From contig CM000436.1 in assembly GCA_000165345.1 (NCBI GenBank), positions 800,001 through 864,000 on the forward strand: a DNA stretch of 64,000 nucleotides. The letters are read 5' to 3'. This document shows, one piece after another, positions 1-64,000 of this stretch. The notes under the pieces were generated by a model, which saw only the letters and a list, made by a program, of their open reading frames with translations, had not been told where the DNA came from and ran no database searches. Both the position numbers and the translations under genes were made by a program. Numbering within the stretch: the stretch's first letter is position 1; the number at the start of each line of letters is the position of its first letter.

Positions 1-1586
1 GAAATGCAACATATTTACAGTTGGCATATCAAAATAATTTACTTTCATGTATTGTTATGCTTTCAGATAGTACAAATAAGAAAGAACTGTTTAAATATTC
101 CGAAAAAGAAGAGGAAATAATGCTTTTATGCAACCTTGCGGCATCCTGCCTTAACAAATGGTATGAGAAGTATTCGAGTGTAAATGATGAATCGATTGAA
201 TTATTAAGTGAGTTTGTAAATAACTACTTTGTAAATTCATCAAATACTGAAAATGATTCCCAAGAAAATGGAATGGGTAATAATGAATTGAACAATTTAA
301 AAAATAATCAAAATGATTTCTTGATATCCGAAGAATCGAATATTTTAAACGGCTTAAAACCTCAAGGCTATACAAGTTTATCTAACCAAGTGTTGGATAA
401 TTCAGATTCTTCATGCTCGTTTGAAATGGAAGTTGATCCAGATTTGTTTGACGTAACTTCTAAAGTGAATGGAAATAGCTCATGCAAAATTGTTTTAAAC
501 CAAGATTCATCAGTTGAGAATAAGTTTATCGAGGAAGGAATTATTGAAACTTGTGATAAGGATATAAATTTAACGGCAATTGAGCCAAAAACTATTAAAA
601 TTGATTGTGTCGAGGACTCAAACATGAGTGAGATTGAAACAATTGAAACAAAGTATAGCTTGTTAAAAGAAAAATACTTGTTTCTTGTTCAAAAAAATGA
701 ATATTTATTATCTAGATTAGAATATTACGAGGATTTTAATTTGCTTTCCAAAAGAATTACAAGAGACAATCAAAGCCTAAAAAAGAATAATTTTGAACTA
801 TTTAGTAATTTACCAAACAATATTGATTTAAGCAGTTCCTTTCTAGAAAATTTTGGCAATCTCATACTAAATAATGATTGGGTTTTATTTGAGGATAACC
901 TCATTCAAATGGGTGTTAAATTTCAATTTTCGGAAAATATTGGTAGTTTTAGTTTGTATTTAGGAAACAAACTCCCGAACAGACTAGAAGATTTCACAAT
1001 AACATTCGACTATTCTTATATACATCCTAGGACTTTATCAATTATAAAGAAAAATGAAATAGAGTATCCAAGTTATGTTTCAGGAAAACAACAAATATGC
1101 CTAATTTTTAACGTAGAATGCAACGATGTATATTTTGGAGTTCCAACAGTGATAGTCAAATTCTTGTTGGCGGATAATACTCCTAAAGTGATAGAAATCC
1201 CATTTCCACTATTGGTGAGCAAATTTTCGTATGAGGAAGAACAATATTCAAATGATTTCATCTCAAATCTCTGGCATTCAGAAGTATATTTAATGTCTCA
1301 AGCGTCTACAGAAATAAATACTAGGTCTTCTATAAATCGAATATCAGATGTAGTAAATAAATGCAAGCTAAACGAATCTTTCTATTTATTGATTGAAAAC
1401 GAAAATAATGAAGAAACAGACAAAATAATTTATTTACATGGAAATGTATTAAACCGCAAAGTAATCATTCAAATTCGTGAGTCCACCCCAAACAGCTATA
1501 TTTTGCGTGTAAGATCAGATTCTGGAATTCTTTCTAATTCGATTCTTTCCATAGTGATATTCCAAATAAAAGATGATACTTTTTAA
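1..1586 (+). CDS. AP-2 complex alpha subunit (alpha-adaptin), C-terminal hinge plus appendage (ear) domain; the 5' part of the gene lies outside the window
   Basis: The frame is open to the window edge with no stop before position 21, and the track M at position 21 is TTG. The low-complexity N/S/E-rich hinge is followed by VLFEDNLIQMGVKFQFSENIGSFSLYLGNKLPNRLEDFT, which resembles the alpha-adaptin appendage sandwich motif VLFENQLLQIGLKSEF...FYGNK. A platform-like C-terminus follows. Confidence 0.5.
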   Translation, partial: NATYLQLAYQNNLLSCIVMLSDSTNKKELFKYSEKEEEIMLLCNLAASCLNKWYEKYSSVNDESIELLSEFVNNYFVNSSNTENDSQENGMGNNELNNLKNNQNDFLISEESNILNGLKPQGYTSLSNQVLDNSDSSCSFEMEVDPDLFDVTSKVNGNSSCKIVLNQDSSVENKFIEEGIIETCDKDINLTAIEPKTIKIDCVEDSNMSEIETIETKYSLLKEKYLFLVQKNEYLLSRLEYYEDFNLLSKRITRDNQSLKKNNFELFSNLPNNIDLSSSFLENFGNLILNNDWVLFEDNLIQMGVKFQFSENIGSFSLYLGNKLPNRLEDFTITFDYSYIHPRTLSIIKKNEIEYPSYVSGKQQICLIFNVECNDVYFGVPTVIVKFLLADNTPKVIEIPFPLLVSKFSYEEEQYSNDFISNLWHSEVYLMSQASTEINTRSSINRISDVVNKCKLNESFYLLIENENNEETDKIIYLHGNVLNRKVIIQIRESTPNSYILRVRSDSGILSNSILSIVIFQIKDDTF

Positions 1587-1817
1587 CTTGACGCTGATAG
1601 ACTGAATACGTTGCGATGCACCCCCCCCCACCTAAAGAGGTGGAATGCGGCGCCACATGTAAATATGTGGCTAATAAGCATGTATTTTAGGATATAATTT
1701 CTGTTAATGCTTCAATAATTCAATCTATTTGATTCATTTTATGAGAGTCTTGTCACAACATAAGTTTGTTAATGTAACTAATTACGTTTATCTCAGGGCT
1801 TTTCTTGTAAAGTAAAT

Positions 1818-3353
1818 ATGCAAGGAAAATGTACTCTTCATGGTTTAAATAGATACAAAACAATTTGCGAAATAGGTGAAGGTGCATTTGGGGTCGTTTT
1901 CAAATGCATGGATCTTGTTACTAACGAAATTGTTGCGCTTAAAGAGTTTAAAACAATCTATTCAGACGAGAACGAAAATTCATATGTTACAAAAAATTCA
2001 GCAAATGGTAAAGTAAATACAAATTTTTCTCATAATAAAATTCTAAGAGAAATTGCAACACTTAGGAGACTATATGGTCAGAAGAATATCATTCAACTAA
2101 AAGATTTTTTTTTACATGAAAACAGATATTATTTATCGTTAGAGTATTTTCCACAGACGCTTCTGCAATATTTAGAAAAAAGTCCCAAAGGGCTACCTAT
2201 AGAAATAATTAGATCAAGTATTTACCAGTTGTTAACAGCATTGAAGAAGTGTCACTCTATGGGAATTATTCATCGTGATGTTAAGCCTGAAAATATTTTA
2301 ATTAAAGAAATTGAGAAAAACATGAACTTGGAACTTAAGCTTTGCGATTTTGGGTTCGCAAGGTTCATTCAACAAAACAAAAGTTATTCAAATCAATTTA
2401 AAGATAGTTTGTCAAAATCAGTGGATAGTTTATGCGTAGCAAGCCGTCCACTTACAAGTTACGTTTCTACGAGATGGTATAGAGCTCCTGAGCTGCTCGT
2501 AAAAAGTACGGAGTATGGGCCTGGAATAGATGTTTGGGCAGTTGGTTGTATAATGGCAGAACTGATTGATGGAGAACCGCTGTTTCCAGGAACAAGCGAT
2601 ATTGATCAACTTTATTTAATAAGAAATACTATAGGAAAATTAGATAGTAAAAGTCAAGGCATTCTCGAATCAGACAAAAGGCTCTACGACGCGTACAAAA
2701 AACATTTTTATAATGGATTTATATCGGGGTCAAATTCAAGATACAACACTGAGTTAAGCCAATCAAGCGCAGTAATTCCTCCATACCAAATAATTTCAAT
2801 CAAAGAGAGGTACGAAAAAAAAGTTGATCTTATAGCGCTTGACTTTTTACAAAAATCTCTAACAATCGATCCGAAGATGCGGCCAGATTGTCAAGAGTTG
2901 TTGTTACATCCGTTTTTCTCCTCAATTAACGGGACTGAAGGCTTTGCTAAATATGAGCTGGAGTGCGCTTCATCTTCACTTTTAAATATTACAGATTCAT
3001 CGTCTAAGTCACTTTCATTGCCAATTTTTTTTGAGTCTTGTCATTCCTCCGCAAAACACGGAGGAAAAAATTATGATTGCGAAGACAATGATGGTGTAAA
3101 TAAGTTCTCGGAGAATTTTGATCAATCTTACGCAAAAAATAAGTGTGTCTTGAACGATGACAAAACCACTGCCCCTTCTACTCCGGACGATAAATCTACT
3201 CCTTTGCCACACAGCGGTATATTTTATAATTCAAAAATTTGGTGCGAAAAAATTTCACTCCCTAAATTTCCACACATTTTGCCACCCCCACCTAAAAATA
3301 TAAACAATTTGAAGAATTTGTCGAATATTGATACGCAAGAAAATATAAAGTAA
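1818..3353 (+). CDS. Serine/threonine protein kinase, CDK-like (CDKL) family
   Basis: The protein carries the glycine loop GEGAFGVV, the VAIK-like lysine motif VALKEF, the catalytic loop HRDVKPENIL, DFGFAR, and an activation segment VSTRWYRAPELL typical of CDKL/MAPK-like CMGC kinases. The C-terminal extension is low-complexity. Confidence 0.8.
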   Translation: MQGKCTLHGLNRYKTICEIGEGAFGVVFKCMDLVTNEIVALKEFKTIYSDENENSYVTKNSANGKVNTNFSHNKILREIATLRRLYGQKNIIQLKDFFLHENRYYLSLEYFPQTLLQYLEKSPKGLPIEIIRSSIYQLLTALKKCHSMGIIHRDVKPENILIKEIEKNMNLELKLCDFGFARFIQQNKSYSNQFKDSLSKSVDSLCVASRPLTSYVSTRWYRAPELLVKSTEYGPGIDVWAVGCIMAELIDGEPLFPGTSDIDQLYLIRNTIGKLDSKSQGILESDKRLYDAYKKHFYNGFISGSNSRYNTELSQSSAVIPPYQIISIKERYEKKVDLIALDFLQKSLTIDPKMRPDCQELLLHPFFSSINGTEGFAKYELECASSSLLNITDSSSKSLSLPIFFESCHSSAKHGGKNYDCEDNDGVNKFSENFDQSYAKNKCVLNDDKTTAPSTPDDKSTPLPHSGIFYNSKIWCEKISLPKFPHILPPPPKNINNLKNLSNIDTQENIK

Positions 3354-3639
3354 TAACGATCCAAAAATAATAATGTAGACAGCCAAAAGGAATTAATTAG
3401 ATTTATATTATAAGCTGATATATATAGAATTTCTAATAATAAATACCACCAACTTGTTATAGTAGCAATCAGTTACTATTAATATTCATTCTCTATATTT
3501 TAGTTATTTTTTTAATTAATTGCGTAATTTGCCCATTCCCGCTGTGAATATTTGTAGTTTTAAATGCTTCTTAATGAGTTTTGAATAAATTACTTATTAA
3601 TGTTAATAGAGGCTGGTAATATTGGCCCTAGCTCTTACT

Positions 3640-6600
3640 ATGTCTAAAATTAGGTTCCAGAAAAGTCAATTATCAATTGAACCAGAACCTCCAAAAGAGA
3701 TAGATGAGGATCATCGCGATTTTTTAATTAAGGAGTCTAAATGGATGTATGGATGTTTCATAGATGAACACAAATGGAAAATAAAATCATTTAAAGCAGT
3801 TGCTCAATGTGCAATTAGATACCTTCAGACCAAAAACCAACGATTAAAAAAACGAAAAGAAGAAGAAGATAAACGTCTAAGGATTGTTTCAAAAAATATT
3901 TCAGTAAACATCAATAAATTCTGGAATAATATTTCTAAGATTGTGAGACATCGAAAGCTAAGCGAATTAAATAAGCTTTTGAGAATCAAGCAATTCGAAA
4001 AACTTGATAAACTTGTATCTGAAACTGAAAAATTTTATTTTGGGACTAATGAGGATTCAGGAAAAAAAACTCAACCAAATGATAAATACTGCAAAATAGA
4101 TTTAAAAAGTAAATCTGATAGTGAAGATGATCTCGAAACAGACAATTGGGACTATATTGAAAAGGTTGACAATAAATTAGATCTAGAAATGGAAAGTTCT
4201 GACTTTGATAGTGATGAAGTTAATGCTGAGTTAGATGAACTGAATAACGATGCAAGCTTAAATTTAGAAGAGTTGTACTTAAAGTATTATGGTAATCCTT
4301 ACGACAAAAAAAATAATTTAAAAAGAGATAAATCAGACCATGCTTATATTGGAGATGCAATAAAACGTAAAAAAAACGACTACTGTGAAGAGTATGTTGA
4401 AACCACTATTAGCAAACATATTGAAGAAGAGTTGGGTACGGAAAAAGAAATGAATGACACAGATAAAAAAAATGATTTTAGTCTGAAAGATGAATTTGAA
4501 ACATTGAGCAATGTTGCAAACACTCCAATTGATAAAGCTATTGCAAACCTAGAAGAAAAAAACAATCCACAAAATTGTTTGGAAACTAATAATGCTCTCG
4601 CAAAAGTTTCAATCGATCAAATTAAAATCCCTTTTCTTCTAAAAAATAATATGAGGGAATACCAAGTTGCTGGACTCGAATGGATGGTCAAATTGTACAA
4701 AAAAGGATTAAATGGAATCCTTGCTGATGAAATGGGTCTTGGAAAGACAATTCAAACTATTTCGCTCCTTGCATATCTTGCTTGCTATATGAAAAATTGG
4801 GGGCCACATTTAATTGTTGTACCTACCAGCGTAATGTTGAATTGGGAAATGGAATTTAAACGATGGCTTCCATGCTTCAAAGTTATCACGTACTTTGGAA
4901 CTCCAAAAGAGAGACAGAAGAAAAGGATTGGATGGAACGATCCTAATGCATTTAATGTATGTATTGCGTCATATACTTTAATTTTACAAGATGCACATAT
5001 ATTTAAAAGGAAACAATGGCAATATTTAATTTTAGATGAGGCTCAAAATATCAAGAACTTTAAGTCTCAAAAATGGCAAGTAATGTTATCATTTAATACT
5101 GAAAGAAGACTTTTGCTTACAGGCACACCATTACAAAATAACTTAATGGAACTTTGGTCATTGCTGCATTTTTTGATGCCTCATATATTCACATCGCATC
5201 ATGACTTTAAAACTTGGTTTTCCGACCCTTTAACGACTGCCATTGAAAATCAGCAGGTTGAAAATGAAAGAAATTTATTAAGTAGACTTCACTCTGTGTT
5301 GAGACCCTTTTTATTAAGAAGATTAAAAAAGGATGTGGAAAAGGAAATGCCATCAAAAATTGAACATGTAATTAAGTGTCCCTTAAGCAAGCGTCAAAAA
5401 GAGCTATATGATGAATTCCTTGAAAGTAAAACAACTCAAAATACTATTGCTGGCGGAGATTATATTGGCTTGATGAATGTATTAATGCAGTTAAGAAAGG
5501 TTTGTAATCATCCTGATCTTTTTGAACCTAGGACAATTAAGACGCCAATTGTTGAAAAAAAACTAATGATAAATTATTCATTTAGCTCGCTAATATTCTT
5601 CCCAAATATATGTATTACAATGTCATCTAATGTGCCTGGACTGGGAAAAAATATCTCGACAAATAATTACCTATATATCGGCAAAAAAACTAATAAGTCG
5701 AAATACACGACTCTGTTTGACAAATTAACTAATCACAGGTTTGTGAATATACCAAATATTTTTATTTTATACAACGAAATCCATATGAGTAAGTTTCAAG
5801 CACAATCACAATGCGAATTAACTTACAAAAAATGGACTGGAATGCAATCCTGTAATTACAACATAGAAAATTCATTGTTCAGCAAACGTACTATAGGAAC
5901 TGAGAATCTGTTGGAAATAAACCGTTTTATAAGAATTGGTCTTGATAGATTAGCTTCTGTTGAATTCAACTCCCCCTTAATAGGAATGGATTCAAAAAGT
6001 ACCGAGTACACAAAAGATGTTAATAAATACATACTTGACCACATTTCTAATAACAAGGTGAAAAATAAATCTAATAGTGTTATTAACTCAACAGAGAGTG
6101 TTTCTTTATTTTATAAAGAGGATAATCGAAAGATTGCATCCGAATGGAGACCTTCGTGTGACTACCCACATTTATTGGATGAATCGGTTCAAATATTTCA
6201 TTCAAATAAAATTAAAAATACCAATTGTGATAGTAAACCATGCATAAAATTTGGTTCACCATTCAATGTTGTTTATGGAAAAGATTGTAGAAATTTTATT
6301 TTTGATCAAATACAAAATAAGTTAAAAATGGTTGGTGAAAAAACATTTTCATTCTCAACTTTTCCTAATTTATTTTCAAATCGAAAAAAATCTTATAAAA
6401 ATACAGCTATATCATATAAGTCAATTGATTACAATACTCTCAATGAAATGAATGCTAAATTAATTAATTTAGAAATGTTTCCAAGCAAATTATTATTTGT
6501 GAAACCTAATTTTCGCAAGCAGCTCCCAATGTTATCACAATTCAACATGATTCTTGAGAGAAAAGTTATTTCAACAAATTTTTCCATTCCTATAGAGGGT

Positions 6601-7755
6601 AAATATTCATTCGTTAAAAATGAGCTTTTTTGCAACTCATATATTTCTTTACAAGTTGATAATTTAATCAATTCTTCAAATGCATATTTACATAATATTT
6701 CCTTCTTTAAAAAGTGTATTGTTCCTCCTAGAAGAATAATTGAGGATGATTGCGGAAAATTCCAAATACTTTCTCGATTATTACATAAACTCTTTAATGA
6801 AGGGCATAGATGTATCATTTTCACGCAGATGAGCAAAATGCTGGATGTTTTAGAATCCTTCATAAACTACCGAGGATACAACTATCTTCGATTAGATGGA
6901 AGCACTAAAGTTGATGACAGACAAAAACTTGTGAATAGATTTAACAGAGATCAACGAATTTATCTATTTATTTCATCAACTAGGTCTGGTGGGGTTGGAT
7001 TGAATTTAACTGGCGCAGATACTGTTATTTTTTATGATTCTGACTGGAACCCAGCAATGGATAGACAAGCAATGGATCGCTGCCATAGAATTGGCCAAAC
7101 AAGAGATGTAAACATATATAGGCTAGTTTCTGAATGGACAATTGAGGAAAGCATTTTTAAAAAGCAGCTCCAAAAGAGATTATTAGATGATGTTGTTGTT
7201 GATCAGGGCCGCTTCACTTCAGAGTTTTTTTCAAAAAACGATATTCAAAAAATGATTGGGTCAAGAAATCAGAATATGCTTAATTCTGATAATAACAGTA
7301 TTTATGTCACAAGGGTACTCCATGAAAGCTCAACTGCCGATTCGAATGCTTCAGCAAATTTTAATGACAACCAAAAGAAAGAATTTGAAGATGTTTTAGC
7401 TGCAGTAGAAGATTTAGATGATATTAATGCGCTGAAGAAATCTTCTAGAGAAATTGCCACAGAGAATGATGATTTTATTAATGAATTTGAAGAAAAAATA
7501 AAGCATAAGGTTGAATCAAACAGAACCCTAGAAAAAGACAATGTTGGTAATTTTAATCAGTATGACATAACTACAAATATCACGCTGAATAACTTACTCA
7601 AATATTGTATTGAATTTTTTGAAAGTGTGTCAGTTCCTCTAGATATTCAAAATGAAGTTGATTTATTAGAATTTCAAATTAATAATATTAATAGTGACAG
7701 CTCAATTGAAAATTCATTATCCGAATATTCGCAGGGTGAATTGCCATACGATTAG
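3640..7755 (+). CDS. SNF2-family chromatin remodelling ATPase of the SWR1/SRCAP (split ATPase) type
   Basis: The N-terminal helicase lobe reads MREYQVAGLEWMVKLYKKGLNGILADEMGLGKTIQTISLLAYLACYMKNWGPHLIVVPTSVMLNWEMEFKRW. DEAQNIKN and LLLTGTPLQNNLMELWSLLHF are present. An insertion of about 500 aa precedes the C-terminal lobe, which contains LVNRFN, LFISSTRSGGVGLNLTGADTVIFYDSDWNP and DRQAMDRCHRIGQTRDV. The first ATG is at 3640; the track start at 3622 is TTG. Confidence 0.85.
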   Translation: MSKIRFQKSQLSIEPEPPKEIDEDHRDFLIKESKWMYGCFIDEHKWKIKSFKAVAQCAIRYLQTKNQRLKKRKEEEDKRLRIVSKNISVNINKFWNNISKIVRHRKLSELNKLLRIKQFEKLDKLVSETEKFYFGTNEDSGKKTQPNDKYCKIDLKSKSDSEDDLETDNWDYIEKVDNKLDLEMESSDFDSDEVNAELDELNNDASLNLEELYLKYYGNPYDKKNNLKRDKSDHAYIGDAIKRKKNDYCEEYVETTISKHIEEELGTEKEMNDTDKKNDFSLKDEFETLSNVANTPIDKAIANLEEKNNPQNCLETNNALAKVSIDQIKIPFLLKNNMREYQVAGLEWMVKLYKKGLNGILADEMGLGKTIQTISLLAYLACYMKNWGPHLIVVPTSVMLNWEMEFKRWLPCFKVITYFGTPKERQKKRIGWNDPNAFNVCIASYTLILQDAHIFKRKQWQYLILDEAQNIKNFKSQKWQVMLSFNTERRLLLTGTPLQNNLMELWSLLHFLMPHIFTSHHDFKTWFSDPLTTAIENQQVENERNLLSRLHSVLRPFLLRRLKKDVEKEMPSKIEHVIKCPLSKRQKELYDEFLESKTTQNTIAGGDYIGLMNVLMQLRKVCNHPDLFEPRTIKTPIVEKKLMINYSFSSLIFFPNICITMSSNVPGLGKNISTNNYLYIGKKTNKSKYTTLFDKLTNHRFVNIPNIFILYNEIHMSKFQAQSQCELTYKKWTGMQSCNYNIENSLFSKRTIGTENLLEINRFIRIGLDRLASVEFNSPLIGMDSKSTEYTKDVNKYILDHISNNKVKNKSNSVINSTESVSLFYKEDNRKIASEWRPSCDYPHLLDESVQIFHSNKIKNTNCDSKPCIKFGSPFNVVYGKDCRNFIFDQIQNKLKMVGEKTFSFSTFPNLFSNRKKSYKNTAISYKSIDYNTLNEMNAKLINLEMFPSKLLFVKPNFRKQLPMLSQFNMILERKVISTNFSIPIEGKYSFVKNELFCNSYISLQVDNLINSSNAYLHNISFFKKCIVPPRRIIEDDCGKFQILSRLLHKLFNEGHRCIIFTQMSKMLDVLESFINYRGYNYLRLDGSTKVDDRQKLVNRFNRDQRIYLFISSTRSGGVGLNLTGADTVIFYDSDWNPAMDRQAMDRCHRIGQTRDVNIYRLVSEWTIEESIFKKQLQKRLLDDVVVDQGRFTSEFFSKNDIQKMIGSRNQNMLNSDNNSIYVTRVLHESSTADSNASANFNDNQKKEFEDVLAAVEDLDDINALKKSSREIATENDDFINEFEEKIKHKVESNRTLEKDNVGNFNQYDITTNITLNNLLKYCIEFFESVSVPLDIQNEVDLLEFQINNINSDSSIENSLSEYSQGELPYD

Positions 7756-7910
7756 CTATTGATTACAGAGATGTTGATTGTAAAAGCAAGATGAATATTA
7801 ATTAATTAAAAAGTTTTATATTACTATATATTTGTTTTTATTGCCATTAATTAGGCGCCTAATCATTCTACACATCTCATTTTTAGTCAAATACAATATT
7901 TTTTTTTTCA

Positions 7911-8615
7911 ATGAATAAACGACCAAGAGAATCTACCCTTTGGAGTGAATACTCATCCATATCTCTCTCAAGTATTGAGATAATTGATTCAGAAGTTAAA
8001 AAGGGGTGCATGGAATTCCGGAAGGACTTGTCTGAGCAGGTTACGATACATTTAAGAGAACGGATTCCATCCAAAATAGTTCAACTAAACAATCGAATGA
8101 AAATTTCTGATAAACCAGGATCAGTTTTATCTTCTGAGGAGTTAAAGCCTGTTAATAACGGTAATGGCAAAGTTTATTCGAATCTGCAGATTAAAGAACT
8201 AGTCGCCTATGTTAAACAGGAAGTTAGTGAGTTAATTGAAATGGTTAGTTCTATAAAATTATGGGTACAACTAAATATTCCCCAAATTCAAGACGGAAAT
8301 AATTTCGGAGTAGGAATACAAGAAGAGACTATCCAGGAGCTTGGTAGAGTTGAAGATGCAACATTTTCATTGTACGAAAGCGTATGTAAGTACTATTCTG
8401 AAAGGGCGAGGCTCTCATCGAAAATAATCAAATATCCCAACGTTGAGGATTATGTGGAAGCAGTCAGAGAATTAGATGAGAGATATTGGGTCTCATTGCG
8501 TTGCTCGATAGCTGATATGAGAAACAACTATGCATGGCTACACGACCTTTTAACTAAAAATTGGGAAAAGCTGAGTAAGCCTCGTAATTCGGAAGGTGCG
8601 AGTATGGTTTATTAG
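7911..8615 (+). CDS. Proteasome activator PA28 (REG/11S) subunit
   Basis: The C-terminal segment KYPNVEDYVEAVRELDERYWVSLRCSIADMRNNYAWLHDLLTKNWEKLSKPRNSEGASMVY matches the conserved PA28 C-terminus (...NAY..L.D...KN.EK...PRG......MIY), including the C-terminal tyrosine used for 20S gate opening. Confidence 0.6.
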   Translation: MNKRPRESTLWSEYSSISLSSIEIIDSEVKKGCMEFRKDLSEQVTIHLRERIPSKIVQLNNRMKISDKPGSVLSSEELKPVNNGNGKVYSNLQIKELVAYVKQEVSELIEMVSSIKLWVQLNIPQIQDGNNFGVGIQEETIQELGRVEDATFSLYESVCKYYSERARLSSKIIKYPNVEDYVEAVRELDERYWVSLRCSIADMRNNYAWLHDLLTKNWEKLSKPRNSEGASMVY

Positions 8616-8913
8616 AACTATTTACAAATAATTCGTGTTTGACGTTTCTGCATTATAATTAGTATTTCAGCATTCCTATATAGGATTTATCTAGATAAAT
8701 TTTTTTCAATTTTTTTAAAAACTTTGTACGCCATTAAGCGTCTTCTGTCGAATTGTGAATTTTATAGTATTTAGCGAGAATAATTATTGCATTCGAAGAC
8801 AAAATAATATTCATAATAAATCACGAATAACTACATAAATATAAGCAATAAACTATTTATTCGATTTCTAACACATACACTGATTCCATTTTTATTATTT
8901 CTTTTTTATAGCA

Positions 8914-11900
8914 ATGGCAACTGATAAATTTAAGTTGTTTGCTGACTTCTTGAAAGACAAACCAAGTTTAAAACACGAAATGCCACTATCTTATAATCCA
9001 TCAGAAGTGGAGTCGCATTGGGACGCTATTTGGTGTGAATCAAAAATATATCTCCCAAATTTTGAAAGGGCAAGCAATCTACCTTTTGAAAATAAATTTG
9101 TTATTGCCCTTCCTCCCCCTAATGTTACGGGAAGGCTTCATTTGGGTCATACACTTACTGCAGCAATTCAAGATAGTTTATGCCGTTATAATAGATTAAT
9201 AGGCAAAGAAGTGCTTTGGATTCCAGGCACAGATCATGCCGGCATAGCAACTCAAACTGTCGTAGAGAGAATTATTCATCAAACAGATAACGTCACTAGA
9301 CATGATTTAGGAAGAGACAATTTTCTTAAAAAAGTTTGGGAGTGGAAAGAAAAACATGGATCTGCTATCTGTTCTCAATTTCGTAGACTTGGATGCTCGC
9401 TGGATTGGTCAAGAGAATTTTTTACCTTGGATGAAAACATGTCTAAAGCAGTGAATAATGCGTTTATTCAATTGTTTAATCAAGGGTATATTTTTAGAAA
9501 AACTAGACTTGTATCTTGGTGTTCATATCTCCGCACAGCCTTATCAGATATAGAGGTTGATCTATTAGAAGTTAACAAGCCTTCAAGAATTAGGATTCCA
9601 GGTTATGAAAAAACTGTCGAAGTTGGAGTTCTATGGCATTTTTCTTATCCATTAGAACAGCATGGCCAAACACATGAATGGCACTTCATGCCAGAAAACA
9701 TTACTAATATTGAAAAAATAACAGTTGCTACAACCAGAATTGAGACTATGTTGGGGGATGTCGCCATTGCAGTAAACCCAAAAGACAATAGATATAAATC
9801 TCTAATAGGGAAATATTGCTTACATCCATTTATCAAGGATCGTAAGATTATTATCATTGCAGATGAACACGTAGATCCAGAATTTGGAACTGGTTGTGTA
9901 AAGATTACCCCTGCCCACGATAAAAACGATTTTGAAATTGCATCTAGATATAATGAAAAGCATAAAAGCGAGCCATTATTTGAAAAACTCAAGTTCATTT
10001 CAGTATTCACTAATGACGGAAATATTGGCCCTGGTTTCGGAATTTTTTCTGGAATACACCGTTTCAAATGCAGAGAATTGGTTGAAAAAGAATTAGAAAA
10101 AATTAAACTACTAGTTGAAAAAACTCCTAATTCAAAAGCAATGCAGATTCCGATTTGCTCAAGGTCAAATGATATAGTTGAATTATTCCTTATTCCCCAA
10201 TGGTGGATGAACTGCAAACCATTTGCTGAAAAGGCATGCAAAGCTGTGAAGAATCATGAACTCCAAATCGAGCCCAAATTTCATGAACAAACATGGTTTT
10301 ATTGGCTGGAAAATATACAAGATTGGTGTATTTCTAGGCAACTTTGGTGGGGGCACAGAATACCTGCATACAAGATTATTTCAAGTAAATTAAATTCAAC
10401 AGAAGAAATTTGGGTCGCTGCCAAAGATGAGGAGACAGCGATTAAAGAAGCAATTCAAAAATATGGTTTAAGTGAATGTGACTTTCATGTTGAGAGAGAT
10501 AGCGATGTTCTTGATACATGGTTTTCATCTGGTTTAATACCATTTTCCCCTCTTGGGTGGCCAGATGAAGTTAACCAAAAAACTAAACTGAATGATCTTT
10601 CCACATTTTTTCCAACAACTCTTTTAGAAACTGGATCAGATATATTATTCTTTTGGGTTGCGCGAATGGTCATGTTGAGTTTTGCTTGTACTGATAAATT
10701 ACCTTTCAAAACTATTTATTTACATGCAATGGTACGCGATTCACAAGGAAGAAAGATGTCAAAATCACTTGGAAATGTAATTGATCCAATTGAGATCATC
10801 GAAGGTATTTCTCTTGATGATTTAAATAAAAAGCTTGATCAAGGAAATCTCCCTCTTCAAGAAATAAAAAAATCAAAGGAGAATAACCTTAAAGACTTCC
10901 CTGATGGAATTCCTGAATGTGGTGCAGATGCGCTTAGAATTGGTCTACTAGCTTACACAAAGCAAGGAAGGAACATTAACCTAGATACAAAACGTGTAGT
11001 TGCATATAGACATTTTTGCAATAAACTATGGAATGCTTGTAAATTTGCATTTGGTAACATTGAAAACGTTGCAAATCATATGAAACAAAACTTCGAAGCG
11101 ATAACGATTAACGAACTATTCTCAAACCATAGTGAAGACTTATTGTGGGAAGATTATTATATTCTTTATCGATTGATGGTCTGCATTAATTGTGTTAAGG
11201 AGTCATTCGATAATTTCTTGTTCTCAGATGTTGTAACAGCAACTTACAATTTTTGGCTTTATGAGCTCTGTGATGTATATCTTGAACTCATTAAGAGTAG
11301 GTTTAAAAATATTGAATCGTCATTTCGATATGCATACACAGCAGCACAAGTTTTATCTATTTGTATTGAGTACGGATTAGTGCTTTTACACCCCTTAACT
11401 CCATTTGTTACAGAAGAACTATATCAAAGATTTAAACAAGTAACACGATCTTCCATAATTAGTTCAATATCAACATCTGAATTCCCACAAATTTTCGTTC
11501 ACAATGGACTTATATCCTCCAGAGATCACGAATTTAAAAAAATGATGAATATTGTTACAAAGATACGCTCATTAACAGCTATACTAGGAATATCAAACAA
11601 AGACAAAATAAATATTAAAGTTCATGTAGTTTACAATGGAACAGATCTCGAATACATAGATCTCATTTCAAACGTTGCAGCCGCATTCGTTACAAAGCTA
11701 TCGCAAATAGGTGGAACAATGGTGCTTCTTAATCCAAGTATAGATGAGATTGATGAATTAAAAAAAAATTGTTTGCTAGACATTGTAGATGAAAAGACTG
11801 TTTATTATTTGAAGCCTCCAGAGTTTGTGGACTTATCTATAGCGCTTAAAAAAATAGAAAAACAAATTGATTCAAATGTTAAATCCCTTGAATCATACAA

Positions 11901-12042
11901 TAAAAAAAAGTCATCTTCATCATATGATAAAGTTCCAGAATCTGTTAAAAAGCTCAATGATGAAAAAATTGATCAGCTTGTTTCTACCATTGATGCACTT
12001 AGAGTCGCGCATTCAAATATAGAGAGCCTCATCAATCAATAG
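8914..12042 (+). CDS. Valyl-tRNA synthetase (class I)
   Basis: The HIGH region reads PPPNVTGRLHLGH and the KMSKS region reads RKMSKSLGNVIDP. The catalytic, editing and anticodon-binding architecture is typical of ValRS. The ORF of 1042 aa has no internal stops. Confidence 0.92.
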   Translation: MATDKFKLFADFLKDKPSLKHEMPLSYNPSEVESHWDAIWCESKIYLPNFERASNLPFENKFVIALPPPNVTGRLHLGHTLTAAIQDSLCRYNRLIGKEVLWIPGTDHAGIATQTVVERIIHQTDNVTRHDLGRDNFLKKVWEWKEKHGSAICSQFRRLGCSLDWSREFFTLDENMSKAVNNAFIQLFNQGYIFRKTRLVSWCSYLRTALSDIEVDLLEVNKPSRIRIPGYEKTVEVGVLWHFSYPLEQHGQTHEWHFMPENITNIEKITVATTRIETMLGDVAIAVNPKDNRYKSLIGKYCLHPFIKDRKIIIIADEHVDPEFGTGCVKITPAHDKNDFEIASRYNEKHKSEPLFEKLKFISVFTNDGNIGPGFGIFSGIHRFKCRELVEKELEKIKLLVEKTPNSKAMQIPICSRSNDIVELFLIPQWWMNCKPFAEKACKAVKNHELQIEPKFHEQTWFYWLENIQDWCISRQLWWGHRIPAYKIISSKLNSTEEIWVAAKDEETAIKEAIQKYGLSECDFHVERDSDVLDTWFSSGLIPFSPLGWPDEVNQKTKLNDLSTFFPTTLLETGSDILFFWVARMVMLSFACTDKLPFKTIYLHAMVRDSQGRKMSKSLGNVIDPIEIIEGISLDDLNKKLDQGNLPLQEIKKSKENNLKDFPDGIPECGADALRIGLLAYTKQGRNINLDTKRVVAYRHFCNKLWNACKFAFGNIENVANHMKQNFEAITINELFSNHSEDLLWEDYYILYRLMVCINCVKESFDNFLFSDVVTATYNFWLYELCDVYLELIKSRFKNIESSFRYAYTAAQVLSICIEYGLVLLHPLTPFVTEELYQRFKQVTRSSIISSISTSEFPQIFVHNGLISSRDHEFKKMMNIVTKIRSLTAILGISNKDKINIKVHVVYNGTDLEYIDLISNVAAAFVTKLSQIGGTMVLLNPSIDEIDELKKNCLLDIVDEKTVYYLKPPEFVDLSIALKKIEKQIDSNVKSLESYNKKKSSSSYDKVPESVKKLNDEKIDQLVSTIDALRVAHSNIESLINQ

Positions 12043-12117
12043 CATGTAATTACTTTTGCAAAAAGGGTATTGTTGCAATTAATTAATTAATTAAACAGAA
12101 TGAAAATAAAGCAAAAT

Positions 12118-12127
12118 ATGGCGCCTA
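12118..12127. promoter_or_regulatory. E2F-like GC box (aTGGCGCCta) in the spacer between ValRS and the UTP4-like gene
   Basis: A GGCGCC core sits in an otherwise more than 75% AT intergenic region. Similar copies occur at 1649-1655 (GGCGCCA), 7854-7859, 43805-43810, 22655-22663 (TCGCGCCAC) and 20275-20285 (TTTTGGCGCAA). Confidence 0.4.
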
Positions 12128-12273
12128 GTTTATTTACCCCGCTCTCCCGTGGAGCGCACCATAAACATCAATTTTAGACTAGATAATAATAGTAATCGAT
12201 AAATTGAGAGATAGGAGGAATTAATCTTTTTTTTATATGAAATTGTTGTTTCTACACTCTATTTGTTAATAAT

Positions 12274-15093
12274 ATGGAAGCTTTAGAATGCCAACTCTTT
12301 ATTGAAAGCAAAAATCAGGAAATTGAGTGTCTGGCAGTAACTCCTAATGGTTACTTTTGTGCTGTTGCCCAAAAAGAAGGAAGTATTACCATTTTTGATA
12401 CAATTACTTTTCATTCATGGCTGAAGATTCTAAGTATTGAGCAATATTCTTTGAGGAGTTTATTCTTTTTGAAAAAATCTAATTCAGATCTTGGGTTTCA
12501 AAATTCTCAATTAATCGACAGTAATTCATTTTTAGAAAATGAAAATTTGAGTGAAACTGATAGTGACTGTACTAATACTACAGCATGCACATCTCCTGCT
12601 AAATCTCCTTTGAGAAAATCTCTACACTCTGTATCTAGCAATTATATTAATATGTCTGATTTGTATAAATACAGACTTGTAGGTTTGGGTCTCGACGGAA
12701 GAATTATCGAGTGGGACTTGAGCACTGGCATGACCTTGGAAACTACTTTTTCTTATGGAGGTGCAATTTTTCAAGGTTCTTTATCTCCATCATGTGAAAA
12801 TTTAGCTTTGGCATGTGCAGATGGATCGATTAAAATGTTTAGTTTATTAAACAATGAACTTTCATTTTCGTATTCATTGCCAAAGCATAGCAATAAGCTC
12901 CTTTCAATTACATTTCTAAATGAAAATACAATAATAGCAGGATCTAGCGATGGAATAATTCTAGAATATAATCTGGAAACAAGAATGTGCATTAATAAGA
13001 TGTCGGTATGCACTGGTAAAAAATCAACTGATAAAAGAAATTCAAAAAATGTATCAATATGGTGCTTAGTGACTCTAGAGTCTGATAATATTTTATTTAG
13101 CGGAGATTCAAATGGAACTGTGGTAGTTTGGGATCTAATCACCTACACGGCAATAAATACATTTAAGCATCACCATGGAGATGTTCTAACGCTTTCAAAA
13201 CTCGGAAATATTAGCACTAAAGCCTCAGATACTACTATTGTTTCAACTGGAATTGATGGGCGTGTGGTAACATATATTAATACAAAAAACTTTGACCATT
13301 CTGAGAAATCTGGAAAGTGGCTTCCTAGTTCATTTTGTTATCCGCATTCATCTTCTATAGGTTCAGTTGCAACCGTAGCTATACCCCAAATAAATGGGCC
13401 ATTAGCCTTATCTGGAACCTGGGATGGAAAATTGATTATTTGGTTGACTCTTGAGCGCAGTAAAAAGAATTCTAACAATGATTACGAATTTGTATCTACT
13501 TCTTCGAAGCTCAAATTCTTGGCTCTTCCTACAGGAGTATTAAAAAACCCACAAAATATTCACATAGCAGAAAGTGAACGTTTAATACTTCACCAAAGTT
13601 TAAGAAATCTTGAATTATGGTTCATTTCAGATCCCGAAATAACTAGCATTAAATCAGGTTCCGGAAAAATTTTGATAAACCCATTTCAAATTACTTATAG
13701 TAAATTAAATAATATATGCTCAAATATCACTGATAACGATAAAAATGTCTCTAATTTAGTTCCAGTGCAACCAATCAAATTATTAGACATTAAACTTTCC
13801 AACAAAAAAAATGAAATTATTGTTTGCAGTGCCTTAAGCATAGACGGAGATTATATTGTAAGTTCATTTTCTGACTCTGGAATAAGAGCATTGCATATTG
13901 ATCTGCAAAGCCTAAATATTAATAATGTTCAACTTGAATCTTGCAACAATGTGATTGCTACCTGCATGAAATTTCTAACAAATACCGTTTTAATTATTGG
14001 TGGTTTTTTCATGCAAGATTGCAAGAATAACCCAAAAATAAGTCCAAAAATTTTTATTATTGACATCGAAAGAGATATTATTATTTATTCTTTAGAACTT
14101 AAACATCGGATTAATAATGAATATTCTAGAATTGGGAAAATAACTGAATTAAGTATTTCCTCAGATAATCAATGGCTTGCGGTGTTAACAAGTTTTGGTA
14201 ATACTTTTATTATTGACCTTGATTCATTTAAATTGGAAGCGGATCTAACAAATTTAGAAAGCGAAGTTTTTGATCCTTTCTCAAAAAATAATTATTCTAC
14301 ACCAATTGCTTCTATATCTTTCAATAATCGTGATAGTGATATTGTTTCTGTTATGATGTCCGACGGAAAGTATTACTTTTATTCGATAAGGTTGAAAAAA
14401 ACTATACCGAAGGAATACCTAAGAAATCATAAAGATTTCACAGATAAATCATCGAATATCTATAAAGTTCCTAAAAAGAAATATTCTCCAATTTTGCATG
14501 GACCGATATTGAATATTAAATGGATTATGCTGTATGATTGTGATTCAAAAGAAGATGAGTACAATATTCAAGATGTTATAATTATGAATACAATTGAAAA
14601 TACAAGTTACATTTATCTAAATAACTATGAAGAAGCAAATAATAACAAATATAACAAAACAAAAATCGATCCTCTCGAATCGAAACAAATAGAGAAAGAT
14701 CTTTGCGGTCCAGTATATAAATTACCAAGATTTAAAAAGATCGATGCATTTACATGTAATTATAAATTTTTCCCCGAAAGATCAATTGAGTTTTCTAGTT
14801 ATTTTAATAAAGCCAAATTTTTGCTTGATAGCAACTTAAATAAAGACTTTTCCAAAAGAGATTTATGTGAAAATTTTCTTTTTAATAATAAACTAATTTA
14901 CGGTTTATTTTACACAAATTCCACAAAGTGGCTTTCTTTATTAAAGAAGGGAGTTGGCTTGAGACAGAAAAAGTCACAAAAAAGTCAAATGAATGGTTGT
15001 TTGATTATCTTAACATGTAAATGTACTAACACAAAAGGTAATGAATACAATTCGGAGATTACGGTTAACAATAGAAGAAAATATGGCGAATAG
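12274..15093 (+). CDS. WD40-repeat protein, UTP4/cirhin-like (SSU processome / U3 snoRNP component)
   Basis: Multiple WD repeats are present. The segments GLDGRIIEWDLSTG...ALACADGSIKMFSL, SDGIILEYNLETRMCINKMSV and GDSNGTVVVWDL resemble the cirhin/UTP4 repeat arrangement. The long C-terminal extension is not conserved. Confidence 0.5.
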   Translation: MEALECQLFIESKNQEIECLAVTPNGYFCAVAQKEGSITIFDTITFHSWLKILSIEQYSLRSLFFLKKSNSDLGFQNSQLIDSNSFLENENLSETDSDCTNTTACTSPAKSPLRKSLHSVSSNYINMSDLYKYRLVGLGLDGRIIEWDLSTGMTLETTFSYGGAIFQGSLSPSCENLALACADGSIKMFSLLNNELSFSYSLPKHSNKLLSITFLNENTIIAGSSDGIILEYNLETRMCINKMSVCTGKKSTDKRNSKNVSIWCLVTLESDNILFSGDSNGTVVVWDLITYTAINTFKHHHGDVLTLSKLGNISTKASDTTIVSTGIDGRVVTYINTKNFDHSEKSGKWLPSSFCYPHSSSIGSVATVAIPQINGPLALSGTWDGKLIIWLTLERSKKNSNNDYEFVSTSSKLKFLALPTGVLKNPQNIHIAESERLILHQSLRNLELWFISDPEITSIKSGSGKILINPFQITYSKLNNICSNITDNDKNVSNLVPVQPIKLLDIKLSNKKNEIIVCSALSIDGDYIVSSFSDSGIRALHIDLQSLNINNVQLESCNNVIATCMKFLTNTVLIIGGFFMQDCKNNPKISPKIFIIDIERDIIIYSLELKHRINNEYSRIGKITELSISSDNQWLAVLTSFGNTFIIDLDSFKLEADLTNLESEVFDPFSKNNYSTPIASISFNNRDSDIVSVMMSDGKYYFYSIRLKKTIPKEYLRNHKDFTDKSSNIYKVPKKKYSPILHGPILNIKWIMLYDCDSKEDEYNIQDVIIMNTIENTSYIYLNNYEEANNNKYNKTKIDPLESKQIEKDLCGPVYKLPRFKKIDAFTCNYKFFPERSIEFSSYFNKAKFLLDSNLNKDFSKRDLCENFLFNNKLIYGLFYTNSTKWLSLLKKGVGLRQKKSQKSQMNGCLIILTCKCTNTKGNEYNSEITVNNRRKYGE

Positions 15094-15156
15094 CTTTTAA
15101 TATTCATTAGTTTCCAACACAATTTTCTATTAATTATTTTTGAATTAAATGTATTA

Positions 15157-16137
15157 TTAGTTTTTTTCTGTTTCAGTAGAATTCTTTGGGTTATTTAAAA
15201 TGAGGGATGTTGACATAGAGTTGAACTCGGACACAAAACTTTCATTTTGAGAATCTAATTTCTCAAACTTTAATATTGAATATTGAAAACTTTTGATTGA
15301 ATTGAAATTACTTTTGAATTCTTTCATTCTAACATTTGGATCTGTTGTCTCATCTTCATGTGGTTTGTTTCCTGTTATGTACTCTGGGTTTATTCTTATA
15401 ATTACGGGGAAACTAATTGCTTCTTGATTTGCCTCCTTATTTTCCGTTTCTTGACTTCTAATCGGTATAAATGGATTAATATATGGATGCTCATTAGAAT
15501 AATTTTTAGTTATCCTTCTAGCAAACAGACGGCTATTTTTTTTAGAAGACTGAGATTCATCGTAATTTGAAGATTCTTCCTCTGTTATGGCATTATCATT
15601 TAGCGCAAGTTTTGAATCCAAAGAAGTTGTTCCATTATAAAGGTTTGGTTCTTGATTAAATGAGAAAAAAAATGGACCATTAAGTTCAGTAGCCGGATAT
15701 CTCCTTGAGTGATAAATATCATTGTTAATCTTTTTTGTCTCATTTGCAGTTCCTGAATGAATTTCTTTCTCAGTTTTATTTAAAGTATCATTTTCTTCTG
15801 CTATTAATTTTAAGCCAAAGTGGGTTTGAAAACTTGCAGATTTTATTAAATTTTGTTTATTTGCTGTTTCTATTTCTGATTCTAAATAATTTGGACTATA
15901 GCCACTATTCAAAGTTTTATTTTTGTCTTCGTGTATTTGTATCGACACTTTCATTGAAACTTGGAATAGTCTCTGGTAGTATTTCTGAATCCATTATGGC
16001 TAAAGTTTACAGATTCCTTCTTCACTGACGGGGTTTAATTCTTTAATCAGGTTAATATGAGATCCTAAGGTATATCCATATATAACAGATAAAATAGATA
16101 TTATGGAGAATAATTTAAAAAATGACAATAGTTTCAT
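15157..16137 (-). CDS. Secreted low-complexity protein rich in N-glycosylation sequons (NxT/S). Two-exon model: exon 1 16137..16030 (signal peptide), intron 16029..15985, exon 2 15984..15157.
   Basis: On the minus strand an ATG at 16137 encodes MKLLSFFKLFSIISILSVIYG (signal peptide)...KELNP. A GTCAGT donor and a TTCAG acceptor define a 45-nt intron. The frame then continues into the 266-aa ORF 15157..15954 (KYYQRLFQVSMKVSIQ...). The donor is non-canonical at position +3, so the splice is uncertain. Confidence 0.35.
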
Positions 16138-16746
16138 ATTTATTATAGTAGCCAGTTATTGCCATTTTCTTTTGTTTCGTGTGATTATATTCGAGTGCAA
16201 TAAATGTGTGAATTATAACGGAAAAATGATTTATTACAAACTAAATAAAGAACAGGATGAGTTATTCTAGTCTATTCTTTTATTTCTCCTTTGAAATTCC
16301 GAAATGAATGTAATATATTAATAAAAAAAAAAAAAAAATAAATAAATAATAAACAAATTATATTTATAAATATATTTAATGATAATTAATAGATATAATT
16401 AAGTGTTTAGCATAGTCAAATAAGCAAATCTAACTAATTTTACTAATATTTGTAATATTTTTTTTTCTTATTAAATTGTATTTTTTGTTTTAATTAATAA
16501 AATTAAGATCTTCATTAAAGTGTGTAAGCGCGTGTTAGCACTACACACAATGATATTAAATAATTAAAGGGTGAGAGAATTGACTAAATCGATAGTTAAG
16601 TTGAACAATATTGATTTAATTCTTGGAAATAGGAGCACTTCTCATATTTCCCAAAATAGCTGAAGGAATAGCTGTATTCAGGGAAGAAAATTCTTTTAAA
16701 TAGATAGAATTATCCGTTTTATTAATTTAAACTCCAAGTATGAATA

Positions 16747-18303
16747 ATGACAGAACAGAATAATGATTTAGATTTCAAAGATGACAATATCAAAGATTTG
16801 CAAAGAAAGGAGGATTTAGAGGCAAATATAATTTCTCAAAACTACAGTATAAAAATTAGAGATACATCAAGAAATATGAGTTATACGAATAATAGAAGAG
16901 ATGAAATTTTCATGCAGTTACAAACAGAATTGTTTGATATTCTTTTAGAGATTTATAACATAATTCCTACATGGGGCTCATTTAAAGAAAACTTCTATTT
17001 TCATTGGAAGAGAATTATTGGTGCCTGCAATTTCAAAGATCTTCATGCATATAGGCTAATTTTTAGATGCTTGGGAAATTTACGCCCTTCTTCAATGCCT
17101 ATATTTATTCTAAGGCCAATAATTAAACAGCTAGATGAGTATAGAAAAATTTCAGAGCCTGAATATTCTCCATCTAATTTTGAATTTAACCCAAATATAC
17201 ACAGGAGCTTAGCTACAACTTCTAATGGCCCAATTGCCATGCTACAAAATTCACATCCCGTTAAAACATGTGCCCAAATTCAAAGTAAAAAAGAAATATT
17301 GCTTGAAGATAAAATAGGACGAGATTTTTTCTCCGATAAATGTAATTCTAGCTTTTTTCATGAAATTATTAAAGAAAATGCAAAATATTCAGGATTAGTA
17401 TTATCAGGATTAAATGAAGCAAATGTCATTCCATTTTCGTTACTAGAAAATGATATATTCAACTCTGTGCCGTCACAAAATAATAGTAATCTAATTGATA
17501 ATATCTACAATTCAATAAATAAGAATTTCTATTTTTCGATAACTAGACAACAAAACGGTAGTTTTACAAATGATAATGAAAAATTAGCCGAAGACAAGAA
17601 GATAAAAAATGAGCTAATTGATAGAAAGGAGCACATTCTTTCGGACGATTATAATTCTAATGAATTTATTAATAATTCATTGGTTATTTCGAATAATTGG
17701 AATTCAAACTCTGCAGTCTCTTCGCCTTATGGTTCGGTTTGCACTGCACCAACACTTTCACCTACAGAATATAAAATTGAAGGGCCTATAATGGCAGCTT
17801 TTCAACATATTCAAGCAGTAGCAGTTGCAACAGCAGTTGCAAATAATTCTAAAAACAAACTAAACTCCGCAGGTAATTTATCAAACGAACAAAATACAAT
17901 ACAACCAAAGAAAAGACCGAGGAGGAATGGTGAGATTCAAGGGGTATATTTCGACAAAATACGCAAACTTTGGCGTGCAAACTGGAAAGAAAATGGACGT
18001 GTAAAAACAAAAGGGTTTTCAGTTTTTCAATTTGGAGATGAGGGCGCAAGACAAAAAGCTATTGAATATCGTAAGAAAATGGAAAAAGAATTCTATGTCG
18101 TGCCTAATACAAAGCTTTCTAGAAGTTCAAGCAATAGTGGAACTATCTATATTAATACAGAAAAGACGTTTCAAAACAGTATCTCACCTAAAAAAAAAGA
18201 TATTGAACTTAGTTCAAATTTAAATAACACTTTGAGCAGTTCAAAGCTAAACTCTGAAAACACAAAATTATCAGAAAACACCAACTCTAATTTTAACAAT
18301 TAA
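16747..18303 (+). CDS. ApiAP2 transcription factor (single AP2 domain near the C-terminus)
   Basis: The AP2/ERF-like domain reads RPRRNGEIQGVYFDKIRKLWRANWKENGRVKTKGFSVFQFGDEGARQKAIEYRKKMEKEF. The rest of the protein is low-complexity and N-rich, as is typical of apicomplexan AP2 factors. Confidence 0.8.
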   Translation: MTEQNNDLDFKDDNIKDLQRKEDLEANIISQNYSIKIRDTSRNMSYTNNRRDEIFMQLQTELFDILLEIYNIIPTWGSFKENFYFHWKRIIGACNFKDLHAYRLIFRCLGNLRPSSMPIFILRPIIKQLDEYRKISEPEYSPSNFEFNPNIHRSLATTSNGPIAMLQNSHPVKTCAQIQSKKEILLEDKIGRDFFSDKCNSSFFHEIIKENAKYSGLVLSGLNEANVIPFSLLENDIFNSVPSQNNSNLIDNIYNSINKNFYFSITRQQNGSFTNDNEKLAEDKKIKNELIDRKEHILSDDYNSNEFINNSLVISNNWNSNSAVSSPYGSVCTAPTLSPTEYKIEGPIMAAFQHIQAVAVATAVANNSKNKLNSAGNLSNEQNTIQPKKRPRRNGEIQGVYFDKIRKLWRANWKENGRVKTKGFSVFQFGDEGARQKAIEYRKKMEKEFYVVPNTKLSRSSSNSGTIYINTEKTFQNSISPKKKDIELSSNLNNTLSSSKLNSENTKLSENTNSNFNN

Positions 18304-18480
18304 ATTATAATTATATTTGGAAACATTAAGTATATAAAAATACTAGTTTTCTTTTTCTAATTTGTAAGAAATATCTATGTTTGAGGTTTGAATACTTTCC
18401 ATTATGAAATGGTTTTAGTTGGGAGTGTGCCTACCAATCCACTTTTGCGGAATTAATAATAAAAGAGTTCATATTTCAAC

Positions 18481-19078
18481 TTACGAAATGCCTGTGTGAG
18501 CACGCAAAATTTCATCAGTTGTTTTCCAAATTTTAGTGGTTAGTTGCTTCAATAATTCCTCTGCTTCCTCCTAAAATTTGTCATATAAAAATGTTGCTAA
18601 ATTTGATTACTTACCGGTGTGGGAGTATCTTCTTGACCTTCTGAGTTCTGGTTCAACTCCTCGCTCTCGTTGTCCTCTTGATCGTCATCATTCTCAATAT
18701 CATTAGACGACTGTATCAGCAGCAGCCTAAAAGCCAATAAATCGATTTGGTAATGAGTGAAAACTCACCTTTTATTATTGAATAAATTAGATAAATCTTG
18801 AATATCGTTTTCCAATTCTCCCAATGAAATGAAAGCTTGAAGTTTCTCTGCATTATAAAAATAAGGTTTCTTTCGCACAATATTCACGAATCCTTACCTT
18901 GTAAATGCGATTCTGGAGCTTGAACAAGAATCTCTCTCATTTTATTAACTGTTGACTTCAATTCTTCAACAATATTCGAGGTCCCTGCAATTGGTTCAAT
19001 TTTGCCAGGGGCTGCAGAAGAAAGTGAAAATATTATACAAAGAATAGTTAAAAAAAAGACTCTCATATCAAATGTCAT
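18481..19078 (-). CDS. Small secreted acidic protein of about 156 aa, four exons: 19078..18898, 18847..18769, 18726..18615, 18570..18481 (stop TAA at 18483..18481)
   Basis: Exon 1 (track ORF 18884..19078) encodes the signal peptide MTFDMRVFFLTILCIIFSLSSAAP and ends at CAAG|GTAAGG. Three introns of 50, 42 and 44 nt follow, with GTAAGG, GTGAGT and GTAAGT donors and AG acceptors. The frame is maintained across all junctions, giving ...ESHLQ/EKLQAFISLGELENDIQDLSNLFNNK/RLLLIQSSNDIENDDDQEDNESEELNQNSEGQEDTPTP/EEAEELLKQLTTKIWKTTDEILRAHTGIS*. Confidence 0.55.
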
Positions 19079-19176
19079 TATTTTACTTGTTATTTTAAAA
19101 GTGGTAGTATTAAAATTTCAGTTGCATGCACTTGCATTGCTGTGGGGAGTTGTTAATAATTGCGCATGAAAAAAAT

Positions 19177-20244
19177 TTAGTTAATTTTTGATTGGTAAAT
19201 TATTATATCAACTAATTTTTTAATTCCGATTGAAGATGGCGACTGGGGGAATTTTTCGCAGATAGAGAGACCCAAATCGCATACGTACAGTAATTCTTTA
19301 TCCCATGGTATTTTATTAAGATATTCTACTTCCATATTGTCACACATATCTTTAACTGAAGAATCATGCTCAGCATTTTTAAAAATCATCCCCATATTTT
19401 CAACAACCCCAAGGATATTTAAACCCACTTTCTTACAAAAATTAATTTCCTTCCTAACATCTTGTAGTGCAATTTCTTGCGGAGTGGTTACGATCAGAGC
19501 TCCATTCACATTTGAACCATTTAAATATGAAACTATAGAGAGATGCTCGTCGGAAGTACCTGGAGGAGTATCAATGATTAAGAAGTCTAATTCACCCCAA
19601 ACTACATCTGAAAGGAACTGTTTTATTAACCCATTTTTTTTTGGGCCTCTCCAAATTACAGCATCATCAGATTGAGGAAGTAAAAATGCAGTGGACATAA
19701 CTGAGAGATTATCATTAACATATACTGGGGACCAGCCATTCGCAGAAATGTGTACATCATTGCCTTGCACTCCCATCATTTTTGGTGCGGATGGGCCGCA
19801 AATATCGATATCTAAAAGCCCAACATTAAATTTTTTCGATGATAAACACCATGATATTTGCGAAGATATAGTTGATTTTCCTACACCTCCTTTACCAGAT
19901 AGAACCAAAATAATATTTTTTATTTTTGATAAGTTTTCGATATTCTCTGTAGGCTTTTTCTTTGCTTGTCCAGAAGCACATATTAGTGCATTTGGGCATC
20001 CTGCACAAGAGTCTGCGATTCCTGCATCTGGAGAATCAACTCCTACGCAATTGCCAATTTGAATATTAAAATGATTTTGGTATTTAGAATTAACTGAATC
20101 AGTTTTTATATAAGAAATGGAAAAAATAATAGATTTTAAATAGTTTATTGTTAACCTGGAAAATGTCTTGAAATAATCCTTAAATATAATACCAGATATT
20201 AGTCCACCGAAGAAAATTGCAATTCTATTAGAGGCTATCTTCAT
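19177..20244 (-). CDS. NBP35/Mrp-family P-loop ATPase (cytosolic Fe-S cluster assembly factor) with an N-terminal hydrophobic anchor
   Basis: The protein has an N-terminal CxxC cluster (DSCAGCPNALICASG), a Walker A/deviant P-loop (ILVLSGKGGVGKST), the ParA/Mrp core and a C-terminal CxxC (CPQS...). The first ATG (MKIASNRIAIFFGGLISGIIF) at about 20244 is followed by a hydrophobic segment. The track start at 20286 is TTG. Confidence 0.85.
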   Translation of the reverse strand: MKIASNRIAIFFGGLISGIIFKDYFKTFSRLTINYLKSIIFSISYIKTDSVNSKYQNHFNIQIGNCVGVDSPDAGIADSCAGCPNALICASGQAKKKPTENIENLSKIKNIILVLSGKGGVGKSTISSQISWCLSSKKFNVGLLDIDICGPSAPKMMGVQGNDVHISANGWSPVYVNDNLSVMSTAFLLPQSDDAVIWRGPKKNGLIKQFLSDVVWGELDFLIIDTPPGTSDEHLSIVSYLNGSNVNGALIVTTPQEIALQDVRKEINFCKKVGLNILGVVENMGMIFKNAEHDSSVKDMCDNMEVEYLNKIPWDKELLYVCDLGLSICEKFPQSPSSIGIKKLVDIIIYQSKIN

Positions 20245-20448
20245 AATTGCATTTAAAAGTAAATTTATAACAGAATTTTGGCGCAATAAAATTTCAAAAA
20301 AAATATTATTTCAATTATTATGAGTAGATTAGATAAAGATAAAGAGTTTTCAAGGTGAGTTATAGATATATAGAAAATAGCGTTTTATTCATTATTTTGT
20401 CTTAACTTTCAACTTTATTATTCAGTATTACCTTACCTCTAGGTTTTA

Positions 20449-21070
20449 ATGACATTTATTTATCATCCTTCGGGAGCAACGAGTTTGATACGCAAAGGCC
20501 TTCGGTAAGTTCATAATTCTTAATGTTAAACGTTCATACAATTCATTCTTGATTAAGGGCATTATTGAAATAGGTAAACATAAATTAATATTTGATAAGC
20601 AGAGTGCGGTACCAAGATATAAATTAGAATCGGATTTGGTATGTAGTTTTACCAACAATCTCGAAACAGGGGAATTCAAGAGCAATAAAAAGCCAAATTT
20701 ATCATCTTGGCACAATTTTCATGATCATGAAAAAACAGAGCAAGAAAAGTTCGAGTTGTTGGCTCTGCAATTACGAAATTCTACAGCCCCAGGGAGATTT
20801 TATAAGTCCGAGCATTTAACTAAAAAACAGATAAAGTTTAACTTCGGGGTCGTAATTGACGGAAACAAAATGAAAACTGGCCTATCTGATGATTCTTCAA
20901 CTTATAGATCTAATAAAAAGATATCTGGAATATCTCTTTTACATGAATTAGTCAATAATTCAGAAACCCAAAGATGGACGAATAAAAAGTACTCCGAGAT
21001 ACAAAAAACAAAGCTAAAGGGTGGAAAAAAGTGGTATAGAAAGCAGGTTTTAAAAAGAAATAGATATTAA
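20449..21070 (+). CDS. Hypothetical basic protein. Candidate two-exon model: exon 1 20449..20504, intron 20505..20604, exon 2 20605..21070.
   Basis: The 173-aa ORF 20549..21070 has no ATG at its start. An upstream ATG at 20449 (MTFIYHPSGATSLIRKGL) ends at CG|GTAAGT. An AG at 20603-20604 restores the frame into AVPRYKLESDL.... No family was recognised. Confidence 0.25.
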
Positions 21071-21086
21071 TTAATTAATAGTTTTT

Positions 21087-21455
21087 CTAAGTTTCTCTGT
21101 GCAAAATATTAAAATTGTGAATAACATTTAGAAATTGAGGAATATCATCCGACTGTTTAATCTCGTCATCATAATTCCAATATGTTACTTGGTTAAAAGA
21201 TTTATCAATAATTAAATCCATTTTTTTTTGAGAATTATTTTTAGATAAAATCAATATTGAATGGCTTGATTTACTCAAATGAATTATTCTTCCATTTAAC
21301 TTTCTTCCACGAAAAGATTTACTTAATACTATGTTAGTTACTTTATTACTAACACTTAACTGAGACTGAGTGCTGTTATAAAGTCTATTGAAGGGATTTT
21401 CCTTTGGCAATCTCCCATCAAATAGGATTTGGAATGGAAGGATATTAAATGACAT
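21087..21455 (-). CDS. Hypothetical protein (122 aa)
   Basis: The ORF is uninterrupted between two other genes. No recognisable motif was found. Confidence 0.3.
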   Translation of the reverse strand: MSFNILPFQILFDGRLPKENPFNRLYNSTQSQLSVSNKVTNIVLSKSFRGRKLNGRIIHLSKSSHSILILSKNNSQKKMDLIIDKSFNQVTYWNYDDEIKQSDDIPQFLNVIHNFNILHRET

Positions 21456-21555
21456 TTCCTTATTTTTATGAAGTACTTATTTATGGCGCATGAAGTAAAA
21501 AAAAAAAAAAAAAGAAAATTCTAGAAAAATACGAAAACTCAGTTTTGATTATTTG

Positions 21556-22105
21556 TTACAAAAGCTTATACTCTCCTGTAATTTCATCTATTAATTCTGA
21601 TGGACCTGGACCAATTGCTATCGCTGTGTACTCTCCTGCCGCAATTTGCGTCCTTCCAGCGTCCTTGATTAAACAACTTGTAATATTTTTTTCTTTTGCT
21701 CTCCTTTCAGATTCAAGTAGCTCTTTGAAGCTAACTTTCAAGACAACTTTAGCCTGCCCAGATCTTTCCCAGGCTTCTACCATTTTGGGGTGTCTTTTTA
21801 TCGCTTTTTTATAAGCACCTAGTACTGCGTGCCCACACTGTGAAGCAACTTTTCCTCTACCCATTCCTAAATCTGTTCATAAGCGTGATGACAGTTTAAT
21901 ATTTAACATTTAACTTACCTTGTCTTATGCAAATTGTCATTTTAAAATCGGAATGGTGCCTTAAATTCTCATCTTCAATCTGAATCAACTCGTTTTTTTC
22001 TCTCTTAAATTTTACAAAACTAAATAAAATCACAAAGGAAAATATTGAAATAATAAAAGAATATGAACATTTAATTCCATCACGATATATCTCAATTATA
22101 TTCAT
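21556..22105 (-). CDS. Peptidyl-tRNA hydrolase PTH2 with an N-terminal transmembrane anchor. Two exons: 22105..21919 and 21872..21556, with the intron at 21873..21918.
   Basis: Exon 2 (track ORF 21556..21864) carries the PTH2 core GKVASQCGHAVLGAYKK...IKDAGRTQIAAGEYTAIAIGP. Exon 1 (track ORF 21896..22114) encodes the hydrophobic helix IISIFSFVILFSFV and ends at CAAG|GTAAGT. The 46-nt intron ends in ACAG, and the frame joins ...ICIRQ/DLGMGRGKVA exactly. The first ATG is at 22105; 22114 is TTG. Confidence 0.8.
21873..21918 (-). other. Spliceosomal intron (46 nt) of the PTH2 gene
   Basis: GTAAGTTAAATG...GAACAG joins the track ORFs 21896..22114 and 21556..21864 in frame. Confidence 0.75.
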
Positions 22106-22150
22106 ATTTATCAAAACAAATGAATTCCGCCAACATGATTTTTCATTAAA

Positions 22151-22589
22151 ATGAAGTTAATCAAGAGACGGACTATTTACTTTGAAAATGAAAATATAAA
22201 TGTGATTGTTATTGATTTTGGAGCTTCATTCTATGTATGGGTTGGGAAATTTTCTAACATTGAATTGTTATCTGTATCATTTCCTCTTTCGGTAAGTTGC
22301 AAACGTCAATTTTTTGTGGCTAAACGAAAAATTTCAAGAATAAAAGTATATCCGATGAATTCGCATCCTCATCATTATTAGGAGAGGATGAATTGTGTAC
22401 ATCTATTTCATCGTATTTGTGTAAGTAATTATTTTAAATTTTTGATTTAACTAATTCAATATAGGCAGACAATTGAAAGCACCAATATTACTGAGCATCA
22501 ATACAGGAAATATTGAGATAAGTGATATCAATATTAATGAATTCAAACATTTAATAAATAAAAACATAGTAGATTTGATCATGGAGTAA
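22151..22589 (+). CDS. Proteasome assembly chaperone 3 (PAC3/PSMG3)-like small protein, three exons: 22151..22291, 22339..22420, 22465..22589
   Basis: Exon 1 (track ORF 22151..22381) ends at TCG|GTAAGT, followed by a 47-nt intron. Exon 2 ends at TTTGT|GTAAGT, followed by a 44-nt intron. The frame is continuous to TAA at 22587-22589. The product is MKLIKRRTIYFENENINVIVIDFGASFYVWVGK...SSLLGEDELCTSISSYLCRQLKAPILLSINTG.... ENINVIVIDFG..VWVGK and LLGEDE resemble the PAC3 motifs (VVVTQFGK, LLGQDEP). Confidence 0.4.
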
Positions 22590-22822
22590 TTTTTAATGGT
22601 ACTCTAAGCTAATTAATGTATAGGTGTCTGGCATTTCTACAACTGCTGTTTTATCGCGCCACTGCCCCCACATAATAAAAGCATGTATATACAAGCTTGT
22701 TTGAACAGTAAATTTATCAAGTTTTAACAGGATTGGTGCTTAAATAGCTATAATAGTTGACGCAGCATGCTTTGATTGGGATAATAGAATTATTAATCAT
22801 TTTCTCAATAATCTTTTAAAGT

Positions 22823-25318
22823 ATGGATCGAATTCGAAGTAAAAAAAGAAATTCTTTTAGAGTTGCAGATATATGTTCGTACAATAGAAAATTCGATGAA
22901 TTCATTAAAACTAGAAGTGAAGACGAACTAAATAATATTTTAACCTCCTGTTTATATTCTTCTACTATTGTAAAGAATGTTGAAGGACAGAATTTTATTT
23001 CAAGAGTGATATCAAAGCTAAGTATCGACATACATAATGAATTGGTCAATATTATAAAATCTTTTGTTCCCAAGCTAAGTTCAAGTTTATTAATATGCTA
23101 TGGAAATATTTTATTTATTCTTTGGCTAGACTATAGTAATCAGAGTAATGAAGAAAGAATGCAAAACCTCGAGGAAGCGATACAAAGAACTTTTTGTATT
23201 GGGTCAATTAAGTTGAACCCCTTAATTGCTCTCAGAATGAGGCTAATTTTACACGGTTTTCATAGTAATCGTGATGACTTTCGAGTAAATAAACTATTAT
23301 TAAGGTTATATGATCCATTAATTTGGAGATATATTTCAGTTGCCAATTGGAAAGTTAGGCTCAATACAACTGCTCTACTTGCAATATTATTCCCATTAAT
23401 TGACCCATCACTTTCTGCAGGAAACTATAATTCGGAACTAGATAATCAATTTTCAATATTACAAAACTTACTTGTTGATAACCATTCGGAAGTAAGGGTA
23501 GCAGCCATTCAGTCTGTTTGTCGAATATTAACATTATATTGGGAGATAACTCCAATTGAGAGAATTCATGAAATTTTATCAACGCTTTCACTAAGATGTA
23601 TTGAAGACAAGCATTCAATTACTGCCAGAGTCGCAGTGGTAAATGGAATTAATGCTATTATAAATAACCCATTATCGCAAAAAATAATAAATGGCTATTT
23701 GCCAAAAATATTTACGTATCTACATGATTTGGATGTTGAAGTAAGGTATTCTGTTGCTTTACTCATTCTCAAAATTTCTAGAATTCAAGGGTTCGATTAC
23801 TCAAAAATTATTTCAAAAAAACAAATTCTTTCAAGGATTTCTAAGGAGTTCATAATTTATCAGCTTAAACAGTCTACGTACTTTTTGAAAAATGGAAATT
23901 TGTACAAACATTCTGAAATAATAATAGACGAAATTTTTGCCAGCGATCAGGAATCTGTATGCGAATCTTTAAAAGTTGCAAGGGTACTTGCAGAGTTGTT
24001 AAACCCTTCAATATTTAACGAAAAGACAAGGGAGCAACTCAAAAACTGTTATTTTTTTTGCGACCTTTGCCCAATAGGGATGGTTGGATATTTTTGTAGC
24101 TTAAAAATTTTGGTAGATGAGACTATTGGAAGAAATATAGAAAATTCTGATCTTTTACGTTTAGCAGTACTTTTGCTCACAACAACAATAGAAAATTACC
24201 AAAAAGATAAAATTACATACAATAAGGCAAAGATTCTGTTGGCATCAAGCAAGGAAATCTTATCAATTTTATTCTCAAACGACTCATCTTTAGTAGATTC
24301 AAACAAAGATTACTACTTGATTCTGAAGTCTAGCGATAAAATAGCAACAAACACCATCCAAATCGCTATTAAATATTTTACAAATACGTGCAATGATGAT
24401 TTTTTGTTAAAAATTGATCCAAACGACAGAATTTGGATAAGTGTACTGCAGTTATTGCAACACCAAACTGTATTGAGATCGAGCTATTATCCAAAATTCT
24501 CAAAAAAAATAATATCAGAATTTTGGAACAATTCTTTATTGGCTTTTAGAAACAAATTAGACGAAAAGGATGCGAGAATACGTTTGGGTGCAATAATTTT
24601 GTTATCAAAGAATTGGGGATTACTAGAAAGTATTGTTCCAATATTGATAGATAGCGCTTGCAATATAATTTCAAATGAATTATCGGCAGATCATGAATTT
24701 AACACAAATTTTGATACCGAGCTTGGCCCCAATGAGTCTGGAGCTTTGTGTATTAACATGCTTTTAAACATATTGGAGTACAATGAAGTAAGGGAATATC
24801 TTTCGAGCAATTTTTCAATACTTAAATACTTAGAAAGTCTAACGAAAAGCATTTTTAATGTTCATTTTTATAAAACTTCACATATATTAGAATGGGATTT
24901 GATGCAGCTAACAAAGAAACTGCTGATATTCTCTTTGACAGTAATTAAGGGCAAGAAATCTTTCTATGAGTTTATTCTAATAATCATTCAAGAAATTGAT
25001 TTCATAAAAAATGATAATAACTGTTCAATTGATAAATTTCTTTTACTGTTCGAGATGCTTGGAATAATACTTTCCATTCCGGATAGTAGTCTTTCTAATG
25101 AAAAAAGAATTATCGAAGAAGTATTGAAGGCATTGGAAAATTTGTCAATCATAATAACTATTTTGGAAAAGAAAGATCAAAGCAATGCATTCAAAATCCA
25201 AGTTAAACAACGAATAAATACATGTTTATCTGCGCTAAAGCAAATTTTAGGAAGCTCACATTTTGAATCGGACACTTATGTAAAAGAAATAAGATCAGGA
25301 TTAGGTAGATTTTCATAA
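22823..25318 (+). CDS. HEAT/ARM-repeat protein, function unknown
   Basis: The 831-aa ORF has a repeating amphipathic helical pattern (e.g. ...NHSEVRVAAIQSVCRIL..., ...LDVEVRYSVALLILKIS...) and no catalytic motifs. Confidence 0.45.
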   Translation: MDRIRSKKRNSFRVADICSYNRKFDEFIKTRSEDELNNILTSCLYSSTIVKNVEGQNFISRVISKLSIDIHNELVNIIKSFVPKLSSSLLICYGNILFILWLDYSNQSNEERMQNLEEAIQRTFCIGSIKLNPLIALRMRLILHGFHSNRDDFRVNKLLLRLYDPLIWRYISVANWKVRLNTTALLAILFPLIDPSLSAGNYNSELDNQFSILQNLLVDNHSEVRVAAIQSVCRILTLYWEITPIERIHEILSTLSLRCIEDKHSITARVAVVNGINAIINNPLSQKIINGYLPKIFTYLHDLDVEVRYSVALLILKISRIQGFDYSKIISKKQILSRISKEFIIYQLKQSTYFLKNGNLYKHSEIIIDEIFASDQESVCESLKVARVLAELLNPSIFNEKTREQLKNCYFFCDLCPIGMVGYFCSLKILVDETIGRNIENSDLLRLAVLLLTTTIENYQKDKITYNKAKILLASSKEILSILFSNDSSLVDSNKDYYLILKSSDKIATNTIQIAIKYFTNTCNDDFLLKIDPNDRIWISVLQLLQHQTVLRSSYYPKFSKKIISEFWNNSLLAFRNKLDEKDARIRLGAIILLSKNWGLLESIVPILIDSACNIISNELSADHEFNTNFDTELGPNESGALCINMLLNILEYNEVREYLSSNFSILKYLESLTKSIFNVHFYKTSHILEWDLMQLTKKLLIFSLTVIKGKKSFYEFILIIIQEIDFIKNDNNCSIDKFLLLFEMLGIILSIPDSSLSNEKRIIEEVLKALENLSIIITILEKKDQSNAFKIQVKQRINTCLSALKQILGSSHFESDTYVKEIRSGLGRFS

Positions 25319-25441
25319 ATTAGTAAATAAAAAGCCACCTTTAGCAGTAGGTTTTTGATATTGAAAATTATTTAGTTAATCTAGGATAAGTGGCCGCCAT
25401 AAGAACACTTTGCTTGCGAGCTTGAGATTTCTGTTTGAGAA

Positions 25442-26635
25442 TTGATAATGCGTTTAATAGCAGCCCATATTTTATCGTTTTATCTGACGGTTTTAGAACT
25501 TATTGGAGACGGAAATGTCATTTTTATATTCAAATCATTACAAAGAAATGGATTCCGTCCAGATTTACGTTTAAATGGGCTTCCAACAACCAATGAATTG
25601 TTTCAAGATGCACAAATTTTACAAGAAAAAATGGAAAAAATTAGACTTATGAATTCAATTCGCATTTTTGCACTTGATTTATCTCAGAACTGTATTTTTG
25701 AAGAAAACAAAAGAAACTCATGTGGTGACACGGGAAAGTGTCAGGTAATGGGAAATGAAAGCGACTTGTCTTCAACTCTATTTGGAATTGATAAAGCCAA
25801 TGACATAAATATTGCTGATAATGGGAATTGTAATGAGAAAAAAACGAAGGTAGACATGCTTAAAAACCCACCATCAAACACACAGTATAAAGGTGGCGAA
25901 GTTTGGCGTCACATATATTATGAAATAGAAAAAGTTGATTTTCCTTTACTTAAAAAATTAATATCAGGAGTCCAGAGTAATATTGCTATTCATGCATCTG
26001 AAAGATATAGAAAGATTCGTGACGATGATTATGATTATAGTTTGTTAAATTTCATTAACAAATTTGTATTATTTGAAGATCGAGGAGTAAATCTTTTAGT
26101 TACGTTTCATTATATTGTTCAATCAATTTGTATATTGGGTCCATCATTTGATAAGTTTATGAAAGACTTAGATAACTCGGCTGAAAACACTAAATTAAAA
26201 GAAGAAGTTAAGGATATTTTCAACAAAAGTCATTATTATTCATGCAGACCAGAATACAAGAGAAATATTATTCCTCCTCAGTTTCTTCCAAAACTAGAAA
26301 AATTTTTCAAAACTTTTATTTCTACATTAGGCTGCGTTGAATGCGAAAAGTGTATATTACATGGCACAATTAAAGGCAATACACTCGATTTAACAGTCAA
26401 AGCTTTGGGAGGCTCAAAAAATATTATATTAAACCCCACATATTTTGTAACATATTTAAATGGACTTTACATATTTTCATCCTCAATCACAATAATTGAT
26501 TTGTTCACTTTTAGAGTGAGGATATTCTTGGCTTTCTCATTATTTATTGCAATTGTTTTCTTCTTCTGTTTGAAGCGTAGGGTCAGTTCTTATTTAAATA
26601 AGAGAAGAGAAATTACTCACAAGAAAAAAGAATGA
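25442..26635 (+). CDS. ERO1-like endoplasmic oxidoreductin
   Basis: A CxxCxxC active-site region (LGCVECEKCILHGTIKGNTL) matches the ERO1 motif C-V-G-C-x-K-C-R-L-W-G-K. There is an N-terminal hydrophobic leader and a regulatory Cys pair (CGDTGKC). The C-terminal tail is hydrophobic. The start is uncertain because the track start is TTG. Confidence 0.5.
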   Translation: MIMRLIAAHILSFYLTVLELIGDGNVIFIFKSLQRNGFRPDLRLNGLPTTNELFQDAQILQEKMEKIRLMNSIRIFALDLSQNCIFEENKRNSCGDTGKCQVMGNESDLSSTLFGIDKANDINIADNGNCNEKKTKVDMLKNPPSNTQYKGGEVWRHIYYEIEKVDFPLLKKLISGVQSNIAIHASERYRKIRDDDYDYSLLNFINKFVLFEDRGVNLLVTFHYIVQSICILGPSFDKFMKDLDNSAENTKLKEEVKDIFNKSHYYSCRPEYKRNIIPPQFLPKLEKFFKTFISTLGCVECEKCILHGTIKGNTLDLTVKALGGSKNIILNPTYFVTYLNGLYIFSSSITIIDLFTFRVRIFLAFSLFIAIVFFFCLKRRVSSYLNKRREITHKKKE

Positions 26636-26662
26636 TCGAAAAATAGTTAGCATTTATATCTA

Positions 26663-27346
26663 CTATTTTATACACAATGCAACAATAGCTATTTTGCCAT
26701 TTATTCCTATTGGCAAAATAAAATTTTCTTTTATGATTTTTAGTGTGTTTTTAAGAAATTCATCACTTTTGCATACTCCGTGGCTAATTGGACAGGGAAG
26801 CCTTCCATCTAATTCTATTATATGCCCATGATTATTTACAAAAGATACATAATGGAACTCTGATTGATCACAGTCCTTAGTTAGATCTCTTGATGATAAT
26901 TCTTCGTGTAGATACTCAATATTCTTGTCATTTATTAAATAAAACCCTCTTTCTTCGGGTAGATCATTTGGATCACCTTTTAAATTCAATAACATTTTAG
27001 CGATGCTTTCTTCTTCAAGTTCTATTTTATCATTATTCAAAATTGAATGTAAAAGCGCAACTGCACTGCAAGAATTCGTAATGTATTGTTTCATGAACCA
27101 AACGCTCTGGGAGATATTCATTTCACATCCTAATTTATTTCTCTTTTTGCAAATTTTTTCATCATTAATTGGTACTAAAGCTATTAAAGAAATTGGATTT
27201 ATACCACAAAAATAAAATTCAGTCTCTTCTGTTGTGTAAATATCAATAAAGCTAATTTTAGATTTAACACCTAATCCAACGGAATACTCTTCAAGTAATT
27301 TTGGATCAGAAATAAGAGGTTTCCATATTTTGTTTTTTTTGTTCAT
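26663..27346 (-). CDS. Ubiquitin C-terminal hydrolase, UCH (peptidase C12) family
   Basis: The N-terminus reads WKPLISDPKLLEEY. The catalytic Cys context QYITNSCSAVALLHSI resembles NACGTIALLH of UCH-L3/L1. The catalytic His region is in the C-terminal half. The first ATG is at 27346; the track start at 27364 is GTG. Confidence 0.7.
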   Translation of the reverse strand: MNKKNKIWKPLISDPKLLEEYSVGLGVKSKISFIDIYTTEETEFYFCGINPISLIALVPINDEKICKKRNKLGCEMNISQSVWFMKQYITNSCSAVALLHSILNNDKIELEEESIAKMLLNLKGDPNDLPEERGFYLINDKNIEYLHEELSSRDLTKDCDQSEFHYVSFVNNHGHIIELDGRLPCPISHGVCKSDEFLKNTLKIIKENFILPIGINGKIAIVALCIK

Positions 27347-27429
27347 AAATCTGAATTTTTTCACAGCTGGCGGAAAACTTTGGAAAATTTTTCATTTCAG
27401 CAGAAATGATAATATAAAAATAATAGTTC

Positions 27430-30183
27430 ATGATGAAAGCATTTAATGAACAAAATAAAGAGGAATTTAAAAACCCTCTAACACATTTTGGAAAAGATGA
27501 CAAAATTCATAGCATGCTGTTTGGGCGTTTAACACTGGAGCAAAAGAAGGCAGTATTTACCAACCATGAAAGTTCATTGCTAATTGTTGCAGGTCCAGGG
27601 ACTGGAAAGACTGCAACATTAACATCTAGAATTGTTCGTTTTTTATTGAGTGGATATTCACCAATACTTGCACTAACATTTACTAAGAAGGCAGCAAATG
27701 AACTTAAAAGTAGAGTTTCAATTGTTTACTCATCTTCTTCAAAGATTATTTATTCTAAGTCAAAACAAATAAAGAATGATTTAAGAAATGAAAAGGGTTT
27801 TTCAGATTTTGTTCCGACTCCAGAAATATTTATCGGAACTATTCACTCATTTTGTTGGAAGCTTCTCAAAGAATATGGATCTTTCATCGGCTTACCAAAA
27901 GATATTGCGATAATTGATAAGGAATTGGCAATTAAATTGCTGAAGTCTTGTTTATCTGAAAATTTAAGTAAAGTAACATCTCAATTATCAAATTATTCTT
28001 CACTTATTTTTGATCCAGTCAATTTCGATGAAATCGAGAGAGACGATTTTGATGATGATAACATTTATGATCAAACTCACGATATTAAGGCTGAAAATGA
28101 ACAATGTAGAAATTTATATAATGTAAACAATATAAAAAAAGAAACAGGCATTGACCAAACTACAAAAAATAACGAGTTTGAAAAAGTATTTAAAATTATT
28201 AAACTGATGAAAATAAAAAAATTTTTAAATAAAAGTGAATGCACAATAGATGATGTTAATGGAAATCATGAATTACTAGGAATTTACTACTTATATACCA
28301 AAAAGATGGTGACTCATAAACCTTATTTAGTAGATTACACAGATTTGATTACACTTGCATTAAATTTATTAGAAAATAATATTAATATAAGGGAAAAAAT
28401 TCAAGATTCGTACCCTTATATATTTTGTGATGAGTTTCAAGATACATCTAAATTACAGTTTAAAATACTTGAATTGTTAACTAAAAGCATAATTAATAAA
28501 AAAAGAAAATTTGAAGCTGAGAAATTCACTAGAGATCAAAATCTAAGGAGAGGAGGAATTACTGTGGTTGGTGATGATGATCAAGCAATTTATAGCTGGA
28601 GAGGCGTCGAAACTGGAGTGTTTTCTCGGTTTTCTTCTATGTTTAAAGATAACATTAATTTAATTTATCTCAGCACAAATTTTAGGTCGACTAAATCTAT
28701 AATTCAAGTTTCAAACAACCTTGTAAAAAAAAATAAATTTAGAATATCAAAATTATTAATCAGTAATAATGATTTTGGTGTAGAACCAGTAGTTTATTAT
28801 TTTCCAAAGCAAATTGATGAAATGCATTGGATTGCATCCACAATACTGCTTTTAAAAATGAAGTTTAACTATTCGTGGAGTGAATTCGCTATTTTGGCAA
28901 GAACAAATGATACTCTTTTTTATGTTGAAAAATTATTAAGTGATAAAAAGTTTTTAATCAGTTGTTTGGAAATGCTCCAAGATACTGAGAATATAAACAA
29001 TGAACGAGGCTGGTTTAAGATGATCTCTAATGATTTATTAGATTTTGATATTGACCAATTGAGTCGATACAAATCTGCTGAAATTACTTTTCCTCTCGAA
29101 AATACATCTAGAAATAATCCAAAATTTGCATCTGACTTGCTGTACAGAGCGGAGATATTAGATATTTTATCTTACTGCAGACTGATGATTGATGAAACTG
29201 CAGATGATTGCTTTTTGAGAATTTGCAATCGCCCAAAAAGAGGTATTGGCGATAATGCTATAAAGTTAATAGAAGAATATGGTGCTAAAGGAATCTCGTT
29301 AATGAGGAAATCTACCCAGCCCTTGAACGGAATTTGTGAATTAGACACTTCTGTTTATGGAAATACAACAAACGTATATACATCAATAGTGAGCGTATGC
29401 AGAATGTTAGTATCAAGTAAATTTGAAACAAAATCTAAAATTAATTATAAGTTGCATAAAAAGAGCATAAATTCTATTAAAGCATTCTTAGATTTCTTAG
29501 ATGATTTAAAACAATTCATTAAGAATAAGGTCTCAGTATCAGAAATAATTAATTTAATAGTGAAGAAAATGAATCTTGATAATCAAAATGAAATAATGGT
29601 GAAACAATCTAAAAACAAGAGGTTACTTCAATCTAATTTAGTTGATAACATTAATTCTAATACAGAAGATTCTGAAAAAATAAATTCAAGAAAATTGAGC
29701 ACTTTAAGTTCTATCTCTACCCTTTTAAAGTATTCAGAACCTTACACACCAAACGATGAACAACCTACTGGGTATGAATGCTTACTCTGCTTTCTGCAAG
29801 ATGCATCTAATGGTTTATTACAAATAAAAAAAGGAGAAAAAATATCTTTATCAACTATTCACAGAGCAAAGGGACTTGAATGGAAAGTTGTTTTTATCCC
29901 TAAATTCGTTGACAAAGTATTCCCTTTATATAGAGAATCAGAAAATTTGGAGATAAAGAACGAGTTCGATGAAATCACTATAGAAGAAGAAAGAAGAATT
30001 GTTTATGTGGCATTTACAAGAGCAAAAGAACGACTTTTTGTTAGCGTTCCATTAAATGTTGGAAAACCTTCACCATTTATACAGGACGCAAATCTTTCCA
30101 GTTATAATATAAATTCAAAGGAAAGGGAATTAATTAAACAATTTCCGAGAATAGTAACTGGGAAAAATTGGATAAAAAGTTAG
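27430..30183 (+). CDS. UvrD/Rep/Srs2-type superfamily-1 DNA helicase
   Basis: The seven SF1 motifs are all present: AGPGTGKT (I), LALTFTKKAANELKSR (Ia), YIFCDEFQDTS (II), ITVVGDDDQAIYSWRGV (III), STNFRST (IV), STIHRAKGLEWKVVFIP (V) and RIVYVAFTRAKERL (VI). Confidence 0.85.
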   Translation: MMKAFNEQNKEEFKNPLTHFGKDDKIHSMLFGRLTLEQKKAVFTNHESSLLIVAGPGTGKTATLTSRIVRFLLSGYSPILALTFTKKAANELKSRVSIVYSSSSKIIYSKSKQIKNDLRNEKGFSDFVPTPEIFIGTIHSFCWKLLKEYGSFIGLPKDIAIIDKELAIKLLKSCLSENLSKVTSQLSNYSSLIFDPVNFDEIERDDFDDDNIYDQTHDIKAENEQCRNLYNVNNIKKETGIDQTTKNNEFEKVFKIIKLMKIKKFLNKSECTIDDVNGNHELLGIYYLYTKKMVTHKPYLVDYTDLITLALNLLENNINIREKIQDSYPYIFCDEFQDTSKLQFKILELLTKSIINKKRKFEAEKFTRDQNLRRGGITVVGDDDQAIYSWRGVETGVFSRFSSMFKDNINLIYLSTNFRSTKSIIQVSNNLVKKNKFRISKLLISNNDFGVEPVVYYFPKQIDEMHWIASTILLLKMKFNYSWSEFAILARTNDTLFYVEKLLSDKKFLISCLEMLQDTENINNERGWFKMISNDLLDFDIDQLSRYKSAEITFPLENTSRNNPKFASDLLYRAEILDILSYCRLMIDETADDCFLRICNRPKRGIGDNAIKLIEEYGAKGISLMRKSTQPLNGICELDTSVYGNTTNVYTSIVSVCRMLVSSKFETKSKINYKLHKKSINSIKAFLDFLDDLKQFIKNKVSVSEIINLIVKKMNLDNQNEIMVKQSKNKRLLQSNLVDNINSNTEDSEKINSRKLSTLSSISTLLKYSEPYTPNDEQPTGYECLLCFLQDASNGLLQIKKGEKISLSTIHRAKGLEWKVVFIPKFVDKVFPLYRESENLEIKNEFDEITIEEERRIVYVAFTRAKERLFVSVPLNVGKPSPFIQDANLSSYNINSKERELIKQFPRIVTGKNWIKS

Positions 30184-30195
30184 GGTAATTAAAAC

Positions 30196-31353
30196 TCAAC
30201 ATTCAGCACCATTTTCAATCAAAGCTTCCTCTAACTTAGAAGATAATGGAGGGTTTCTAGATAATTGTTGTAAGCATTTATTTATACTAAAATCTTCAAA
30301 TTCTTCAATGCCATCCGGGGATTTTCTGACAATGTAGAAACATTTGCTACATAAATCATCCTTGTTTGTAGAATTTTCGTGGATCCTAATACAGATTGAA
30401 TCTATTCCTTTGGTTTTCTTTTCACGTTTTGGGTGATACTCCAAGATTGAAAGAAGTACTTTATATGTTAAGCTTTCTTTTTCAAATACGGTATTAACTT
30501 CAGATTGCTCTAAAACTTCTTTAATACATCGCCTTAGATGTTCTATTGATGCAAATGTTTGCCCACCTACAACTATTGGCATTGACATAAATGCCATTTT
30601 TTGTTTATTAAGTTCTTTTTCTCTTTCTTTTTGTATATGTCTTGGAAAGACTGAATTTATTATTTTTCTTGCTTCATCTTGACTAGCAAGTGAAATAGAA
30701 ATATTTTCTTCACCAAATGCCAATTCCATATTCTCAATAAGCGATTTATCATTCTTAAATGGCTTAAGCAAAATATAACATGTACCATCTTGAGTTGTTT
30801 GTGATACATATCTTATTAAATTTTGGCTTTCCGGCTGCAATTCTTTAAGTTTCTCTTTTATAGAATCTTTAACAGAAGACCAAGATGCAGTTTCAGGCAA
30901 ATTTATAATTTTTAAAATACAGCCACCAGCGTGAAGATCTTTACTATTAATTAAATTCTTTTCTTTTGTTTTTTTCTTTGACTCTAAATCGGGTAAATTT
31001 TTATTTAATTTTATCATCGCTTTTCCTTCCTGGTTAAACTCAATCAAGATCACTTCATGACCTTTAAGCGCATCAATAATTTCCTCTTCTTTAGTAATAC
31101 CTAGATTCTTGATTTTTGAACAATTCAAAAGGTAAGAAACAAGTAAACGATTCTCAGGGTCTGAACGCATTATATTCTGGAAGAACGAGTCCGTTTTAAG
31201 ATTTTCATCTGAAAAATAGTACTCTAGTTGTTTAATCAACGAAAATCTAGTCTCTTTTCCAATTACAATTGAATCGGCTTTAATTCTTTTAGGCTCGCAG
31301 TTTCCTCCTATAGGAGAGGGCGATCGTGAGCGAATTTTCTTGATTTCGGTCAT
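30196..31353 (-). CDS. La-motif RNA-binding protein (La/LARP)
   Basis: The La motif reads IKQLEYYFSDENLKTDSFFQNIMRSDPENRLLVSYLLNCSKIKNLGI, and an RRM-like region follows. The probable start is MTEIKK at 31353. The track N-terminus MLLRAIAKKKKK comes from translating a poly-T tract and was discarded. Confidence 0.7.
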   Translation of the reverse strand: MTEIKKIRSRSPSPIGGNCEPKRIKADSIVIGKETRFSLIKQLEYYFSDENLKTDSFFQNIMRSDPENRLLVSYLLNCSKIKNLGITKEEEIIDALKGHEVILIEFNQEGKAMIKLNKNLPDLESKKKTKEKNLINSKDLHAGGCILKIINLPETASWSSVKDSIKEKLKELQPESQNLIRYVSQTTQDGTCYILLKPFKNDKSLIENMELAFGEENISISLASQDEARKIINSVFPRHIQKEREKELNKQKMAFMSMPIVVGGQTFASIEHLRRCIKEVLEQSEVNTVFEKESLTYKVLLSILEYHPKREKKTKGIDSICIRIHENSTNKDDLCSKCFYIVRKSPDGIEEFEDFSINKCLQQLSRNPPLSSKLEEALIENGAEC

Positions 31354-32156
31354 ATTGAATAAAGTATTAATTACAAAGCAGTTAGTAATAATTAACTTTT
31401 TTTTTTTTTTTGCAATTGCGCGTAGCAACACCTAACCATTTACTATAAATATTTAAATCAAAAAAAAAAATTGAAATAAAAAAAGTTTAAAAATTAGTAT
31501 TTTTACAAACCAGAATATTTATCACAGTTTCTAAGCGACTTTTTACAGATGTAGAACTTCCTAATCGTGAAATGAAAAAAAAAAATTAAGTAACAAAGTG
31601 ATGAGCAGGATAAACAAAATACTTTGTGAAATAATGCTTATTCTGTACAGCAAGTTTTAACCATTATTAATTCAAATTATCAATATCTTATTAATTAAAG
31701 ATTTCCCATGTAAGACGAAACGTATATTCGGCACCGGGAATAATATGGCGCTTTAATATATGTCTCAGAAAGCAATTAGTAACTGTTATAAAGGTAAGTT
31801 ATGTTAAAGGCAATTTGAGGATATACTAGTGCCAGTGTCTACGTACAGATCTTATGTATGCCTGAAATACACGCTATTAATGCATAGCTGGAGAGAGAGA
31901 AACGTATAGAGGGGTAGCAATTCTTATGGTTTCTAGTGACTGATACTAGCATAAAAATAACATATTACATACAAGACATCTATATTTATGCCAGTAAAAA
32001 GCAAAAATAAATTTTTCTGGCGGTTATACAATGCATTATAAAACTTGTCAATTTATGTGTCGGTTCTAAAATTCTGATAAATTTTAATTATTGCAATATA
32101 AACTCTAGAATTCAAATTATCTAGAGTCATTTGAATGCTCAGTTACATATTTAAAT

Positions 32157-34616
<2,460 letters not shown>

Positions 34617-34995
34617 CGTCACACAGACTCTAATACAATTTATCACTTAATATAGTCTTAAATTGTATTATTATAGTTTATTGCAATTTTTCACTAATCT
34701 GTATATTATTGTTTTAAAAATTTAGGAATAATTAGTAACTCACTACTTTAAAGTAATTTCTTATTATTGAATTATTGTCTTGGAGATATTTGTGCTAAAG
34801 ATCAAAATTTTTGAATTGAATATATATCTTTCACTCCCTTGAATGAGATAAATTTTTTTGTGGTTGATTCTTTCGGTTGTGTGAAAAAAAAAGAATTGAA
34901 TGCACACTTGTGAGCAAGAATATTTTTGGAAGAACATGAATGGAAAAAATAATTATATTTAATAAAACTTGATTAAATTATTGCTTTAGTGTAAA

Positions 34996-37245
34996 ATGCC
35001 TGAGAAAGGAGGTGTTGTCTTAAAAATTAAACATGCAGCAGAAAATTATAACGAAGATAAAAAAGATGGAAAAATTGCTGCAAAGAAGCAAATAGAGCTT
35101 GAACACAATGCAGCAAAAGCTATTATGAACTTGAGACATAGAAGAGATTGTAATGGAGAAGTCACCAGGTTTTCTTGGTGTAGCGACCCATTATGTAGAA
35201 TGTGGTACGATATGACTCAATTTTTTGGCTTTTTGGGAGAAGATATTATTGATACAGATATTGATAATGCAATTATTTCTGTAGCAGATGGAGGAAGTGG
35301 AATATATGAAAGGTTAATAGTTCTTGGGCACAGAATTCTTGACGCTACAGGAAAGGAATATGCAGTAAAAAAATATATGAATTCAGGTATAGATGGCATG
35401 CCTAAAGAAATTAATAAAATAGTTGGTGAATCTAATAAAAAGTTACTTGTCTTTTTAAAAATGCGTTGGTTGAGTAATAATGTATGTTCTATAGAATGCC
35501 TTTCAAAATTTGCAAAACGGTACTGTCATTATTGTAAAGCGGAATTGAATTCTGATTCAAATAAATGGGACGATATTAAATTATCTAAGTATGTCAAGTT
35601 TTGCATTTCATTTTGTATTTACGGTCAGGGAATAATAGATTGGAACAACCCACTAAATATTGAAAATAAACTTTGCCAAAGATTCCCTTGGTTAGAAGTA
35701 TTAATAAGAAGCATGGATATGAGCATACTTAATCCTTCTATGCAAGATGATGGAAAGTTCCTATCAGCTGAAGGTATAAGAAATGCAAAAATTTTGGGAA
35801 TTTTACACAGGCACTTTGGATACAATAGAGGGAAAAAAGATATTCCCCCCAGAGTTTTATTTGCATTAAACACGCCTGAAGGGTCTCAGCTACCTGAAGA
35901 AAAGACTGGACAAATGATTTTCAGTCATTATATCAGTCATTATTTCAAGGCAGTAGCTTCTGAGCATGGCTTTACTGGAATTGATATACTGCACTGGGTA
36001 GAGAAAGAAAAAAATATTTTATTACAAAGCAATGCTGTAGAATTATTTGCCTTAATAGACTTGGAGCTAGGTGAGGTTTACTCTAATGGCGTATCATCAA
36101 AAATAGAGGAGAAATTTTCAAGATATAGAGGGTTATTTTTTTCGTTAATTGCAAATATGTTTGTACTATGCGAAGATGATAAGAGTGCACAAATATGGTT
36201 GCAAGAGTTAGTTACATGTGTTAGGCAGATACAACTTTACATAATTGAGTTTTGTGAGTACAGTAATTCAGAGTCCATGCAAAAAGTTAATAGCATTCCC
36301 CAAAATGAGGTTTTCACTATTTCAGAAACTTCACTTGATCATACTCATGTCCCTGACATTTTTACAGATTTGGAGCCTGAAGAAATAATATCATTTATTA
36401 GTTTACTTGAAAAATGTAAATCACCAGCAATTGTTGACGCATTAAAAGATGTAATATCAAGTTCAAAAAACTGTGTCAATGCAGTTACTGAAATCGCCTC
36501 CATTCCACACAAATGGTTAAATGAAGCTATCATTAAATTTGCAAAGTTTTCTAAGCATGAAGCAAAGAAAACAGTTAAGAAGTGTAATAAATTTAACTTG
36601 TTTAGCGAATCTTGCAATGTAGAATCAGATAGTAGCGAACAAGAGCACTCAAAAAATACAAATTTGGAGAAACACGACAAAAGGAGCAAAGAAACTACAT
36701 CAAAGGATAGTAAATGTAAAAATTCAAATAAAGATATAGACTTTAATTTAAAAATAGAAAGTTCGAAAAATATTCACTGTGCGAAGGCTTTAGGTCCAAT
36801 TTTAAGACCTGTGTCTCTTAAAGCACGAGATGATGAACTTGGCCTCGAAATTCAGCCGGTTTCTCTAACATTTATTGATGAAGAAGGTAACCCTGTACAT
36901 TATACTTTAACTCCAAACTCTAGTGTCATTCCAAATGGAATAGTAAAGCCGATAGGTGAAATAGTTAATGAAAATACAAAAGATAACGCAATGAAGGAAA
37001 ATGACAACTCAACACCTAAAAATAAATCATTACATGTTTTTTCGAGAAATATTGGTAGAAGCAGATCGCCCAATCAAAGAAATTTCGAAAGAAGGGAACA
37101 CGGAGTGTTTATATGTGGTGATTTCTCTGACCATACTGAGGAAAATAATCCTATAAGAGTTTATAAAGACCAAAGGGATTACATGAAATTTAGCGGATAT
37201 AATACAAATGATTTTCCAATCAACAATGGTTATTATCATGACTAA
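34996..37245 (+). CDS. Hypothetical protein (749 aa) with Cys/His-rich segments
   Basis: The ORF is long and uninterrupted with a clean ATG. The Cys-containing segments (CSDPLCRMW, CSIECLSKFAKRYCHYCKAEL) suggest a zinc-binding module. No family was recognised. Confidence 0.45.
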   Translation: MPEKGGVVLKIKHAAENYNEDKKDGKIAAKKQIELEHNAAKAIMNLRHRRDCNGEVTRFSWCSDPLCRMWYDMTQFFGFLGEDIIDTDIDNAIISVADGGSGIYERLIVLGHRILDATGKEYAVKKYMNSGIDGMPKEINKIVGESNKKLLVFLKMRWLSNNVCSIECLSKFAKRYCHYCKAELNSDSNKWDDIKLSKYVKFCISFCIYGQGIIDWNNPLNIENKLCQRFPWLEVLIRSMDMSILNPSMQDDGKFLSAEGIRNAKILGILHRHFGYNRGKKDIPPRVLFALNTPEGSQLPEEKTGQMIFSHYISHYFKAVASEHGFTGIDILHWVEKEKNILLQSNAVELFALIDLELGEVYSNGVSSKIEEKFSRYRGLFFSLIANMFVLCEDDKSAQIWLQELVTCVRQIQLYIIEFCEYSNSESMQKVNSIPQNEVFTISETSLDHTHVPDIFTDLEPEEIISFISLLEKCKSPAIVDALKDVISSSKNCVNAVTEIASIPHKWLNEAIIKFAKFSKHEAKKTVKKCNKFNLFSESCNVESDSSEQEHSKNTNLEKHDKRSKETTSKDSKCKNSNKDIDFNLKIESSKNIHCAKALGPILRPVSLKARDDELGLEIQPVSLTFIDEEGNPVHYTLTPNSSVIPNGIVKPIGEIVNENTKDNAMKENDNSTPKNKSLHVFSRNIGRSRSPNQRNFERREHGVFICGDFSDHTEENNPIRVYKDQRDYMKFSGYNTNDFPINNGYYHD

Positions 37246-37560
37246 TAATATGAGTTATTGAAATTATTATAGAGCAGTTGGGTAATCAGCGTTACTAGAT
37301 CATTTAAATAATAATATATTTTCAAAAATTTGTAAATTTGAATATTTTAAACAGATTGTTACTTTAGAATTTTTAAAGCAATTAGACTAATAATTATTTC
37401 TAATTACAAACATTATATTTGATAAATCAATTAAATCTATATGTTTTCCGAAGAAATCAACACATAGATGTCTTGATAGTTAATTTGTTCAAATTTTAAA
37501 ATTTGGGGTAAACATAAAAATGTCTTGGAGGGAATTATTAATTATTTAAATAAAAGAAAA

Positions 37561-39246
37561 ATGAGAAAATTTAAACTAATTTATGAACCAAATACTCTCA
37601 TAACAACCTTTTCAAAAAATAAATTTAGCAGATTTAATCAAATATTGAAGCTTTTAAAAAATTCTTCTCAATTTATCATTTCTGAAAAAAAAACAGGTTT
37701 ATTTTGGATCTCACATAAGAATAAAGGAGATTGGCATGAAACAGATAATTTAATACCTAAATATTCAAACTATAAGGACCCTAAAATAAGTATAATTACA
37801 AAAGTAAAATCAATAGAAAATCACCTTGCGTCTATAGAAACATCGAAAAGAGTAGAAAAAAAAGTGCCAACAAATAGCGCGGTTAGATTATTTCATGTGA
37901 GCAATATGGTAATAAAGCTCCTACTTGGATCTGCGAAAGAAACGTATAGTGATTATAAGCAGGGAAATGGATTTTCAGTAAAGGGAAAACTATTAGGAAA
38001 TGAAAATATTGAAGCAGTAAATCAAACAGTAAAGTTACTAAGGGGGGTAGCACTTAAGTTTGCACAGTTTATTAATCTAAATAATATTGGTATTCCTATT
38101 GAGTTATCGAATGCACTAAATGATGCAAAAAAAAATGCGTTTGCAATTCCAATCTGCCAAGTACATAAATTAATGGAATCAGAGTTTGGGAATGGTTGGA
38201 AGGAAAACATTTTTGCCTATTTTTGTGAAAATCCCTTTGCAGCAGCTTCAATTGGACAAGTACATCATGGAATTCTTAAAGATGGGCAGTCTGTAGCTGT
38301 AAAAATTCAATATCCTAACATAATGAAGGCTATTTTATCGGACATAAATCTATTTCAATTTGTAAACAGTTATTGCCGAATTTTCCCAAAAGGGCTATTT
38401 ATTAATGAGCTGTTGGCTGAGTTAAAAAAAGAATTAATTTCTGAATGTAATTATGAAAATGAACTTTTATTTTTGAAATATTACAGGGAAAAAATCATTC
38501 CCACTATGAATATGTATGATTTAAAAGTGAATTTTTATATACCAACAGCATTTAATCATCTTTCTACAAAAAAAATTTTGACAACAGAAAATATGAATTC
38601 AGAAAATACAATTGAAATCTCATCTTTGTTCCAAGATAATGTAAAAAGTACATTTGGCTTACAAAATACTATGGAGTTGAGGAATTCAATAGCAGAGTCA
38701 CTTCTTTATTTGACATTACATGAACTTTTTATTTTTAGAACGCTTCAAACAGATCCAAATCCTGCAAATTTCCTGGTGGATTTGAGGAAAAATCGAATAA
38801 TATTGCTGGATTTTGGCGCAGTAAGATCATATTCAGAGGATTTTGTTGATGATTACATTAACATGATTAGATTCGCAATTAGTGGATCGGAACCTGATAT
38901 CATTAAACAATTCATTAAAATGAAATTTATTTTGGGGACTGAAAGTGAAGATTTCATTAAATTGCACTGTGATGCAATCAAAATGGTGTCTGAGGTGTTC
39001 AAGTATTCTCCATCCCCATTTGACTTCTCAAAAAGTGAAATAGTTGCAAATATTTCAAAAATTGTCCCAAATATATTGCTAAACAGAGAAACGCCCCCTC
39101 TTTCTGATATTTATTCACTACACAGGCGTATCGCTGGATTCTTTATAATTTGCAGTCGTCTTGGAGCAGCGATAAACTCACATAAAATATTCAATCAAGT
39201 ATTGGAGAAATATAATACGAGAAGAGTTAAATCAACTCCTAACTAG
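37561..39246 (+). CDS. ABC1/ADCK (UbiB/COQ8-like) atypical kinase, probably mitochondrial
   Basis: The ABC1 signature reads AAASIGQVHHGILKDGQSVAVKIQYPNI. The kinase-like core with HELFIFRTLQTDPNPANFLV and ILLDFGAVR (DFG) follows. A basic N-terminal presequence begins at the first ATG at 37561; the track start at 37525 is TTG. Confidence 0.8.
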   Translation: MRKFKLIYEPNTLITTFSKNKFSRFNQILKLLKNSSQFIISEKKTGLFWISHKNKGDWHETDNLIPKYSNYKDPKISIITKVKSIENHLASIETSKRVEKKVPTNSAVRLFHVSNMVIKLLLGSAKETYSDYKQGNGFSVKGKLLGNENIEAVNQTVKLLRGVALKFAQFINLNNIGIPIELSNALNDAKKNAFAIPICQVHKLMESEFGNGWKENIFAYFCENPFAAASIGQVHHGILKDGQSVAVKIQYPNIMKAILSDINLFQFVNSYCRIFPKGLFINELLAELKKELISECNYENELLFLKYYREKIIPTMNMYDLKVNFYIPTAFNHLSTKKILTTENMNSENTIEISSLFQDNVKSTFGLQNTMELRNSIAESLLYLTLHELFIFRTLQTDPNPANFLVDLRKNRIILLDFGAVRSYSEDFVDDYINMIRFAISGSEPDIIKQFIKMKFILGTESEDFIKLHCDAIKMVSEVFKYSPSPFDFSKSEIVANISKIVPNILLNRETPPLSDIYSLHRRIAGFFIICSRLGAAINSHKIFNQVLEKYNTRRVKSTPN

Positions 39247-39371
39247 GCCTGTTCTACTAGAATTCGTGGAATCATATATAGTTTATATTTGAAAATGCTA
39301 AGTTTAGTGCATCAATAAAGTTAAATTCACCAAAATTTTTAGACCCATTAATAACGTTTTTCTGATAAATT

Positions 39372-41012
39372 TTACTCAAATTTAAAATCTACATTCGAAT
39401 CAGGATTATACTTAAATTCTGGCTCAGCACTTTCAATTGTGTCAAAAATTTCTTCGTGATCATCTTCGTATTCATACGGGAAATAGGAAACAATGATATG
39501 GAATGCCTTTTCGTAAATAGCCTTTGAAGGAGCTTCTTGAAGCTTCTCAAGCCTAGATAGTCCATAAGCTTGTTCTACAAGGGCGCAATATGGATTCTCT
39601 TGAAGGCCACGTTCATGTTGCCTTATCGCACCTGTCTTTAGAATATTCTCAATTGCCTCTAGAGCTACGTTGATTACCTTCGCATCCTCAATGCTGAGCA
39701 AGTCACAAAGAGGTTTGATCACCCCCTGGCTAACTAAATATTCAATTTGTTCGACAGTGCCTCCTGTTGTCGCATTAGAAATCGCCCATGCAGCTTCCTT
39801 TTTCACATCAAACTCTGCAGTGTTTAGTAGATTAACTAATGGAACAATTAATCCGTTATCAATAATTTCTTGGATTTGTTCTTTGTTTCCTGCTGTAATA
39901 TTTGACACAGTCCAACAAGCTTCTTTCCTAATTACCTTCTTGGGAGAAGATAAAAGTTGTAAAAGGTACTTTGCAGCTCCGCATGATAGAACCATCTGAG
40001 TTTGTCTATCATCACCCGTAACAATATTTCCAACACACCTAAGTGCAGGAGTCTGAACAAGGGGTGATGGATGGCCCAAAAGCTCTACAAGTCTGGGGCA
40101 TGCTTCGCTCCTTAGTACCGCCTCAACACGATCATTGGGCCCATCTGAGATATAACTAAGCGCCCAACAAGCATCTGTCATAACTTCCAAGTCAGAAAAA
40201 TATAAAAGTCTACATAGCACTGGTAGTGAGTGAGACACCATTTCGAATGGTGGCGGTGGCCTACCTCTACAAAGGTTGTTAACCGTCCAAGTTGCTGTCC
40301 TTAGTATGCTGGTCTTACCACTAACCTTGCCACCTACTGTACTCGGTGATTTTACATTCATCATTTGTTCGTTGTTGTCCAATGGGCCTATTTCTAGCGC
40401 AATTAATTGTAGGATTGGTGGAAGCGCACCTGCTCTCAATACTAGATCACGGCAATTCGCAGAATCACCCGCTATATTACCGAGCGTCCAAATAGCTTGT
40501 TCTTTAACTTCAAGTTTTGGACTATTTAAAAGTTCAACACATTTTGGAATCGATCCGTGTCTAACAACTTCACAAGTTTGCTCAGTAGTACCAGACGATA
40601 TATTTGTTAAAGTCCATGCAGCTTCGAACTGAAGATTTGGGTGGTCATAATCACTTAAAAAGTGAACCAAACGAGGGATCACCCCAGCGTCAATAACTGC
40701 CTGAATTGGTGGGTTGTGCTCTCTAGAAAGCAGTCTTCTTAAGCCTTGTGTTGCTTCAAACTGAGTAGTGAATTCTTGACTCATTATTCCCTGAGATAAT
40801 GCCGGAATATGCTCAACACCGTACATATTTCCTGATTGGATATTCATACCCATAGATATATCATTATTTTCACCATCGTTTCCTTGACGTCTCTTACTAA
40901 GTTGTTCATCACGTTGTTGTTTTCGAATTTGCGCTTGCTGTTCTTCACGCTTCCTTCTAGGGTCATCAAAGGTCTTTTTATAAGCCTTCTTATGGGTTTC
41001 CAACTTATCCAT
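39372..41012 (-). CDS. Importin alpha (karyopherin alpha)
   Basis: The N-terminal importin-beta-binding (IBB) basic domain (KRRQGNDGENN..., RRKREEQQAQIRKQQRDEQLSKRR) is followed by tandem ARM repeats with conserved W/N NLS-binding residues (WTLTNISSG, WALSNI, WAISNAT). Confidence 0.9.
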   Translation of the reverse strand: MDKLETHKKAYKKTFDDPRRKREEQQAQIRKQQRDEQLSKRRQGNDGENNDISMGMNIQSGNMYGVEHIPALSQGIMSQEFTTQFEATQGLRRLLSREHNPPIQAVIDAGVIPRLVHFLSDYDHPNLQFEAAWTLTNISSGTTEQTCEVVRHGSIPKCVELLNSPKLEVKEQAIWTLGNIAGDSANCRDLVLRAGALPPILQLIALEIGPLDNNEQMMNVKSPSTVGGKVSGKTSILRTATWTVNNLCRGRPPPPFEMVSHSLPVLCRLLYFSDLEVMTDACWALSYISDGPNDRVEAVLRSEACPRLVELLGHPSPLVQTPALRCVGNIVTGDDRQTQMVLSCGAAKYLLQLLSSPKKVIRKEACWTVSNITAGNKEQIQEIIDNGLIVPLVNLLNTAEFDVKKEAAWAISNATTGGTVEQIEYLVSQGVIKPLCDLLSIEDAKVINVALEAIENILKTGAIRQHERGLQENPYCALVEQAYGLSRLEKLQEAPSKAIYEKAFHIIVSYFPYEYEDDHEEIFDTIESAEPEFKYNPDSNVDFKFE

Positions 41013-41279
41013 TGTCGCTATTATCCCAATTTATAATATTTTTTTTAACCCACAGTTAACTATTACTCTCACTTACTTAAAAAAGTGGAATTTTGTGGCG
41101 GCAGTTTATTCCCGCATGAATGAATTTTTATCCATCTTAATCAATATACGACTCATTGAAAAATAATTTTGTATAAATACTAAAAAATTTAAATATACAT
41201 CAAGTACAATTCACACCGCCAAGTCTATCTCGATTATAAAATAATTTGTAACTTTATTATTTGATTTTGTTAATTAATA

Positions 41280-41809
41280 ATGAAGGATGTATCTGCTATA
41301 AGTGGATTGATGGGTTCATACCTTCTAAAAGGATGGATAATGTTAGGCGATGCTTGCCCATCTGTAAGTATCAAATAAATTCAAAATATTCTTAACTCAG
41401 CTAGTGTGAAGAGGTACCTTTATTAGAAGATCCTTCGAATGGACTGAAGTATTGTATGAAATGCTCTCCTCCAATGATATCCAGTAGAAGCTCAAATAAT
41501 AAATTAGCTGAATCGTTAAGCAACGAAGAAAAACTGAATATGTTCACTAATATCGAAGCAGACTGCACTAATAAAGAAAGTGGTAAAATAACAATTAAAA
41601 ACACTCTCGAAGAAAACGTTAACCATATGGTAGTTGAAATATCAAAAATAGGTGTGAGCGCATTAAACAGCGCAGATTTTAGTATAGAGAGGAGGTAAGT
41701 TATTTTTTTTCTTAAACTACGGTTAATTGCTTAAAGACTAGATATTGTTGACAAGGCGGCAAACACCATACACAAATTACTTAGCATCTATATGCTCGAC
41801 TATAAATAA
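41280..41809 (+). CDS. SSSCA1/p27-family zinc-ribbon protein (Auto_anti-p27 domain), three exons: 41280..41363, 41405..41694, 41737..41809
   Basis: Exon 1 encodes MKDVSAISGLMGSYLLKGWIMLGDACPS and ends at TCT|GTAAGT, followed by a 41-nt intron ending in CTAG. Exon 2 (containing track ORF 41456..41698) begins CEEVPLLEDPSNGLKYCMKC, completing the zinc ribbon CPSC...CMKC. Exon 2 ends at AG|GTAAGT, followed by a 42-nt intron ending in TTAAAG. Exon 3 reaches TAA at 41807-41809. Confidence 0.6.
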
Positions 41810-41868
41810 TGTATGTAATTGGCTCTAATTATTTCTGAAATTAAACTGGAATATTTGCACCTAACGGG

Positions 41869-43734
41869 CTATTTTTCATCTCTTTGTTGAGCAGCTTTAA
41901 TGAACGCCTCTTCAACTTTTCTTCTTGCATCCGGTTTATCGCCTTTTTCTTCTCTCTGTTGATTTGAATCGTTTGCTACAGATTGAAAAATTGAGCCAAG
42001 TTCTATGAGAGCTAGTGCCCTTTGCTTTCTTGTATTTAGATCAACTCCCATATCTTTCACTAGTTTCTTAGCAACTGTCCTGATTGTATCTTCAATGTCC
42101 ATTATTGTGATCTGAAGCATTGTATCCAATATAAGTGGTAACGTCTCTTCGAACTGCTGTTGTGTTCTTGCTGATTCCTCTGCATCTTGTTCCAAATTAG
42201 ATTCATAGGTGCGTTCATTTTCTGCAGTTCCACTGGATTTTTTTTTAATAGACGACTGCAGACTTTGAGCTGCCATAGCTGTTCTAATTGCAGTAGATGC
42301 CATTTTCCAAGTAGATGCAACATTCCTTGTCTTTGCTTGAAACTTGGCATACTTACCTCCTATTCCAAGAAAGGTGTCAATTTTTCCTAAGTATTGAGAA
42401 CCATAATTTTCATAGCTCCAGCCAATTGCCTCAACCATTGCGTCACAAAACGAATCGTTACATAAACTTTTTGCTTCTTGAGAAATCGATTCTCTCCAAT
42501 TAATAAGAATCTCTGAAGTTTCAATTGGAACTGATTTTTCAGCATCAAACTCTTGCAGTATAGGAGTAATTATCTTTCTCATTTCTATTGCGAGTAAAAT
42601 TGTTCTTTTATTTTGTTCGTTTTCAATTGCTTGCTCCATCTCTATTGAATTTCCAGCACCATTTTGACCATTATTGGTGGAGGCAATTTCAACAAGAGAA
42701 ACCATCTTCAGTTTGCCTACATACTTTTCTAAACTATCAGACCCAAATAAAATTGTGAAAATCAAATTCGAATCAATAACGGGCATATCATAAGTAGCAC
42801 CAATTCCATATTCATCATATCTTTTCCTGCGTTCAGGATCAGCAAGTATTTGATAAGCTTCGCCCAACTTTTGAAATTTATCTTTTGCGTCTGCATCATC
42901 AGGATTTTTATCTGGATGGTACTGCTTTGCCTTCCTGTAATATTGTCGTCGAATTTCATCTGCATCTGCATTTGGCGAAACAGATAACAAATCATAATAA
43001 GTTGTATCTACAACATTTTTTGAATCTAAATTTATTGATTCTTTTTTATCATAATCACTAGCTTCATAATTATCATTTTTTTGTGAATATTTTATTTCCT
43101 TTTCCTTAAGTCGCTGAATTTCATCATCTAACGAATAGTAATATTCAATCCACTGTCTGTTTTTTTTGTCCCATTTCCTCCCCTTATTACTTTCAGTTAT
43201 GGCCTCTGGAGTATTCGCTACTCCCCTCGCCATTTGGTATCCGGCAACTCCAACAGCAGTTACAGGTAATGCAACTGCTGCAACTAAACCAGCGCCCATT
43301 CCTTTGAAAAACCCAGATACACCTTCGGTAGCAGCTCCGACCACAGGTGCGGCGACTAATGTTGCAACACCAGCTGCAACGCCCTTCCCCACTGTCTTCA
43401 TTCCGCTGCTAAACCCTGCCATTGCATCTCTCGGCCGTCTTGTTGAAAACAAGCCACCCAAAACACCTTCATCGCTATATAATAAAGAGTTCATGTCTTC
43501 ACCTGAAATATTCCTAGATCCTGACTGAATAGCTAATTGATACCAAGAAGAAGTTGATTCATCAAATGAAGTACTTCCAGGCTCAATTTTAGAATACCTT
43601 TGGTTATAGGGCAGCTCCTCAATATTTGCCTCGGATTTGGATCTTTCTTCAGGCCTCTCATGCTCGACTATATTCGATGAAGTAGCATCCGACAAGAATG
43701 CATTATCTTTCACATTACTTCGTTCTTGCTCCAT
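41869..43734 (-). CDS. DnaJ (J-domain) protein with Gly/Ala-rich hydrophobic segments
   Basis: The J domain reads DYYDLLSVSPNADADEIRRQYYRKAKQYHPDKNPDDADAKDKFQKLGEAYQILADPERRKRYD (HPD motif). The hydrophobic tract GKGVAAGVATLVAAPVVGAATEG precedes it. Confidence 0.8.
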   Translation of the reverse strand: MEQERSNVKDNAFLSDATSSNIVEHERPEERSKSEANIEELPYNQRYSKIEPGSTSFDESTSSWYQLAIQSGSRNISGEDMNSLLYSDEGVLGGLFSTRRPRDAMAGFSSGMKTVGKGVAAGVATLVAAPVVGAATEGVSGFFKGMGAGLVAAVALPVTAVGVAGYQMARGVANTPEAITESNKGRKWDKKNRQWIEYYYSLDDEIQRLKEKEIKYSQKNDNYEASDYDKKESINLDSKNVVDTTYYDLLSVSPNADADEIRRQYYRKAKQYHPDKNPDDADAKDKFQKLGEAYQILADPERRKRYDEYGIGATYDMPVIDSNLIFTILFGSDSLEKYVGKLKMVSLVEIASTNNGQNGAGNSIEMEQAIENEQNKRTILLAIEMRKIITPILQEFDAEKSVPIETSEILINWRESISQEAKSLCNDSFCDAMVEAIGWSYENYGSQYLGKIDTFLGIGGKYAKFQAKTRNVASTWKMASTAIRTAMAAQSLQSSIKKKSSGTAENERTYESNLEQDAEESARTQQQFEETLPLILDTMLQITIMDIEDTIRTVAKKLVKDMGVDLNTRKQRALALIELGSIFQSVANDSNQQREEKGDKPDARRKVEEAFIKAAQQRDEK

Positions 43735-43907
43735 TATTATTATCTGATTAAATTACTAGTTACATTATGAAGTTTAGTTGAACTTGCAAAAAAACACTCA
43801 CATTGGCGCCTAAGTATCATTATCTCGCAAGATTGTCACTAAATGCATGACTTGAAAAGATAATTACAAAAGATAATTAATTAAAAATCTTATCTATCTA
43901 TAATAAT

Positions 43908-44468
43908 CTAAAGTTTTCTGTTGATAATTGCAATATCGTCTATCGAAAGATCTCGCCCAATTAATAGTCTTTTGCTAATAGCTCTGTGTAAGCTCTATCA
44001 AAAGTTATACAGTAAATTTACATAGAAATAATCAGTAATCGACTTACAGACAACGTAAACGCTTCCCCCCTAGCTCTATCGTTTTGCTCGTCGAGAAGCT
44101 TGAATAAATCCATTAGCCACGTGTTTGGTGATTTTCCTTCATCAATGTGCCTAATGACAATCACATGAAACGTAGAATCTATTAATACTTACTTAATGAA
44201 TCCTAATGGAATTTCTTCTTTTGATAGACTTGAATCCGAAAGAATGCTTTGCGCACTAACTAACAGGTTAATATATTCCTGGCTTAAAACAAAAATGATT
44301 AATTTAAATTTTAAGTAATAAAACTTACACATCGTTTTTCAATTTGTTTGAACTATCTGTATTTTTATGGCTACTAGAGATAACTATTTCGTTAGTAATG
44401 GTTGTTAAGTTTCTTATAATGTTAATGTAGCACTCTAAGAGAGGGTCTATAGATACCTTGTTCTCCAT
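43908..44468 (-). CDS. Mediator complex subunit MED10 (Nut2) homolog, four exons: 44468..44329, 44282..44193, 44150..44048, 43994..43908
   Basis: This gene is absent from the ORF track. Three introns of 46, 42 and 53 nt all carry GTAAGT donors and AG acceptors, and the frame is maintained. The product is MENKVSIDPLLECYINIIRNL...QEYINLLVSAQSILSDSSLSKEEIPLGFIKHIDEGKSPNTWLMDLFKLLDEQNDRARGEAFTLSSLHRAISKRLL.... The segment IPLGFIKHIDEGKSPNTWL matches the MED10 core (VPLEVFEYIDQGRNPQLY). Confidence 0.6.
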
Positions 44469-44563
44469 TCTTCCTATATTAATTCTGCAAATGGCTTAAC
44501 TCTTGATATATTTTAATATACAAAAATTAATCGGCAAATTGCCACGCGAAAAAAAAAACCTTT

Positions 44564-47317
44564 TTATTCAGATATTTTTGATTTAATAAATTTCATAAAG
44601 CGCATAGAATATTTATCTGGTGGAACCGCTGAAATGCCGTTTGATGATCCAATAATGATTGCTTTGTAAAGTCTTTCAAACTTCTTAATGGTGCTCCAGG
44701 TTGAGAAAAAGTCAATAAATCCCAGGTAATAAACTTTCTTTTGATCAGAAGAGAGAATTCCAACGAACTTTCTATTATTCTTATTTTCAATAAGAGACTT
44801 GATGTTCATGGCGTCATCCTGCACATAATGTATTCCAATCAGGAGCGAATAATCCATTATGTTATAAAGTTCAAAAAATTTACAGTCTACTTCTAGTTGC
44901 TTTAGCAAATCTATTTGATCTTGCTGATTAATGTGCAACATTTCCTTATTATTCTTCATGTCCAACTCTTTTAAAGCAATAGTCTTATCTTCCTGAAGAA
45001 TTAAAGGCGTCGACCTTCCAATCCAGCTTCCCTTTATATCGTATCTTCTATGTATTTCAACGGGAGTATGAAAAATATTCTCCATTACAATGAAAAAAAT
45101 TTTGTGTATCTTGCTTTTCCTTAATATTGAATTGCCATTACTCGAAATTTGTTCCCTAATTGTATTGAATGGTTGAAGTAGAGGCTTTTTAAATCTAAGA
45201 GCATGAAGCCCATATATTCTCGTTATTAAACTGTTCTGGTTGCTTTTAATATGGTTAAAATACTTGCTCAATATGCTTCTAAAGAACACTGCCGTCTTTT
45301 TTCCCACAGTTTTTATTAAAAATCTACCGTCTGTAGTATAGTAGAAAAATGCACCAGACTTTCCTTCGCTACATAATTCATTCATTGAAGACAAATTTCC
45401 CAATACCATATTTCCCAATAACTGTTCTGGGCCAACGCTTCTTACATATGATTCAGGAGAAATATTGCATATTTCGCGGATCTTTCTGAATACCATGGGA
45501 TTATAATCAATAAACTGTACAGGCTTCATGAATCCTCTATAATCATTTGACTTTTGAATTAAAACATTTGATTTAGTGTTTGATTCCCTTGAAGTCCTGG
45601 GAATTATAAAAAACTTTTCTTTCATTATAAAGTCATAATCTGCGACATCTCGGTTCGGTTCTGAATAAACTCTCCCAATTGCCAGCCTCATTCCAACCAT
45701 CATATTCAATACTGTATTCCAACTTTCATGGCCAATGTAAACTGCATATCCCTTCGTTATTTTCACTACAGGAACATTTATACCACTTATCGTGGGTGTT
45801 TCCTTTTCAGAATGAGAATGTTTGGACTTTATTGAAGATACATTTGCCCTGGAACCCTTCACTTTAATTTTACTTGATGTCTTTGCCATATTTTGGAATC
45901 CTCTGCTAATATTGCTTCTGCGCCTATAAGTGTGTATCAAGGAGACTCGCTTCCGATTATTAGAACAATAGCTGTTCCTAGTATAATCAAGGGTACTGCT
46001 CGACTTATGCATAAACGTTTTCTTAATCATTTCGCTTGCAGACATACGATGTTTAGTATTCGGAGCAACATTACCTTTATTAATGTACATTTTCCTTCGA
46101 TTATAAACTTTTTTTATTATTCCCAAATTGAAATTGTTATATGTTACGATTTGAGATGGTGGCACCATATTCTGCAAAGAATAGATACTTTTTTTGCAAA
46201 TTGAATCGAGCATCTCAATATTATTATTCAATACACTTTTAAGCAAGAGCATGTCATGAGTAAATATTTTTACTATGCTATTAGTATCAGTAAAATTTTG
46301 AGCTTCAAACATATTTGTGCTTTTATTGATATCAAAAAGCATACAATTTAATAAATTATTTTCATTTGGGCTACGAATCCATTTTTCTAGAGTGTTAAGC
46401 GAATCAGTTGTCTCTTGTTTAATGTTTTTAATGTCCTCTAAAATATTAAAGACCTGTAGTTTCAGTCGAGAAGTAAATTCCTTTTCAATAGACTCGTTAT
46501 ACTCAACTCTATCAATTGGTTGCCTATTAAAAATATTAATTCCCTCGAATATTAACGGCGATTTCCTATTTTCAATATCTAAGTCATAAGATTCAAGAAT
46601 ATTCGGGGTTATTATTCCAAAAAATGAGAGAAACTCTGGGGAGTCTTGAATAGCCGCTTTATAACTTTCAAAGTAGATTTTGGGTTCATTTTGTTCATCT
46701 TTCACTGTTGAATAGTCGTTGAAAAAATTTTTAATTTCTTGATCCGAGAAATTTAATATTTGCGGCCCAACAAGCATATATCTAGCACTATCAATTGCTC
46801 TAATAGATTTTAATAACTTCTCAAAGGTGATCCCATCACTCAAATTCATATAATTTTCTCCCTTGATTACCCTGTAGGAAAACCTTGCCTTTTCATCGAA
46901 ATTATCAGAAATCATTATCGCTAGTGCTCTACCAAACTCGTAAAAATCAAGCAAGTTATTGTTATCAGTGTCCATCGCGTTAAAAATCATTTGAGAAAGA
47001 AGCCCATCATCTAATAGCCCCAAAACGATTCTAAACCTCCGAATATCCATGAATCCTAGTGTGTGATGTCGAGATAAAATCAATTCAAATTTATTTTGGC
47101 ATTTAATATATATAAATATATATCATTATAGTTACGAAATACTAATATTAAAGAGTTAATAATATAACTTACCATTATCTGAGTTTGAGATAAATGTATT
47201 GTAAAAATCCCTAATTTGCTTTGTGGATAGGTTTGTCTCATTTTGGATTTTTGTAAAAATATCTTGTTTTAATTTGAAACTTGAACATTTCCTAAAGAAA
47301 ATTTTGATTTTATGCAT
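44564..47317 (-). CDS. Phosphatidylinositol-4-phosphate 5-kinase (PIP5K) fused to an N-terminal EF-hand/neuronal-calcium-sensor-like domain. Two exons: 47317..47173 and 47055..44564, with the intron at 47056..47172.
   Basis: The PIPK catalytic core reads GKSGAFFYYTTDGRFLIKTV...MDYSLLIGIH...LGFIDFFSTW. The upstream exon encodes MHKIKIFFRKCSSFKLKQDIFTKIQNETNLSTKQIRDFYNTFISNSDN and ends at AATG|GTAAGT. A 117-nt intron ends in CACTAG and joins in frame to GFMDIRRFRIV...DTDNNNLLDFYEF (EF-hand loop). The NCS-PIP5K fusion is the architecture described for apicomplexan PIP5K. Confidence 0.8.
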
Positions 47318-47562
47318 TTGTTCAAATAATAGTTACTATATATAGCATATCAAAAATCGAATGTATAACTTTCGATCAAACAGAATTATTAGATATAAAT
47401 CAATACAAGTAAAAGATATTTGAAACTCATTGCGCGGGAGAAAAGCTCAGAAACATGTAAATATTTCGAGAAATTAAGAGAAAATGACAAACAATTATTT
47501 AAGTTAATAGTAGATATGCTACATCAAAATTTGTCACATTGAGTTCAAGTATATCACAATAG

Positions 47563-48757
47563 TTACTTTGTGTCATATCTGTTCGTAAGTGACGTTCTCT
47601 CTTCCTGAATTGTTTTGGATTTGTTAAATTGAACTGGTTTTTTACTTGCAATAATATGGTACTGGCCTTCGCCTCTTATCATAGCGTTTAGTGGTATCCT
47701 CACGGTTTGACTATTTACAAGCCACATTAGAGCTCTTCCAATGTAACTTGAAGAACTTTTGGAATTAACCTAATTTTCATTAGTTAAAAAAAACATGTTT
47801 ATGTAATGACTTACCTTGGATAAAAAAGGCTCTACTTCCGTCTTCAAAGAATAAATGACGTTGGTAGTAATATTGAATTGCTTAATAATTTGGAATCCAG
47901 TATTTGCAATTGTATCCTAATCTAGTATTGAATGAAGATTCCTTAATATTTTGCAAGCTTACCTTTATATCTGGCCAGGCAATTGTGGGCGAAATATCTG
48001 CGAAGAGCATCATTCCACCTGGTTTAAGTAAGTCAAAAACTCCCTTTACAAACTTGTCAAAATTTGGATAACAGTGAGCGGACTCAACATTCAACACAAT
48101 GTCAAAAGATTCAGGCGCAAAGTAATTTTCAAGTTCCATACTGCTTCCAACATAAAATACTTTATTTCCAGCAGGAATCAAATCATTCCTATATATTTGT
48201 CTGCATAATTCAATCCCCTGATCACTAATATCAATCCCAGCATAAGACATCGGTTCAGCAACACTGCAAACTACAACCGAGCCTCCCCCTCTTCCGCAGC
48301 CTACCTCTAAGATGGATTTACCTTTGAAGTCATCATCATAAGTAGATAGAACTGCGGTATAAAGCTGCACTGAGTTCCAAACATCATTAAAGTTTGGCGG
48401 GGATTCTTTCTTTAACTTTTCCAATTTAGACTCGATAAATTTATCTAGCTCCGAATTTTCAGGAGGGCTATGAGGAGTTTTAATTGCATAGCCATAGTTC
48501 ATAAATGAGACATCAATGTTAGAAGTGTACTGTAACTTTGTAAATAGTGAATTGCAAGCATTATAACAAAATCTCCAAAATGACGGAGCAATGTTCAATA
48601 ACGACTTAAGGTGCCAATAAGTTAGCCAAACGAAGGTTAGTATTGAATCAATTACTGTAAGTATTTTCATTTCTCCTAAAGCCTTAATATCTGAGTAAAT
48701 AATTATTAAAATTGATTCTTTACCAAAAAAAAATGAATGTAAATGAAATATCCTCAC
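47563..48757 (-). CDS. SAM-dependent methyltransferase of bacterial (actinobacterial lipid/polyketide O-methyltransferase-like) type with an N-terminal transmembrane segment. Three-exon model: 48757 (or first ATG at 48670)..47963, 47881..47815, 47732..47563.
   Basis: Motif I reads ILEVGCGRGGGSVVV and the post-II/III region reads DIVLNVESAHCYPNFDKFVKGVFDLLKPGGMMLFADI. The hydrophobic N-terminus is KILTVIDSILTFVWLTYW. The track ORF stops at 47882 just after AAG|GTAAGC. Splicing an 81-nt intron to CAATTC... gives QFNITTNVIYSLKTEVEPFLFQ. That exon ends at G|GTAAGT, and an 82-nt intron joins to ALMWLVNSQTVRIPLNAMIRGEGQYHIIASKK...*. The frame stays open across both junctions, and the spliced C-terminus resembles the C-termini of this MTase class. 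Confidence 0.5.
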
Positions 48758-49288
48758 TTGCTTGGAGCGATAAACAAGTCGAGTGATAACCCTCTTAAGT
48801 TTCGAAAAAAAAACCGAACGCTTTTATCAAAGTTCAAGTACGAGCAAAAACAACTTTCGTATTTTCGAAAAAAAAAAATTGTAAATATGTTGCTTCATTA
48901 AAGCACTAATGAATGTAATACAAAGTTATACTTTACATTTTATCAAATTAACTACCCAGACAACTTAAATATACCAACCAGACATAAATGTGTGGCCAAG
49001 AAGAGTATTAATAAATACAATATAGAGCTTACTATATTTTATTTTATCCTTGAGCCTCTGCAATTACCAATTGATAAAAATTTGCAAAAAGAAAGAACTT
49101 TCCCGCAAAAATTTTAACAGAAAACCACCTCACAATACGTTTAAAAATATGTCTATACGAATGAAAGTGAGGTAAAGTGAGAATTCTTAGAAAAAAACTC
49201 TTAATCCAGTTAGATTTTTCCTACGAAAAAATTTATGGGAAAAGTTTGGATGGTATGTTTTGCAAAAAAATAATATGCAAAATAGAAA

Positions 49289-51121
49289 ATGAATCTTTCT
49301 CGTCCTGGATCATCTAAAGTTAGAACAAACGAGCATTTGAATTTTAATGTGAAAAACAAATTAAATAGAACAAAGATTACGGTTGTTGTCAGAAAACGAC
49401 CTCTTACTGATAACGAAATCTCAAGGAATGATGTTGATGTTGTAGAGGCTGTATGCAACGAAAATACTATTTATGTCCATGAATTGAAAACCAAAGTAGA
49501 TTGTACTAAATATATAGACAAGCATTCATATACTTTTGATCGAGTATATAGTGAGCAAATCAACAATAGAGAACTATATGAAGATATTATACGTCCTTTA
49601 ACTGAAAACATCTTTACCCCGGGATTTAAATGCTCCTGTTTTGCCTATGGCCAAACTGGAAGTGGAAAGACTTATACAATGATGGGAAGTGAAAATACGG
49701 CTTATTCTAATAGCTTACAGAGGAAAACTGAACGTGAACTTGGAATTTTCGAACTAGCAGTGAATAATATTTTTGAGCTTCTTGAACAAAGCGAACATGA
49801 AAATAAAGAAGTTTATGTTTCGTTTTTCGAAATCTACTGCGACAAACTATATGATCTACTTAACAATCAAAAGCTTGTGAGCGCAATGGAAAACAGTAAA
49901 CGTGAAGTAGTTGTCAAGGATCTAACTGAAAGGTTGATAAAAACCCGGGAGGACTTGTTATCTGTGATTAGCAAAGGATTAGAATATAGAAGAACTGCCC
50001 AAAATAGTATGAATGATATGTCATCCAGATCTCACGCAATTCTGCAAATTGAAATTAGATCCAGAATTTTTTCTACCACAAAAGAATCTACTCTTCAATC
50101 TCCCCTTTCTCCTAAATTCATTACATATGGGAAAATGGTATTTATCGACTTGGCAGGAAGTGAGAGGGGTGCAGACACAGTGCATAGCACAAGACAGACA
50201 CAACAGGATGGAGCAGGGATTAATCGCTCTTTACTTGCTCTAAAGGAATGCATTCGAGCTCTACACGACCAACAAAGCAGCCATGTTCCTTTTAGGCAAT
50301 CAGAATTGACCAAGGTTTTAAAAGATGTATTTGTTGGAAATGCACACTCTGTTATGATTGCAAATATAGGCCCTTGTTACTCTTGTTCTGAACAAACTTT
50401 AAACACTCTTAGATATGCTCACAGGGTAAAAGAACTGAGGAAAAAGTCAGTTATCAGATCAGATACTTTTCATAGCGATAAATATTCTTCTAAGCATCCA
50501 CTTTCTAGAAAAACAACTGCGCCTGCAAATATGTCTAAAAAAGATGCATCTTCCAGTAATGAAAGCCCGAGATCATGTACTGAAGAGGAATTTGAGGAAT
50601 CTAATGCTGACACTGAGTTTAGAGAAGATGATTTCGAAATTAGCCAGGAAATGATCAAATATGGAAATGCTGTAGAGCGTAACTTAAGCCAATCGTCTCC
50701 AAACATGCCTGATGAAGAGCATCTGTCAATCAGAAATGAATCTCCACAAATCGAAAAATTATTTGGAAGAAGCAGTATTTTTAACATTCCTGGTATTGGC
50801 ATTGTCAATACCGATACGATTCCGGAGGCTGATCTAAACAAACTAAAAAAATATTTGGGTGAATACTTTATTAAAAAACAAGAAGAACTTGCATCAAACC
50901 ATGCAACGCATTTGGGTGTGCTGTGTGAGTGTTTGAAGGAAGAATCGCTAATACTAAAAGACTTGTTAAAGAAAAACTATAGCAGAGAGAGCTCTAATGA
51001 ATACATCCAAGAATTAAAAAGTTTGGTTACGAGGAAATCAGAATCTTTGGAAAACCTAAAAAAAGAATTGGTAGAAATCGAAGAACTCATATCGATTATG
51101 GATACTATAGGAATCAGGTAA
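49289..51121 (+). CDS. Kinesin motor protein, kinesin-13 (MCAK-like) family
   Basis: The N-terminal neck plus KITVVVRKRPL is typical of kinesin-13. The P-loop reads GQTGSGKTYTM, switch I reads SSRSH and switch II reads DLAGSER. The KVD/KEC-like loop and the motor position near the N-terminal/central region are also consistent. An acidic, S-rich C-terminal tail follows. Confidence 0.85.
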   Translation: MNLSRPGSSKVRTNEHLNFNVKNKLNRTKITVVVRKRPLTDNEISRNDVDVVEAVCNENTIYVHELKTKVDCTKYIDKHSYTFDRVYSEQINNRELYEDIIRPLTENIFTPGFKCSCFAYGQTGSGKTYTMMGSENTAYSNSLQRKTERELGIFELAVNNIFELLEQSEHENKEVYVSFFEIYCDKLYDLLNNQKLVSAMENSKREVVVKDLTERLIKTREDLLSVISKGLEYRRTAQNSMNDMSSRSHAILQIEIRSRIFSTTKESTLQSPLSPKFITYGKMVFIDLAGSERGADTVHSTRQTQQDGAGINRSLLALKECIRALHDQQSSHVPFRQSELTKVLKDVFVGNAHSVMIANIGPCYSCSEQTLNTLRYAHRVKELRKKSVIRSDTFHSDKYSSKHPLSRKTTAPANMSKKDASSSNESPRSCTEEEFEESNADTEFREDDFEISQEMIKYGNAVERNLSQSSPNMPDEEHLSIRNESPQIEKLFGRSSIFNIPGIGIVNTDTIPEADLNKLKKYLGEYFIKKQEELASNHATHLGVLCECLKEESLILKDLLKKNYSRESSNEYIQELKSLVTRKSESLENLKKELVEIEELISIMDTIGIR

Positions 51122-51754
51122 CAAAAATTAATTGTTTGATTGTTAATTTAAGTAATATTCATCTTTAAAGGTTTTAAATTACCCATCTAATGAATTCCCA
51201 CGTTTATATATCTATTTTCAATTGTTAATTTATATAGTGTTCTTACAATTATAGAATTAGGTAATTTAATTAAAAAAATATAAAATAGAAAGAGAAAAGT
51301 TAGAAATGTCATATGCAAGTAGAGTTTTCTATCAATTGAAAGTTCGAATGCATTTAATTTTTTCCAATATAGTACTTTTAAGTCAAGTATTAGTTCAACC
51401 TTTCTCATTTAACAAGCTGTCAGGAGACCAGAACTGAATCCTTTACTTAACTCCTTATTTTTATTATTACAGCATAACTACAGCTCGAGAATCAGATGTT
51501 TTGTTAGAAAACTACCTTTACCAGTGGCAACCAGTATTAGGTATTTCTACAAAAAAATTAGTGATATCCAGACCAAACTTATGGAAGAGAGTGCCCAAAT
51601 TTCCCTATCAAAATTAAAAAGCCCAATTTACAATGCAATATAATGTAAGTTGCAAAAATTGCTTTTTAGAGCAGAATGGATCTAATGCCACAATATAACA
51701 GGTGTGCATTAAAAAAAAAAACAGCGGCAATACTGATTCACCATTTTTTTAAAA

Positions 51755-52876
51755 ATGTCGCTGTTCCAGCCGAGTAATCAAATCAAACTGACCAATGTTG
51801 CAGTTGTTCGCTATAAGTCTCATGGAAAAAGATTTGAAGTTGCGTGCTATAAAAATAAAATTCTGAATTGGAGAAGTGGAGTAGAATGGGATCTTGATGA
51901 AGTTTTACAGATTAGAACAATTTTTGCAAATGTCTCAAAAGGCCAATTGGCGAATTCCGATGATTTAAATACCGTTTTTGGAACAAATAGCATTGATAAT
52001 ATTTGCAAAACTATTCTGAGCAAGGGTGAGATTCAAATATCAGAAACAGAAAGAAGTTATATGCTAGACAAACAATTTACCGATATCTGTCACATGCTCA
52101 ACAGAATGACTGTTAATCCAAAAAATAACTTGCCACTATCCGTAAAAATTATAGAATCTGAACTTAAAGATTCTGGATTTTCTGTATCATTAAATAAAAC
52201 AACTAAGGAGCAAGCACTAAAAGCGTTTGACATATTAAAAAAGCGTATTCCTGATCAGATTGAAAGGGCTAAAATGATGCTAAAGTTATCGGTAGATATT
52301 GTAAATAAACAGAATATAACTAAAAAGCTTAATGAATTTAATGTATTTCCTATTTCATCTGAAGAAAAACATAATACTTATACCATTACGTTTCTTTGTG
52401 AGCCACGATATTATCGAGAAATAGATCAGTTGGATTGCAAATTACTCTTACTTGACTCAAATGTAAAAACTTTGGACAAAAATTCAAATTTTGATAATGC
52501 AGAAGCTATTCAACTTGAACTTTCTAACAAAAGCGATATATTGTTTAATTCAATAACTTCCGACCCCAGGCATATAATTGATAAAAAACTAGAAAAAACA
52601 GAAGTTAGTATTAAAGAAAATGCAAATGCATTTGTAAAACCGATTGTCTCGAGTTTGAATATAGAAGAAAGCAAACGTGAGATTAAGTCTAACATGCTTC
52701 TTTGTCGCAAATGTAATATTCAATTGATGGATCATAATGCGTTTAAACAACATTACCGATCTGAATGGCATATTTTTAATACCAAAAGAAATGCAAGAAA
52801 AATGGAGCCGATTAGTGAGGAAGAATTTCTAGAGCTTCAGCAAGATATAAAGTTGGGATTTCTTGCAGTAGAATGA
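51755..52876 (+). CDS. SBDS (Shwachman-Bodian-Diamond syndrome / Sdo1) ribosome maturation factor with a C-terminal C2H2 zinc-finger extension
   Basis: The N-terminal FYSH domain reads QPSNQIKLTNVAVVRYKSHGKRFEVACYKNKILNWRSG...DLDEVLQIRTIFANVSKGQLANSDDL. The C-terminal extension CRKCNIQLMDHNAFKQHYRSEWHIFNTKRN has C2H2 spacing. Confidence 0.85.
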   Translation: MSLFQPSNQIKLTNVAVVRYKSHGKRFEVACYKNKILNWRSGVEWDLDEVLQIRTIFANVSKGQLANSDDLNTVFGTNSIDNICKTILSKGEIQISETERSYMLDKQFTDICHMLNRMTVNPKNNLPLSVKIIESELKDSGFSVSLNKTTKEQALKAFDILKKRIPDQIERAKMMLKLSVDIVNKQNITKKLNEFNVFPISSEEKHNTYTITFLCEPRYYREIDQLDCKLLLLDSNVKTLDKNSNFDNAEAIQLELSNKSDILFNSITSDPRHIIDKKLEKTEVSIKENANAFVKPIVSSLNIEESKREIKSNMLLCRKCNIQLMDHNAFKQHYRSEWHIFNTKRNARKMEPISEEEFLELQQDIKLGFLAVE

Positions 52877-53333
52877 CTTCAGCCTATTATTGCTGAAATT
52901 CAATATTAAAACTTAAGATTTATTTCTATATATTTTATAATAAGTTAGATCATTTGAATGAAACTTAGAAATAGAAAATAATTACGTTTATATTTGATAA
53001 TCAGTTCAGTTACTGCATAATAAATCTATTCATTGAAAGGACTGTTTCATAATTTGTAGAACTTATGCAAAAAAATTTTAGGAAAAGGATATTTGAACTA
53101 TTGATTCAATCTCCGAGAAAATTCAAGAGCATAAATTTGTGGAAAGAAGTTTAAACACTGTCTTTGATTCAGTTTTATTGTCCGATTATTACTATTTCTA
53201 GACTATAGAACTAAGAAATTTGAATCCATGGAGGAATTTCAGCCATCATGCGCTTAACATCTAAAATTTGAAAATATTAATTCTGTTTTATGTGAATTAC
53301 CCTTTTTGCGTTTTGAAAAAGTTATAAAATTTA

Positions 53334-55280
53334 CTATTCATCATAGAAAAATGTATCTGGCCACAAATTCATAATAGGCTCAAGTCTCAGCTCTAACACA
53401 CTTGTTGGCAGAGTCAAAGAAAAATTGTTTAATACTTTAGGGTGAATAACGCCCATAATCCCAATAACAACTTGCTCATTTAACATTGTTTTTTCAATGT
53501 CAATACTCTTTAAACAGCTATTAAGTTCTACTTTTTGAATGGTAATTTTAACACTTCTAGTCGGTAGAAAAGAGGGGTCATTGACTTCGGAAAGTGAATA
53601 CATACCAATAATATTTGGGTGTATTGAATTGGGTTCATTAAGTGAATATTCTGCAACAAGACCCAGTTTACTTAGTAATTGGTCGAGAAATCCGTGAATC
53701 TCCTCAAGCCCACTACCGCTTGAATTACAATATGCTATTGACACTCGTTTATCATTCCTTGATCCGGATGGAGTATTATTATCCAAAATTACAACATCGC
53801 CCACTTCAAATATCTTTTGTGGTAGAGGCAAACTTTTGTTGGAAGCAATTGTTTTCAATAAAGATTGAATAAGTGTTGTTCTTAAGATTTCAAATTCACT
53901 TGTTTTTGCATCCTTAACTACAACTGGAGGGCAATTCAAGTTGTACTGTACCTCACTCTCGAATAAATTCTTTAACTTAATATTCTCAGTTCTAAATAAG
54001 CTTTCAAAGCAATCAGAGTGTTTGCAAAGAGCCCAGTTTAAAGACTCCGAAATTCCTAAAAGAGAGAGTTCACGTTTAACTTGTTCTGCCATCAAGCTTG
54101 ATTTATCAAGTTCGTAAAAACGTGACTTTTTCAACTCAATGTTATTAAACCCAAAAGAAATTCCAATATCTTCAATTATATCAACAGGATGTAATATATC
54201 TGATCTGTTAATTGGAACAAAACACTTCAAAGATTCACTGTCTTTAATAATTTCTGAGTCTATCATCATTTTGCGAAGCAAACTCTGAGTAACTATTGGA
54301 TCTAGAATTGGGTTGATACCAAGTAGATTTGATGCTTCAGATGCTTTAACCACAAATTCTAACCTCTCTAAATTCGGAGTTACCACATGATAATTACCAT
54401 TTGCTAAAACCTCGTATTTATGCGGAAATGGAGGATAGGTCGAATGTTCGTATTCAACCTTAACAGGTTCAATCTCAAATTTATTTTTACAATACATTGA
54501 GAAAGAAGAAACGATTTGGTTTAAGACTATGGATGCTCTACTATAGTCTGTTGCGGTTACTTCAATAAAAACGTTTTTTGTATTTAATGTGATTTTGCTT
54601 TGACTACCATTTATTAGTGGAGGAACTGATAATACAATTCCATTAGAATCGGTAACAACAGGCAAAAATATTTCGTTTTCCACCAGTGAGACATATTTTT
54701 TTAGCTGCTGATGTTTGTTAAGTAAATCTAATAGTTGGTTTCCATCAACCTCCGTTGAGCCAATCAAAGGTACAAATTTAATTTCACTGTGTGGTTTTGC
54801 ATCATAATAAAATGGGCCTTCAATCATATCAAGATCATGGGTACCAATTGATACCAAAGATCTCTTTCTGCAAATATTATTATGTAATTTTTCTTGGTAA
54901 TCGATAAAACTCTTATAAACATCTTCATTGAAGCTAAGATCTCTTAATATTGCGCATAAAATAAAGGGTCGTACTCTTGCTACATTTCTCTTTACAATGA
55001 TCTTTTGATCATTCCCCTTGGGTTTCAAATTAAATAAAGGAATATTTGAGTTTCCTATAAAACAACCTAATGCAATTACAAGACCCTCTAAGCAGAGAAT
55101 ATCAGGTCTATTTGCAGGTATTTCAATTTTTGCTACATTATCTTTTATTTCCTCATCGAACTCTATACAATCCAATTCCAGACCAAAGTTGAAGCAAACC
55201 TCATCTAACCACTCGCTGGTTACCTCCTTATTTAAATAAGAAGAAAGCAATCTTGTACTTACTGATATAACGGGCATCTT
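53334..55280 (-). CDS. Phenylalanyl-tRNA synthetase beta subunit (eukaryotic/archaeal type)
   Basis: The N-terminus MPVISVSTRLLSSYL matches the FARSB start (MPTVSV..LF). The B3/4 and B5 domain architecture is present. The length is about 650 aa with no stops. The track start at 55331 adds 17 poorly conserved residues, so the likely ATG is at 55280. Confidence 0.8.
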   Translation of the reverse strand, partial: KMPVISVSTRLLSSYLNKEVTSEWLDEVCFNFGLELDCIEFDEEIKDNVAKIEIPANRPDILCLEGLVIALGCFIGNSNIPLFNLKPKGNDQKIIVKRNVARVRPFILCAILRDLSFNEDVYKSFIDYQEKLHNNICRKRSLVSIGTHDLDMIEGPFYYDAKPHSEIKFVPLIGSTEVDGNQLLDLLNKHQQLKKYVSLVENEIFLPVVTDSNGIVLSVPPLINGSQSKITLNTKNVFIEVTATDYSRASIVLNQIVSSFSMYCKNKFEIEPVKVEYEHSTYPPFPHKYEVLANGNYHVVTPNLERLEFVVKASEASNLLGINPILDPIVTQSLLRKMMIDSEIIKDSESLKCFVPINRSDILHPVDIIEDIGISFGFNNIELKKSRFYELDKSSLMAEQVKRELSLLGISESLNWALCKHSDCFESLFRTENIKLKNLFESEVQYNLNCPPVVVKDAKTSEFEILRTTLIQSLLKTIASNKSLPLPQKIFEVGDVVILDNNTPSGSRNDKRVSIAYCNSSGSGLEEIHGFLDQLLSKLGLVAEYSLNEPNSIHPNIIGMYSLSEVNDPSFLPTRSVKITIQKVELNSCLKSIDIEKTMLNEQVVIGIMGVIHPKVLNNFSLTLPTSVLELRLEPIMNLWPDTFFYDE

Positions 55281-55602
55281 AACTGTATACAAACTTAATA
55301 ACTTTGGACACTTAATAAGAGAGAGCGGCACTTTGCAAATAATGAAACTATTTTGAGGTAACAGGGTTTTGTTTCATTTTCTATAACTGTCACATTCAGC
55401 AGGATTTATCATTAGTTACATACCGTCAGCTCCAAATCATCCCAAAGGTATATCAGAAGTTAAAAAAAATACTACTATAGGTGCCAAGACATTAAAATTT
55501 CCCTATCTCCTAAAGAAAGCCGCTAAGCTCCTAGTTTCAATTTGAATTTCTGTATAAATACAAGATTAAAAAGATTCGATGATATTAACCTATATTCATG
55601 AA

Positions 55603-56034
55603 TTAAATATCTTCTATATCTACTCCTTCTGTTTCATCAAACTCAATTCCAACTTCATCGTACCCATCCTCGAAAATATCAGACTCATTGATCTTTGTAG
55701 TTTCAGGAATTTCACCTTTAGATTTCAATGCTCTAGCCTCATCTGGAGTATACTTGAGAATAATATCGCCCTTTGAGTCTTGAAAGTCTCTGAGCGAAAC
55801 TAATACAATATCGCCAGGATTTACCCAAACTTTCTTTCTCATCTTGCCCCTAATATGGCAAAGACGTTTCTGTCCATCAAAGCAATACGCATCAAGTCGT
55901 CCGTTGCCCAACATTCTTTGGACTTGGCCATATTCTTGCCCTTCCTCTTTGAATACTAACTCTCTCTTGTCTCCCTCACTGTCATTTTTCCCTCTCCTAC
56001 GATTTTTACCTCCTTTTCCTTTATTCTTCGGCAT
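55603..56034 (-). CDS. Translation initiation factor eIF1A
   Basis: The N-terminus reads [17 protein letters not shown]. The S1-like OB fold reads [63 protein letters not shown]. The acidic C-terminal tail ends DIEDI. Confidence 0.9.
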
Positions 56035-56341
56035 AATTTTTGGGAGAAAAAATCAAGTATATATTAGCAAAATAATTTATCTTTGCTTTATTTTACTCGA
56101 TATATATAATACTGTATTAATGTAATAATTCAAAAAATTATGTGTTAGTTGATTTCTTAATTTAAATTAAATTTATAAATAATTTTAACTAGTTAAATAT
56201 TTGTACAAATATAATTTTCTTAATTATATTAATAAATTTTTGTTAAATATTAATAAAATATATAAATTAATTTTGAAATTGGACGCCAAAAAAAATATAA
56301 CGGGGTCGCAAATATACGGTAAATTTTAAAGATTTCAAATT

Positions 56342-57292
56342 ATGGAAATATTTGAAAAAAAAATTAACTTTAATACTCTACCACTCAATAAAGTAAGAAG
56401 ATGGATATCCTCAAAAACTGAACAAATTCTTGGAAAAGAAGATGAAATATTTATAGATTATTGCATTAACCAACTTGTATATAAGATTAGAAAGTCTGCA
56501 GCAGAAGAAGAATTACAAATATCGCCTAATGAGCTCATTAAGAATATTGAAGGATTTCTAGGTGAAAGAGCAATTGAATTTGTTAGTGAATTATGGGAAT
56601 ATATATCAAAATTCTCAGGAAATCCCATTAAAATTAAGTCAAGCAAAAACCATATCTCACCAAGAAATGTTGCAATAAAAAAAAATATTTTGCGTTCAAG
56701 TGATATATATAATAGAGATAAAAACAGTCTGATCACAAAAAATTCAAACATTAATAAAGAGATTGCATGCTGTCACATTTATAAAGGCAATGCAAGCTAT
56801 ATAAGTGCTATGAATAATACTGAAGATAGCTCAAAATTCATTCCATTAACTTCTAGGCATTCAAAAGAAAACAAAAGAGCTAGGTCTCTTAGTAGATCAT
56901 TATCTCCGGATCTATATGAATCATATGGCATTAAAAGTTATAAATATGAGAAAATACAAAAAATGGAAGAAAATTCAATTATAGGTGGAATAAGTTGCTC
57001 AAAAGTTTATACGAATAAATCTGAAAAGAAAAGCGAAAGGTTTTCTAATATAAATAAATATATAACTTCCATAGATGAAAAAGCTTCTTTTCCCGATATA
57101 AATCCGTTGAATAATTGTCAAACTGCTCTCGCGGCTCCAACTTCTGAAAAAATGCAAGAGCATAATCTGAGGATGAAAGCATTAGAACTGTTTAAACGAA
57201 AAAATCAAGCAAAAAATTTTAGATCAGAATCCGAAGAAATTCTGCGAGCTCGTGCTATTGAAAAATTTATAAAAAAGAAACCAAAAAATTAA
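56342..57292 (+). CDS. PWI-domain protein (SRm160/SRRM1-like splicing coactivator)
   Basis: The N-terminal PWI domain reads LNKVRRWISSKTEQILGKEDEIFIDYCINQLVYK...ISPNELIKNIEGFLGERAIEFVSELWEYI (compare PWITKRVTEILGFEDDVVIEFIFNQL...LTGFLNGKNAREFMGELW). The C-terminal region is basic and Ser/Arg-containing (KRARSLSRSLSPD). Confidence 0.6.
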   Translation: MEIFEKKINFNTLPLNKVRRWISSKTEQILGKEDEIFIDYCINQLVYKIRKSAAEEELQISPNELIKNIEGFLGERAIEFVSELWEYISKFSGNPIKIKSSKNHISPRNVAIKKNILRSSDIYNRDKNSLITKNSNINKEIACCHIYKGNASYISAMNNTEDSSKFIPLTSRHSKENKRARSLSRSLSPDLYESYGIKSYKYEKIQKMEENSIIGGISCSKVYTNKSEKKSERFSNINKYITSIDEKASFPDINPLNNCQTALAAPTSEKMQEHNLRMKALELFKRKNQAKNFRSESEEILRARAIEKFIKKKPKN

Positions 57293-57485
57293 AAAAATTT
57301 AGTTTCATTATCTCGAGAGTACTAATTTATAAGTTATTCTATTATTGTTTATAATTTTTTCTATAATTCGATAATAAAATTATTATATTCTATGTTTTTT
57401 CTAGAAAAAGTTGTAATTCTTTAATTTTTAATAAAAAATAAATATTAGGGGACTCCATATTTATGATATAATTTAAAACTGTCCC

Positions 57486-60149
57486 ATGTATTGGATTAGA
57501 TGGTTCATCTTTCTATTTATCATATATTCTTCAAGTAGAGACGTGGAAACAAAACCTGGAATTTCGGCATCACATGGTAAAATTATTATTTCCAGCACAA
57601 ATCACCAGTACGACCATAGTCAATTATCTTCAACCTCAAATGGAGTAAATGGAAGAACATTCATTCATGATAAAGGTTTAAATACCCAACCAAGGATTGA
57701 GCCTCCAATTTCTCCTAAGTTGTTGTGTCCAAAGGGTTACGATTTGGTTGATGAGAGTTGTTTTTTTTCTCATATTATTCCTGCAAACATTGAGTGTCCG
57801 GAGGGGTTTGAAGTACTTAAAACAGACCTTAGTGTAGAATGTATACACAAAACCTTAGTATCTGCGCAATTCAATTGCAAGAATGGAACTCCTCCAAAAA
57901 TATTGGATAATAACGCATATTGTCCAACAGAAATAACCGAGAGCCCATCAATAAATTGTCCTTCAGGTACTTTTCAGAAAGAAAATCAATGCATTGTTAT
58001 TGAATCAAAACCTCCAACTTTGAAATGTTTGGATGGTTTTTCTTTGGATAACAATTCTAATTGCAAACAAGTCATTGAATTAAAGCCTTTACTAAACTGC
58101 CCTCCAGATACAGTATTAGAACAAACAACGATGACGTGCGTTACAAAAGTTATTGTAGAACCTTTAGAGGTGTGCCCACCTGGAGCAGTCCCAGTCAAAT
58201 CCAGGGATCTTTCAGACATTAAAGGGTTACTGAACAGGATAGCAATAAATAACGATAATAAATTCAGAAGTTTGCAAGAAATCCCCACATTGGGATCTCT
58301 TGATAAATACAAAAATAATTTATCTTCAGTCGAAGATAATATAAATAATTCTCAAAAAGATAGAAGTTCTTTTAATTATTTTAATGAACAGAAGTATAAC
58401 AATAACAAGTTAGGAAATAAAGATTTTAATAACGAAAATAAAATTATTAACCCTGGATCAGGTAATATTAATGGCCAAATTAAATTGCCATCTAATACCT
58501 CAGATAAAAATAAAACAAATAATTCGGATTCTGTTTCAAATGTACGAGAACAGTTTTATGAAAATGAGAGGCCTATTGGGGTAAATCTTGGTCAGATTGA
58601 TACATTTTATCAGGCACTGTATGATTCAAGTAGAGACTTGAAAAATAATGGTGGAATAATTAATGAATCATTAATTGGAGATGAAATAGTATGTTTAGTG
58701 CTTCAGTTTACAAACCCGAAGGTAGAGTGTCCTCCAGGACTTAGTCTTGGTGAAGATGGAATTTGCGTTCATTCAGATATATTCACACCTAAAAAAACTT
58801 GTGAAGGCGGAATCGAGCCTGATAGTGATAATATGTGCGTAGTAGAAAAGTTACTTCCCGCAGAGGTTGAATGCCCAAAAGATTTTACCTTAGAAATTAT
58901 AACAGGTATGTGCATAAAAAGAGAAATAGAAGAACTTATTTGTCCGGAAGGAACAATATTAAATAGATCCTCACTGAAATGCGAATCTGATCCCAAATGC
59001 CCCGAAGGATTTACTTTGAATAACTCAACTATCAGTTGCGAATATGAGAAATCAGTACCTCCTCATCAGAAGTGTCCTGAAGGGACTGAATATGAAGAAT
59101 CTTCTAGCTCCTGTAAGGTGAAGGACGCACAGCTACCATTAATCATGTGCCCAGAGGGTTATGAACAAAGAGGGGATGATTGCATTTTAGATAAAAGAAT
59201 CCCTGCTTCTTATTACTGCCCACCAGATTATTACCAGACAAATAAAAATGATTGTGTTAAATGGTACCAGGATTACTTGCTTCAATGCCCTCCATTTTTA
59301 GACCTCAAGGATGAGATATTTGCTTATAGAACCGATCTAATTCCTCCGCCTGCGGCTGGGAGAGGACCTGTCCTTCCATATGTGGAATTTGGAAGAAGAT
59401 TACAGAAAATTTCTTACGAAAACTTTAGTCAATTTTCGGAACAAAGAAATATAGATCAAACTAAAAATATTAAAAATAGAAATGGGGTTGTCAATCTCAA
59501 AAACACTAATAGTATGAATTCAAGAAAACAATATGATGACTTGAGTTCATCAACTCCTATTGTAATAAGAAGTTCAAAAACTAGAGGGATGGTCTGTTTT
59601 GGATGGGGAAAAAGATATAAAATGATTGTAAATTGTCCTGAAGGAACTATTTTGTTAAATGAGAAATGTATTGAAACCAAGTTAACTTCACCACAATTTT
59701 TCTGCACAAAAGGTTATACATTTAATGAACTTGACTCAACGTGTATATATGAAGAAAAAGTTAATCCAAACATAGAGTGTCCTGCATATATGAACTTAAC
59801 GTTCGCTAGTACTGGATCCCCTATTTGTATTGGAAGCAGGAGGGAGCCTGCAGAAGTAAATTGTCCTGAAGGATTTGAATGGTTATCCGAAACATTGAAC
59901 TGCCAATCACAGGAATTTTCACAGCCAAGAATTACATGTATTAAAGGGTATTCAATTGTAAAAGAAAGTACTGGGACTTTTTGTAAAAGAACTGATTCGA
60001 TCAAGCCCACACCTAGCTGCCCACCAGAATATAGATACGACGACTTGAATAAAATTTGTATTTACGAAGTAAAACTTCATGAAGTGAGAGAACGAGATGA
60101 AAACTTAAGAAATTCAATTACAAACATTAGAACAAATCTGAATTTATAA
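57486..60149 (+). CDS. Secreted cysteine-rich repeat protein (CPxG two-Cys modules), possibly of the oocyst wall protein (COWP)-like family
   Basis: The signal peptide reads MYWIRWFIFLFIIYSSS. At least 20 modules of about 23-27 aa follow, of the form C-P-[EP]-G-[FY/T]-x-L-x(5-9)-C-x(9-13), e.g. CPEGFEVLKTDLSVEC, CPPGLSLGEDGIC, CPEGTILNRSSLKC, CPEGFTLNNSTISC, CPEGTEYEESSSSC, CPEGYEQRGDDC and CPPDYYQTNKNDC. An Asn-rich low-complexity insertion of about 180 aa sits in the middle. Confidence 0.6.
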   Translation: MYWIRWFIFLFIIYSSSRDVETKPGISASHGKIIISSTNHQYDHSQLSSTSNGVNGRTFIHDKGLNTQPRIEPPISPKLLCPKGYDLVDESCFFSHIIPANIECPEGFEVLKTDLSVECIHKTLVSAQFNCKNGTPPKILDNNAYCPTEITESPSINCPSGTFQKENQCIVIESKPPTLKCLDGFSLDNNSNCKQVIELKPLLNCPPDTVLEQTTMTCVTKVIVEPLEVCPPGAVPVKSRDLSDIKGLLNRIAINNDNKFRSLQEIPTLGSLDKYKNNLSSVEDNINNSQKDRSSFNYFNEQKYNNNKLGNKDFNNENKIINPGSGNINGQIKLPSNTSDKNKTNNSDSVSNVREQFYENERPIGVNLGQIDTFYQALYDSSRDLKNNGGIINESLIGDEIVCLVLQFTNPKVECPPGLSLGEDGICVHSDIFTPKKTCEGGIEPDSDNMCVVEKLLPAEVECPKDFTLEIITGMCIKREIEELICPEGTILNRSSLKCESDPKCPEGFTLNNSTISCEYEKSVPPHQKCPEGTEYEESSSSCKVKDAQLPLIMCPEGYEQRGDDCILDKRIPASYYCPPDYYQTNKNDCVKWYQDYLLQCPPFLDLKDEIFAYRTDLIPPPAAGRGPVLPYVEFGRRLQKISYENFSQFSEQRNIDQTKNIKNRNGVVNLKNTNSMNSRKQYDDLSSSTPIVIRSSKTRGMVCFGWGKRYKMIVNCPEGTILLNEKCIETKLTSPQFFCTKGYTFNELDSTCIYEEKVNPNIECPAYMNLTFASTGSPICIGSRREPAEVNCPEGFEWLSETLNCQSQEFSQPRITCIKGYSIVKESTGTFCKRTDSIKPTPSCPPEYRYDDLNKICIYEVKLHEVRERDENLRNSITNIRTNLNL

Positions 60150-60151
60150 AA

Positions 60152-61933
60152 TTAATTCAAGATAGGATTTTTTTTTCCATTTTTAGATAATTTTTCTAAT
60201 CTTTCTATTTCCAATCTAAAAAATTGTTCAAGTCTATTTTTTGAAAGCTTTTCCTCACCATTCATTAGAGCCTGGACTCTCGCAAGCATAATCCAAGTAT
60301 GCAATGAACTTGCATGAATTAAATTGCAGATATTTGATTTTTGCCTAATATTCACAAATGTTTCCGCGATATAATCTTGTGTTTGCTCATCAAATTCTAA
60401 CATATCAACACAACTGCCTACAATAGAAATAAACAACTTTAAAACAAAGGAGAAGTTTGCTTCAGAACAATTAGGAACCAAGTTTCCAGATTTATTCCGG
60501 GGATTCAAAATACCATTATTTTCTTCAGCATATTTGGCATTCAAACTAATCGAAAGATTACTTTTATTTGCAAAAATACTCTTTTCATTACTAGTTAAAA
60601 TGATGTAGTTTGATTCAGTCTTTATCGGGACTTTGTAGTTCGTAAAACCATAGTTCACATATCCGAAATTAGTCAGTAATGAAATATTGGAAATATTTTC
60701 CAAGCCTTTTTCAGACAATTTTCCATCTTCAAGAGAAGTTTCATTAATTACGATTAAGTTTCTCAAAAGTGGAACTTGAAGAATCCCCGTAACAAATCTG
60801 TCCTCTTCAACATCAAAATATGGGGTTAAACGACCATTATTCAGGGTTGAAATATCGGCATTTATCCAATTTAATCTTGGAAAGTGGTTCAACAAAAATG
60901 AATTTAGTCTTTCAACAAACTCTTTATTACACATAGATATATGCAATACAATCTGAGGTAATTTTGAAATACAGTCTGAGACATTTTCTTCATATGCATT
61001 AAACTCTAACTTTTGCCTACTACATATACATAACAAAATATACTCGGATAATAAATAGTTTCCATCACAAATTTCATTAGCAATATGTTCAATAGAGATA
61101 TTGTATAAGTCTGAAATACCATTTAAATTAGGGCATTTATATTTTACTAATCTTTCAAGAAGCTTGCAAGTTCTAGATGGAGAATAAAACTCCCCGAGAA
61201 ACCCATAATATTCTATTTCCTTGCAGAAAATCGAAGAAAAGTTTGATATACGCTTAAAGGAAATGGCGTGTAGCACAAGTTTTCTTTGAGTTCTTTGGCT
61301 TAACTTGATTAATTTGCTATTGTATAGCTTCTCTTCCATCTTAGATAAATACTCGAAATTGTCTAAATCTTGGAGTTCAACGGTAGTTAATATTTCTAAA
61401 AGTTCATTAATTTTTAGTTTGTTTGTAGTTCCTTGATCAATTTTTAATTTACTTGTAGTGTCAATCATGTAATCAAAGAAAGCCTTTCTAGTTTCAACTT
61501 CAATTGAAGAAGTGCACTCAGGTAATTCTACGCTAAAATCGTAAGTCTTTACTATACATTCATCAAACTTGTGATAAACATTTGAAAAATAGTCTTGATC
61601 GTTTTCTACAAAGTTGTGATTCCAATGTAATCTATTTTCGAACGGAATTGGCACAAATCTGTATACGTTTCTGAAGCTATAGCTGTTCCCGTTACTTCGG
61701 TTCTTTCGAGCCAAATTATTGCAACCATAAAAAATATCAGAACTTGCAGGGCTTCCATGGTCAAGGTCCTCATCTGAGATGAATAGTTCTTGCTCTTGAA
61801 AATACTCAATCATTCCCCTAGCTATAAAATAGCCCTTTATGGGCTGTTTAATTTTTTCATCAGAGATTAGCCTATTTATGTCGCATTTTCCATAATTTAA
61901 TTGTTCAACAAATTTATTTAATAAATTTAACAT
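60152..61933 (-). CDS. MCM-binding protein (MCMBP)-like
   Basis: The 593-aa ORF has an N-terminal MIEYFQEQ segment (compare MCMBP VIEYFKEK). The central region reads NETSLEDGKLSEKGLENISNISLLTNFGYVNYGF (compare [34 protein letters not shown]). The C-terminus reads LHTWIMLARVQALMNGEEKLSKNRLEQFFRLE (compare [32 protein letters not shown]). Confidence 0.5.
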   Translation of the reverse strand: MLNLLNKFVEQLNYGKCDINRLISDEKIKQPIKGYFIARGMIEYFQEQELFISDEDLDHGSPASSDIFYGCNNLARKNRSNGNSYSFRNVYRFVPIPFENRLHWNHNFVENDQDYFSNVYHKFDECIVKTYDFSVELPECTSSIEVETRKAFFDYMIDTTSKLKIDQGTTNKLKINELLEILTTVELQDLDNFEYLSKMEEKLYNSKLIKLSQRTQRKLVLHAISFKRISNFSSIFCKEIEYYGFLGEFYSPSRTCKLLERLVKYKCPNLNGISDLYNISIEHIANEICDGNYLLSEYILLCICSRQKLEFNAYEENVSDCISKLPQIVLHISMCNKEFVERLNSFLLNHFPRLNWINADISTLNNGRLTPYFDVEEDRFVTGILQVPLLRNLIVINETSLEDGKLSEKGLENISNISLLTNFGYVNYGFTNYKVPIKTESNYIILTSNEKSIFANKSNLSISLNAKYAEENNGILNPRNKSGNLVPNCSEANFSFVLKLFISIVGSCVDMLEFDEQTQDYIAETFVNIRQKSNICNLIHASSLHTWIMLARVQALMNGEEKLSKNRLEQFFRLEIERLEKLSKNGKKNPILN

Positions 61934-62333
61934 TTATTTCTGAATATTTAGTACTCAAACATGAAAAAAACAATATAGGTAGCAGCGAAGAATAATCTAA
62001 TTAAAATGTTTGGCAGATAGCAAAATCAATAAAAAGTATATCAAGTACTAACATGTTCAAATTCAGCATGTCAATTTGGGATGATCAAATTATAAGTAAA
62101 ATACCGGTATGTAGGGCGTCTTGTCTTTATATGAGACGGTCGCCATAATTAACACTTGTATAGAGACGAAAGCGTAGTCGCATTTTTTGAACAACATAGC
62201 TTGAAAAGAAATTGTGTAAAGTTGATCTTAAGACAAATTAGCTCGAGTTGTATGCGAATTTTGTCGTACATTATTGCAGTAAATTGTTACACATTGGCGA
62301 TTTTTCTCTATTCTGTCTCTTTGACGAGAGAAA

Positions 62334-63776
62334 ATGGATCCGCTGTCTGCTAATCCTCGTAAGTTTAAAGTTTATGGGTGTGAGTAATATAAATTGTGTA
62401 GTTAAAATTGCCAACCTTGGTTGGTTCAATTTTCTCTGATCAAGTTAAGATTGATCTAATAGAGTGAGTGATGGTAATTTTTGCGAGTCCTCAGCCATAC
62501 ATTCAATTTGACGTTTCTACTGTAATTTATTATTCATACCTTTCTTCTTTTACTTGATTTATTAAATAATTTAGGCAAAGTTTTTGTCGGAAATTTACCA
62601 CCAGGCTATGCTGAACAGGATTTGAAAGATTTTTTTTCCAAGGTTGGTGAAATAAAAAAATTAGAGCTCAAGCAAAGGTTCTGCTTTATTGAATATGAAG
62701 ATGAAACACAGGCAGAAGCAGCTCACCGAGAATTAGATGGGGTTGAATTTGGAGGACAAGTTATTGCTGTTCAACCTCACGATCCAATGGTTAGAAATAA
62801 GGAGACAAATGCTGCTAATAAGCCCCAATATAATCGACCATTACCTTCTGATGGTCGAGGGCCTCCAAGAAAACACTTTCGTGTATGCGTTTTTAACTTA
62901 GATGATAACGCTTCGTGGAGAGATCTCAAAGATTATGGGAGGCAGATAGGCGAAGTCAATTACTCAGCAGTCTTCCACTATCAAGGGCAGAAAGTTGGAG
63001 TTGTAGAGTATCTAACTGTTGAGGAAATGAAGAGAGCACTAGAAGAGATACCTAATCTACCATTTCTGGGAAAATCTATCCGTGTGGAAGAAGATATTGG
63101 GCAGCTTGACCGTGAACTTGCAGCTGCAAACGGGTACGGCGCTAAGAGAAGATCACCGCCTCCATTCTCATCAGGGCCCTATAATACAGGAGGTAGAGCT
63201 CGCGGAAGATACCCTTCGCCTTCAAGGTTTAGAATGCGCAGCAGGTCTCCCAGACGCGATCCATATGATAGGCGTGAACGCTCTCATCACTATCCTGATG
63301 ACCGATATCGTAGAGGGTATGAAGACCGTATTCCACCACCAAGGGAGGACTACTATAGGAGGGATGAAGTAAGGGGCGGATACCCGGGAGAGAGATACCC
63401 CCCACCCCCATATGAAGACCCTAGAGAAAGATATATGCACGGGTCTGAACGCTTTGATGACAGGTATCCAGGGAGAGCGGTCCCGTTTGATAGGAGAAGC
63501 CCATCTCGCAGTGGAATAGGAGTTGGGCCAATTGGTGGGAATGGTAGTATGAACGTACAAAGGAGTGGCCATTATGGAGGCTCCACCAGAGGCTACTACA
63601 GAGATGATGATCGCGATCGAGAGCGTGATCGAGAGCGTGATCGTAGATCAGCCAATGATCAATATTCTAACTCTTATTATTTAAGGGATGATAGAGATCC
63701 TCCAGGTTCTAGACCATCGGGTGGATACGTATCTAGTGGAGTTCCATCTGGTGGCCGTCCGAACGTTGCATATTAA
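62334..63776 (+). CDS. SRSF1 (ASF/SF2)-like splicing factor. Two RRMs plus an R-D/E/Y/S-rich C-terminal domain. Two exons: 62334..62358 and 62575..63776, with the intron at 62359..62574.
   Basis: The track ORF 62622..63776 lacks the RNP2 motif. The upstream exon ATGGATCCGCTGTCTGCTAATCCTC|GTAAGT plus the acceptor AATTTAG at 62574 restore it, giving MDPLSANPRKVFVGNLPPGYAEQDLKDFFSKVGEI.... The second pseudo-RRM carries SWRDLKDY (the SWQDLKD signature of SRSF1). The C-terminus contains RSRSPRRDPYDRRERSHH and RDRERDRERDRR repeats. Confidence 0.75.
62359..62574 (+). other. Spliceosomal intron (216 nt) of the SRSF1-like gene, the longest intron in the window
   Basis: GTAAGT at 62359 and TTTAG at 62570-62574 restore the RNP2 motif RKVFVGNLP. 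The intron contains in-frame stops. Confidence 0.7.
63607..63645 (+). repeat. Tandem 12-nt repeat (cgagagcgtgat)x~3 encoding the RDRERDRERDR dipeptide repeat in the SR protein tail
   Basis: A direct read of gatcgcgatcgagagcgtgatcgagagcgtgatcgtag. Confidence 0.8.
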
Positions 63777-64000
63777 TTTCTATTTTACCATTGGACGGTA
63801 CATGGAGAATAATTGGCAATAATTATCGGATTTCTTGTTACTCTCTTGGCGCTTTCGGGGTGGAATAAGTATAATCTTTTAATTGAAAACGGTTGAGCTT
63901 TAATGGAGGTATTAATTAGCTCTAGCCAGTATGGCCAATTTTTTAATTGGGACATTAAAACCTGAATAAAACCATTAATAGATTCCTCATGTTATTACAA

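Follow-up and report, generated by a model that had tools for sequence, protein, structure and literature searches.

The question raised by this locus is whether the short stretch of DNA between two long open reading frames (ORFs) on chromosome 8 of Cryptosporidium parvum holds a gene of its own and, if it does, where that gene ends and what kind of protein it encodes. The window, i.e. the whole 64-kb stretch that was analysed, has a G+C content of 32 % and is tiled by about 30 long uninterrupted ORFs, as expected because the C. parvum genome is compact and intron-poor; the locus is positioned at about 0.8 Mb on a chromosome of 1.3-1.4 Mb. It is flanked on one side by a 518-aa ORF with an AP2 domain (16747..18303, plus strand), an exact match to EAK89488.1 of C. 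parvum Iowa II that was identified as cgd8_3130 and is convergent with the gene discussed here, and on the other side by an ORF for a NUBPL/ParA-type P-loop NTPase (19177..20286, minus strand; stop codon 19177..19179), the "NBP35" of the first-pass annotation and hereafter the NBP35-like gene. Between the two, the first-pass annotation had placed a minus-strand gene ending at 18481, with four exons, three short introns and a secreted acidic product of 156 aa. The explanation that we favour as a whole, with a probability of about 0.85, is a real and already annotated gene of five exons for a secretory, acidic protein of three helices.

On the minus strand, exon 1 (18898..19078) spans 181 nt from the ATG at 19078, or 169 nt when counted from the genus-conserved ATG at 19066, and encodes the signal-peptide-like segment (19078..19013, residues 1-22) together with helix 1. 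As the first-pass annotation had pointed out, exon 1 alone appears in the ORF list, as a 64-aa ORF (18884..19078). Intron 1 (18848..18897; 50 nt, GTAAGG...GCAG, phase 1) is followed by exon 2 (18769..18847; 79 nt), which encodes EKLQAFISLGELENDIQDLSNLFNNKR; intron 2 (18727..18768; 42 nt, GTGAGT...TTAG, phase 2) by exon 3 (18615..18726; 112 nt), which completes helix 2 and also encodes NDIENDDDQEDNESEELNQNSEGQEDTPTP, an acidic linker of variable length; and intron 3 (18571..18614; 44 nt, GTAAGT...TTAG, phase 0) by exon 4 (18485..18570; 86 nt), which encodes EEAEELLKQLTTKIWKTTDEILRAHTGI, an amphipathic helix that is almost invariant, and ends two bases into a Ser codon. Up to this point the earlier description holds, as the three introns are found where it had put them, with the lengths and donors that it gave, each ending in AG and with the frame kept. 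From here on it does not: a fourth intron (18442..18484; 43 nt, GTAAGT...AAAG, phase 2) leads to exon 5 (18402..18441; 40 nt), whose first base closes this Ser codon and which goes on to encode GLVGTLPTKTIS, up to the stop codon TAA at 18404..18402. After splicing of the four introns the ORF comprises 498 nt in one frame, with consensus donors and GT...AG borders in every intron. The four-exon splice, with exons of 181, 79, 112 and 90 nt and an open frame of 462 nt including the stop, yields 153 aa and not 156. As for the start, the ATG at 19066 (MRVFF...) is the one conserved in other species and gives 161 aa, compared with 165 aa from the ATG at 19078; the signal-peptide-like N-terminus is kept with either choice.

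A chain of this kind might in principle be no gene at all, but a chance join of short ORFs in AT-rich intergenic DNA. Among 300 dinucleotide-preserving shuffles, with donors restricted to GT[AG]AG[TG] and introns to 38-60 nt, none reached 150 codons (mean 40, maximum 92), against 165 in the real sequence. When any GT..AG pair was allowed, 4/300 shuffles also reached 150 codons, so mere joinability is weak evidence. The splice chain put forward in the first-pass annotation is real and above chance with consensus donors (0/300), although truncated at its 3′ end.

The comparison across the genus is more telling. Besides C. parvum, ten orthologous loci were compared, namely those of C. hominis, C. 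tyzzeri, C. meleagridis, chipmunk genotype I, C. ubiquitum, C. canis, C. felis, one species from a Logan assembly, C. andersoni and C. xiaoi. Wherever the contig reaches far enough, the gene order is the same (Fcf2 - NBP35 - secreted-protein gene - convergent AP2). In the DNA alignment the four GT...AG pairs occupy identical positions and the ORF is intact in 11/11 species, including the gastric C. andersoni as well as C. xiaoi. Exon 1, from the conserved ATG, measures 169 nt in the 10/10 species with a complete 5′ end, and exon 4 measures 86 nt in all 11. Exon 2 (76, 79, 82 or 85 nt) and exon 3 (61-112 nt) vary, and exon lengths differ by multiples of three only, a constraint that is not seen in the lengths of the introns (42-134 nt overall; 47-72 nt for intron 1 and 43-71 nt for intron 4 across 11 species, 42-134 nt for intron 2 and 44-74 nt for intron 3 across species). 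Over the whole gene the share of variable columns is 50 % at first, 28 % at second and 88 % at third codon positions, and exons are better conserved than introns, with 57-82 % identity to distant species in exon 1 versus 32-67 % in intron 1. Between C. parvum and C. ubiquitum dN/dS is 0.099/0.812, i.e. about 0.12, for the whole gene. Taken from the alignment, these patterns show five exons and four very short GT-AG introns (50, 42, 44 and 43 nt in C. parvum) at positions kept genus-wide. They also refute the chance join, which is contradicted by the intact ORF in 11 species, by codon-like substitutions with a dN/dS of about 0.1, by the conserved synteny and by independent annotations in many species, and which retains a probability close to nil.

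Where the coding sequence ends depends on how the TAA at 18483..18481 is read. If the four-exon model represented the main product, this triplet would be the stop codon, the protein would end in ...AHTGIS after 153 aa, and the DNA downstream would be 3′ UTR. Such a model is mechanically valid, and several deposited models end at the same point, i.e. at ...TGIS (C. hominis 153 aa, C. meleagridis 149 aa, C. canis 144 aa and C. ubiquitum 139 aa). The same TAA, however, sits inside the fourth donor, TC|GTAAGT. When a phase-2 intron starting with GTAAGT stays unspliced, its donor is inevitably read as xxG-TAA, which is why the first-pass annotation and many automated annotations stopped at ...TGIS, and a retained intron 4 would yield exactly the 153-aa protein. 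Against the four-exon model, all 11 species keep the GTAAGT donor and, 43-71 nt further on, an AG acceptor: the donor context TCGTAAGT is invariant among nine aligned species and reads TC|GTAAGT in C. xiaoi and GG|GTAAGT in C. andersoni, while the AG acceptor is kept in 11/11. The 40 nt that follow are open and have the stop at the same position in 11/11 species, and they vary mostly at third codon positions (6/13, 1/13 and 12/14 variable columns at positions 1, 2 and 3), as exon 4 does (4/29, 2/29 and 25/28). This stretch is also 62-90 % identical to that of distant species, compared with 51-69 % for intron 4, and dN/dS between C. parvum and C. ubiquitum over exons 4-5 is 0.022/0.444, about 0.05. 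Finally, the exon-5 tail is carried by the C. parvum CPATCC model, RNA-seq-supported according to PMC8744675, and by the models of C. muris, C. andersoni, C. bovis and C. xiaoi. The codon-like variation, the fixed length and the fixed stop indicate that exon 5 is coding, so that support for intron 4 equals that for the other three introns, and it is very improbable that the four-exon form is the main product.

The gene as such is not new. The five-exon translation of 165 aa is identical to the deposited C. parvum protein QOY40074.1 (CPATCC_0003300 / CPHLJ_8g3135, UniProt A0A7S7RER2, 165 aa), which is named "Secreted protein", and C. hominis CUV07864.1 shares 96 % identity with it. The 64-aa ORF of exon 1, like the 518-aa AP2 ORF, has an exact match in the protein collection (C. 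parvum/C. hominis records), and it falls in a cluster of annotated Cryptosporidium proteins of 149-165 aa; the spliced product retrieves Cryptosporidium matches with E-values from 9e-87. Existing annotations of the gene cover C. parvum, C. hominis, C. muris and further species. It is a genuine, single-copy and already annotated gene, sited between the AP2 gene cgd8_3130 and the NBP35-like gene; current annotations of C. parvum and C. hominis already include both the gene and its five-exon structure, and finding the gene here is a rediscovery. CPATCC_0003300 and CUV07864.1 represent the same gene with the same neighbours, from which only the 3′ end of the first-pass annotation departs (153 versus 165 aa). 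The statement that the gene is invisible to ORF scanning is correct for the ORF list, but not for the current public annotations.

The stop codon of the secreted-protein gene is separated from that of cgd8_3130 by a spacer of 98 nt (18304..18401), which is presumably common to the 3′ UTRs of both genes. An Rfam scan of 17800..19600 returned one weak match to a bacterial sRNA (E = 0.21), taken as chance, and no RNA family. Separately, a conserved block was observed in the 3′ spacer at about 18372..18354 (ATTTCTTACAAATTAGAAA).

RNA support for the four introns is indirect, as it comes second-hand from general statements on annotations in papers that never name the gene: the paper on the CPATCC annotation, in which the 165-aa model is found, puts the RNA-seq support of its introns at 100 % (PMC8744675), and the 2015 reannotation, from which the 165-aa C. 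hominis model originates, demanded read-mapping support for new models (PMC4637869). In the supplement of the latter, cgd8_3130 and cgd8_3140 are present and cgd8_3135 is absent (PMC4637869). A literature search for cgd8_3135, CPATCC_0003300, CMU_023670 and related locus tags found no mention of them in the papers searched. The Logan contigs that carry the 64-aa ORF of exon 1 are genomic and not transcript-derived, and so provide no evidence on splicing; a degenerate pattern spanning the exon 4/5 junction, with which a spliced cDNA or an intronless relative was sought in metagenome contigs, gave 0 matches. With regard to intron content, introns are found in 10.8 % of C. parvum genes, which have 2-10 exons each (mean 2.6), and the 688 introns of the genome have a mean length of 99 nt (PMC4637869). 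This bears out the earlier description of an intron-dense small gene in a largely intronless genome. Four introns in a coding sequence of 0.5 kb correspond to about 8 per kb, compared with a genome average of about 0.1 per kb (computed from the table in PMC4637869), and at roughly 80-fold the genome-average density the label "intron-dense" is fair.

Upstream, the stop codon of the NBP35-like gene and the first ATG of the secreted-protein gene are separated by a gap (19079..19176, minus strand) that does measure 98 nt, as reported before, and that likely holds the promoter and the 5′ UTR. Two conserved blocks are found in it on the minus strand: CCCCAC (19147..19142), G-box-like on its reverse complement (TGTGGGG), and TGCATGCA (19130..19123), which corresponds to the AP2_1 motif BGCATGCAH. 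G-box-like and AP2_1 motifs have been defined as over-represented upstream motifs in C. parvum (PMC3734150), and C. andersoni and C. xiaoi, too, have CCCCAC and CATGCA in this order ahead of the ATG. As TGCATGCA occurs once in the 64-kb window, versus about one occurrence expected by chance, only its position and its conservation across species count as evidence; the conserved pair within the gap supports a dedicated promoter there. The first-pass annotation went further in stating that the promoter must sit in the gap, which makes a plausible location but not a forced one. The gene might instead lack a promoter of its own in the gap and be expressed from a dicistronic RNA with the NBP35-like gene, or from a start site inside that gene: both genes lie on the minus strand, only 98 nt apart, and 201 polycistronic transcripts have been reported by long-read RNA-seq in C. 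parvum sporozoites (PMC11761812). This arrangement is unlikely in our judgement, as the two genus-conserved blocks match the two best-known families of over-represented upstream motifs in C. parvum, a content to be expected of a dedicated promoter. An own promoter within the 98-nt gap is thus plausible from the motif content.

The product appears to be a signal-peptide-bearing, acidic and helical precursor of 165 aa (161 aa from the conserved ATG), as inferred from its sequence. By inspection, the N-terminus reads M(TFDM)R, then VFFLTILCIIFSL, then SSA|AP, with A22 invariant, and this pattern is kept in all orthologues. The Kyte-Doolittle hydropathy profile reaches 2.46 in its single peak (residues 7-21) and stays at or below 1.6 in every other 15-residue window. 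Inspection and simple calculation agree in indicating a basic n-region, an h-region within 7-15 residues, small residues at -3/-1 and no further span, i.e. a signal-peptide-like segment such as had been claimed before. The same segment could alternatively serve as an uncleaved signal anchor, which would place the product, as a type II protein, in the membrane of the ER or of a secretory organelle. The C. meleagridis orthologue does bear the UniRef name "Integral membrane protein", the hydrophobic stretch of 15-16 residues is strongly so (hydropathy 2.46), and a helix is predicted by AlphaFold at residues 5-20. However, the segment begins at residues 5-7, straight after a short n-region with Arg or Lys, and is followed by S-S-A (ending in the invariant A22) and by Pro or Gly, in agreement with the -3/-1 rule for signal peptidase; moreover, an h-region of 15 residues is short for a membrane span, and orthologues elsewhere are labelled "Secreted protein" or "Signal peptide-containing protein". 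We consider the anchor quite unlikely, and cleavage as a signal peptide remains the preferred reading.

The predicted mature part lacks cysteine, has a mass of about 15.9 kDa and is acidic, with a pI of 4.3. AlphaFold models from two alignments place helices at residues 34/36-52, 56-93 and 124-150 (pLDDT about 80-89) and give residues 87-121, the linker, a pLDDT below 50. The acidic stretch highlighted in the first-pass annotation is present in this linker, but it varies in length across species (in C. andersoni it is about 19 residues shorter), so that it is better described as a variable spacer than as a conserved core. The amphipathic C-terminal helix that had also been proposed is borne out, with a muH of 0.49-0.63 that was matched by 0/2000 shuffles; this helix and the GLVG.(L/I)P tail are the most conserved part of the protein.

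Judged by HMMER, Pfam and PDB sequence searches, the protein family is confined to the genus Cryptosporidium. The profile HMMER search of the spliced product against 1.84 billion representative proteins found only Cryptosporidium relatives: of nine matches, five bear a Cryptosporidium name or share a cluster with proteins that do, including C. muris CMU_023670 and those of C. andersoni, C. serpentis, C. bovis and C. xiaoi, and the other four are Logan ORFs that read as fragments of the secreted-protein gene. In no species did this search retrieve another full-length member of the family; everything that it returned was an orthologue or a fragment of one gene. A Pfam scan of the 165-aa product gave nothing above threshold; below it there was noise of coiled-coil or acidic type, CENP-R and COG5_C among it. 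The label "AATF leucine zipper" attached by UniRef to the C. xiaoi orthologue was judged spurious, being comparable to this noise. A profile search of the PDB had no significant match, and none of the 580 pattern matches to metagenome contigs was confirmed as a relative. Fold searches matched generic up-down helical bundles (the FAT domain, the vinculin tail, the N-terminal domain of apolipoprotein E and de novo designed bundles), and the AlphaFold model may pack the signal peptide into its bundle, so that it gives no functional clue.

The orthologues of the gastric and bovine clades (C. muris CMU_023670, C. andersoni cand_020430 and C. serpentis, 146 aa; C. bovis and C. xiaoi, with N-truncated models of 114 aa) share the five exons (169 nt for exon 1, 86 nt for exon 4 and 40 nt for exon 5), the intron phases, the signal-peptide-like N-terminus, the motif AFISL..ELE and the C-terminal module KIWK(T/A)T(D/E).IL.A.TGI.GLVGA.PPQ. 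They differ from the C. parvum gene in that their identity is just 46-54 % and their introns are longer (51-134 nt), and in the gastric species the acidic linker is much shorter.

The secreted multigene families of Cryptosporidium (MEDLE, SKSR, FLGN and WYLE) are recognized by a signature motif and by several paralogues, which are often subtelomeric. The 165-aa sequence contains none of the MEDLE, SKSR, FLGN or WYLE motifs. Export motifs of the PEXEL/TEXEL type (RxLxE/Q/D in Plasmodium, RRL in Toxoplasma) are expected within a few tens of residues after the signal peptide. Neither RxLx[EQD] nor RRL occurs in residues 23-70, where the nearest candidate, R48-E-I-L-V-Q, has Ile and not Leu at its third position. 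The dense-granule (GRA) proteins of Toxoplasma and the dense- and small-granule proteins of Cryptosporidium are small and lineage-restricted, with a signal peptide, no recognisable domain, amphipathic helices and acidic low-complexity stretches. In its predicted features our product resembles them; Pfam and HMMER detected no sequence relationship to them. Unlike many rapidly evolving effectors, the gene is single-copy and under strong purifying selection genus-wide.

Under the favoured reading, the N-terminal hydrophobic segment would direct the precursor into the ER, where cleavage near SSA|AP would release a soluble, cysteine-free acidic protein of about 16 kDa with a pI of about 4.3. The mature protein would consist of three predicted helices, with a flexible, D/E-rich linker of variable length between helix 2 and helix 3, and helix 3, nearly invariant and amphipathic, would together with the GLVGxLP tail form the most likely binding surface. 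In a speculative last step, the strong purifying selection on this C-terminal module may point to a conserved partner in the parasite, located in the secretory pathway or in a secretory organelle, rather than to a fast-evolving target in the host; candidate destinations are dense or small granules, micronemes, the vacuole and the ER. Going further, the gene might be a core genus-specific secretory component whose C-terminal helix and GLVGxLP tail dock a conserved partner, for example in the biogenesis of secretory organelles or at the host-parasite interface, and whose four ancient introns have been kept because expression needs splicing. We put this extended proposal forward as a tentative one that is more probably wrong than right by a wide measure. 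In a minor variant, retention of intron 4 would switch between a tail-less form of 153 aa and the form of 165 aa.

As a discovery the gene carries little weight, having been annotated already. Its structure does bear on the annotation of the genus, since the apparent stop within the conserved GTAAGT donor has left at least eight species with orthologue models that are truncated, mis-spliced or too short at the N-terminus. The faulty models are those of C. tyzzeri, C. ubiquitum, C. canis, C. felis, C. meleagridis, chipmunk genotype I and C. bovis/xiaoi, together with some C. hominis assemblies, and a single uniform five-exon model fits every one of them. For the biology of the parasite, a single-copy, genus-wide and strongly constrained orphan with a putative signal peptide would be a sensible but not outstanding choice for tagging in work on the secretory organelles of Cryptosporidium.

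Public records disagree on the gene models for orthologues of the five-exon gene, which were compared at seven orthologous loci from other Cryptosporidium taxa (L002, L004, L005, L007, L008, L009 and L012). The C. tyzzeri model (129 aa) runs on into intron 3, the C. ubiquitum model (139 aa) uses an incorrect acceptor within exon 2, and the C. felis model (144 aa) has an incorrect C-terminus. Exon 5 is missing from the models of C. canis, C. meleagridis and some C. hominis, while those of the chipmunk genotype and C. bovis/xiaoi are without the signal-peptide part of exon 1. A single five-exon structure accommodates every one of these orthologues. All four intron positions are also shared by the orthologue of a Cryptosporidium-like organism on a 1616-nt contig (L006; Logan SRR31860995), despite only about 61 % identity to C. 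parvum; within this orthologue, the KIWKTTDEILRAHTGISGLVG segment is identical to that of C. parvum.

Within 19066..19078, it is the ATG at 19066 that other species conserve, and the annotated start of the gene may therefore lie four codons too far upstream.

Upstream of the ATG, on the minus strand, CCCCAC (G-box-like when taken on the opposite strand) is followed by the AP2_1 motif (T)GCATGCA, the two together occupying 19123..19147; both the motifs and their order are conserved across all species examined. In locus coordinates, the motif pair lies at about 1418..1450 in L011 and about 1264..1310 in L012, and GCATGCA is present twice upstream of the C. xiaoi orthologue. Across the entire 64-kb window TGCATGCA occurs once, with about one occurrence expected by chance.

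The mechanical ORF of the neighbouring NBP35-like gene (19177..20286, minus strand) has a TTG start and encodes 369 aa; NBP35-like genes called at orthologous loci encode 346-355 aa, a length that fits an ATG at about 20244. A TTG start was also assigned to the Fcf2-domain ORF (20549..21070, plus strand). Its 173 aa, compared to mostly 206-212 aa for the orthologues in NCBI models (175 aa in one C. canis model), suggest an extra upstream exon or an alternative start, and possibly one more short intron.

On the other side, 98 nt separate the stop codon of the five-exon gene from that of cgd8_3130, the AP2 gene that converges on it. This spacer contains the conserved block ATTTCTTACAAATTAGAAA (about 18354..18372), which may represent a 3'-end processing signal common to both genes.

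Follow-up and report, generated by a model that had tools for sequence, protein, structure and literature searches.

Predicted N-terminal signal anchor and CPxC-loop deletion in the NBP35 homologue of Cryptosporidium parvum

Canonical Nbp35/NUBP1 of yeast and human is a soluble protein of the Nbp35-Cfd1 scaffold. It has no N-terminal anchor and carries a CPXC motif, which in both Nbp35/NUBP1 and Cfd1 lies just past the ENM strand, binds the labile [4Fe-4S] cluster that bridges the dimer, and is essential in yeast (PMC8007109). A second described system is Toxoplasma gondii NBP35 (TGGT1_280730), a signal-anchored CIA scaffold of the outer mitochondrial membrane. The N-terminal extension of apicomplexan and chromerid Nbp35 was predicted to be mitochondrial-targeting, with the Toxoplasma localisation confirmed (PMC7980591), and TgNBP35 faces the cytosol (PMC12674569). 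These papers bear out the statement of an earlier note on the DNA analysed here that a membrane-tethered NBP35 is found on the mitochondrial outer membrane of Toxoplasma. P. falciparum NBP35 (PfNBP35) has a predicted transmembrane domain (TMD) (PMC11476691), and Cryptosporidium muris Nbp35 was predicted to be mitochondrial at low confidence (PMC7980591). Published work describes the N-terminal anchor as conserved across myzozoan NBP35s, and anchored NBP35 is already known as an accepted myzozoan trait. Cryptosporidium retains the ATM1 exporter and ISC in its mitosome (PMC11476691). Our literature search found no localisation, transcript-start or proteomic data on Cryptosporidium NBP35, and a mitosome paper citing the C. 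parvum hyperLOPIT set makes no mention of the C. parvum protein.

The window, by which we mean the whole 64,000-nucleotide stretch of C. parvum DNA analysed, contains the NBP35 gene and its two hallmark motifs at the following positions:

19177 to 20244, minus strand: complete single-exon coding sequence of the C. parvum NBP35/NUBP1 homologue, 355 amino acids plus stop.
19978 to 20049, minus strand: ferredoxin-like motif CX13CX2CX5C, residues 66 to 89, found by regular-expression match; here NBP35/NUBP1 proteins bind their stable N-terminal [4Fe-4S] cluster.
19873 to 19896, minus strand: deviant Walker A motif (P-loop) GKGGVGKS, residues 117 to 124.

The 355-residue product is a 100% match to the annotated C. 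parvum protein EAK89489.1/QOY40075.1, which is named "MRP like MinD family ATPase" and, in UniRef, "Cytosolic Fe-S cluster assembly factor NUBP1 homolog". It falls in one 90% cluster with the proteins of C. hominis, C. meleagridis, C. tyzzeri and chipmunk genotype I. Residues 107 to 346 match PF10609, the NUBPL/ParA iron-transfer P-loop NTPase family of Mrp/NBP35 type (E 2.3e-83), and the best match with a solved structure is CFD1 (6g2g, E 2.7e-66). The top named homologues in the homology search are NBP35/NUBP1 of apicomplexans, fungi and animals, not HCF101, Ind1 or Cfd1. With canonical Nbp35/NUBP1 the protein shares PF10609, GKGGVGKS and the CX13CX2CX5C motif as defined for NBP35/NUBP1 (PMC8007109); the last of these sets NBP35 apart from Cfd1, Ind1 and HCF101. 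C66, C80, C83 and C89, as well as G117 to S124 of the P-loop, are invariant in a MAFFT alignment of 22 sequences (alignment A1). We conclude from these matches that the protein is the predicted C. parvum orthologue of NBP35. A search for tRNA genes in the window was negative.

The earlier note had placed an NBP35 gene at 19177 to 20286. The identity stands, on the PF10609 match and the exact database match, but the extent does not, the real coding sequence being 19177 to 20244. The end at 20286 of the open reading frame 19177..20286 (minus strand) is a mechanical boundary, a TTG inside the E2F-like box described below. The ATG at 20244, which the note had taken as the start, is also the start of the public gene model, and the N-terminal peptide that it quoted is correct; from this ATG the product starts MKIASNRIAIFFGGLISGIIFKDYF. 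An in-frame stop (TGA, 20313 to 20311) lies 5' of the ATG, and between that stop and residue 156 the ATG at 20244 is the sole one in frame. Because residue 156, the next methionine, lies past both CX13CX2CX5C and the P-loop, a functional protein has to start at ATG 20244, and the hydrophobic N-terminus must therefore be translated. For the same reason no working NBP35 could be made from a transcript starting 3' of the hydrophobic segment, and a soluble product from a later start was rejected. The public gene model already takes in the anchor.

Upstream of the gene, the short intergenic region and the neighbour beyond it carry the following features:

20276 to 20286, plus strand: E2F/DP-like box TTTTGGCGCAA (TTGCGCCAAAA on the NBP35 sense strand), 31 nt 5' of ATG 20244, in the middle of a 75-nt intergenic region.
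20320 to 20354, plus strand: first mini-exon (MSRLDKDKEFS-) of a divergently transcribed Fcf2-domain gene; the exon and the GTGAGT intron donor behind it are conserved.

Within the box, TTTGGCGC at 20277 to 20284 matches TTTSGCGC / [C/G]GCGC[G/C] with T- and A-rich flanks, the Cryptosporidium E2F/DP motif as defined previously (PMC3734150). TTTGGCGC is not enriched in the window (2 seen against 0.87 expected), so the phylogenetic footprint was relied on instead. TTGCGCCAAAA occurs at -40 to -47 in four intestinal species (C. parvum, C. ubiquitum, C. canis and C. felis) within a spacer that has diverged around it, and was not found at the orthologous position in the gastric species C. serpentis. 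Since the box is kept in four species while the spacer diverges, it is very likely functional. The Fcf2-domain neighbour (PF08698) is syntenic in four species, and the start of its mini-exon at 20320 sets the distal limit of the shared promoter, leaving an ATG-to-ATG gap of 75 nt with the box at its centre. NBP35 transcription probably starts in this bidirectional 75-nt promoter, common to the Fcf2-domain gene. The E2F-like motif is the commonest C. parvum promoter motif, upstream of ~2,400 genes (PMC3734150), and open chromatin, a large share of which lies at bidirectional promoters, is dominated by E2F-like motifs (bioRxiv 10.1101/2025.01.17.633476). Being so common, the box is uninformative about NBP35 specifically. 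The E2F-like box that had been reported just 5' of the gene is thus present and conserved in four species, and ordinary for this genome.

The part of the protein that precedes the cysteine motif is made up as follows:

20182 to 20238, minus strand: predicted signal-anchor helix, residues 3 to 21 (IASNRIAIFFGGLISGIIF), from hydropathy (KD19 1.68), alignment with the TgNBP35 TMD and an AlphaFold2 helix.
20182 to 20223, minus strand: charge-free core, residues 8 to 21 (IAIFFGGLISGIIF), 14 amino acids, bounded by R7 and K22.
G14 to G18, minus strand: GxxxG motif of the anchor helix.
20050 to 20181, minus strand: basic juxtamembrane stretch (KDYFKTFSR), amphipathic helix and flexible linker, residues 22 to 65, from C-flank charge, AlphaFold2 and fast evolution.

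The Kyte-Doolittle maximum over 19 residues (KD19) is 1.68, at residues 3 to 21. This is barely over the 1.6 rule of thumb, and such proxy measures are borderline, as is the 14-residue core. The ten residues after the core (KDYFKTFSRL) have a net charge of +2. An AlphaFold2 model (mean pLDDT 81) has one helix at residues 5 to 58, with pLDDT 86-89 at residues 11 to 40, a disordered stretch at residues 52 to 64 (pLDDT <50) and then the globular domain. A predicted transmembrane helix ahead of the cysteine motif, as claimed in the earlier note, is supported by the KD19 of 1.68 at residues 3 to 21, the AlphaFold2 helix and the position of the motif at residues 66 to 89. The best Wimley-White octanol window, at residues 28 to 46, was considered as a second transmembrane helix and rejected; it contains R31 and K37 and is poorly conserved, and the ATPase domain would end on the wrong side of the membrane.

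The C. parvum core is the shortest among 57 homologues (median 23) and is closer in length to a signal-peptide h-region than to a classic transmembrane span; a 19-residue span would need N6 and R7 to be buried. Biological hydrophobicity, computed as a simple sum without the position term, is +3.6 kcal/mol for C. parvum and +2.3 for the validated Toxoplasma segment, both unfavourable. Given the short core, a dedicated transmembrane predictor might return a borderline score. Taken as a single sequence, the segment is within chance, in that 12% of shuffles of the 65-residue extension match its hydropathy of 1.68 (P = 0.12), and the longest charge-free run in the extension gives a shuffle P of 0.07, again for a single sequence. 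As these single-sequence statistics are not supportive, the case for an anchor rests on conservation.

The insignificant hydropathy shuffle (P = 0.12) and the shortest core in the family would both fit a hydrophobic N-terminus that is a by-product of AT-rich codon usage (rich in I, F, L, K and N) and has no targeting role, on a protein that is soluble or peripheral. Forcing T. gondii NBP35 into the cytosol reportedly does not abolish its function, which would fit as well. Comparison among species argues otherwise. An uncharged hydrophobic core occupies the same position in 10 of 10 Cryptosporidium sequences, in register, while the residues there differ by 30-70% between species, and the segment is also kept in the GC-rich genomes of Toxoplasma and dinoflagellates. 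The TM codons are under purifying selection, with dN/dS of 0.13-0.43 against 0.5-1.6 in the linker and 0.04-0.08 in the enzyme core. We therefore regard a compositional accident as quite unlikely.

In alignment A1 the C. parvum segment is in register with the helices of T. gondii, Chromera (Cvel_19821), the gregarine Lankesteria, Cardiosporidium and Symbiodiniaceae, and the consensus of the aligned N-terminal helices is F-x-x-G-x-x-x-G. All but one of the 56 homologues with a long hydrophobic N-terminal extension (55/56) have GxxxG in the helix, P. falciparum and Perkinsus included. Plasmodium and piroplasm orthologues were sought with a profile built on the last third of apicomplexan NBP35s, which returned only short fragments of canonical NUBP1; for P. 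falciparum, B. bovis and Perkinsus we used the sequences given in S1 Table of PMC11838916. Across 57 homologues the flank C-terminal of the helix has a mean charge of +1.86 and is positive in 86%, and the validated TgNBP35 segment has a KD19 of 1.66, compared with 1.68 in C. parvum. When the N-termini of the C. parvum protein and TgNBP35 are aligned, as the earlier note had proposed, they share their register and the common FxxGxxxG, and on this alignment the predicted C. parvum helix is homologous to the validated Toxoplasma TMD. The anchor is present in every Cryptosporidium species retrieved and also in Plasmodium, Babesia, the gregarine, Cardiosporidium, Chromera, Perkinsus and dinoflagellates. 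Conservation across Apicomplexa, including a lineage with a mitosome, had been suggested before; it holds for the anchor in all of these lineages, but it is not new, and attachment to the mitosome is something that we infer.

Overall, T. gondii NBP35 is 56% identical over 79% of the C. parvum query. The two proteins have in common the in-register F-x-x-G-x-x-x-G helix, the basic C-flank, a retained CX13CX2CX5C and a deleted CPxC loop (see below). They differ in the charge-free core (14 residues in C. parvum, 27 in T. gondii) and in the linker to the ferredoxin-like motif, which is ~44 residues and not low-complexity in C. parvum compared with ~80 residues in T. gondii. The organelle would differ as well, being a genome-less mitosome in C. 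parvum, and localisation has been experimentally shown for Toxoplasma only. Outer-membrane proteins of the Tom20, Tom70 and OM45 type form a class defined by an N-terminal helix, positive residues C-terminal of the helix and a cytosolic bulk. C. parvum NBP35 resembles this class in its lone, moderately hydrophobic N-terminal helix, its positive C-flank and the predicted cytosolic position of its bulk, but has no sequence relationship to its members. A basic C-terminal flank is the feature that parts mitochondrial signal anchors from those of the ER.

This last feature bears on whether NBP35 could instead enter, or be tethered to, the secretory pathway or ER by a signal peptide or an ER signal anchor. 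The layout is signal-peptide-like, with MKIASNR as a basic n-region ahead of the 14 hydrophobic core residues and a polar stretch, and subtle features often decide whether a tail- or signal-anchored protein goes to the ER or to mitochondria. However, no small-x-small cleavage site is found past the core, the conserved basic flank is the classical determinant of a mitochondrial signal anchor, and the homologous Toxoplasma anchor directs its protein to the mitochondrial outer membrane. Placement in the ER lumen would moreover separate an Fe-S assembly ATPase from its CIA partners. An ER destination is accordingly unlikely. Import into the mitosome by a cleavable matrix-targeting presequence, with NBP35 acting inside the organelle, would agree with the scoring of apicomplexan Nbp35 N-termini as mitochondrial targeting signals (PMC7980591) and with the organellar Nbp35 paralogue of Mastigamoeba. 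The uncharged core of 14-23 residues with GxxxG is not an amphipathic presequence, however, and the cytosolic orientation of TgNBP35 (PMC12674569) also speaks against import, which we consider very improbable. All three alternatives, ER signal, matrix presequence and compositional accident, are less likely than a mitosomal anchor.

The reading that we favour as the probable one is that C. parvum NBP35, transcribed from a bidirectional E2F-box promoter, is tethered to the mitosome outer membrane by an N-terminal signal anchor, with its ATPase domain in the cytosol. We infer membrane insertion, the identity of the membrane, the topology and the role of GxxxG in the following way. The first ~21 residues would form a single signal-anchor helix that, followed by the basic flank, inserts in the outer membrane of the mitosome so that the N-terminus points to the intermembrane space and the remainder of the protein is cytosolic. 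Next, a helical stalk and disordered linker, together ~40 residues, would keep the CX13CX2CX5C site and the ATPase domain close to the organelle surface. Because the mitosome keeps ISC and the ATM1 exporter, NBP35 would sit at the exit point of the exported intermediate, and there it would take up the ISC-derived, ATM1-exported sulfur or Fe-S intermediate. GxxxG is a classical helix-helix packing motif and so may pack the two anchors of an NBP35 dimer together.

The C-terminal third of the protein departs from the canonical enzyme at one point:

19387 to 19392, minus strand: deletion point of the CPxC loop, junction G285/M286; 10-11 residues are gone (VENMG-MIFKNAE compared with VENMSGFVCPNCxxxxxIF).

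In the HMMER alignment, C. parvum VENMG-MIFKNAEHD stands opposite VENMSGFVCPNCSEC of CFD1 (6g2g), with FKNA against CPNC, and in alignment A1 a gap of 10-11 residues falls exactly at the GFVCPxCxxxx of other eukaryotes. None of the Cryptosporidium sequences has a CxxC within 24 residues of ENM. Every apicomplexan and Chromera NBP35 that we examined lacks the loop, namely all retrieved Cryptosporidium sequences and those of Toxoplasma, Hammondia, Neospora, Besnoitia, P. falciparum, B. bovis, Cardiosporidium, Lankesteria and Chromera. A CPxC or CxxC after ENMSG was found in 31 of the 56 anchor-bearing sequences, among them Perkinsus and dinoflagellates (Symbiodiniaceae); the NBP35s of these two groups have the same N-terminal GxxxG anchor and linker architecture as C. 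parvum but, unlike it, retain the motif. No substitute cysteines are conserved in the C-terminal third across the loop-deleted group, and Chromera and Cardiosporidium have zero cysteines there. One NBP35 sequence (P0072) has a loop of undiminished length but no cysteines.

Lacking the loop, C. parvum NBP35 has no means of binding the labile bridging [4Fe-4S] cluster of the canonical proteins, and the sole remaining predicted cluster site is the N-terminal one. "A CXXC motif" was reported in PfNBP35 (PMC11476691); in the PfNBP35 sequence examined here, the lone CxxC falls within the N-terminal motif. Apicomplexa have no Cfd1 partner (PMC11838916), and apicomplexan HCF101 retains a CxxC in T. 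gondii, B. bovis and E. tenella. The lineages with a cytosolic HCF101 (PMC7980591) coincide with those whose NBP35 lost the loop. Since CPxC is essential in yeast Nbp35 and the phylum lives without the motif, onward hand-over of the cluster would be organised differently. We suggest, tentatively and with considerable doubt, that apicomplexan and chromerid NBP35 is unconventional through an ancestral deletion of the CPxC loop, that its anchored N-terminal site serves as a receiving or assembly module on the surface of the organelle, and that cytosolic HCF101 took over the Cfd1-like job of carrying a transferable cluster. No mention of CPxC-loop loss in NBP35 was found in the literature searched, a search outside which the primary TgNBP35 paper (Aw et al. 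2021) fell. The deletion and its coincidence with cytosolic HCF101 might be the only part of these results that is new.

The anchor itself is a mostly confirmatory finding, given the published myzozoan trait and the C. muris prediction. An anchored NBP35 would nonetheless support the idea that Cryptosporidium has kept its mitosome mainly to supply cytosolic Fe-S assembly, with the first CIA factor on the mitosome surface. Loss of the CPxC motif would carry more weight than the anchor, and bears on the targeting of the essential CIA pathway in Plasmodium, Toxoplasma and Cryptosporidium.

The NBP35 of Cryptosporidium parvum, encoded on the (-) strand, differs from the canonical Nbp35/Cfd1 system, in which the CPxC loop binds a labile bridging [4Fe-4S] cluster, in that this loop has been lost through deletion of 10-11 residues.

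19387-19392, (-) strand: CPxC-loop deletion in NBP35, at the junction of residues G285/M286

The deletion is common to all examined NBP35s of Cryptosporidium, coccidians, Plasmodium, Babesia, Cardiosporidium, a gregarine and Chromera. The loop is retained in the NBP35s of Perkinsus and dinoflagellates, and the CxxC is retained in the paralogue HCF101 of apicomplexans. No report of CPxC-loop loss in these NBP35s was found in the searchable literature. In P0072, an anchor-bearing NBP35 homologue known as an MMETSP transcript, the post-ENM loop has its full length (KGFTDATGVVHDIF) and lacks cysteines, and this protein may represent an intermediate between the dinoflagellate and apicomplexan forms.

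Outside the NBP35 coding sequence, the window holds the following features.

16747-18303, (+) strand: ORF of 518 aa, syntenic to an AP2-domain gene
18884-19078, (-) strand: small ORF directly downstream of NBP35, starting with a signal-peptide-like segment (MTFDMRVFFLTILCIIFSLSSAAPG...)
20245-20354: divergent pair of NBP35 and an Fcf2-domain gene
38812-38819, (+) strand: exact TTTGGCGC, the only other exact copy within the 64-kb window of the E2F-like 8-mer between NBP35 and the Fcf2-domain gene

The Fcf2-domain gene is spliced, and its ATG lies merely 75 nt from that of NBP35. Its first exon (11-12 codons) and GTRAGT donor are kept in C. ubiquitum, C. felis and C. serpentis; a single-intron model of the C. 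parvum gene runs into a stop codon. The position syntenic to the small ORF is occupied in other Cryptosporidium species by a gene call of 139-146 aa that matches nothing in Pfam; the C. parvum counterpart is therefore probably spliced or extends beyond the small ORF. The 518-aa ORF is a candidate AP2-domain gene identified by synteny only, its position being occupied in C. ubiquitum, C. canis and C. felis by an AP2-domain gene of 501-519 aa that is convergent with NBP35.

Two further features lie in the N-terminal part of NBP35.

20050-20172, (-) strand: linker from the anchor to the cluster motif, residues 25-65
20191-20205, (-) strand: GxxxG within the N-terminal hydrophobic anchor, residues G14-G18

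Between Cryptosporidium species the linker evolves almost neutrally (dN/dS 0.5-1.6; identity 8-44%) and its length holds steady at ~40 residues, a combination suggesting a spacer constrained in length only. The GxxxG is found in the anchor of 55/56 anchor-bearing NBP35 homologues across Myzozoa, which suggests that the two anchors of an NBP35 dimer would pack helix-to-helix.

Follow-up and report, generated by a model that had tools for sequence, protein, structure and literature searches.

Can a 561-bp interval that is missing from a track of long open reading frames (ORFs) encode a subunit of the Mediator complex? The question is raised by positions 44468-43908, on the minus strand, of the window analysed here, a stretch of 64,000 nt (positions 1-64000) of Cryptosporidium parvum chromosome 8 in which 30 ORFs of at least 150 aa are densely packed on both strands at a G+C content of 32%. 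A first-pass annotation of this DNA had read the interval as a four-exon MED10 gene. Our analysis shows a gene of four exons and three introns that forms a single open frame when spliced, and we put the probability that it encodes the C. parvum Med10 (Nut2), which belongs to the middle module of Mediator, at about 95%.

All features of the gene lie on the minus strand. Exon 1 (44329-44468, 140 nt) begins with the ATG at 44468-44466, which is the first start codon downstream of an in-frame stop, and ends in phase 2. It is followed by intron 1 (44283-44328, 46 nt, GTAAGT...AAG), exon 2 (44193-44282, 90 nt), intron 2 (44151-44192, 42 nt, GTAAGT...TAG, phase 2), exon 3 (44048-44150, 103 nt), intron 3 (43995-44047, 53 nt, GTAAGT...TAG, phase 0) and exon 4 (43908-43994, 87 nt), which includes the stop codon TAG at 43910-43908 and whose end matches that of the deposited C. 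parvum models. The three GTAAGT donors that had been proposed are present at exactly 44328, 44192 and 44047, and each leads into a pyrimidine/A-rich tract with an AG 42-53 nt on; the introns end in AAG (44283), TAG (44151) and TAG (43995), so that the matching acceptors are present as well. The G+C content of the introns is 13-29% (13% in intron 1), against 31-45% in the exons.

Joined together, the four exons give 420 nt in frame and a product of 139 aa, MENKVSIDPLLECYINIIRNLTTITNEIVISSSHKNTDSSNKLKNDVQEYINLLVSAQSILSDSSLSKEEIPLGFIKHIDEGKSPNTWLMDLFKLLDEQNDRARGEAFTLSSLHRAISKRLLIGRDLSIDDIAIINRKL. A continuous product of 147 aa had been predicted; the continuity of the frame holds, and the length has to be corrected to 139 aa. 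The central peptide on which the Med10 assignment was originally based, EEIPLGFIKHIDEGKSPNTWLMDLFKLLDEQNDRARGE, is found in the spliced product as residues 69-106, where it crosses the junction between exons 2 and 3. Intron 2 interrupts the conserved core motif (IPLGFIK/HIDEGKSPNTW, the slash marking the intron), and exon 3, the most conserved part of the gene and the core of the Med10 domain, encodes HIDEGKSPNTWL...RGE, which is invariant throughout Cryptosporidium.

The absence of this gene from the track of long ORFs is explained by its architecture, since the unspliced ORF pieces of the locus measure 47, 47 and 48 aa and none exceeds the last of these lengths. Plus-strand ORFs beneath the gene reach only 28-40 aa and were treated as chance. 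Pieces of such a size also invite the reading that there is no gene at all, and that three GTAAGT hexamers and a few short ORFs have come together by accident in AT-rich intergenic DNA. Each strand of the 64-kb window carries 17 copies of GTAAGT, and a simulation based on position alone gave P of about 0.036 for three of them inside 281 nt of one strand. This value is not overwhelming; what carries the case for a MED10 gene is the continuous frame, the profile match and the conservation of the locus.

The profile match was obtained with the Pfam family Med10 (PF09748), the check that the first-pass annotation had suggested. The spliced protein scored 33.9 bits (E 3.2e-8), about 10 bits over the curated gathering score of 23.3, and the match is colinear, aligning residues 26-119 of the protein with positions 13-104 of the 119-position profile and spanning all three junctions. 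When the three unspliced ORFs and two halves of the protein were scanned singly against the same profile, none passed, the best being the exon-3 ORF with 15.8 bits. It thus takes splicing at the proposed junctions to produce a significant match.

Conservation was examined across the genus. Among public proteins, four Cryptosporidium clusters were found, with 98%, 80%, 76% and 65% identity, several of them already named Med10. By species, identity to the C. parvum protein falls from 98% in C. tyzzeri through 80% in C. ubiquitum, 76% in C. canis and 65% in C. felis to 42% in C. muris, and the C. hominis protein belongs to the same 90% cluster as that of C. parvum. The order PIP5K-MED10-DnaJ seen in C. 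parvum is kept in C. ubiquitum, C. canis, C. felis and C. muris. For these four loci we searched for sets of exons that reproduce each deposited protein, and in all five species, C. parvum included, this gave four exons with introns at the same positions and in phases 2, 2 and 0. Exon 2 measures 90 nt and exon 3 103 nt in 5/5 species; exon 1, at 140 nt in the intestinal species (C. parvum, C. ubiquitum, C. canis and C. felis), is longer only in C. muris, where it has 161 nt. The donors of the orthologues are GTAAGT, GTACGT, GTGAGT or GTAAAC, and the acceptors are all AG. Intron 1 ranges from 44 to 84 nt among the five species, in lengths that are not multiples of 3, and intron sequences are unconserved among the orthologues. 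The gene of C. muris differs from the others in a longer N-terminus (160 aa in total) and longer introns (84, 58 and 52 nt), and that of C. felis in a 12-aa C-terminal extension.

In DNA alignments, substitutions within the exons fall mainly at codon position 3 (60/95, 76/120 and 84/152), and the exons are free of indels, while the introns diverge faster and contain them. A pattern of this kind marks a coding gene that is spliced and maintained by purifying selection, and by the same comparative reading the three introns are older than the split between gastric (C. muris) and intestinal Cryptosporidium. The notion of a chance arrangement is refuted by this conservation: third-position bias, exons without indels, a frame kept across five species and a Pfam E value of 3e-8 exclude it. 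Frame continuity, the Pfam match and cross-species conservation together place the MED10 gene far beyond chance.

Public records agree with this gene model. The identical 139-aa protein has been deposited four times for C. parvum (KAL5367067.1, QOY40091.1, WKS79586.1 and WRK34089.1), under names that include "Transcription factor subunit Med10 of Mediator complex" and with the locus tag CPHLJ_8g3275; the deposited protein shows no difference from the product of the window and represents the same gene. In four C. parvum chromosome-8 assemblies the MED10 span is 561 bp, equivalent to 43908-44468, and the exon boundaries agree. Over 6,561 bp compared, the window is identical to three C. parvum assemblies and differs by one base from the fourth. 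The annotation of the IOWA-ATCC assembly (GCA_015245375.1) reports introns that are 100% supported by RNA-seq (PMC8744675), and because it holds this very MED10 model, it provides indirect transcript support for the junctions.

A gene that is real but has other exon boundaries would be the natural alternative at this point. Further AG dinucleotides do lie 4 nt (CCAG, intron 1) and 2 nt (ATAGAG, intron 3) downstream of the chosen acceptors, and one of the introns might be retained. We consider such a variant extremely improbable. Either alternative acceptor changes the reading frame, for which reason the +4 nt and +2 nt positions were rejected as candidates, and any retained intron truncates the frame, the unspliced ORFs stopping after 47-48 aa. 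The chosen junctions alone give a protein that is colinear with Pfam Med10, identical to the deposited one and in agreement with the intron positions and phases of the five species.

These records also bear on the novelty of the locus. The name Med10 is already in use in C. parvum, C. hominis, C. tyzzeri, C. felis and one further species, and UniRef applies MED10 to C. ubiquitum and C. canis as well. The gene, its exon structure and its Med10 assignment are therefore already known from public records for several Cryptosporidium species, and the marker that had been put forward as useful is not an unannotated one. A full-text literature search for the CryptoDB-style identifier cgd8_3275 found no paper. 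The original C. parvum annotation gave introns to only 4.3% of genes, a figure later raised to about 10.8% (PMC4637869). Models of uneven quality are still found: the C. hominis record CUV07879.1 is a fragmentary MED10 model of 72 aa ("unnamed protein product, partial") in which an intron is read into protein, the C. ryanae record KAH8739528.1 is a 77-aa fragment ("hypothetical protein"), and metagenome sets hold fragments of 43-46 aa that consist of exon 1 only. The present case can be seen as one of quality control, in which a reading of the raw sequence recovers a short multi-exon gene missed by ORF-based tracks, and short multi-exon genes such as MED10 are those still mis-modelled in some Cryptosporidium assemblies.

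With the gene established, the next question is whether its product is truly a Mediator subunit. Its length of 139 aa falls within the about 130-160 aa of Med10 proteins, and only helices were assigned (DSSP) in both AlphaFold2 models. The C. parvum protein contains the Med10 core motif (I/V)P(L)xx(V/I)x(Y/H)I(D/E)xG(R/K)(N/S)P and, after it, a helix that terminates in ...RG(E/K). In a single-sequence search of the sequences of solved structures the best match was yeast Med10 (5oqm_k, E 2.2e-4), and the residue-by-residue alignment passes through the IPL..I..G..P motif, which is SLSKEEIPLGFIKHIDEGKSPNTW in the Cryptosporidium protein; the resemblance to the MED10/Nut2 core that had been noticed by eye is thereby borne out. 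Human MED10 reached an E of only 0.76 in this search, and identity to both yeast and human Med10 is low. A profile built from 12 sequences and run against the PDB sequences gave top five matches that were all MED10 (S. cerevisiae, S. pombe, human and mouse), with E values of 3.3e-8 to 8e-3. Among the 12 aligned sequences P72, H78, S84, P85, W88, G105 and E106 are invariant.

Structure models add a layer of lower confidence. AlphaFold2 reached a pLDDT of 63.2 with a 5-sequence alignment and of 64.2 with a 12-sequence alignment, both low, and the predicted layout consists of helices alone: a pair at the N-terminus, a short one and then a long one at the C-terminus. Low model confidence is expected here, as the subunit folds only inside a multi-protein helical bundle. 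With the first of these low-pLDDT models, Foldseek found nothing significant in the PDB. With the second, the top four matches were Mediator-PIC chains, the Med10 chain 5oqm_k among them, at probabilities of 0.96-0.99 with E values of only 0.008-0.05 and a TM-score of about 0.35. Otherwise the fold searches mostly returned generic helical bundles.

This last outcome, together with the low confidence of the models and with the weak hits to designed proteins (helical repeats and bundles) that accompany Med10 in the structure-sequence searches, is what would be seen if the product were a generic short helical or coiled-coil protein with a spurious Med10 match and no Mediator subunit. We regard this as very improbable. 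The Pfam score exceeds the curated cut-off by 10 bits, the match includes the specific loop motif IPLxxIxxIxxGxxP and is not limited to heptads, the top ranks of the profile search are held by MED10 chains alone, and every independently found distant relative passes Pfam Med10. On the combined sequence evidence the product is a Med10-family protein, encoded by a spliced gene that is conserved and syntenic across the genus. The proposed MED10 identity is thus supported both by a score above the curated threshold and by the Med10 name of the identical deposited proteins.

MED10 is flanked by the PIP5K and DnaJ/DnaJ-X genes, and the adjoining intergenic spacers measure only 95 and 173 bp. The 95-bp spacer that separates the stop codon of PIP5K from the start codon of MED10 (44469-44563, minus strand) carries a T-run and then CGCG near its 5' end, and presumably comprises the MED10 promoter and 5' UTR. 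Within it, at 44520-44555 (minus strand), the T-run is followed by CGCGTGGCAATTTGCC, in which GGCAA/TTGCC forms a 5+5 palindrome. A T-run and GC-box-like sequences (TTTTTGCGGG and GGGGCGGC) occupy the equivalent position in C. ubiquitum, C. canis and C. felis, and a GGCGCC palindrome lies at about 43805-43815 (minus strand), upstream of the DnaJ gene. We take these spacer motifs upstream of MED10 and DnaJ to be similar to the E2F-like elements described in front of Cryptosporidium genes.

Other genes of the window show differences between annotations. PIP5K (44564-47317, minus strand) has two models among four near-identical assemblies, one of 828 aa that starts inside the long ORF and one of 878 aa with an extra 5' exon. 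An intron at 47056-47172 (minus strand, GTAAGT donor at 47172, 117 nt, TAG end) opens the 878-aa frame, whose additional N-terminus may extend a region that appears EF-hand-like by eye. Four assemblies with identical DNA give three models (122, 138 and 148 aa) for a small gene with the Pfam domain Auto_anti-p27 (41280-41809, plus strand). Which model results apparently hinges on the GTAAGT at 41695: either it serves as a donor, or the frame continues into it and stops at the TAA that it contains. Another GTAAGT lies at 41364. Further GTAAGT sets at 22292/22421 (plus strand), 18484/18614 (minus strand) and 47585/48028/48657 (plus strand) might mark additional short-intron genes. A scan of the whole 64-kb window against Rfam at gathering thresholds returned no RNA family.

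Med10 has no enzymatic function; it is listed in the middle module of Mediator with Med1, 4, 7, 9, 21 and 31, and yeast requires it for viability (PMC2475620). Med10 and Med4 are described as universal subunits, with Med14 anchoring the tail module to them, and the Cdk8 kinase module is apparently absent from apicomplexans (PMC2475620). Apicomplexan Mediator, Med10 included, had been described earlier through comparative genomics (PMC2475620) and Plasmodium proteomics (PMC9088918). In Plasmodium falciparum, 14 Mediator subunits have been predicted and 11, among them Med10, co-purified with PfMed31; the co-immunoprecipitation recovers Med10 with Med4, 7, 21, 14 and others (PMC9088918). The view that Mediator subunits are poorly annotated in apicomplexans consequently needs qualification: it does not fit the Plasmodium data, and it holds to the extent that fragmentary or unnamed models of MED10 remain in C. 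hominis, C. ryanae and gregarines.

The three very short GT-AG introns of the C. parvum gene (46, 42 and 53 nt) have to be removed to yield the 139-aa protein, predicted to be all-helical. As suggested by the yeast and human Mediator structures and by the P. falciparum co-purification, C. parvum Med10 would have no catalytic activity and would act as a structural subunit. Its helices would pack with other middle-module subunits and with the Med14 scaffold, and in this way the protein may help to form the bridge that carries signals from DNA-bound transcription factors to RNA polymerase II at the pre-initiation complex. Cryptosporidium Med10 most probably has the same architectural role as its counterparts, within a reduced Mediator made up of head, middle and Med14.

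The wider family is small. An exhaustive profile search yielded only 13 proteins at E values up to 0.001; the relatives outside Cryptosporidium come from gregarines (Lankesteria, Porospora and Blabericola), Colpodella and metagenome contigs, and all eight distant relatives scanned against Pfam Med10 (8/8) lie above the cut-off. P. falciparum Med10 (PF3D7_0707600) was not recovered by these searches, in which gregarines and Colpodella supplied the nearest matches outside Cryptosporidium. One could speculate that Cryptosporidium, gregarines and Colpodella share a distinct Med10 subtype, in which a core of the form H(I/V)DxGxSPNxWL with invariant His78 and Trp88 replaces the fungal and animal YI(E/D)xGRNPxxY. 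The three short introns have kept their places and phases since before the gastric and intestinal Cryptosporidium clades parted, in a genome where about 90% of genes have none, and their retention might be functional, for example through splicing-dependent expression of a stoichiometric complex subunit; or else the altered core might stem from a contact with parasite-specific Mediator subunits that has been rewired. We rate this proposal as unlikely, and if true it would add a modest new point on the transcription machinery of apicomplexans.

Compared with the Med10 proteins of known structure, the Cryptosporidium protein is alike in size and different in much of its sequence. Yeast Med10/Nut2 (5oqm chain k) and human MED10 (7emf chain J) are likewise small, at 135-157 aa. 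The yeast protein shares a 24-residue core motif that aligns with the SLSKEEIPLGFIKHIDEGKSPNTW segment, and the profile match is near full length, while overall identity to the yeast and human proteins is low, at 15-18% in structural alignments. Within the core, His78 and Trp88, invariant in the apicomplexan-type subfamily, replace two residues that are both Tyr in yeast. P. falciparum Med10 is, like the protein described here, an apicomplexan Med10 predicted from sequence, and it is the sole one for which physical evidence has been obtained (PMC9088918).

What the first reader, a model, noticed from the sequence alone, without database searches (positions are those of the whole stretch)
44564..47317. 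PIP5K carries an upstream exon completing an N-terminal EF-hand/NCS-like calcium sensor domain
The track ORF starts at an internal Met. A GTAAGT donor at 47172 and a CTAG acceptor at 47056 add a 48-codon exon, and that exon has the hallmarks of neuronal-calcium-sensor N-termini (KQIRDFYNTFISNSDNG). The next exon contains a canonical EF-hand loop (DTDNNNLLDFYEF). A Ca2+-sensor-PIP5K fusion is the lineage-specific architecture reported for apicomplexan PIP5K and is absent from hosts.
Basis: partly seen in the sequence, partly recalled or inferred. Interest (0 to 1): 0.55.

Follow-up and report, generated by a model that had tools for sequence, protein, structure and literature searches.

The report
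Cryptosporidium PIP5K with NCS-like N-terminus

Summary
On the minus strand there is an ATG at 47317, a G|GTAAGT donor at 47172 and a CTAG| acceptor at 47056. These join a 145-nt exon (48 codons plus 1 nt, phase 1) in frame to the long ORF across a 117-nt, 20% GC intron.

- **Already annotated:** the 878-aa product is 100% identical over its full length to C. parvum QOY40092.1 and WRK34090.1. The old Iowa II model (XP_001388435.1, 828 aa) starts at the internal Met.
- **Conserved:** exon 1, the donor position and the intron phase are the same in eight Cryptosporidium species (introns 81-245 nt). Exon-1 dN/dS is about 0.13.
- **NCS homology:** residues 12-190 align along their length, ungapped across the junction, with frequenin/NCS-1 (E 1.4e-11 with exon 1, 2.9e-5 without). 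A moderate-confidence AF2 model matches NCS-1 structures.
- **Kinase:** the C-terminus is a type I PIP5K (Pfam E 4.5e-74).

This is the Cryptosporidium ortholog of PfPIP5K/NCS (Leber 2009), a group already reported across apicomplexans and ciliates.

Caveats: only EF2 (DTDNNNLLDFYE) keeps canonical Ca2+ ligands. EF1, EF3 and EF4 are degenerate, Pfam EF-hand hits fall below threshold, and there is no myristoylation Gly2. Ca2+ sensing is therefore inferred, not shown.

Verdict: correct, already known, low interest.

The parts
47173..47317 (-). Exon 1 (145 nt; M1 to N48 plus the first base of the Gly49 codon). It encodes a basic N-terminus and the entering helix of EF-hand 1 (KLKQDIFTKIQNETNLSTKQIRDFYNTFISNSDN).
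   Evidence: for the sequence. Conserved in 8 species with dN/dS about 0.13. Aligns to frequenin-2 residues 5-41. AF2 places a helix at residues 32-44.
47056..47172 (-). Intron, 117 nt, GTAAGT...CTAG, phase 1, 19.7% GC. It splits the Gly codon at position 6 of the EF1 loop.
   Evidence: Position and phase are conserved while length varies from 81 to 245 nt in 8 species. The product of this splice is identical to QOY40092.1.
44564..47055 (-). Exon 2 (residues 49-878 plus the stop TAA at 44566-44564).
47048..47050 (-). Internal ATG (Met51), used as the start codon by the old 828-aa Iowa II model XP_001388435.1/EAZ51475.1.
   Evidence: P0012, 828 aa, starts MDIRRF.
46601..47284 (-). NCS-like four-EF-hand domain (residues about 12-200; the span includes the intron).
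   Evidence: phmmer and hmmsearch against PDB: frequenin-2 E 1.4e-11 and 6.7e-12, then NCS-1, hippocalcin and others. AF2 plus Foldseek: TM-score normalised to the target 0.62-0.71 against NCS-1.
46937..46972 (-). EF-hand 2 loop, DTDNNNLLDFYE (residues 77-88). It is the only loop with canonical Ca2+ ligands (D1, D3, N5, D9, E12).
   Evidence: Pfam EF-hand_1 at residues 71-94, 21.3 bits, E 1.8e-4, below the gathering score. The ligand positions are conserved in all Cryptosporidium species and in the Plasmodium, Besnoitia, Eimeria, Theileria and Babesia orthologs.
44579..45766 (-). PIP5K catalytic region. Homology runs from about residue 479, and the Pfam PF01504 match covers residues 603-874 (45394..44579). 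Motifs present: GKSGAFF, YDIKGS, MDYSLLIGIH, GFIDFF and the activation loop KKFERLYKA.
   Evidence: Pfam E 4.5e-74. The closest solved structure is zebrafish PIP5K type I alpha, 4tz7/5e3s, E 1.4e-29, with FER aligned to LEH in the activation loop.

Best explanation
The region is the Cryptosporidium parvum ortholog of the alveolate 'PIP5K/NCS' enzyme. It is a two-exon gene on the minus strand (exon 1 47317-47173, 117-nt intron, exon 2 47055-44564) encoding an 878-aa protein.

Shown here:
- The splice restores a complete N-terminal four-EF-hand module of the neuronal-calcium-sensor fold.
- Exon 1 supplies the N-terminal helix and the entering helix of EF1. This pairs with EF2, the only loop that keeps canonical Ca2+ ligands.
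- A roughly 270-residue low-complexity linker follows, then a type I PI4P 5-kinase domain with intact catalytic motifs and the type I activation-loop Glu.

Inferred from work on the Plasmodium ortholog and from NCS biology:
- The kinase makes PI(4,5)P2 from PI4P.
- Ca2+ binding at EF2 changes the conformation of the N-terminal module and tunes kinase activity or membrane association.
- This would couple PI(4,5)P2 supply to the PI-PLC/IP3/Ca2+ loop that drives apicomplexan secretion and motility, with Arf1 as an additional activator.

The confidence figure refers to the gene model and domain identity. The Ca2+-regulation step on its own I put at about 0.4-0.5.
For: - **Gene model:** the sequence supports it. 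The product is 100% identical and full length to QOY40092.1 and WRK34090.1, and the C. hominis and C. meleagridis models are also 878 aa. The CpIA annotation's introns are stated to be 100% RNA-seq supported.
- **Conservation:** exon, phase and junction are conserved in 8 species, with dN/dS about 0.13.
- **NCS homology:** it spans the junction, and exon 1 adds about 20 bits (against 39). AF2 and Foldseek match NCS-1.
- **Orthologs:** Plasmodium ovale, Besnoitia, Eimeria, Theileria and Babesia orthologs carry the same N-terminal domain starting at HMM position about 15-20, which includes the exon-1 part.
- **Kinase:** PIP5K Pfam E 4.5e-74 and a type I activation loop.
- **Literature:** PfPIP5K/NCS is a PI4P 5-kinase activated by Arf1, with Ca2+ regulation proposed.
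Against: - No transcript data could be examined directly here.
- Pfam EF-hand hits are below the gathering thresholds.
- EF1 has Arg at loop position 12. EF3 has an indel and Lys at position 12. EF4 has Pro at position 6 and Ser at position 12. At most one Ca2+ site is therefore plausible (read from the alignments).
- There is no Gly2, so no Ca2+-myristoyl switch.
- According to the 2013 paper, Ca2+ regulation of any PIP5K/NCS had not been directly tested (PMC3823935).
- The AF2 model has only moderate confidence (pLDDT 62).
- Exon 1 alone is not significant against PDB (E 0.28).
Confidence: 0.9

Rival explanations
1. The exon and the NCS fold are real, but the domain is a degenerate pseudo-sensor that no longer responds to Ca2+. 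It would instead act as a constitutive protein-interaction, autoinhibitory or membrane-targeting module, for example for Arf1 or for membranes through the basic N-terminus MHKIKIFFRK.
For: Three of the four EF loops are non-canonical, and EF3 carries lineage-variable insertions of 10 to about 100 residues in C. serpentis, Besnoitia and Eimeria. In every named apicomplexan ortholog tested, Pfam finds only a sub-threshold EF2 hit of 17-21 bits. The stramenopile homolog scores 55 bits on EF3/EF4. There is no myristoylation site. Position 6 of the EF2 loop is Asn, not Gly.
Against: The EF2 ligand positions 1, 3, 5, 9 and 12 are conserved as D, D/N, N/D, D/S/N and E across Cryptosporidium, Plasmodium, Besnoitia, Eimeria, Theileria and Babesia. 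That conservation would not be expected if Ca2+ binding were dispensable. A single functional EF-hand paired with a non-binding partner is known in other EF-hand proteins (general knowledge).
Confidence: 0.4
2. The old single-exon model is the real product: translation starts at Met51 (ATG 47050), and the upstream ORF plus GT...AG is coincidental or is only 5' UTR.
For: Several deposited annotations still use it, at 828-831 aa: XP_001388435.1, WKS79587.1, KAL5367068.1, C. tyzzeri TRY50214.1, C. ubiquitum, C. bovis and chipmunk genotype I. No RNA-seq data were inspected here.
Against: Exon 1 is kept open, under purifying selection and in the same phase in 8 species, including those annotated without it. 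It aligns residue for residue with the N-terminus of NCS proteins and of other apicomplexan PIP5Ks. Without it EF2 has no partner EF-hand. Evidence-based reannotations adopted the spliced model.
Confidence: 0.03
3. Both isoforms are made, through an alternative promoter or intron retention. This would give a full-length sensor-kinase and an N-terminally truncated kinase lacking the EF1 entering helix, possibly in different life-cycle stages.
For: Met51 lies immediately after the acceptor and is conserved as Met in several intestinal species (FMDIRRF, FMNIRRF). Cryptosporidium has a few reported alternatively spliced genes.
Against: Met51 is not conserved: C. felis has FIDIK and C. serpentis has FIGLD, so an internal start cannot be a conserved feature of the genus. 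There is no positive evidence for a second transcript.
Confidence: 0.07

Closest known systems
PfPIP5K/NCS (Plasmodium falciparum PF3D7_0110600; Leber et al. 2009) and its orthologs, including P. berghei PBANKA_020310 and Toxoplasma TgPI4P5KA TGME49_230490
   Same: One polypeptide with an N-terminal NCS-like EF-hand domain and a C-terminal type I PI4P 5-kinase. The N-terminal domains of the P. ovale, Besnoitia, Eimeria, Theileria and Babesia orthologs align with the Cryptosporidium one from the exon-1-encoded helix onward. They share a canonical EF2 and degenerate EF3/EF4.
   Different: The Cryptosporidium protein is much shorter (878 aa against 1389-1470 aa in Plasmodium and Besnoitia) because the linker and the EF3 insertion are short. 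No biochemistry exists for it, so Arf1 activation and substrate specificity have not been tested.
Neuronal calcium sensor family (NCS-1/frequenin, hippocalcin, recoverin, KChIPs)
   Same: Four-EF-hand fold of about 190 residues. The alignment covers NCS residues 4/5 to about 176. EF1 is non-functional. The motif x-F-T/S-x-K/E-E-I-x-x-W/F-Y/H-x-x-F precedes EF1.
   Different: It is fused to a kinase rather than free-standing. It has no N-myristoylation Gly2. The EF1 loop has SDNG in place of CPxG. Only EF2 is canonical, whereas NCS proteins bind Ca2+ at EF2 and EF3, with or without EF4. Identity is 18-24%.
Ciliate PIPK1 group (Tetrahymena TtPIPK1a-d, Paramecium) and EF-hand-PIP5K proteins of labyrinthulomycetes (Mucochytrium quahogii P0060)
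   Same: EF-hand/NCS-like N-terminus plus a type I-like PIP5K. These proteins rank among the closest PIP5K relatives of the Cryptosporidium kinase.
   Different: In the thraustochytrid and related environmental homologs, EF3 and EF4 are fully canonical (Pfam EF-hand_7 at 45-55 bits) and the match to frequenin is much stronger (E 1.3e-24). No ciliate sequences were examined here.
Metazoan type I PIP5K (zebrafish/human PIP5K1A, PDB 4tz7, 5e3s)
   Same: The catalytic core and the activation-loop Glu (KKFERLYKA against KKLEHSWKA) are shared. It is the best solved-structure match, E 1.4e-29.
   Different: Host enzymes have no EF-hand domain. The parasite kinase has extra loops (for example NMVLGNLSSMN and the insert around residues 670-700), seen as gaps.

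Membership tests
Apicomplexan/alveolate PIP5K/NCS (PfPIP5K/NCS type) | NCS-like EF-hand domain and PIP5K catalytic domain on one polypeptide, with the NCS domain N-terminal | tested here: met
   Residues 12-190 match NCS and residues 603-874 match PF01504. They lie in a single spliced ORF identical to QOY40092.1.
Apicomplexan/alveolate PIP5K/NCS (PfPIP5K/NCS type) | Orthology with the Plasmodium and coccidian enzymes: these are the closest relatives and they align over both domains | tested here: met
   In the exhaustive HMMER search the top non-Cryptosporidium hits include Besnoitia, Eimeria, P. ovale, Theileria and Babesia proteins. All match the N-terminal-domain HMM at E 1e-18 to 1e-28. 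No formal phylogeny was made.
Apicomplexan/alveolate PIP5K/NCS (PfPIP5K/NCS type) | PI4P 5-kinase activity stimulated by Arf1 (Leber 2009) | not testable with these tools
   This is a biochemical property, cited.
Type I PIP5K (Pfam PF01504) | Profile match above the gathering score, with intact catalytic motifs | tested here: met
   249.7 bits against a cut-off of 27. GKSGAFF, YDIKGS, MDYSLLIGIH and GFIDFF are all present.
Type I PIP5K (Pfam PF01504) | Activation-loop Glu that specifies PI4P (type I) rather than the Ala of type II PIP4K (Kunz et al. 2002, from my own knowledge) | tested here: met
   KKFERLYKA aligns to KKLEHSWKA of zebrafish PIP5K1A (domain 3).
Neuronal calcium sensor (NCS) family | Four EF-hand helix-loop-helix units in a compact fold of about 190 residues | tested here: met
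   AF2 gives four helix pairs. Foldseek's top hits are NCS-1/Frq2, with about 183 aligned columns and TM-score normalised to the target of 0.62-0.71. Model confidence is only moderate (pLDDT 62).
Neuronal calcium sensor (NCS) family | EF1 unable to bind Ca2+ because of the Cys-Pro (CPxG) substitution | tested here: inconclusive
   The EF1 loop SNSDNGFMDIRR is non-canonical, with Arg at position 12, so it is probably non-binding as in NCS proteins. The CPxG signature itself is absent, with SDNG in its place.
Neuronal calcium sensor (NCS) family | N-terminal myristoylation consensus (Met-Gly-x-x-x-Ser/Thr) | tested here: not met
   The N-terminus is MHKIKI. All Cryptosporidium orthologs also lack Gly2.
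Neuronal calcium sensor (NCS) family | Two or three functional Ca2+ sites (EF2, EF3, with or without EF4) | tested here: not met
   Only EF2 (DTDNNNLLDFYE) has canonical ligands, and EF3 and EF4 are degenerate. This is judged from sequence only. Actual Ca2+ binding cannot be tested here.

The most novel reading that the evidence does not exclude
The NCS-PIP5K fusion may be neither apicomplexan-specific nor alveolate-specific, as the literature states. It may be an older invention, at least at the level of the SAR clade. Thraustochytrid stramenopiles carry it with fully canonical EF3/EF4. Apicomplexans, including Cryptosporidium, then lost Ca2+ ligands in EF3/EF4 and kept a single conserved site in EF2. 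That would imply a rewired, or much less cooperative, Ca2+ response in the parasite enzymes.
Probability: 0.45. Interest if true: 0.3.

Novelty: already known. Interest (0 to 1): 0.12.

Why it matters
The enzyme itself matters. PI(4,5)P2 synthesis feeds the PI-PLC/IP3/Ca2+ signalling that controls apicomplexan egress, motility and invasion. The P. berghei ortholog could not be deleted, which suggests it is essential. Mammalian type I PIP5Ks have no EF-hand domain (general knowledge, not searched for here).

The finding adds nothing to public knowledge. The 878-aa spliced model has been in GenBank since the 2015 and 2022 reannotations, and the domain fusion was published in 2009.

Its practical value is as a curation flag. 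Several current Cryptosporidium annotations still lack exon 1: C. ubiquitum, C. bovis, chipmunk genotype I, C. tyzzeri and some C. parvum and C. hominis assemblies. One C. meleagridis model fuses the gene to its neighbour. Domain-based comparisons that use those proteomes would miss or misread the N-terminal domain.

Tried and rejected
- **Alignment query to the large protein database:** The search for homologous proteins with the N-terminal alignment A1 returned nothing, not even the Cryptosporidium proteins themselves. I treat this as a tool failure, not as evidence.
- **Exon 1 alone against PDB:** the only hit was frequenin-2 residues 5-41, at E 0.28. It is in the expected position but not significant on its own.
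- **Exon-1-only HMM against non-Cryptosporidium PIP5Ks:** scores were at most 11 bits. Three hits had E <= 0.01, against none in the reversed-sequence control, and the hits land at the orthologs' N-termini. This is weak supporting evidence only.
- **Pfam EF-hand models:** all are below the gathering score, so there is no curated-threshold EF-hand call.
- **Alternative acceptors:** several downstream in-frame AGs keep an ORF longer than 800 aa, but they delete conserved residues. Only the first gives the G-[FV]-[MI] junction shared by all species and collinear with NCS.
- **Intron read-through:** rejected, because a stop follows after 4 codons.
- **TTG-start 839-aa ORF (47083):** this is a product of prokaryote-style ORF calling, as are Logan members P0021 and P0022.
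- **Further upstream exon:** rejected. The NCS alignment already starts at NCS residue 4-5, the upstream methyltransferase gene ends at 47563, and in-frame stops precede the ATG.
Full report
**What is in the sequence**

The window is about 30% GC. The finding's gene lies on the minus strand.

- The ATG at 47317 is the first Met after in-frame stops 7-8 codons upstream.
- The reading frame runs 48 codons to ...SDN, followed by G|GTAAGT, with the GT at 47172-47171.
- Reading on into the intron hits a stop after four codons.
- At 47059-47056 there is CTAG|, and the long ORF frame continues from 47055.
- Joining 47173 to 47055 recreates a Gly codon (G+GA) and keeps the frame.
- The intron is 117 nt and 19.7% GC. 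The product is 878 aa.

The intron is typical for C. parvum, where the mean is 99 nt and 22% GC (PMC4637869).

**Identity of the locus and state of annotation**

The spliced protein is 100% identical over 100% of its length to 'Phosphatidylinositol-4-phosphate 5-kinase [Cryptosporidium parvum]', QOY40092.1 (CPATCC_004171), and to WRK34090.1. The same 878-aa model exists for C. hominis (CUV07880.1, PPS97963.1, OLQ17342.1) and C. meleagridis (KAK9171021.1).

The original Iowa II model, XP_001388435.1/EAZ51475.1, is 828 aa and starts at the internal Met51 (MDIRRF...).

The reannotation papers give the transcript basis for the newer models. Isaza et al. 2015 used cDNA and RNA-seq. Baptista et al. 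2022 state that the introns of the IOWA-ATCC annotation are 100% supported by RNA-seq. I could not inspect reads myself, so transcript support is indirect.

**Comparative test of the exon**

I fetched the orthologous loci from seven other species: C. ubiquitum, C. bovis, chipmunk genotype I, C. canis, C. felis, C. ryanae and the gastric species C. serpentis.

- All seven contain an open exon 1 of 145 nt (148 nt in C. serpentis).
- Each ends in G|GTAAG inside the same Gly codon, in phase 1.
- In each, the first acceptor restores the junction G-[FV]-[MI]...
- Intron lengths differ: 120, 237, 113, 96, 123, 245 and 81 nt, against 117 in the window. Several are not multiples of three.
- Exon-1 dN/dS against C. 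parvum is 0.12-0.13 for the three comparisons in which dS is not saturated.
- The intron is less conserved than either flanking exon.

Three of these species (C. ubiquitum, C. bovis, chipmunk genotype I) are annotated without exon 1 although the exon is present in their DNA.

**What the exon contributes**

- With exon 1, residues 13-188 align with Drosophila frequenin-2 residues 5-176 (47.7 bits, E 1.4e-11) and with NCS-1 (36 bits, E 5e-8). The alignment crosses the splice junction without a gap, and the few gaps lie further downstream.
- A five-species profile gives the same picture. NCS family members fill the top of the list and the alignments start at NCS residue 4.
- Starting at Met51 instead, the scores fall to 27.2 and 18.7 bits, and the best hit becomes generic calcineurin B.
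- Exon 1 alone hits only frequenin-2 residues 5-41, at a non-significant E of 0.28.
- An AlphaFold2 model of residues 1-208 has moderate confidence (pLDDT 62, pTM 0.55). It shows four helix-loop-helix units.
- In that model the exon-1 helix 32-44 is the entering helix of EF1, and the splice junction sits in the EF1 loop.
- Foldseek's top roughly 20 PDB hits are NCS-1/frequenin structures, with about 183 aligned columns and TM-score normalised to the target of 0.62-0.71.

Without exon 1, EF2 would have no partner hand.

**EF-hand quality**

Pfam finds only EF2 (residues 71-94), at 18.7-21.3 bits. That is below the gathering score of 25.4. I read the four loops from the alignments:

| Loop | Sequence | Assessment |
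|---|---|---|
| EF1 | SNSDNGFMDIRR | Arg at position 12, non-canonical |
| EF2 | DTDNNNLLDFYE | Canonical ligands (D1, D3, N5, D9, E12); conserved in all Cryptosporidium species and in the Plasmodium, Besnoitia, Eimeria, Theileria and Babesia orthologs |
| EF3 | not a recognisable 12-residue loop | Indel and Lys at position 12; carries insertions in several lineages |
| EF4 | DEQNEPKIYFES | Pro at position 6 and Ser at position 12 |

There is no Gly2, so the Ca2+-myristoyl switch of NCS proteins cannot operate. The domain is NCS-like in fold and ancestry, but it fails several defining features of bona fide NCS proteins. Ca2+ sensing remains an inference.

**The kinase**

PF01504 matches residues 603-874 at E 4.5e-74. 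Homology to other PIP5Ks starts at about residue 479. The closest solved structure is zebrafish type I PIP5K alpha (E 1.4e-29). The activation-loop segment KKFERLYKA aligns with KKLEHSWKA and keeps the Glu associated with PI4P specificity. The link between that Glu and specificity comes from my own knowledge of Kunz et al. 2002.

**Relation to known biology**

- The N-terminal NCS-like plus C-terminal type I PIP5K architecture was described for P. falciparum PF3D7_0110600 by Leber et al. 2009. That enzyme phosphorylates PI4P and is activated by Arf1, and Ca2+ regulation was proposed but not tested.
- Leondaritis et al. 2013 report relatives in all sequenced apicomplexan genomes and in ciliates.
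- In an exhaustive HMMER search, the nearest non-Cryptosporidium relatives include Besnoitia, Eimeria, Plasmodium ovale, Theileria and Babesia proteins.
- All of these match an HMM of the Cryptosporidium N-terminal domain from position about 15-20 onward, which includes the exon-1-encoded part.

**Beyond the finding**

Among the PIP5K relatives that carry an NCS-like N-terminus is a protein from the thraustochytrid Mucochytrium quahogii, a stramenopile.

- Its N-terminal domain matches frequenin-2 at E 1.3e-24 over the full length.
- Its EF3/EF4 pair is fully canonical (EF-hand_7 at 55.6 bits).
- Further EF-hand plus PIP5K relatives turned up in MMETSP, EukProt, JGI and Logan data, most of them from unidentified organisms.

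By contrast, every named apicomplexan ortholog I scanned shows only a sub-threshold EF2 hit. This suggests the fusion is older than the alveolates and that apicomplexans lost EF3/EF4. No phylogeny was made and the stramenopile evidence comes from transcriptomes, so I report it only as a lead.

**Verdict**

Novelty: already known. Interest is low. The useful by-product is a list of Cryptosporidium annotations that still lack exon 1 or mis-join the gene.

Noticed in passing
L001 1231-1375 (C. ubiquitum LRBP01000014.1); L002 1114-1258 (C. bovis VHIT02000040.1); L003 1238-1382 (Cryptosporidium sp. chipmunk genotype I SCFC02000018.1): The deposited PIP5K models of these species (828-831 aa) start at or next to the internal Met. 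The conserved exon 1 and the GTAAG donor are present upstream in their DNA. C. tyzzeri TRY50214.1 and some C. parvum and C. hominis assemblies (WKS79587.1, KAL5367068.1, KAL3126556.1) also carry the 828-aa model.
   Followed up: yes
P0018 (C. meleagridis POM84839.1, 1155 aa); corresponds to window 44564-48669: This is a chimeric gene model. The upstream methyltransferase (residues 1-333) is spliced directly onto the PIP5K at residue 57, skipping exon 1 and the intergenic region.
   Followed up: yes
P0060 (Mucochytrium quahogii, MMETSP0098), P0068, P0076, P0193-P0198: NCS-like plus PIP5K fusion proteins occur outside alveolates, in a thraustochytrid stramenopile and in related, mostly unidentified sequences. 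Their EF3/EF4 hands are fully canonical and the match to frequenin is strong (E 1.3e-24). The literature calls the architecture apicomplexan- or alveolate-specific.
   Followed up: partly
Alignment of N-terminal domains; P0025, P0037, P0065, P0050, P0057: In the apicomplexan orthologs only EF2 keeps canonical ligands. EF3 is interrupted by lineage-specific insertions, of about 100 residues in Eimeria and Besnoitia and 10 residues in C. serpentis. Several orthologs have Cys-rich N-termini (for example Eimeria ...GSCCG), which might be acylation sites. C. parvum has a basic N-terminus with a single Cys11.
   Followed up: partly
window 47563-48669 (- strand): The upstream neighbour is a SAM-dependent methyltransferase (Methyltransf_11/25 hits in the orthologous loci). 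It is itself multi-exon. A GTAAGC donor at 47962 pairs with an acceptor AG at 47918-47917, giving a 46-nt intron. A second GTAAGT donor follows ...EPFLSK. The last exon ends at the stop at 47563, only about 245 nt upstream of the PIP5K ATG.
   Followed up: partly
window 44330-44468 (- strand) and downstream: The downstream neighbour starts about 95 nt after the PIP5K stop (MENKVSIDPLLECY...) and runs into a GTAAGT about 47 codons in. The orthologous loci annotate a small multi-exon Med10 (PF09748) gene here, followed by a DnaJ/DnaJ-X gene (window ORF 41869-43734). Gene order (methyltransferase, PIP5K, Med10, DnaJ) is conserved in the six loci where Med10 is annotated (no hit on record in C. 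felis, no gene called in chipmunk genotype I).
   Followed up: no
tool behaviour: the search for homologous proteins, when given the five-sequence alignment A1 as the query, returned no hit at all. Even the source Cryptosporidium proteins were missing, although the single-sequence query found them. A null result from that mode should not be read as absence.
   Followed up: no

What the first reader, a model, noticed from the sequence alone, without database searches (positions are those of the whole stretch)
47563..48757. Bacterial-type SAM methyltransferase with a transmembrane anchor and two small introns: candidate domesticated horizontal transfer
The protein between the PIP5K and kinesin genes has the motif set of bacterial lipid/polyketide O-methyltransferases (LEVGCGRGGGS motif I, VLNVESAHCYPNFDKF, LLKPGG). 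These are most familiar from actinobacterial PDIM/PGL-type MTases and are not a normal eukaryotic housekeeping family. It nonetheless has a eukaryotic N-terminal hydrophobic segment. Its C-terminus is only recovered by removing two spliceosomal introns of 81 and 82 nt with GTAAGC and GTAAGT donors. A bacterial-looking enzyme that has acquired introns and a membrane anchor points to an old horizontal acquisition that is now a bona fide nuclear gene. It may be a lipid or small-molecule methylation activity at a parasite membrane.
Basis: partly seen in the sequence, partly recalled or inferred. Interest (0 to 1): 0.65.

Follow-up and report, generated by a model that had tools for sequence, protein, structure and literature searches.

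The report
Bacterial-type methyltransferase gene of Cryptosporidium (cgd8_3290)

Summary
The window is Cryptosporidium parvum chromosome 8 and the gene is cgd8_3290. The quoted methyltransferase motifs, the PIP5K and kinesin neighbours and the two donor sites (GTAAGC at 47962, GTAAGT at 47814) are real. The introns are 46 and 45 nt (acceptors at 47917 and 47770), not 81/82 nt. The correct CDS is 48670..47963, 47916..47815, 47769..47563 on the minus strand. It encodes 338 aa, identical to public entries (F0X4X8, WRK34091.1). A cDNA-like contig from a near relative lacks exactly these 46 + 45 nt.

The protein is a class I SAM methyltransferase. Its best named relatives are the mycobacterial phthiotriol/PDIM methyltransferase and fatty-acid O-methyltransferase Mtf2 models, at 123 and 118 bits, far below their ortholog cut-offs. 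Relatives occur in hundreds of prokaryotic genomes of many phyla. Among eukaryotes I found them in Cryptosporidium, Colpodella, Rhytidocystis and a few unlabelled eukaryote-like contigs; these form one clade (87-96% NJ bootstrap). A separate rotifer entry lies outside that clade.

An old prokaryote-to-eukaryote transfer is therefore well supported, but the donor is unresolved and not specifically actinobacterial. The transmembrane anchor is unproven. GenBank has called this protein "bacterial type" since the first annotation, so it is a correct but known finding. The useful by-product is that public gene models conflict (262, 284 and 338 aa).

The parts
47963..48670 (-). Exon 1 of cgd8_3290 (codons 1-236): ATG at 48670, N-terminal helices, SAM-binding core up to ...AWPDIK
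   Evidence: Translation. 100% identical to EAK89500.1/XP_627224.1 over this part. Orthologue N-termini all start MK[ILV]LT.
47917..47962 (-). Intron 1, 46 nt, GTAAGC...ATTAG, phase 0
   Evidence: The cDNA-like contig L004 lacks exactly 46 nt here. The downstream 12 codons DTIANTGFQIIK match DTITNSGFHITR of C. felis. C. felis has a 46-nt intron at the same codon.
47815..47916 (-). Exon 2 (codons 237-270): DTIANTGFQIIKQFNITTNVIYSLKTEVEPFLSK
   Evidence: Including these residues raises the NF045823 score from 105.4 to 122.7 bits and extends the aligned stretch to residue 270.
47770..47814 (-). Intron 2, 45 nt, GTAAGT...AATTAG, phase 0
   Evidence: L004 lacks exactly 45 nt here. This is the only AG acceptor that keeps the conserved C-terminal frame. 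C. felis has an intron at the same codon.
47563..47769 (-). Exon 3 (codons 271-338 plus stop TAA 47565..47563): last helices and last beta-strand of the fold
   Evidence: Y307 is nearly invariant in an 80-sequence alignment. Strand 305-313 is modelled with pLDDT above 90.
48596..48667 (-). Codons 2-25: hydrophobic, aromatic-rich N-terminal helix with a conserved Asp8 (possible membrane-association helix)
   Evidence: Kyte-Doolittle 1.43, Eisenberg <H> 0.55-0.61. Predicted helix 2-25, pLDDT about 85. No membrane-topology or signal-peptide predictor was available.
48281..48310 (-). Motif I, LEVGCGRGGG (residues 121-130), SAM-binding glycine loop
   Evidence: The sequence shows it directly. Residues are invariant or nearly invariant in 80 homologues.
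48068..48091 (-). Family signature NVESAHCY (residues 194-201) after strand 4
   Evidence: N194, E196, S197 and Y201 are invariant; H199 and C200 are at least 90% conserved. This signature was one of the two peptide patterns (with motif I) that retrieved 555 prokaryotic relatives.
47756..47769 (-). 14 nt that the 284-aa public models (CPATCC_004172 type) treat as intron (59-nt intron 2), which shifts the frame
   Evidence: The 46/59 model reproduces QOY40093.1 exactly. The transcript contig L004 keeps these 14 nt.

Best explanation
The locus is cgd8_3290 of Cryptosporidium parvum, a three-exon nuclear gene (introns of 46 and 45 nt) encoding a 338-residue class I S-adenosylmethionine-dependent methyltransferase. 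It belongs to the large, mostly prokaryotic family that contains the mycobacterial phthiotriol/PDIM O-methyltransferase (Rv2952 type) and the fatty-acid O-methyltransferase Mtf2, but it is an orthologue of neither.

Shown: gene structure, fold, intact SAM-binding motifs, protein expression, and a single eukaryotic clade (Cryptosporidium, Colpodella, Rhytidocystis) embedded among prokaryotic sequences.

Inferred: one ancient transfer from an unidentified prokaryote into an early apicomplexan/colpodellid ancestor. This was followed by compositional adaptation, intron gain in the Cryptosporidium line, and loss in many other apicomplexans.

Inferred with lower confidence (about 0.4): the enzyme binds SAM in the Rossmann core and O-methylates a hydroxyl or carboxyl group of a hydrophobic (lipid or polyketide-like) substrate. 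The hydrophobic N-terminal helix would hold it at a membrane or lipid surface.
For: Identity:
- The unspliced 262-aa product is 100% identical to EAK89500.1/XP_627224.1.
- The 338-aa spliced product is identical to OLQ17343.1, WRK34091.1 and F0X4X8, 'Cgd8_3290 protein'.

Splicing:
- Contig L004 (94.6% nt identity) is collinear with the genome through both UTRs and lacks exactly 46 + 45 nt.
- Its protein is identical over 270 residues to C. meleagridis KAK9171022.1.
- L001 and L002, from a more distant species, are also intron-less and L001 has adapters at both ends.
- C. felis has introns at the same codons with unrelated sequence.

Family: NF045823 at 122.7 bits and NF045825 at 118.3 bits, against 42 bits or less for every other model.

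Fold:
- The AF2 model has pLDDT 90 and pTM 0.89, with seven strands.
- Foldseek gives probability 1.0 to natural-product and small-molecule class I methyltransferases.
- Motif I, D147, the NVES.HCY signature and LKPGG are conserved.

Distribution:
- 918 representatives score at E <= 1e-10, but only 5 at E <= 1e-30; four of these are eukaryotic or eukaryote-like and the fifth is a second Rhytidocystis transcript.
- 555 confirmed relatives lie in prokaryotic genomes of many phyla.
- The eukaryotic members are Colpodella angusta, Rhytidocystis pertsovi and R. sp..
- The clade has 87-96% NJ bootstrap support.

Nuclear gene:
- Synteny kinesin / methyltransferase / PIP5K is shared with C. felis.
- GC is 36.4% against 33.2 +/- 4.3% for the window's ORFs.

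Expression: 2 peptides and 4 PSMs were found in lysate of C. parvum-infected cells (PMC13241007 S1 Table).

Lipid link:
- The named relatives act on lipids (their NCBIfam names).
- Bacterial P0145 sits in an ACP / KAS III / ketoreductase / glycosyltransferase operon.
- Some homologues are fused to fatty-acid hydroxylase domains, PF04116.
Against: - Scores are far below the equivalog cut-offs (300 and 400 bits), so the substrate cannot be transferred from Rv2952 or Mtf2.
- The five closest prokaryotic loci inspected show no conserved lipid operon.
- The sister group is unresolved (bootstrap 5-29% in the larger taxon samplings; up to 75% for P0145 in one small sampling). Neither donor nor direction is proven.
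- Trees are neighbour-joining on about 260 columns only.
- Within the clade Cryptosporidium groups with Colpodella (98-100%) rather than with Rhytidocystis. This does not match the species tree and may indicate eukaryote-to-eukaryote transfer or artefact.
- The transcript evidence comes from related species, not from this isolate.
- The N-terminal helix is only borderline hydrophobic and is not hydrophobic in Rhytidocystis.
Confidence: 0.75

Rival explanations
1. Endosymbiotic rather than direct horizontal origin. The gene came from the cyanobacterial or red-algal lineage of the ancestral myzozoan plastid and was kept by a few plastid-less or plastid-reduced descendants.
For: Cyanobacterial relatives exist (Symploca, Pleurocapsa, Dulcicalothrix, Prochloron) at 33-36% identity, as close as any other phylum. 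The eukaryotic clade is old enough to include Colpodella.
Against: No algal, chromerid or dinoflagellate homologue appeared among the best 120 hits of two searches or the best 150 representatives. Cyanobacteria never grouped with the clade in the NJ trees.
Confidence: 0.08
2. Ancient eukaryotic gene inherited vertically and lost almost everywhere; the bacterial look is only due to sampling.
For: The unrooted tree cannot formally give direction. A bdelloid rotifer entry (Adineta steineri) also belongs to the family.
Against: It would need dozens of independent losses. Labelled eukaryotic members are confined to three related lineages, plus a rotifer famous for foreign genes, against hundreds of prokaryotic genomes from many phyla. 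The rotifer sequence does not join the apicomplexan clade with support.
Confidence: 0.07
3. The real product is a truncated protein: 262 aa without splicing as in the first C. parvum annotation, or 284 aa with a 59-nt second intron as in the CPATCC_004172, C. meleagridis and C. tyzzeri annotations.
For: These models are in GenBank. The 59-nt intron also has a GT..AG boundary. Intron retention is common in small-intron genomes (general knowledge).
Against: Both truncations remove residues conserved down to bacteria (Y307 is nearly invariant) and the last strand of the Rossmann sheet, which is modelled at pLDDT above 90. Transcript-like contigs from two related species encode the full 338/339 aa. 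C. felis and C. ubiquitum annotations give 338/341 aa.
Confidence: 0.07
4. It is a ubiquinone-pathway O-methyltransferase (UbiG/COQ3 type), as the GenBank product name suggests.
For: The GenBank name is 'DHHB/UbiG like'. There is a weak UbiG model hit (42 bits) and E. coli UbiG structures score E = 2.5e-5.
Against: TIGR01983 scores 42.2 bits against a cut-off of 102.95 and is 80 bits below the PDIM/Mtf2-type models. The family signature NVES.HCY and the N- and C-terminal helices align with the PDIM/Mtf2-type family over residues 99-270.
Confidence: 0.04
5. Bacterial contamination or an assembly artefact in the window.
For: None beyond the bacterial affinity of the protein.
Against: The gene has spliceosomal introns. 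Its flanking genes are eukaryotic and in the same order in C. felis. Its base composition matches its neighbours. Orthologues exist in at least seven Cryptosporidium species.
Confidence: 0.01

Closest known systems
Phthiotriol/phenolphthiotriol dimycocerosates methyltransferase (Rv2952 type; NCBIfam NF045823)
   Same: It is the best-scoring named family (122.7 bits, E = 1.4e-35, residues 99-270 on profile positions 51-213 of 256). It shares the class I fold, the LEV.CG.GGG loop and the NVE.SHCY signature.
   Different: The score is less than half of the 300-bit equivalog cut-off. The protein has extra N-terminal residues (35 before the conserved Tyr36 against a median of 24 in prokaryotic/metagenomic homologues). 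No PDIM pathway is known in the parasite (my knowledge). It is a eukaryotic nuclear gene with introns.
Fatty-acid O-methyltransferase Mtf2 (NCBIfam NF045825)
   Same: It is the second-best family (118.3 bits), and it is the best one for the Colpodella and R. pertsovi orthologues. Some metagenomic relatives are labelled fatty-acid O-methyltransferase by JGI.
   Different: The score is far below the 400-bit cut-off, and the substrate is untested.
Other bacterial-derived genes of Cryptosporidium listed by Huang et al. 2004 (PMC545779)
   Same: The pattern is the same: prokaryotic affinity with nuclear location.
   Different: This gene (EAK89500) is not in that paper's table; the only methyltransferase listed there is an RNA methyltransferase on chromosome II. 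Here the acquisition predates the genus, because Colpodella and Rhytidocystis share it.
Solved natural-product class I methyltransferases (AtmM 6uv6, RebM 3bus, SpnF 4pne, StiD/StiE 6ecw/6ecx, TleD 5gm1)
   Same: They share the fold, with a helical lid over the Rossmann core (Foldseek E about 1e-14, TM normalised to target 0.65-0.75).
   Different: Only 12-20% identity. No solved structure of the PDIM/Mtf2-type family was found.

Membership tests
Class I (Rossmann-fold) SAM-dependent methyltransferase | Glycine-rich motif I (E/DxGxGxG) at the end of strand 1 | tested here: met
   LEVGCGRGGG, residues 121-130; invariant or nearly invariant in 80 homologues. Pfam Methyltransf_31, _11 and _25 hit at E = 4e-16 to 4e-11.
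Class I (Rossmann-fold) SAM-dependent methyltransferase | Acidic residue at the end of strand 2 that binds the ribose of SAM | tested here: met
   D147 at the end of predicted strand 142-147, at least 90% conserved. Its role is inferred from the family, not tested.
Class I (Rossmann-fold) SAM-dependent methyltransferase | Seven-stranded sheet flanked by helices | tested here: met
   The AF2 model (pLDDT 90, pTM 0.89) has seven strands. There are 1411 PDB matches at E <= 0.001 and the listed top matches are all methyltransferase-fold proteins. The last strand (305-313) needs exon 3.
Phthiotriol/PDIM methyltransferase, equivalog NF045823 | Whole-protein score at or above the curated cut-off (300 bits) | tested here: not met
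   122.7 bits. It is a relative, not an orthologue.
Fatty-acid O-methyltransferase Mtf2, equivalog NF045825 | Whole-protein score at or above the curated cut-off (400 bits) | tested here: not met
   118.3 bits.
UbiG/COQ3 ubiquinone O-methyltransferase (TIGR01983) | Score at or above the cut-off of 102.95 bits | tested here: not met
   42.2 bits.
Ordinary eukaryotic lipid methyltransferases (PEAMT/PMT, ERG6) | Best sequence similarity to these families | tested here: not met
   PMT structures score E = 2e-4 to 4e-3 (about 20-24 bits) against more than 100 bits for the prokaryotic family. No ERG6-specific Pfam domain was found.
Gene of horizontal (prokaryotic) origin in a eukaryote | Closest relatives outside a narrow eukaryotic group are prokaryotic, and the eukaryotic distribution is patchy | tested here: met
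   Labelled eukaryotic members are only Cryptosporidium, Colpodella, Rhytidocystis and (separately) Adineta. Many metagenomic hits carry no taxon label.
Gene of horizontal (prokaryotic) origin in a eukaryote | Eukaryotic sequences nest with support inside a specific donor clade | tested here: inconclusive
   The eukaryotic clade is monophyletic at 87-96%, but its sister group has 5-29% support in the larger samplings and 75% for P0145 in one small sampling (NJ only).
Gene of horizontal (prokaryotic) origin in a eukaryote | Genuine integration: eukaryotic neighbours, introns, host-like composition, expression | tested here: met
   Synteny with C. felis, two introns, composition, peptides detected.
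Membrane-anchored (signal-anchor or transmembrane) protein | A hydrophobic helix of about 20 residues that spans the bilayer | tested here: inconclusive
   Kyte-Doolittle 1.43 and Eisenberg <H> 0.55-0.61, with a conserved Asp at position 8. The value is 0.86 in another Cryptosporidium and 0.6-1.0 in Rhytidocystis. No TMHMM or SignalP was available. No localisation data were found (the spatial proteomics paper is not held).

The most novel reading that the evidence does not exclude
The enzyme is the surviving tailoring step of an ancient bacterial-style lipid pathway. It would O-methylate products of the parasite's giant type I fatty-acid/polyketide synthases and so contribute to the acid-fast, solvent-sensitive lipid layer of the oocyst wall, as the PDIM methyltransferase finishes a mycobacterial wall lipid. 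This is speculation built on family names and on Bushkin et al. [quoted passage not shown]
Probability: 0.1. Interest if true: 0.6.

Novelty: already known. Interest (0 to 1): 0.25.

Why it matters
A parasite enzyme with no host counterpart is a conceivable drug or transmission-blocking target, and it is one more example of how Cryptosporidium patched its reduced metabolism with foreign genes.

The practical value here is modest. The analysis settles which of three conflicting public gene models (262, 284 or 338 aa) is right. It shows that the acquisition is older than the genus, being shared with Colpodella and Rhytidocystis. It also shows that the 'UbiG-like' product name is misleading.

Tried and rejected
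Each gives a wrong frame, a non-AG acceptor or a premature stop.
- Donor identification. Three NJ analyses with different taxon sets gave no supported sister group. The bacterial P0145 subfamily came nearest (75% in one sampling, 29% or less in the others). A search with P0145 did not return the apicomplexan proteins among its best 120 hits.
- Gene neighbourhood of the five closest prokaryotic loci. Only unrelated housekeeping genes were found, by eye from the translations and without domain scans, so there is no functional clue.
- Literature. 'cgd8_3290' occurs in no main text of the library and 'Cryptosporidium' + 'phthiotriol' in none. Huang 2004 does not list the gene.
- Stage expression and localisation. 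Supplements of three further papers held nothing. The hyperLOPIT paper is not held.
- The AFDB fold library was not available.
- A UbiG/COQ3 reading and an ERG6/PEAMT reading were rejected on scores.
Full report
**What is in the sequence.**
- The minus strand between 47563 and 48757 holds a mechanical ORF of 291 codons (47882..48757).
- The first in-frame ATG is at 48670, and all orthologues begin there with MK[ILV]LT.
- The flanking ORFs are a PIP5K (PF01504, 250 bits) and a kinesin (PF00225, 317 bits).
- The window has 31.9% G+C.
- The unspliced 262-residue product is 100% identical to EAK89500.1/XP_627224.1 of Cryptosporidium parvum. UniProt F0X4X8, identical to the spliced product, is named 'Cgd8_3290 protein'. 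The window is therefore C. parvum chromosome 8.

**Gene structure.**
With 82/82 nt the frame hits a stop after 259 aa. With 82/81 nt the second intron ends in GA and 24 conserved residues are skipped.
It also showed that the residues VNSKSSSSYIGR follow exon 2 directly.
- The model that fits is: exon 1 48670..47963, intron 1 47962..47917 (46 nt), exon 2 47916..47815, intron 2 47814..47770 (45 nt), exon 3 47769..47563. This gives 338 residues.
- This exact sequence is already public as OLQ17343.1, PPA64414.1, PPS97964.1, WRK34091.1 and F0X4X8.
- A 1141-nt contig from a sequencing run (L004) is 94.6% identical to the window and collinear with it from 48717 to 47488. It lacks exactly 46 and 45 nt at these places.
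- The L004 protein equals the C. meleagridis entry over the 270 residues they share, so L004 is a spliced transcript of a sister species.
- Two further contigs from a more distant Cryptosporidium (77% protein identity to the first spliced model) also carry an uninterrupted 339-codon ORF. One of them ends in sequencing adapters on both sides.
- In the C. felis genome both introns sit at the same codons, are 46 nt each, and share no obvious sequence with those of C. parvum.

**Conflicting public models.** GenBank holds at least three versions.
- 262 aa (C. parvum Iowa II, C. hominis TU502): no splicing. Shorter unspliced models of 240 and 246 aa also exist in other species.
- 284 aa (CPATCC_004172, C. 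meleagridis, C. tyzzeri): intron 1 is correct, but intron 2 is taken as 59 nt, which shifts the frame.
- 338-341 aa (C. parvum, C. hominis, C. felis, C. ubiquitum).
- I reproduced the 284-aa version exactly with an acceptor at 47756.
- The long version is the one supported. Its last 68 residues are conserved down to bacteria (Y307 is nearly invariant in 80 sequences). They form the last strand and helices of a confidently predicted fold, and they are encoded by the transcript contigs.
- One C. canis entry (KAJ1607081.1, 1199 aa) fuses this gene with the PIP5K gene.

**What the protein is.**
- Pfam gives only generic class I methyltransferase domains.
- NCBIfam separates the candidates clearly: NF045823 (phthiotriol/phenolphthiotriol dimycocerosates methyltransferase) 122.7 bits, NF045825 (fatty-acid O-methyltransferase Mtf2) 118.3 bits, then UbiG 42 bits and everything else lower. 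The Colpodella and Rhytidocystis orthologues give the same ranking of families.
- Both top scores are far below the curated ortholog cut-offs (300 and 400 bits). The protein is a member of the wider family, not of either named subfamily.
- No close solved structure exists. The best sequence match in the PDB is E = 9e-6.
- The AlphaFold model is confident (pLDDT 90, pTM 0.89) and shows seven strands.
- Foldseek finds natural-product and small-molecule methyltransferases: AtmM, RebM, SpnF, StiD/E, TleD, PMT and prenyl-diphosphate methyltransferases. TM-scores normalised to the query are 0.5-0.6 and identity is 12-20%.
- Motif I, D147, the NVES.HCY signature and LKPGG are conserved, so the enzyme looks catalytically competent.

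**Origin.**
- Against 1.84 billion representatives, 918 proteins score E <= 1e-10 but only five score E <= 1e-30.
- Those five are C. felis, two proteins on unlabelled contigs, R. pertsovi and a second Rhytidocystis transcript. One of the two unlabelled contigs carries eukaryote-type neighbours; so does the contig of P0007, a close relative from the first search, with cathepsin C.
- EukProt labels identify Colpodella angusta and R. pertsovi. The GHVS/GHVQ accessions are the two Rhytidocystis transcriptomes (PMC7522995).
The best 80 span Bacteroidota, Chloroflexota, Cyanobacteria, Verrucomicrobiota, Acidobacteriota, Marinimicrobia, Actinomycetota, Myxococcota, Planctomycetota and two archaeal groups. 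All are at 27-37% identity.
- In three neighbour-joining analyses the ten eukaryotic sequences form one clade with 87-96% bootstrap support (89% with an extra Cryptosporidium sequence).
- The sister group is not resolved. A small bacterial subfamily around P0145 comes nearest, with 75% support in one sampling and 25-29% in the others.
- The simplest reading is one old transfer from an unidentified prokaryote, before the split of these lineages, with later losses.
- The internal order (Cryptosporidium with Colpodella, 98-100%) does not follow the species tree, so secondary transfer between eukaryotes cannot be excluded.
- The gene's composition (36.4% GC) is like that of its neighbours, as expected for an old resident.
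- The continuous 334-codon ORF on the colpodellid-like genomic contig suggests that the two introns arose in the Cryptosporidium line. This is an inference.

**The N-terminus.**
- C. parvum has 35 residues before the conserved Tyr36, against a median of 24 in the 333 prokaryotic/metagenomic homologues. The extra part is a predicted helix, residues 2-25.
- It is moderately hydrophobic (Kyte-Doolittle 1.43) and contains a conserved Asp8 and several Trp/Tyr residues.
- In another Cryptosporidium the value is 0.86. In Rhytidocystis the equivalent helix is charged and amphipathic.
- About 7% of the prokaryotic/metagenomic homologues also have a hydrophobic N-terminus, among them the P0145 subfamily.
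- It may be a membrane-association helix. It is not shown to span a membrane, and it need not be a eukaryotic invention.

**Function.**
- Shown: the fold, the motifs, and that the protein is made. It was detected with 2 peptides and 4 spectra in lysates of HCT-8 cells infected for 3 h, and was not enriched in the pull-down (PMC13241007 S1 Table).
- Inferred: O-methylation of a hydrophobic substrate. The support is threefold. The only named relatives act on lipids. One bacterial relative lies in an ACP / KAS III / ketoreductase / glycosyltransferase operon. Some relatives are fused to fatty-acid hydroxylase domains.
- Against this, the closest prokaryotic loci show no conserved neighbourhood.
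- A link to oocyst-wall lipids (PMC3760245) is attractive but untested. The apparent absence of the gene from Toxoplasma and Eimeria among the best hits argues against a general role.

**Novelty.**
- The gene, its bacterial character (in the GenBank product name) and the correct spliced model are all public.
- It is not in the table of transferred genes of Huang et al. 2004, and I found no paper that discusses it.
- The finding is a correct recognition of a known, annotated gene, with wrong intron details.

Noticed in passing
window 47056-47317 (minus strand): The neighbouring PIP5K gene has a short first exon (ATG at 47317, exon to 47173) and a 117-nt intron (47172..47056, GTAAGT...CTAG). These join to the long ORF 44564..47083. 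The joined N-terminus matches the C. canis PIP5K entries. The methyltransferase stop and the PIP5K start are only 245 nt apart.
   Followed up: partly
public entries for this gene (no window coordinates); alternative acceptor at window 47756: Public gene models for this one gene disagree: 240, 246, 262, 283/284 and 338-341 aa in different Cryptosporidium annotations. The 284-aa version in the telomere-to-telomere C. parvum annotation (CPATCC_004172) uses a 59-nt second intron that truncates the fold.
   Followed up: yes
protein P0128 (C. canis KAJ1607081.1): This 1199-aa entry is a fused model: residues 1-334 are the methyltransferase and the rest is the PIP5K. This also explains why the 90% cluster of the methyltransferase has a PIP5K as its representative.
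   Followed up: yes
L006 1511-5575: Bacterial homologue P0145 sits in a tight operon with an acyl carrier protein, two KAS III-type condensing enzymes, a short-chain ketoreductase, an aminotransferase and glycosyltransferases. This looks like a lipid or glycolipid pathway. Its subfamily has hydrophobic N-termini.
   Followed up: partly
proteins P0319, P0325, P0338: Prokaryotic/metagenomic homologues of 478-510 aa carry a fatty-acid hydroxylase / sterol desaturase domain (PF04116) fused in front of the methyltransferase.
   Followed up: no
protein P0147 (Adineta steineri CAF1495139.1): A bdelloid rotifer entry belongs to the same family but does not group with the apicomplexan clade. It may be a second, independent acquisition or a contaminant.
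   Followed up: no
L009 486-1787 (protein P0141): A 433-aa homologue with a serine-rich, low-complexity N-terminus, from an unlabelled sequencing run, joins the apicomplexan clade in 57-69% of bootstraps in the two smaller taxon samplings (30% in the largest). It may come from a further, unidentified eukaryote.
   Followed up: partly
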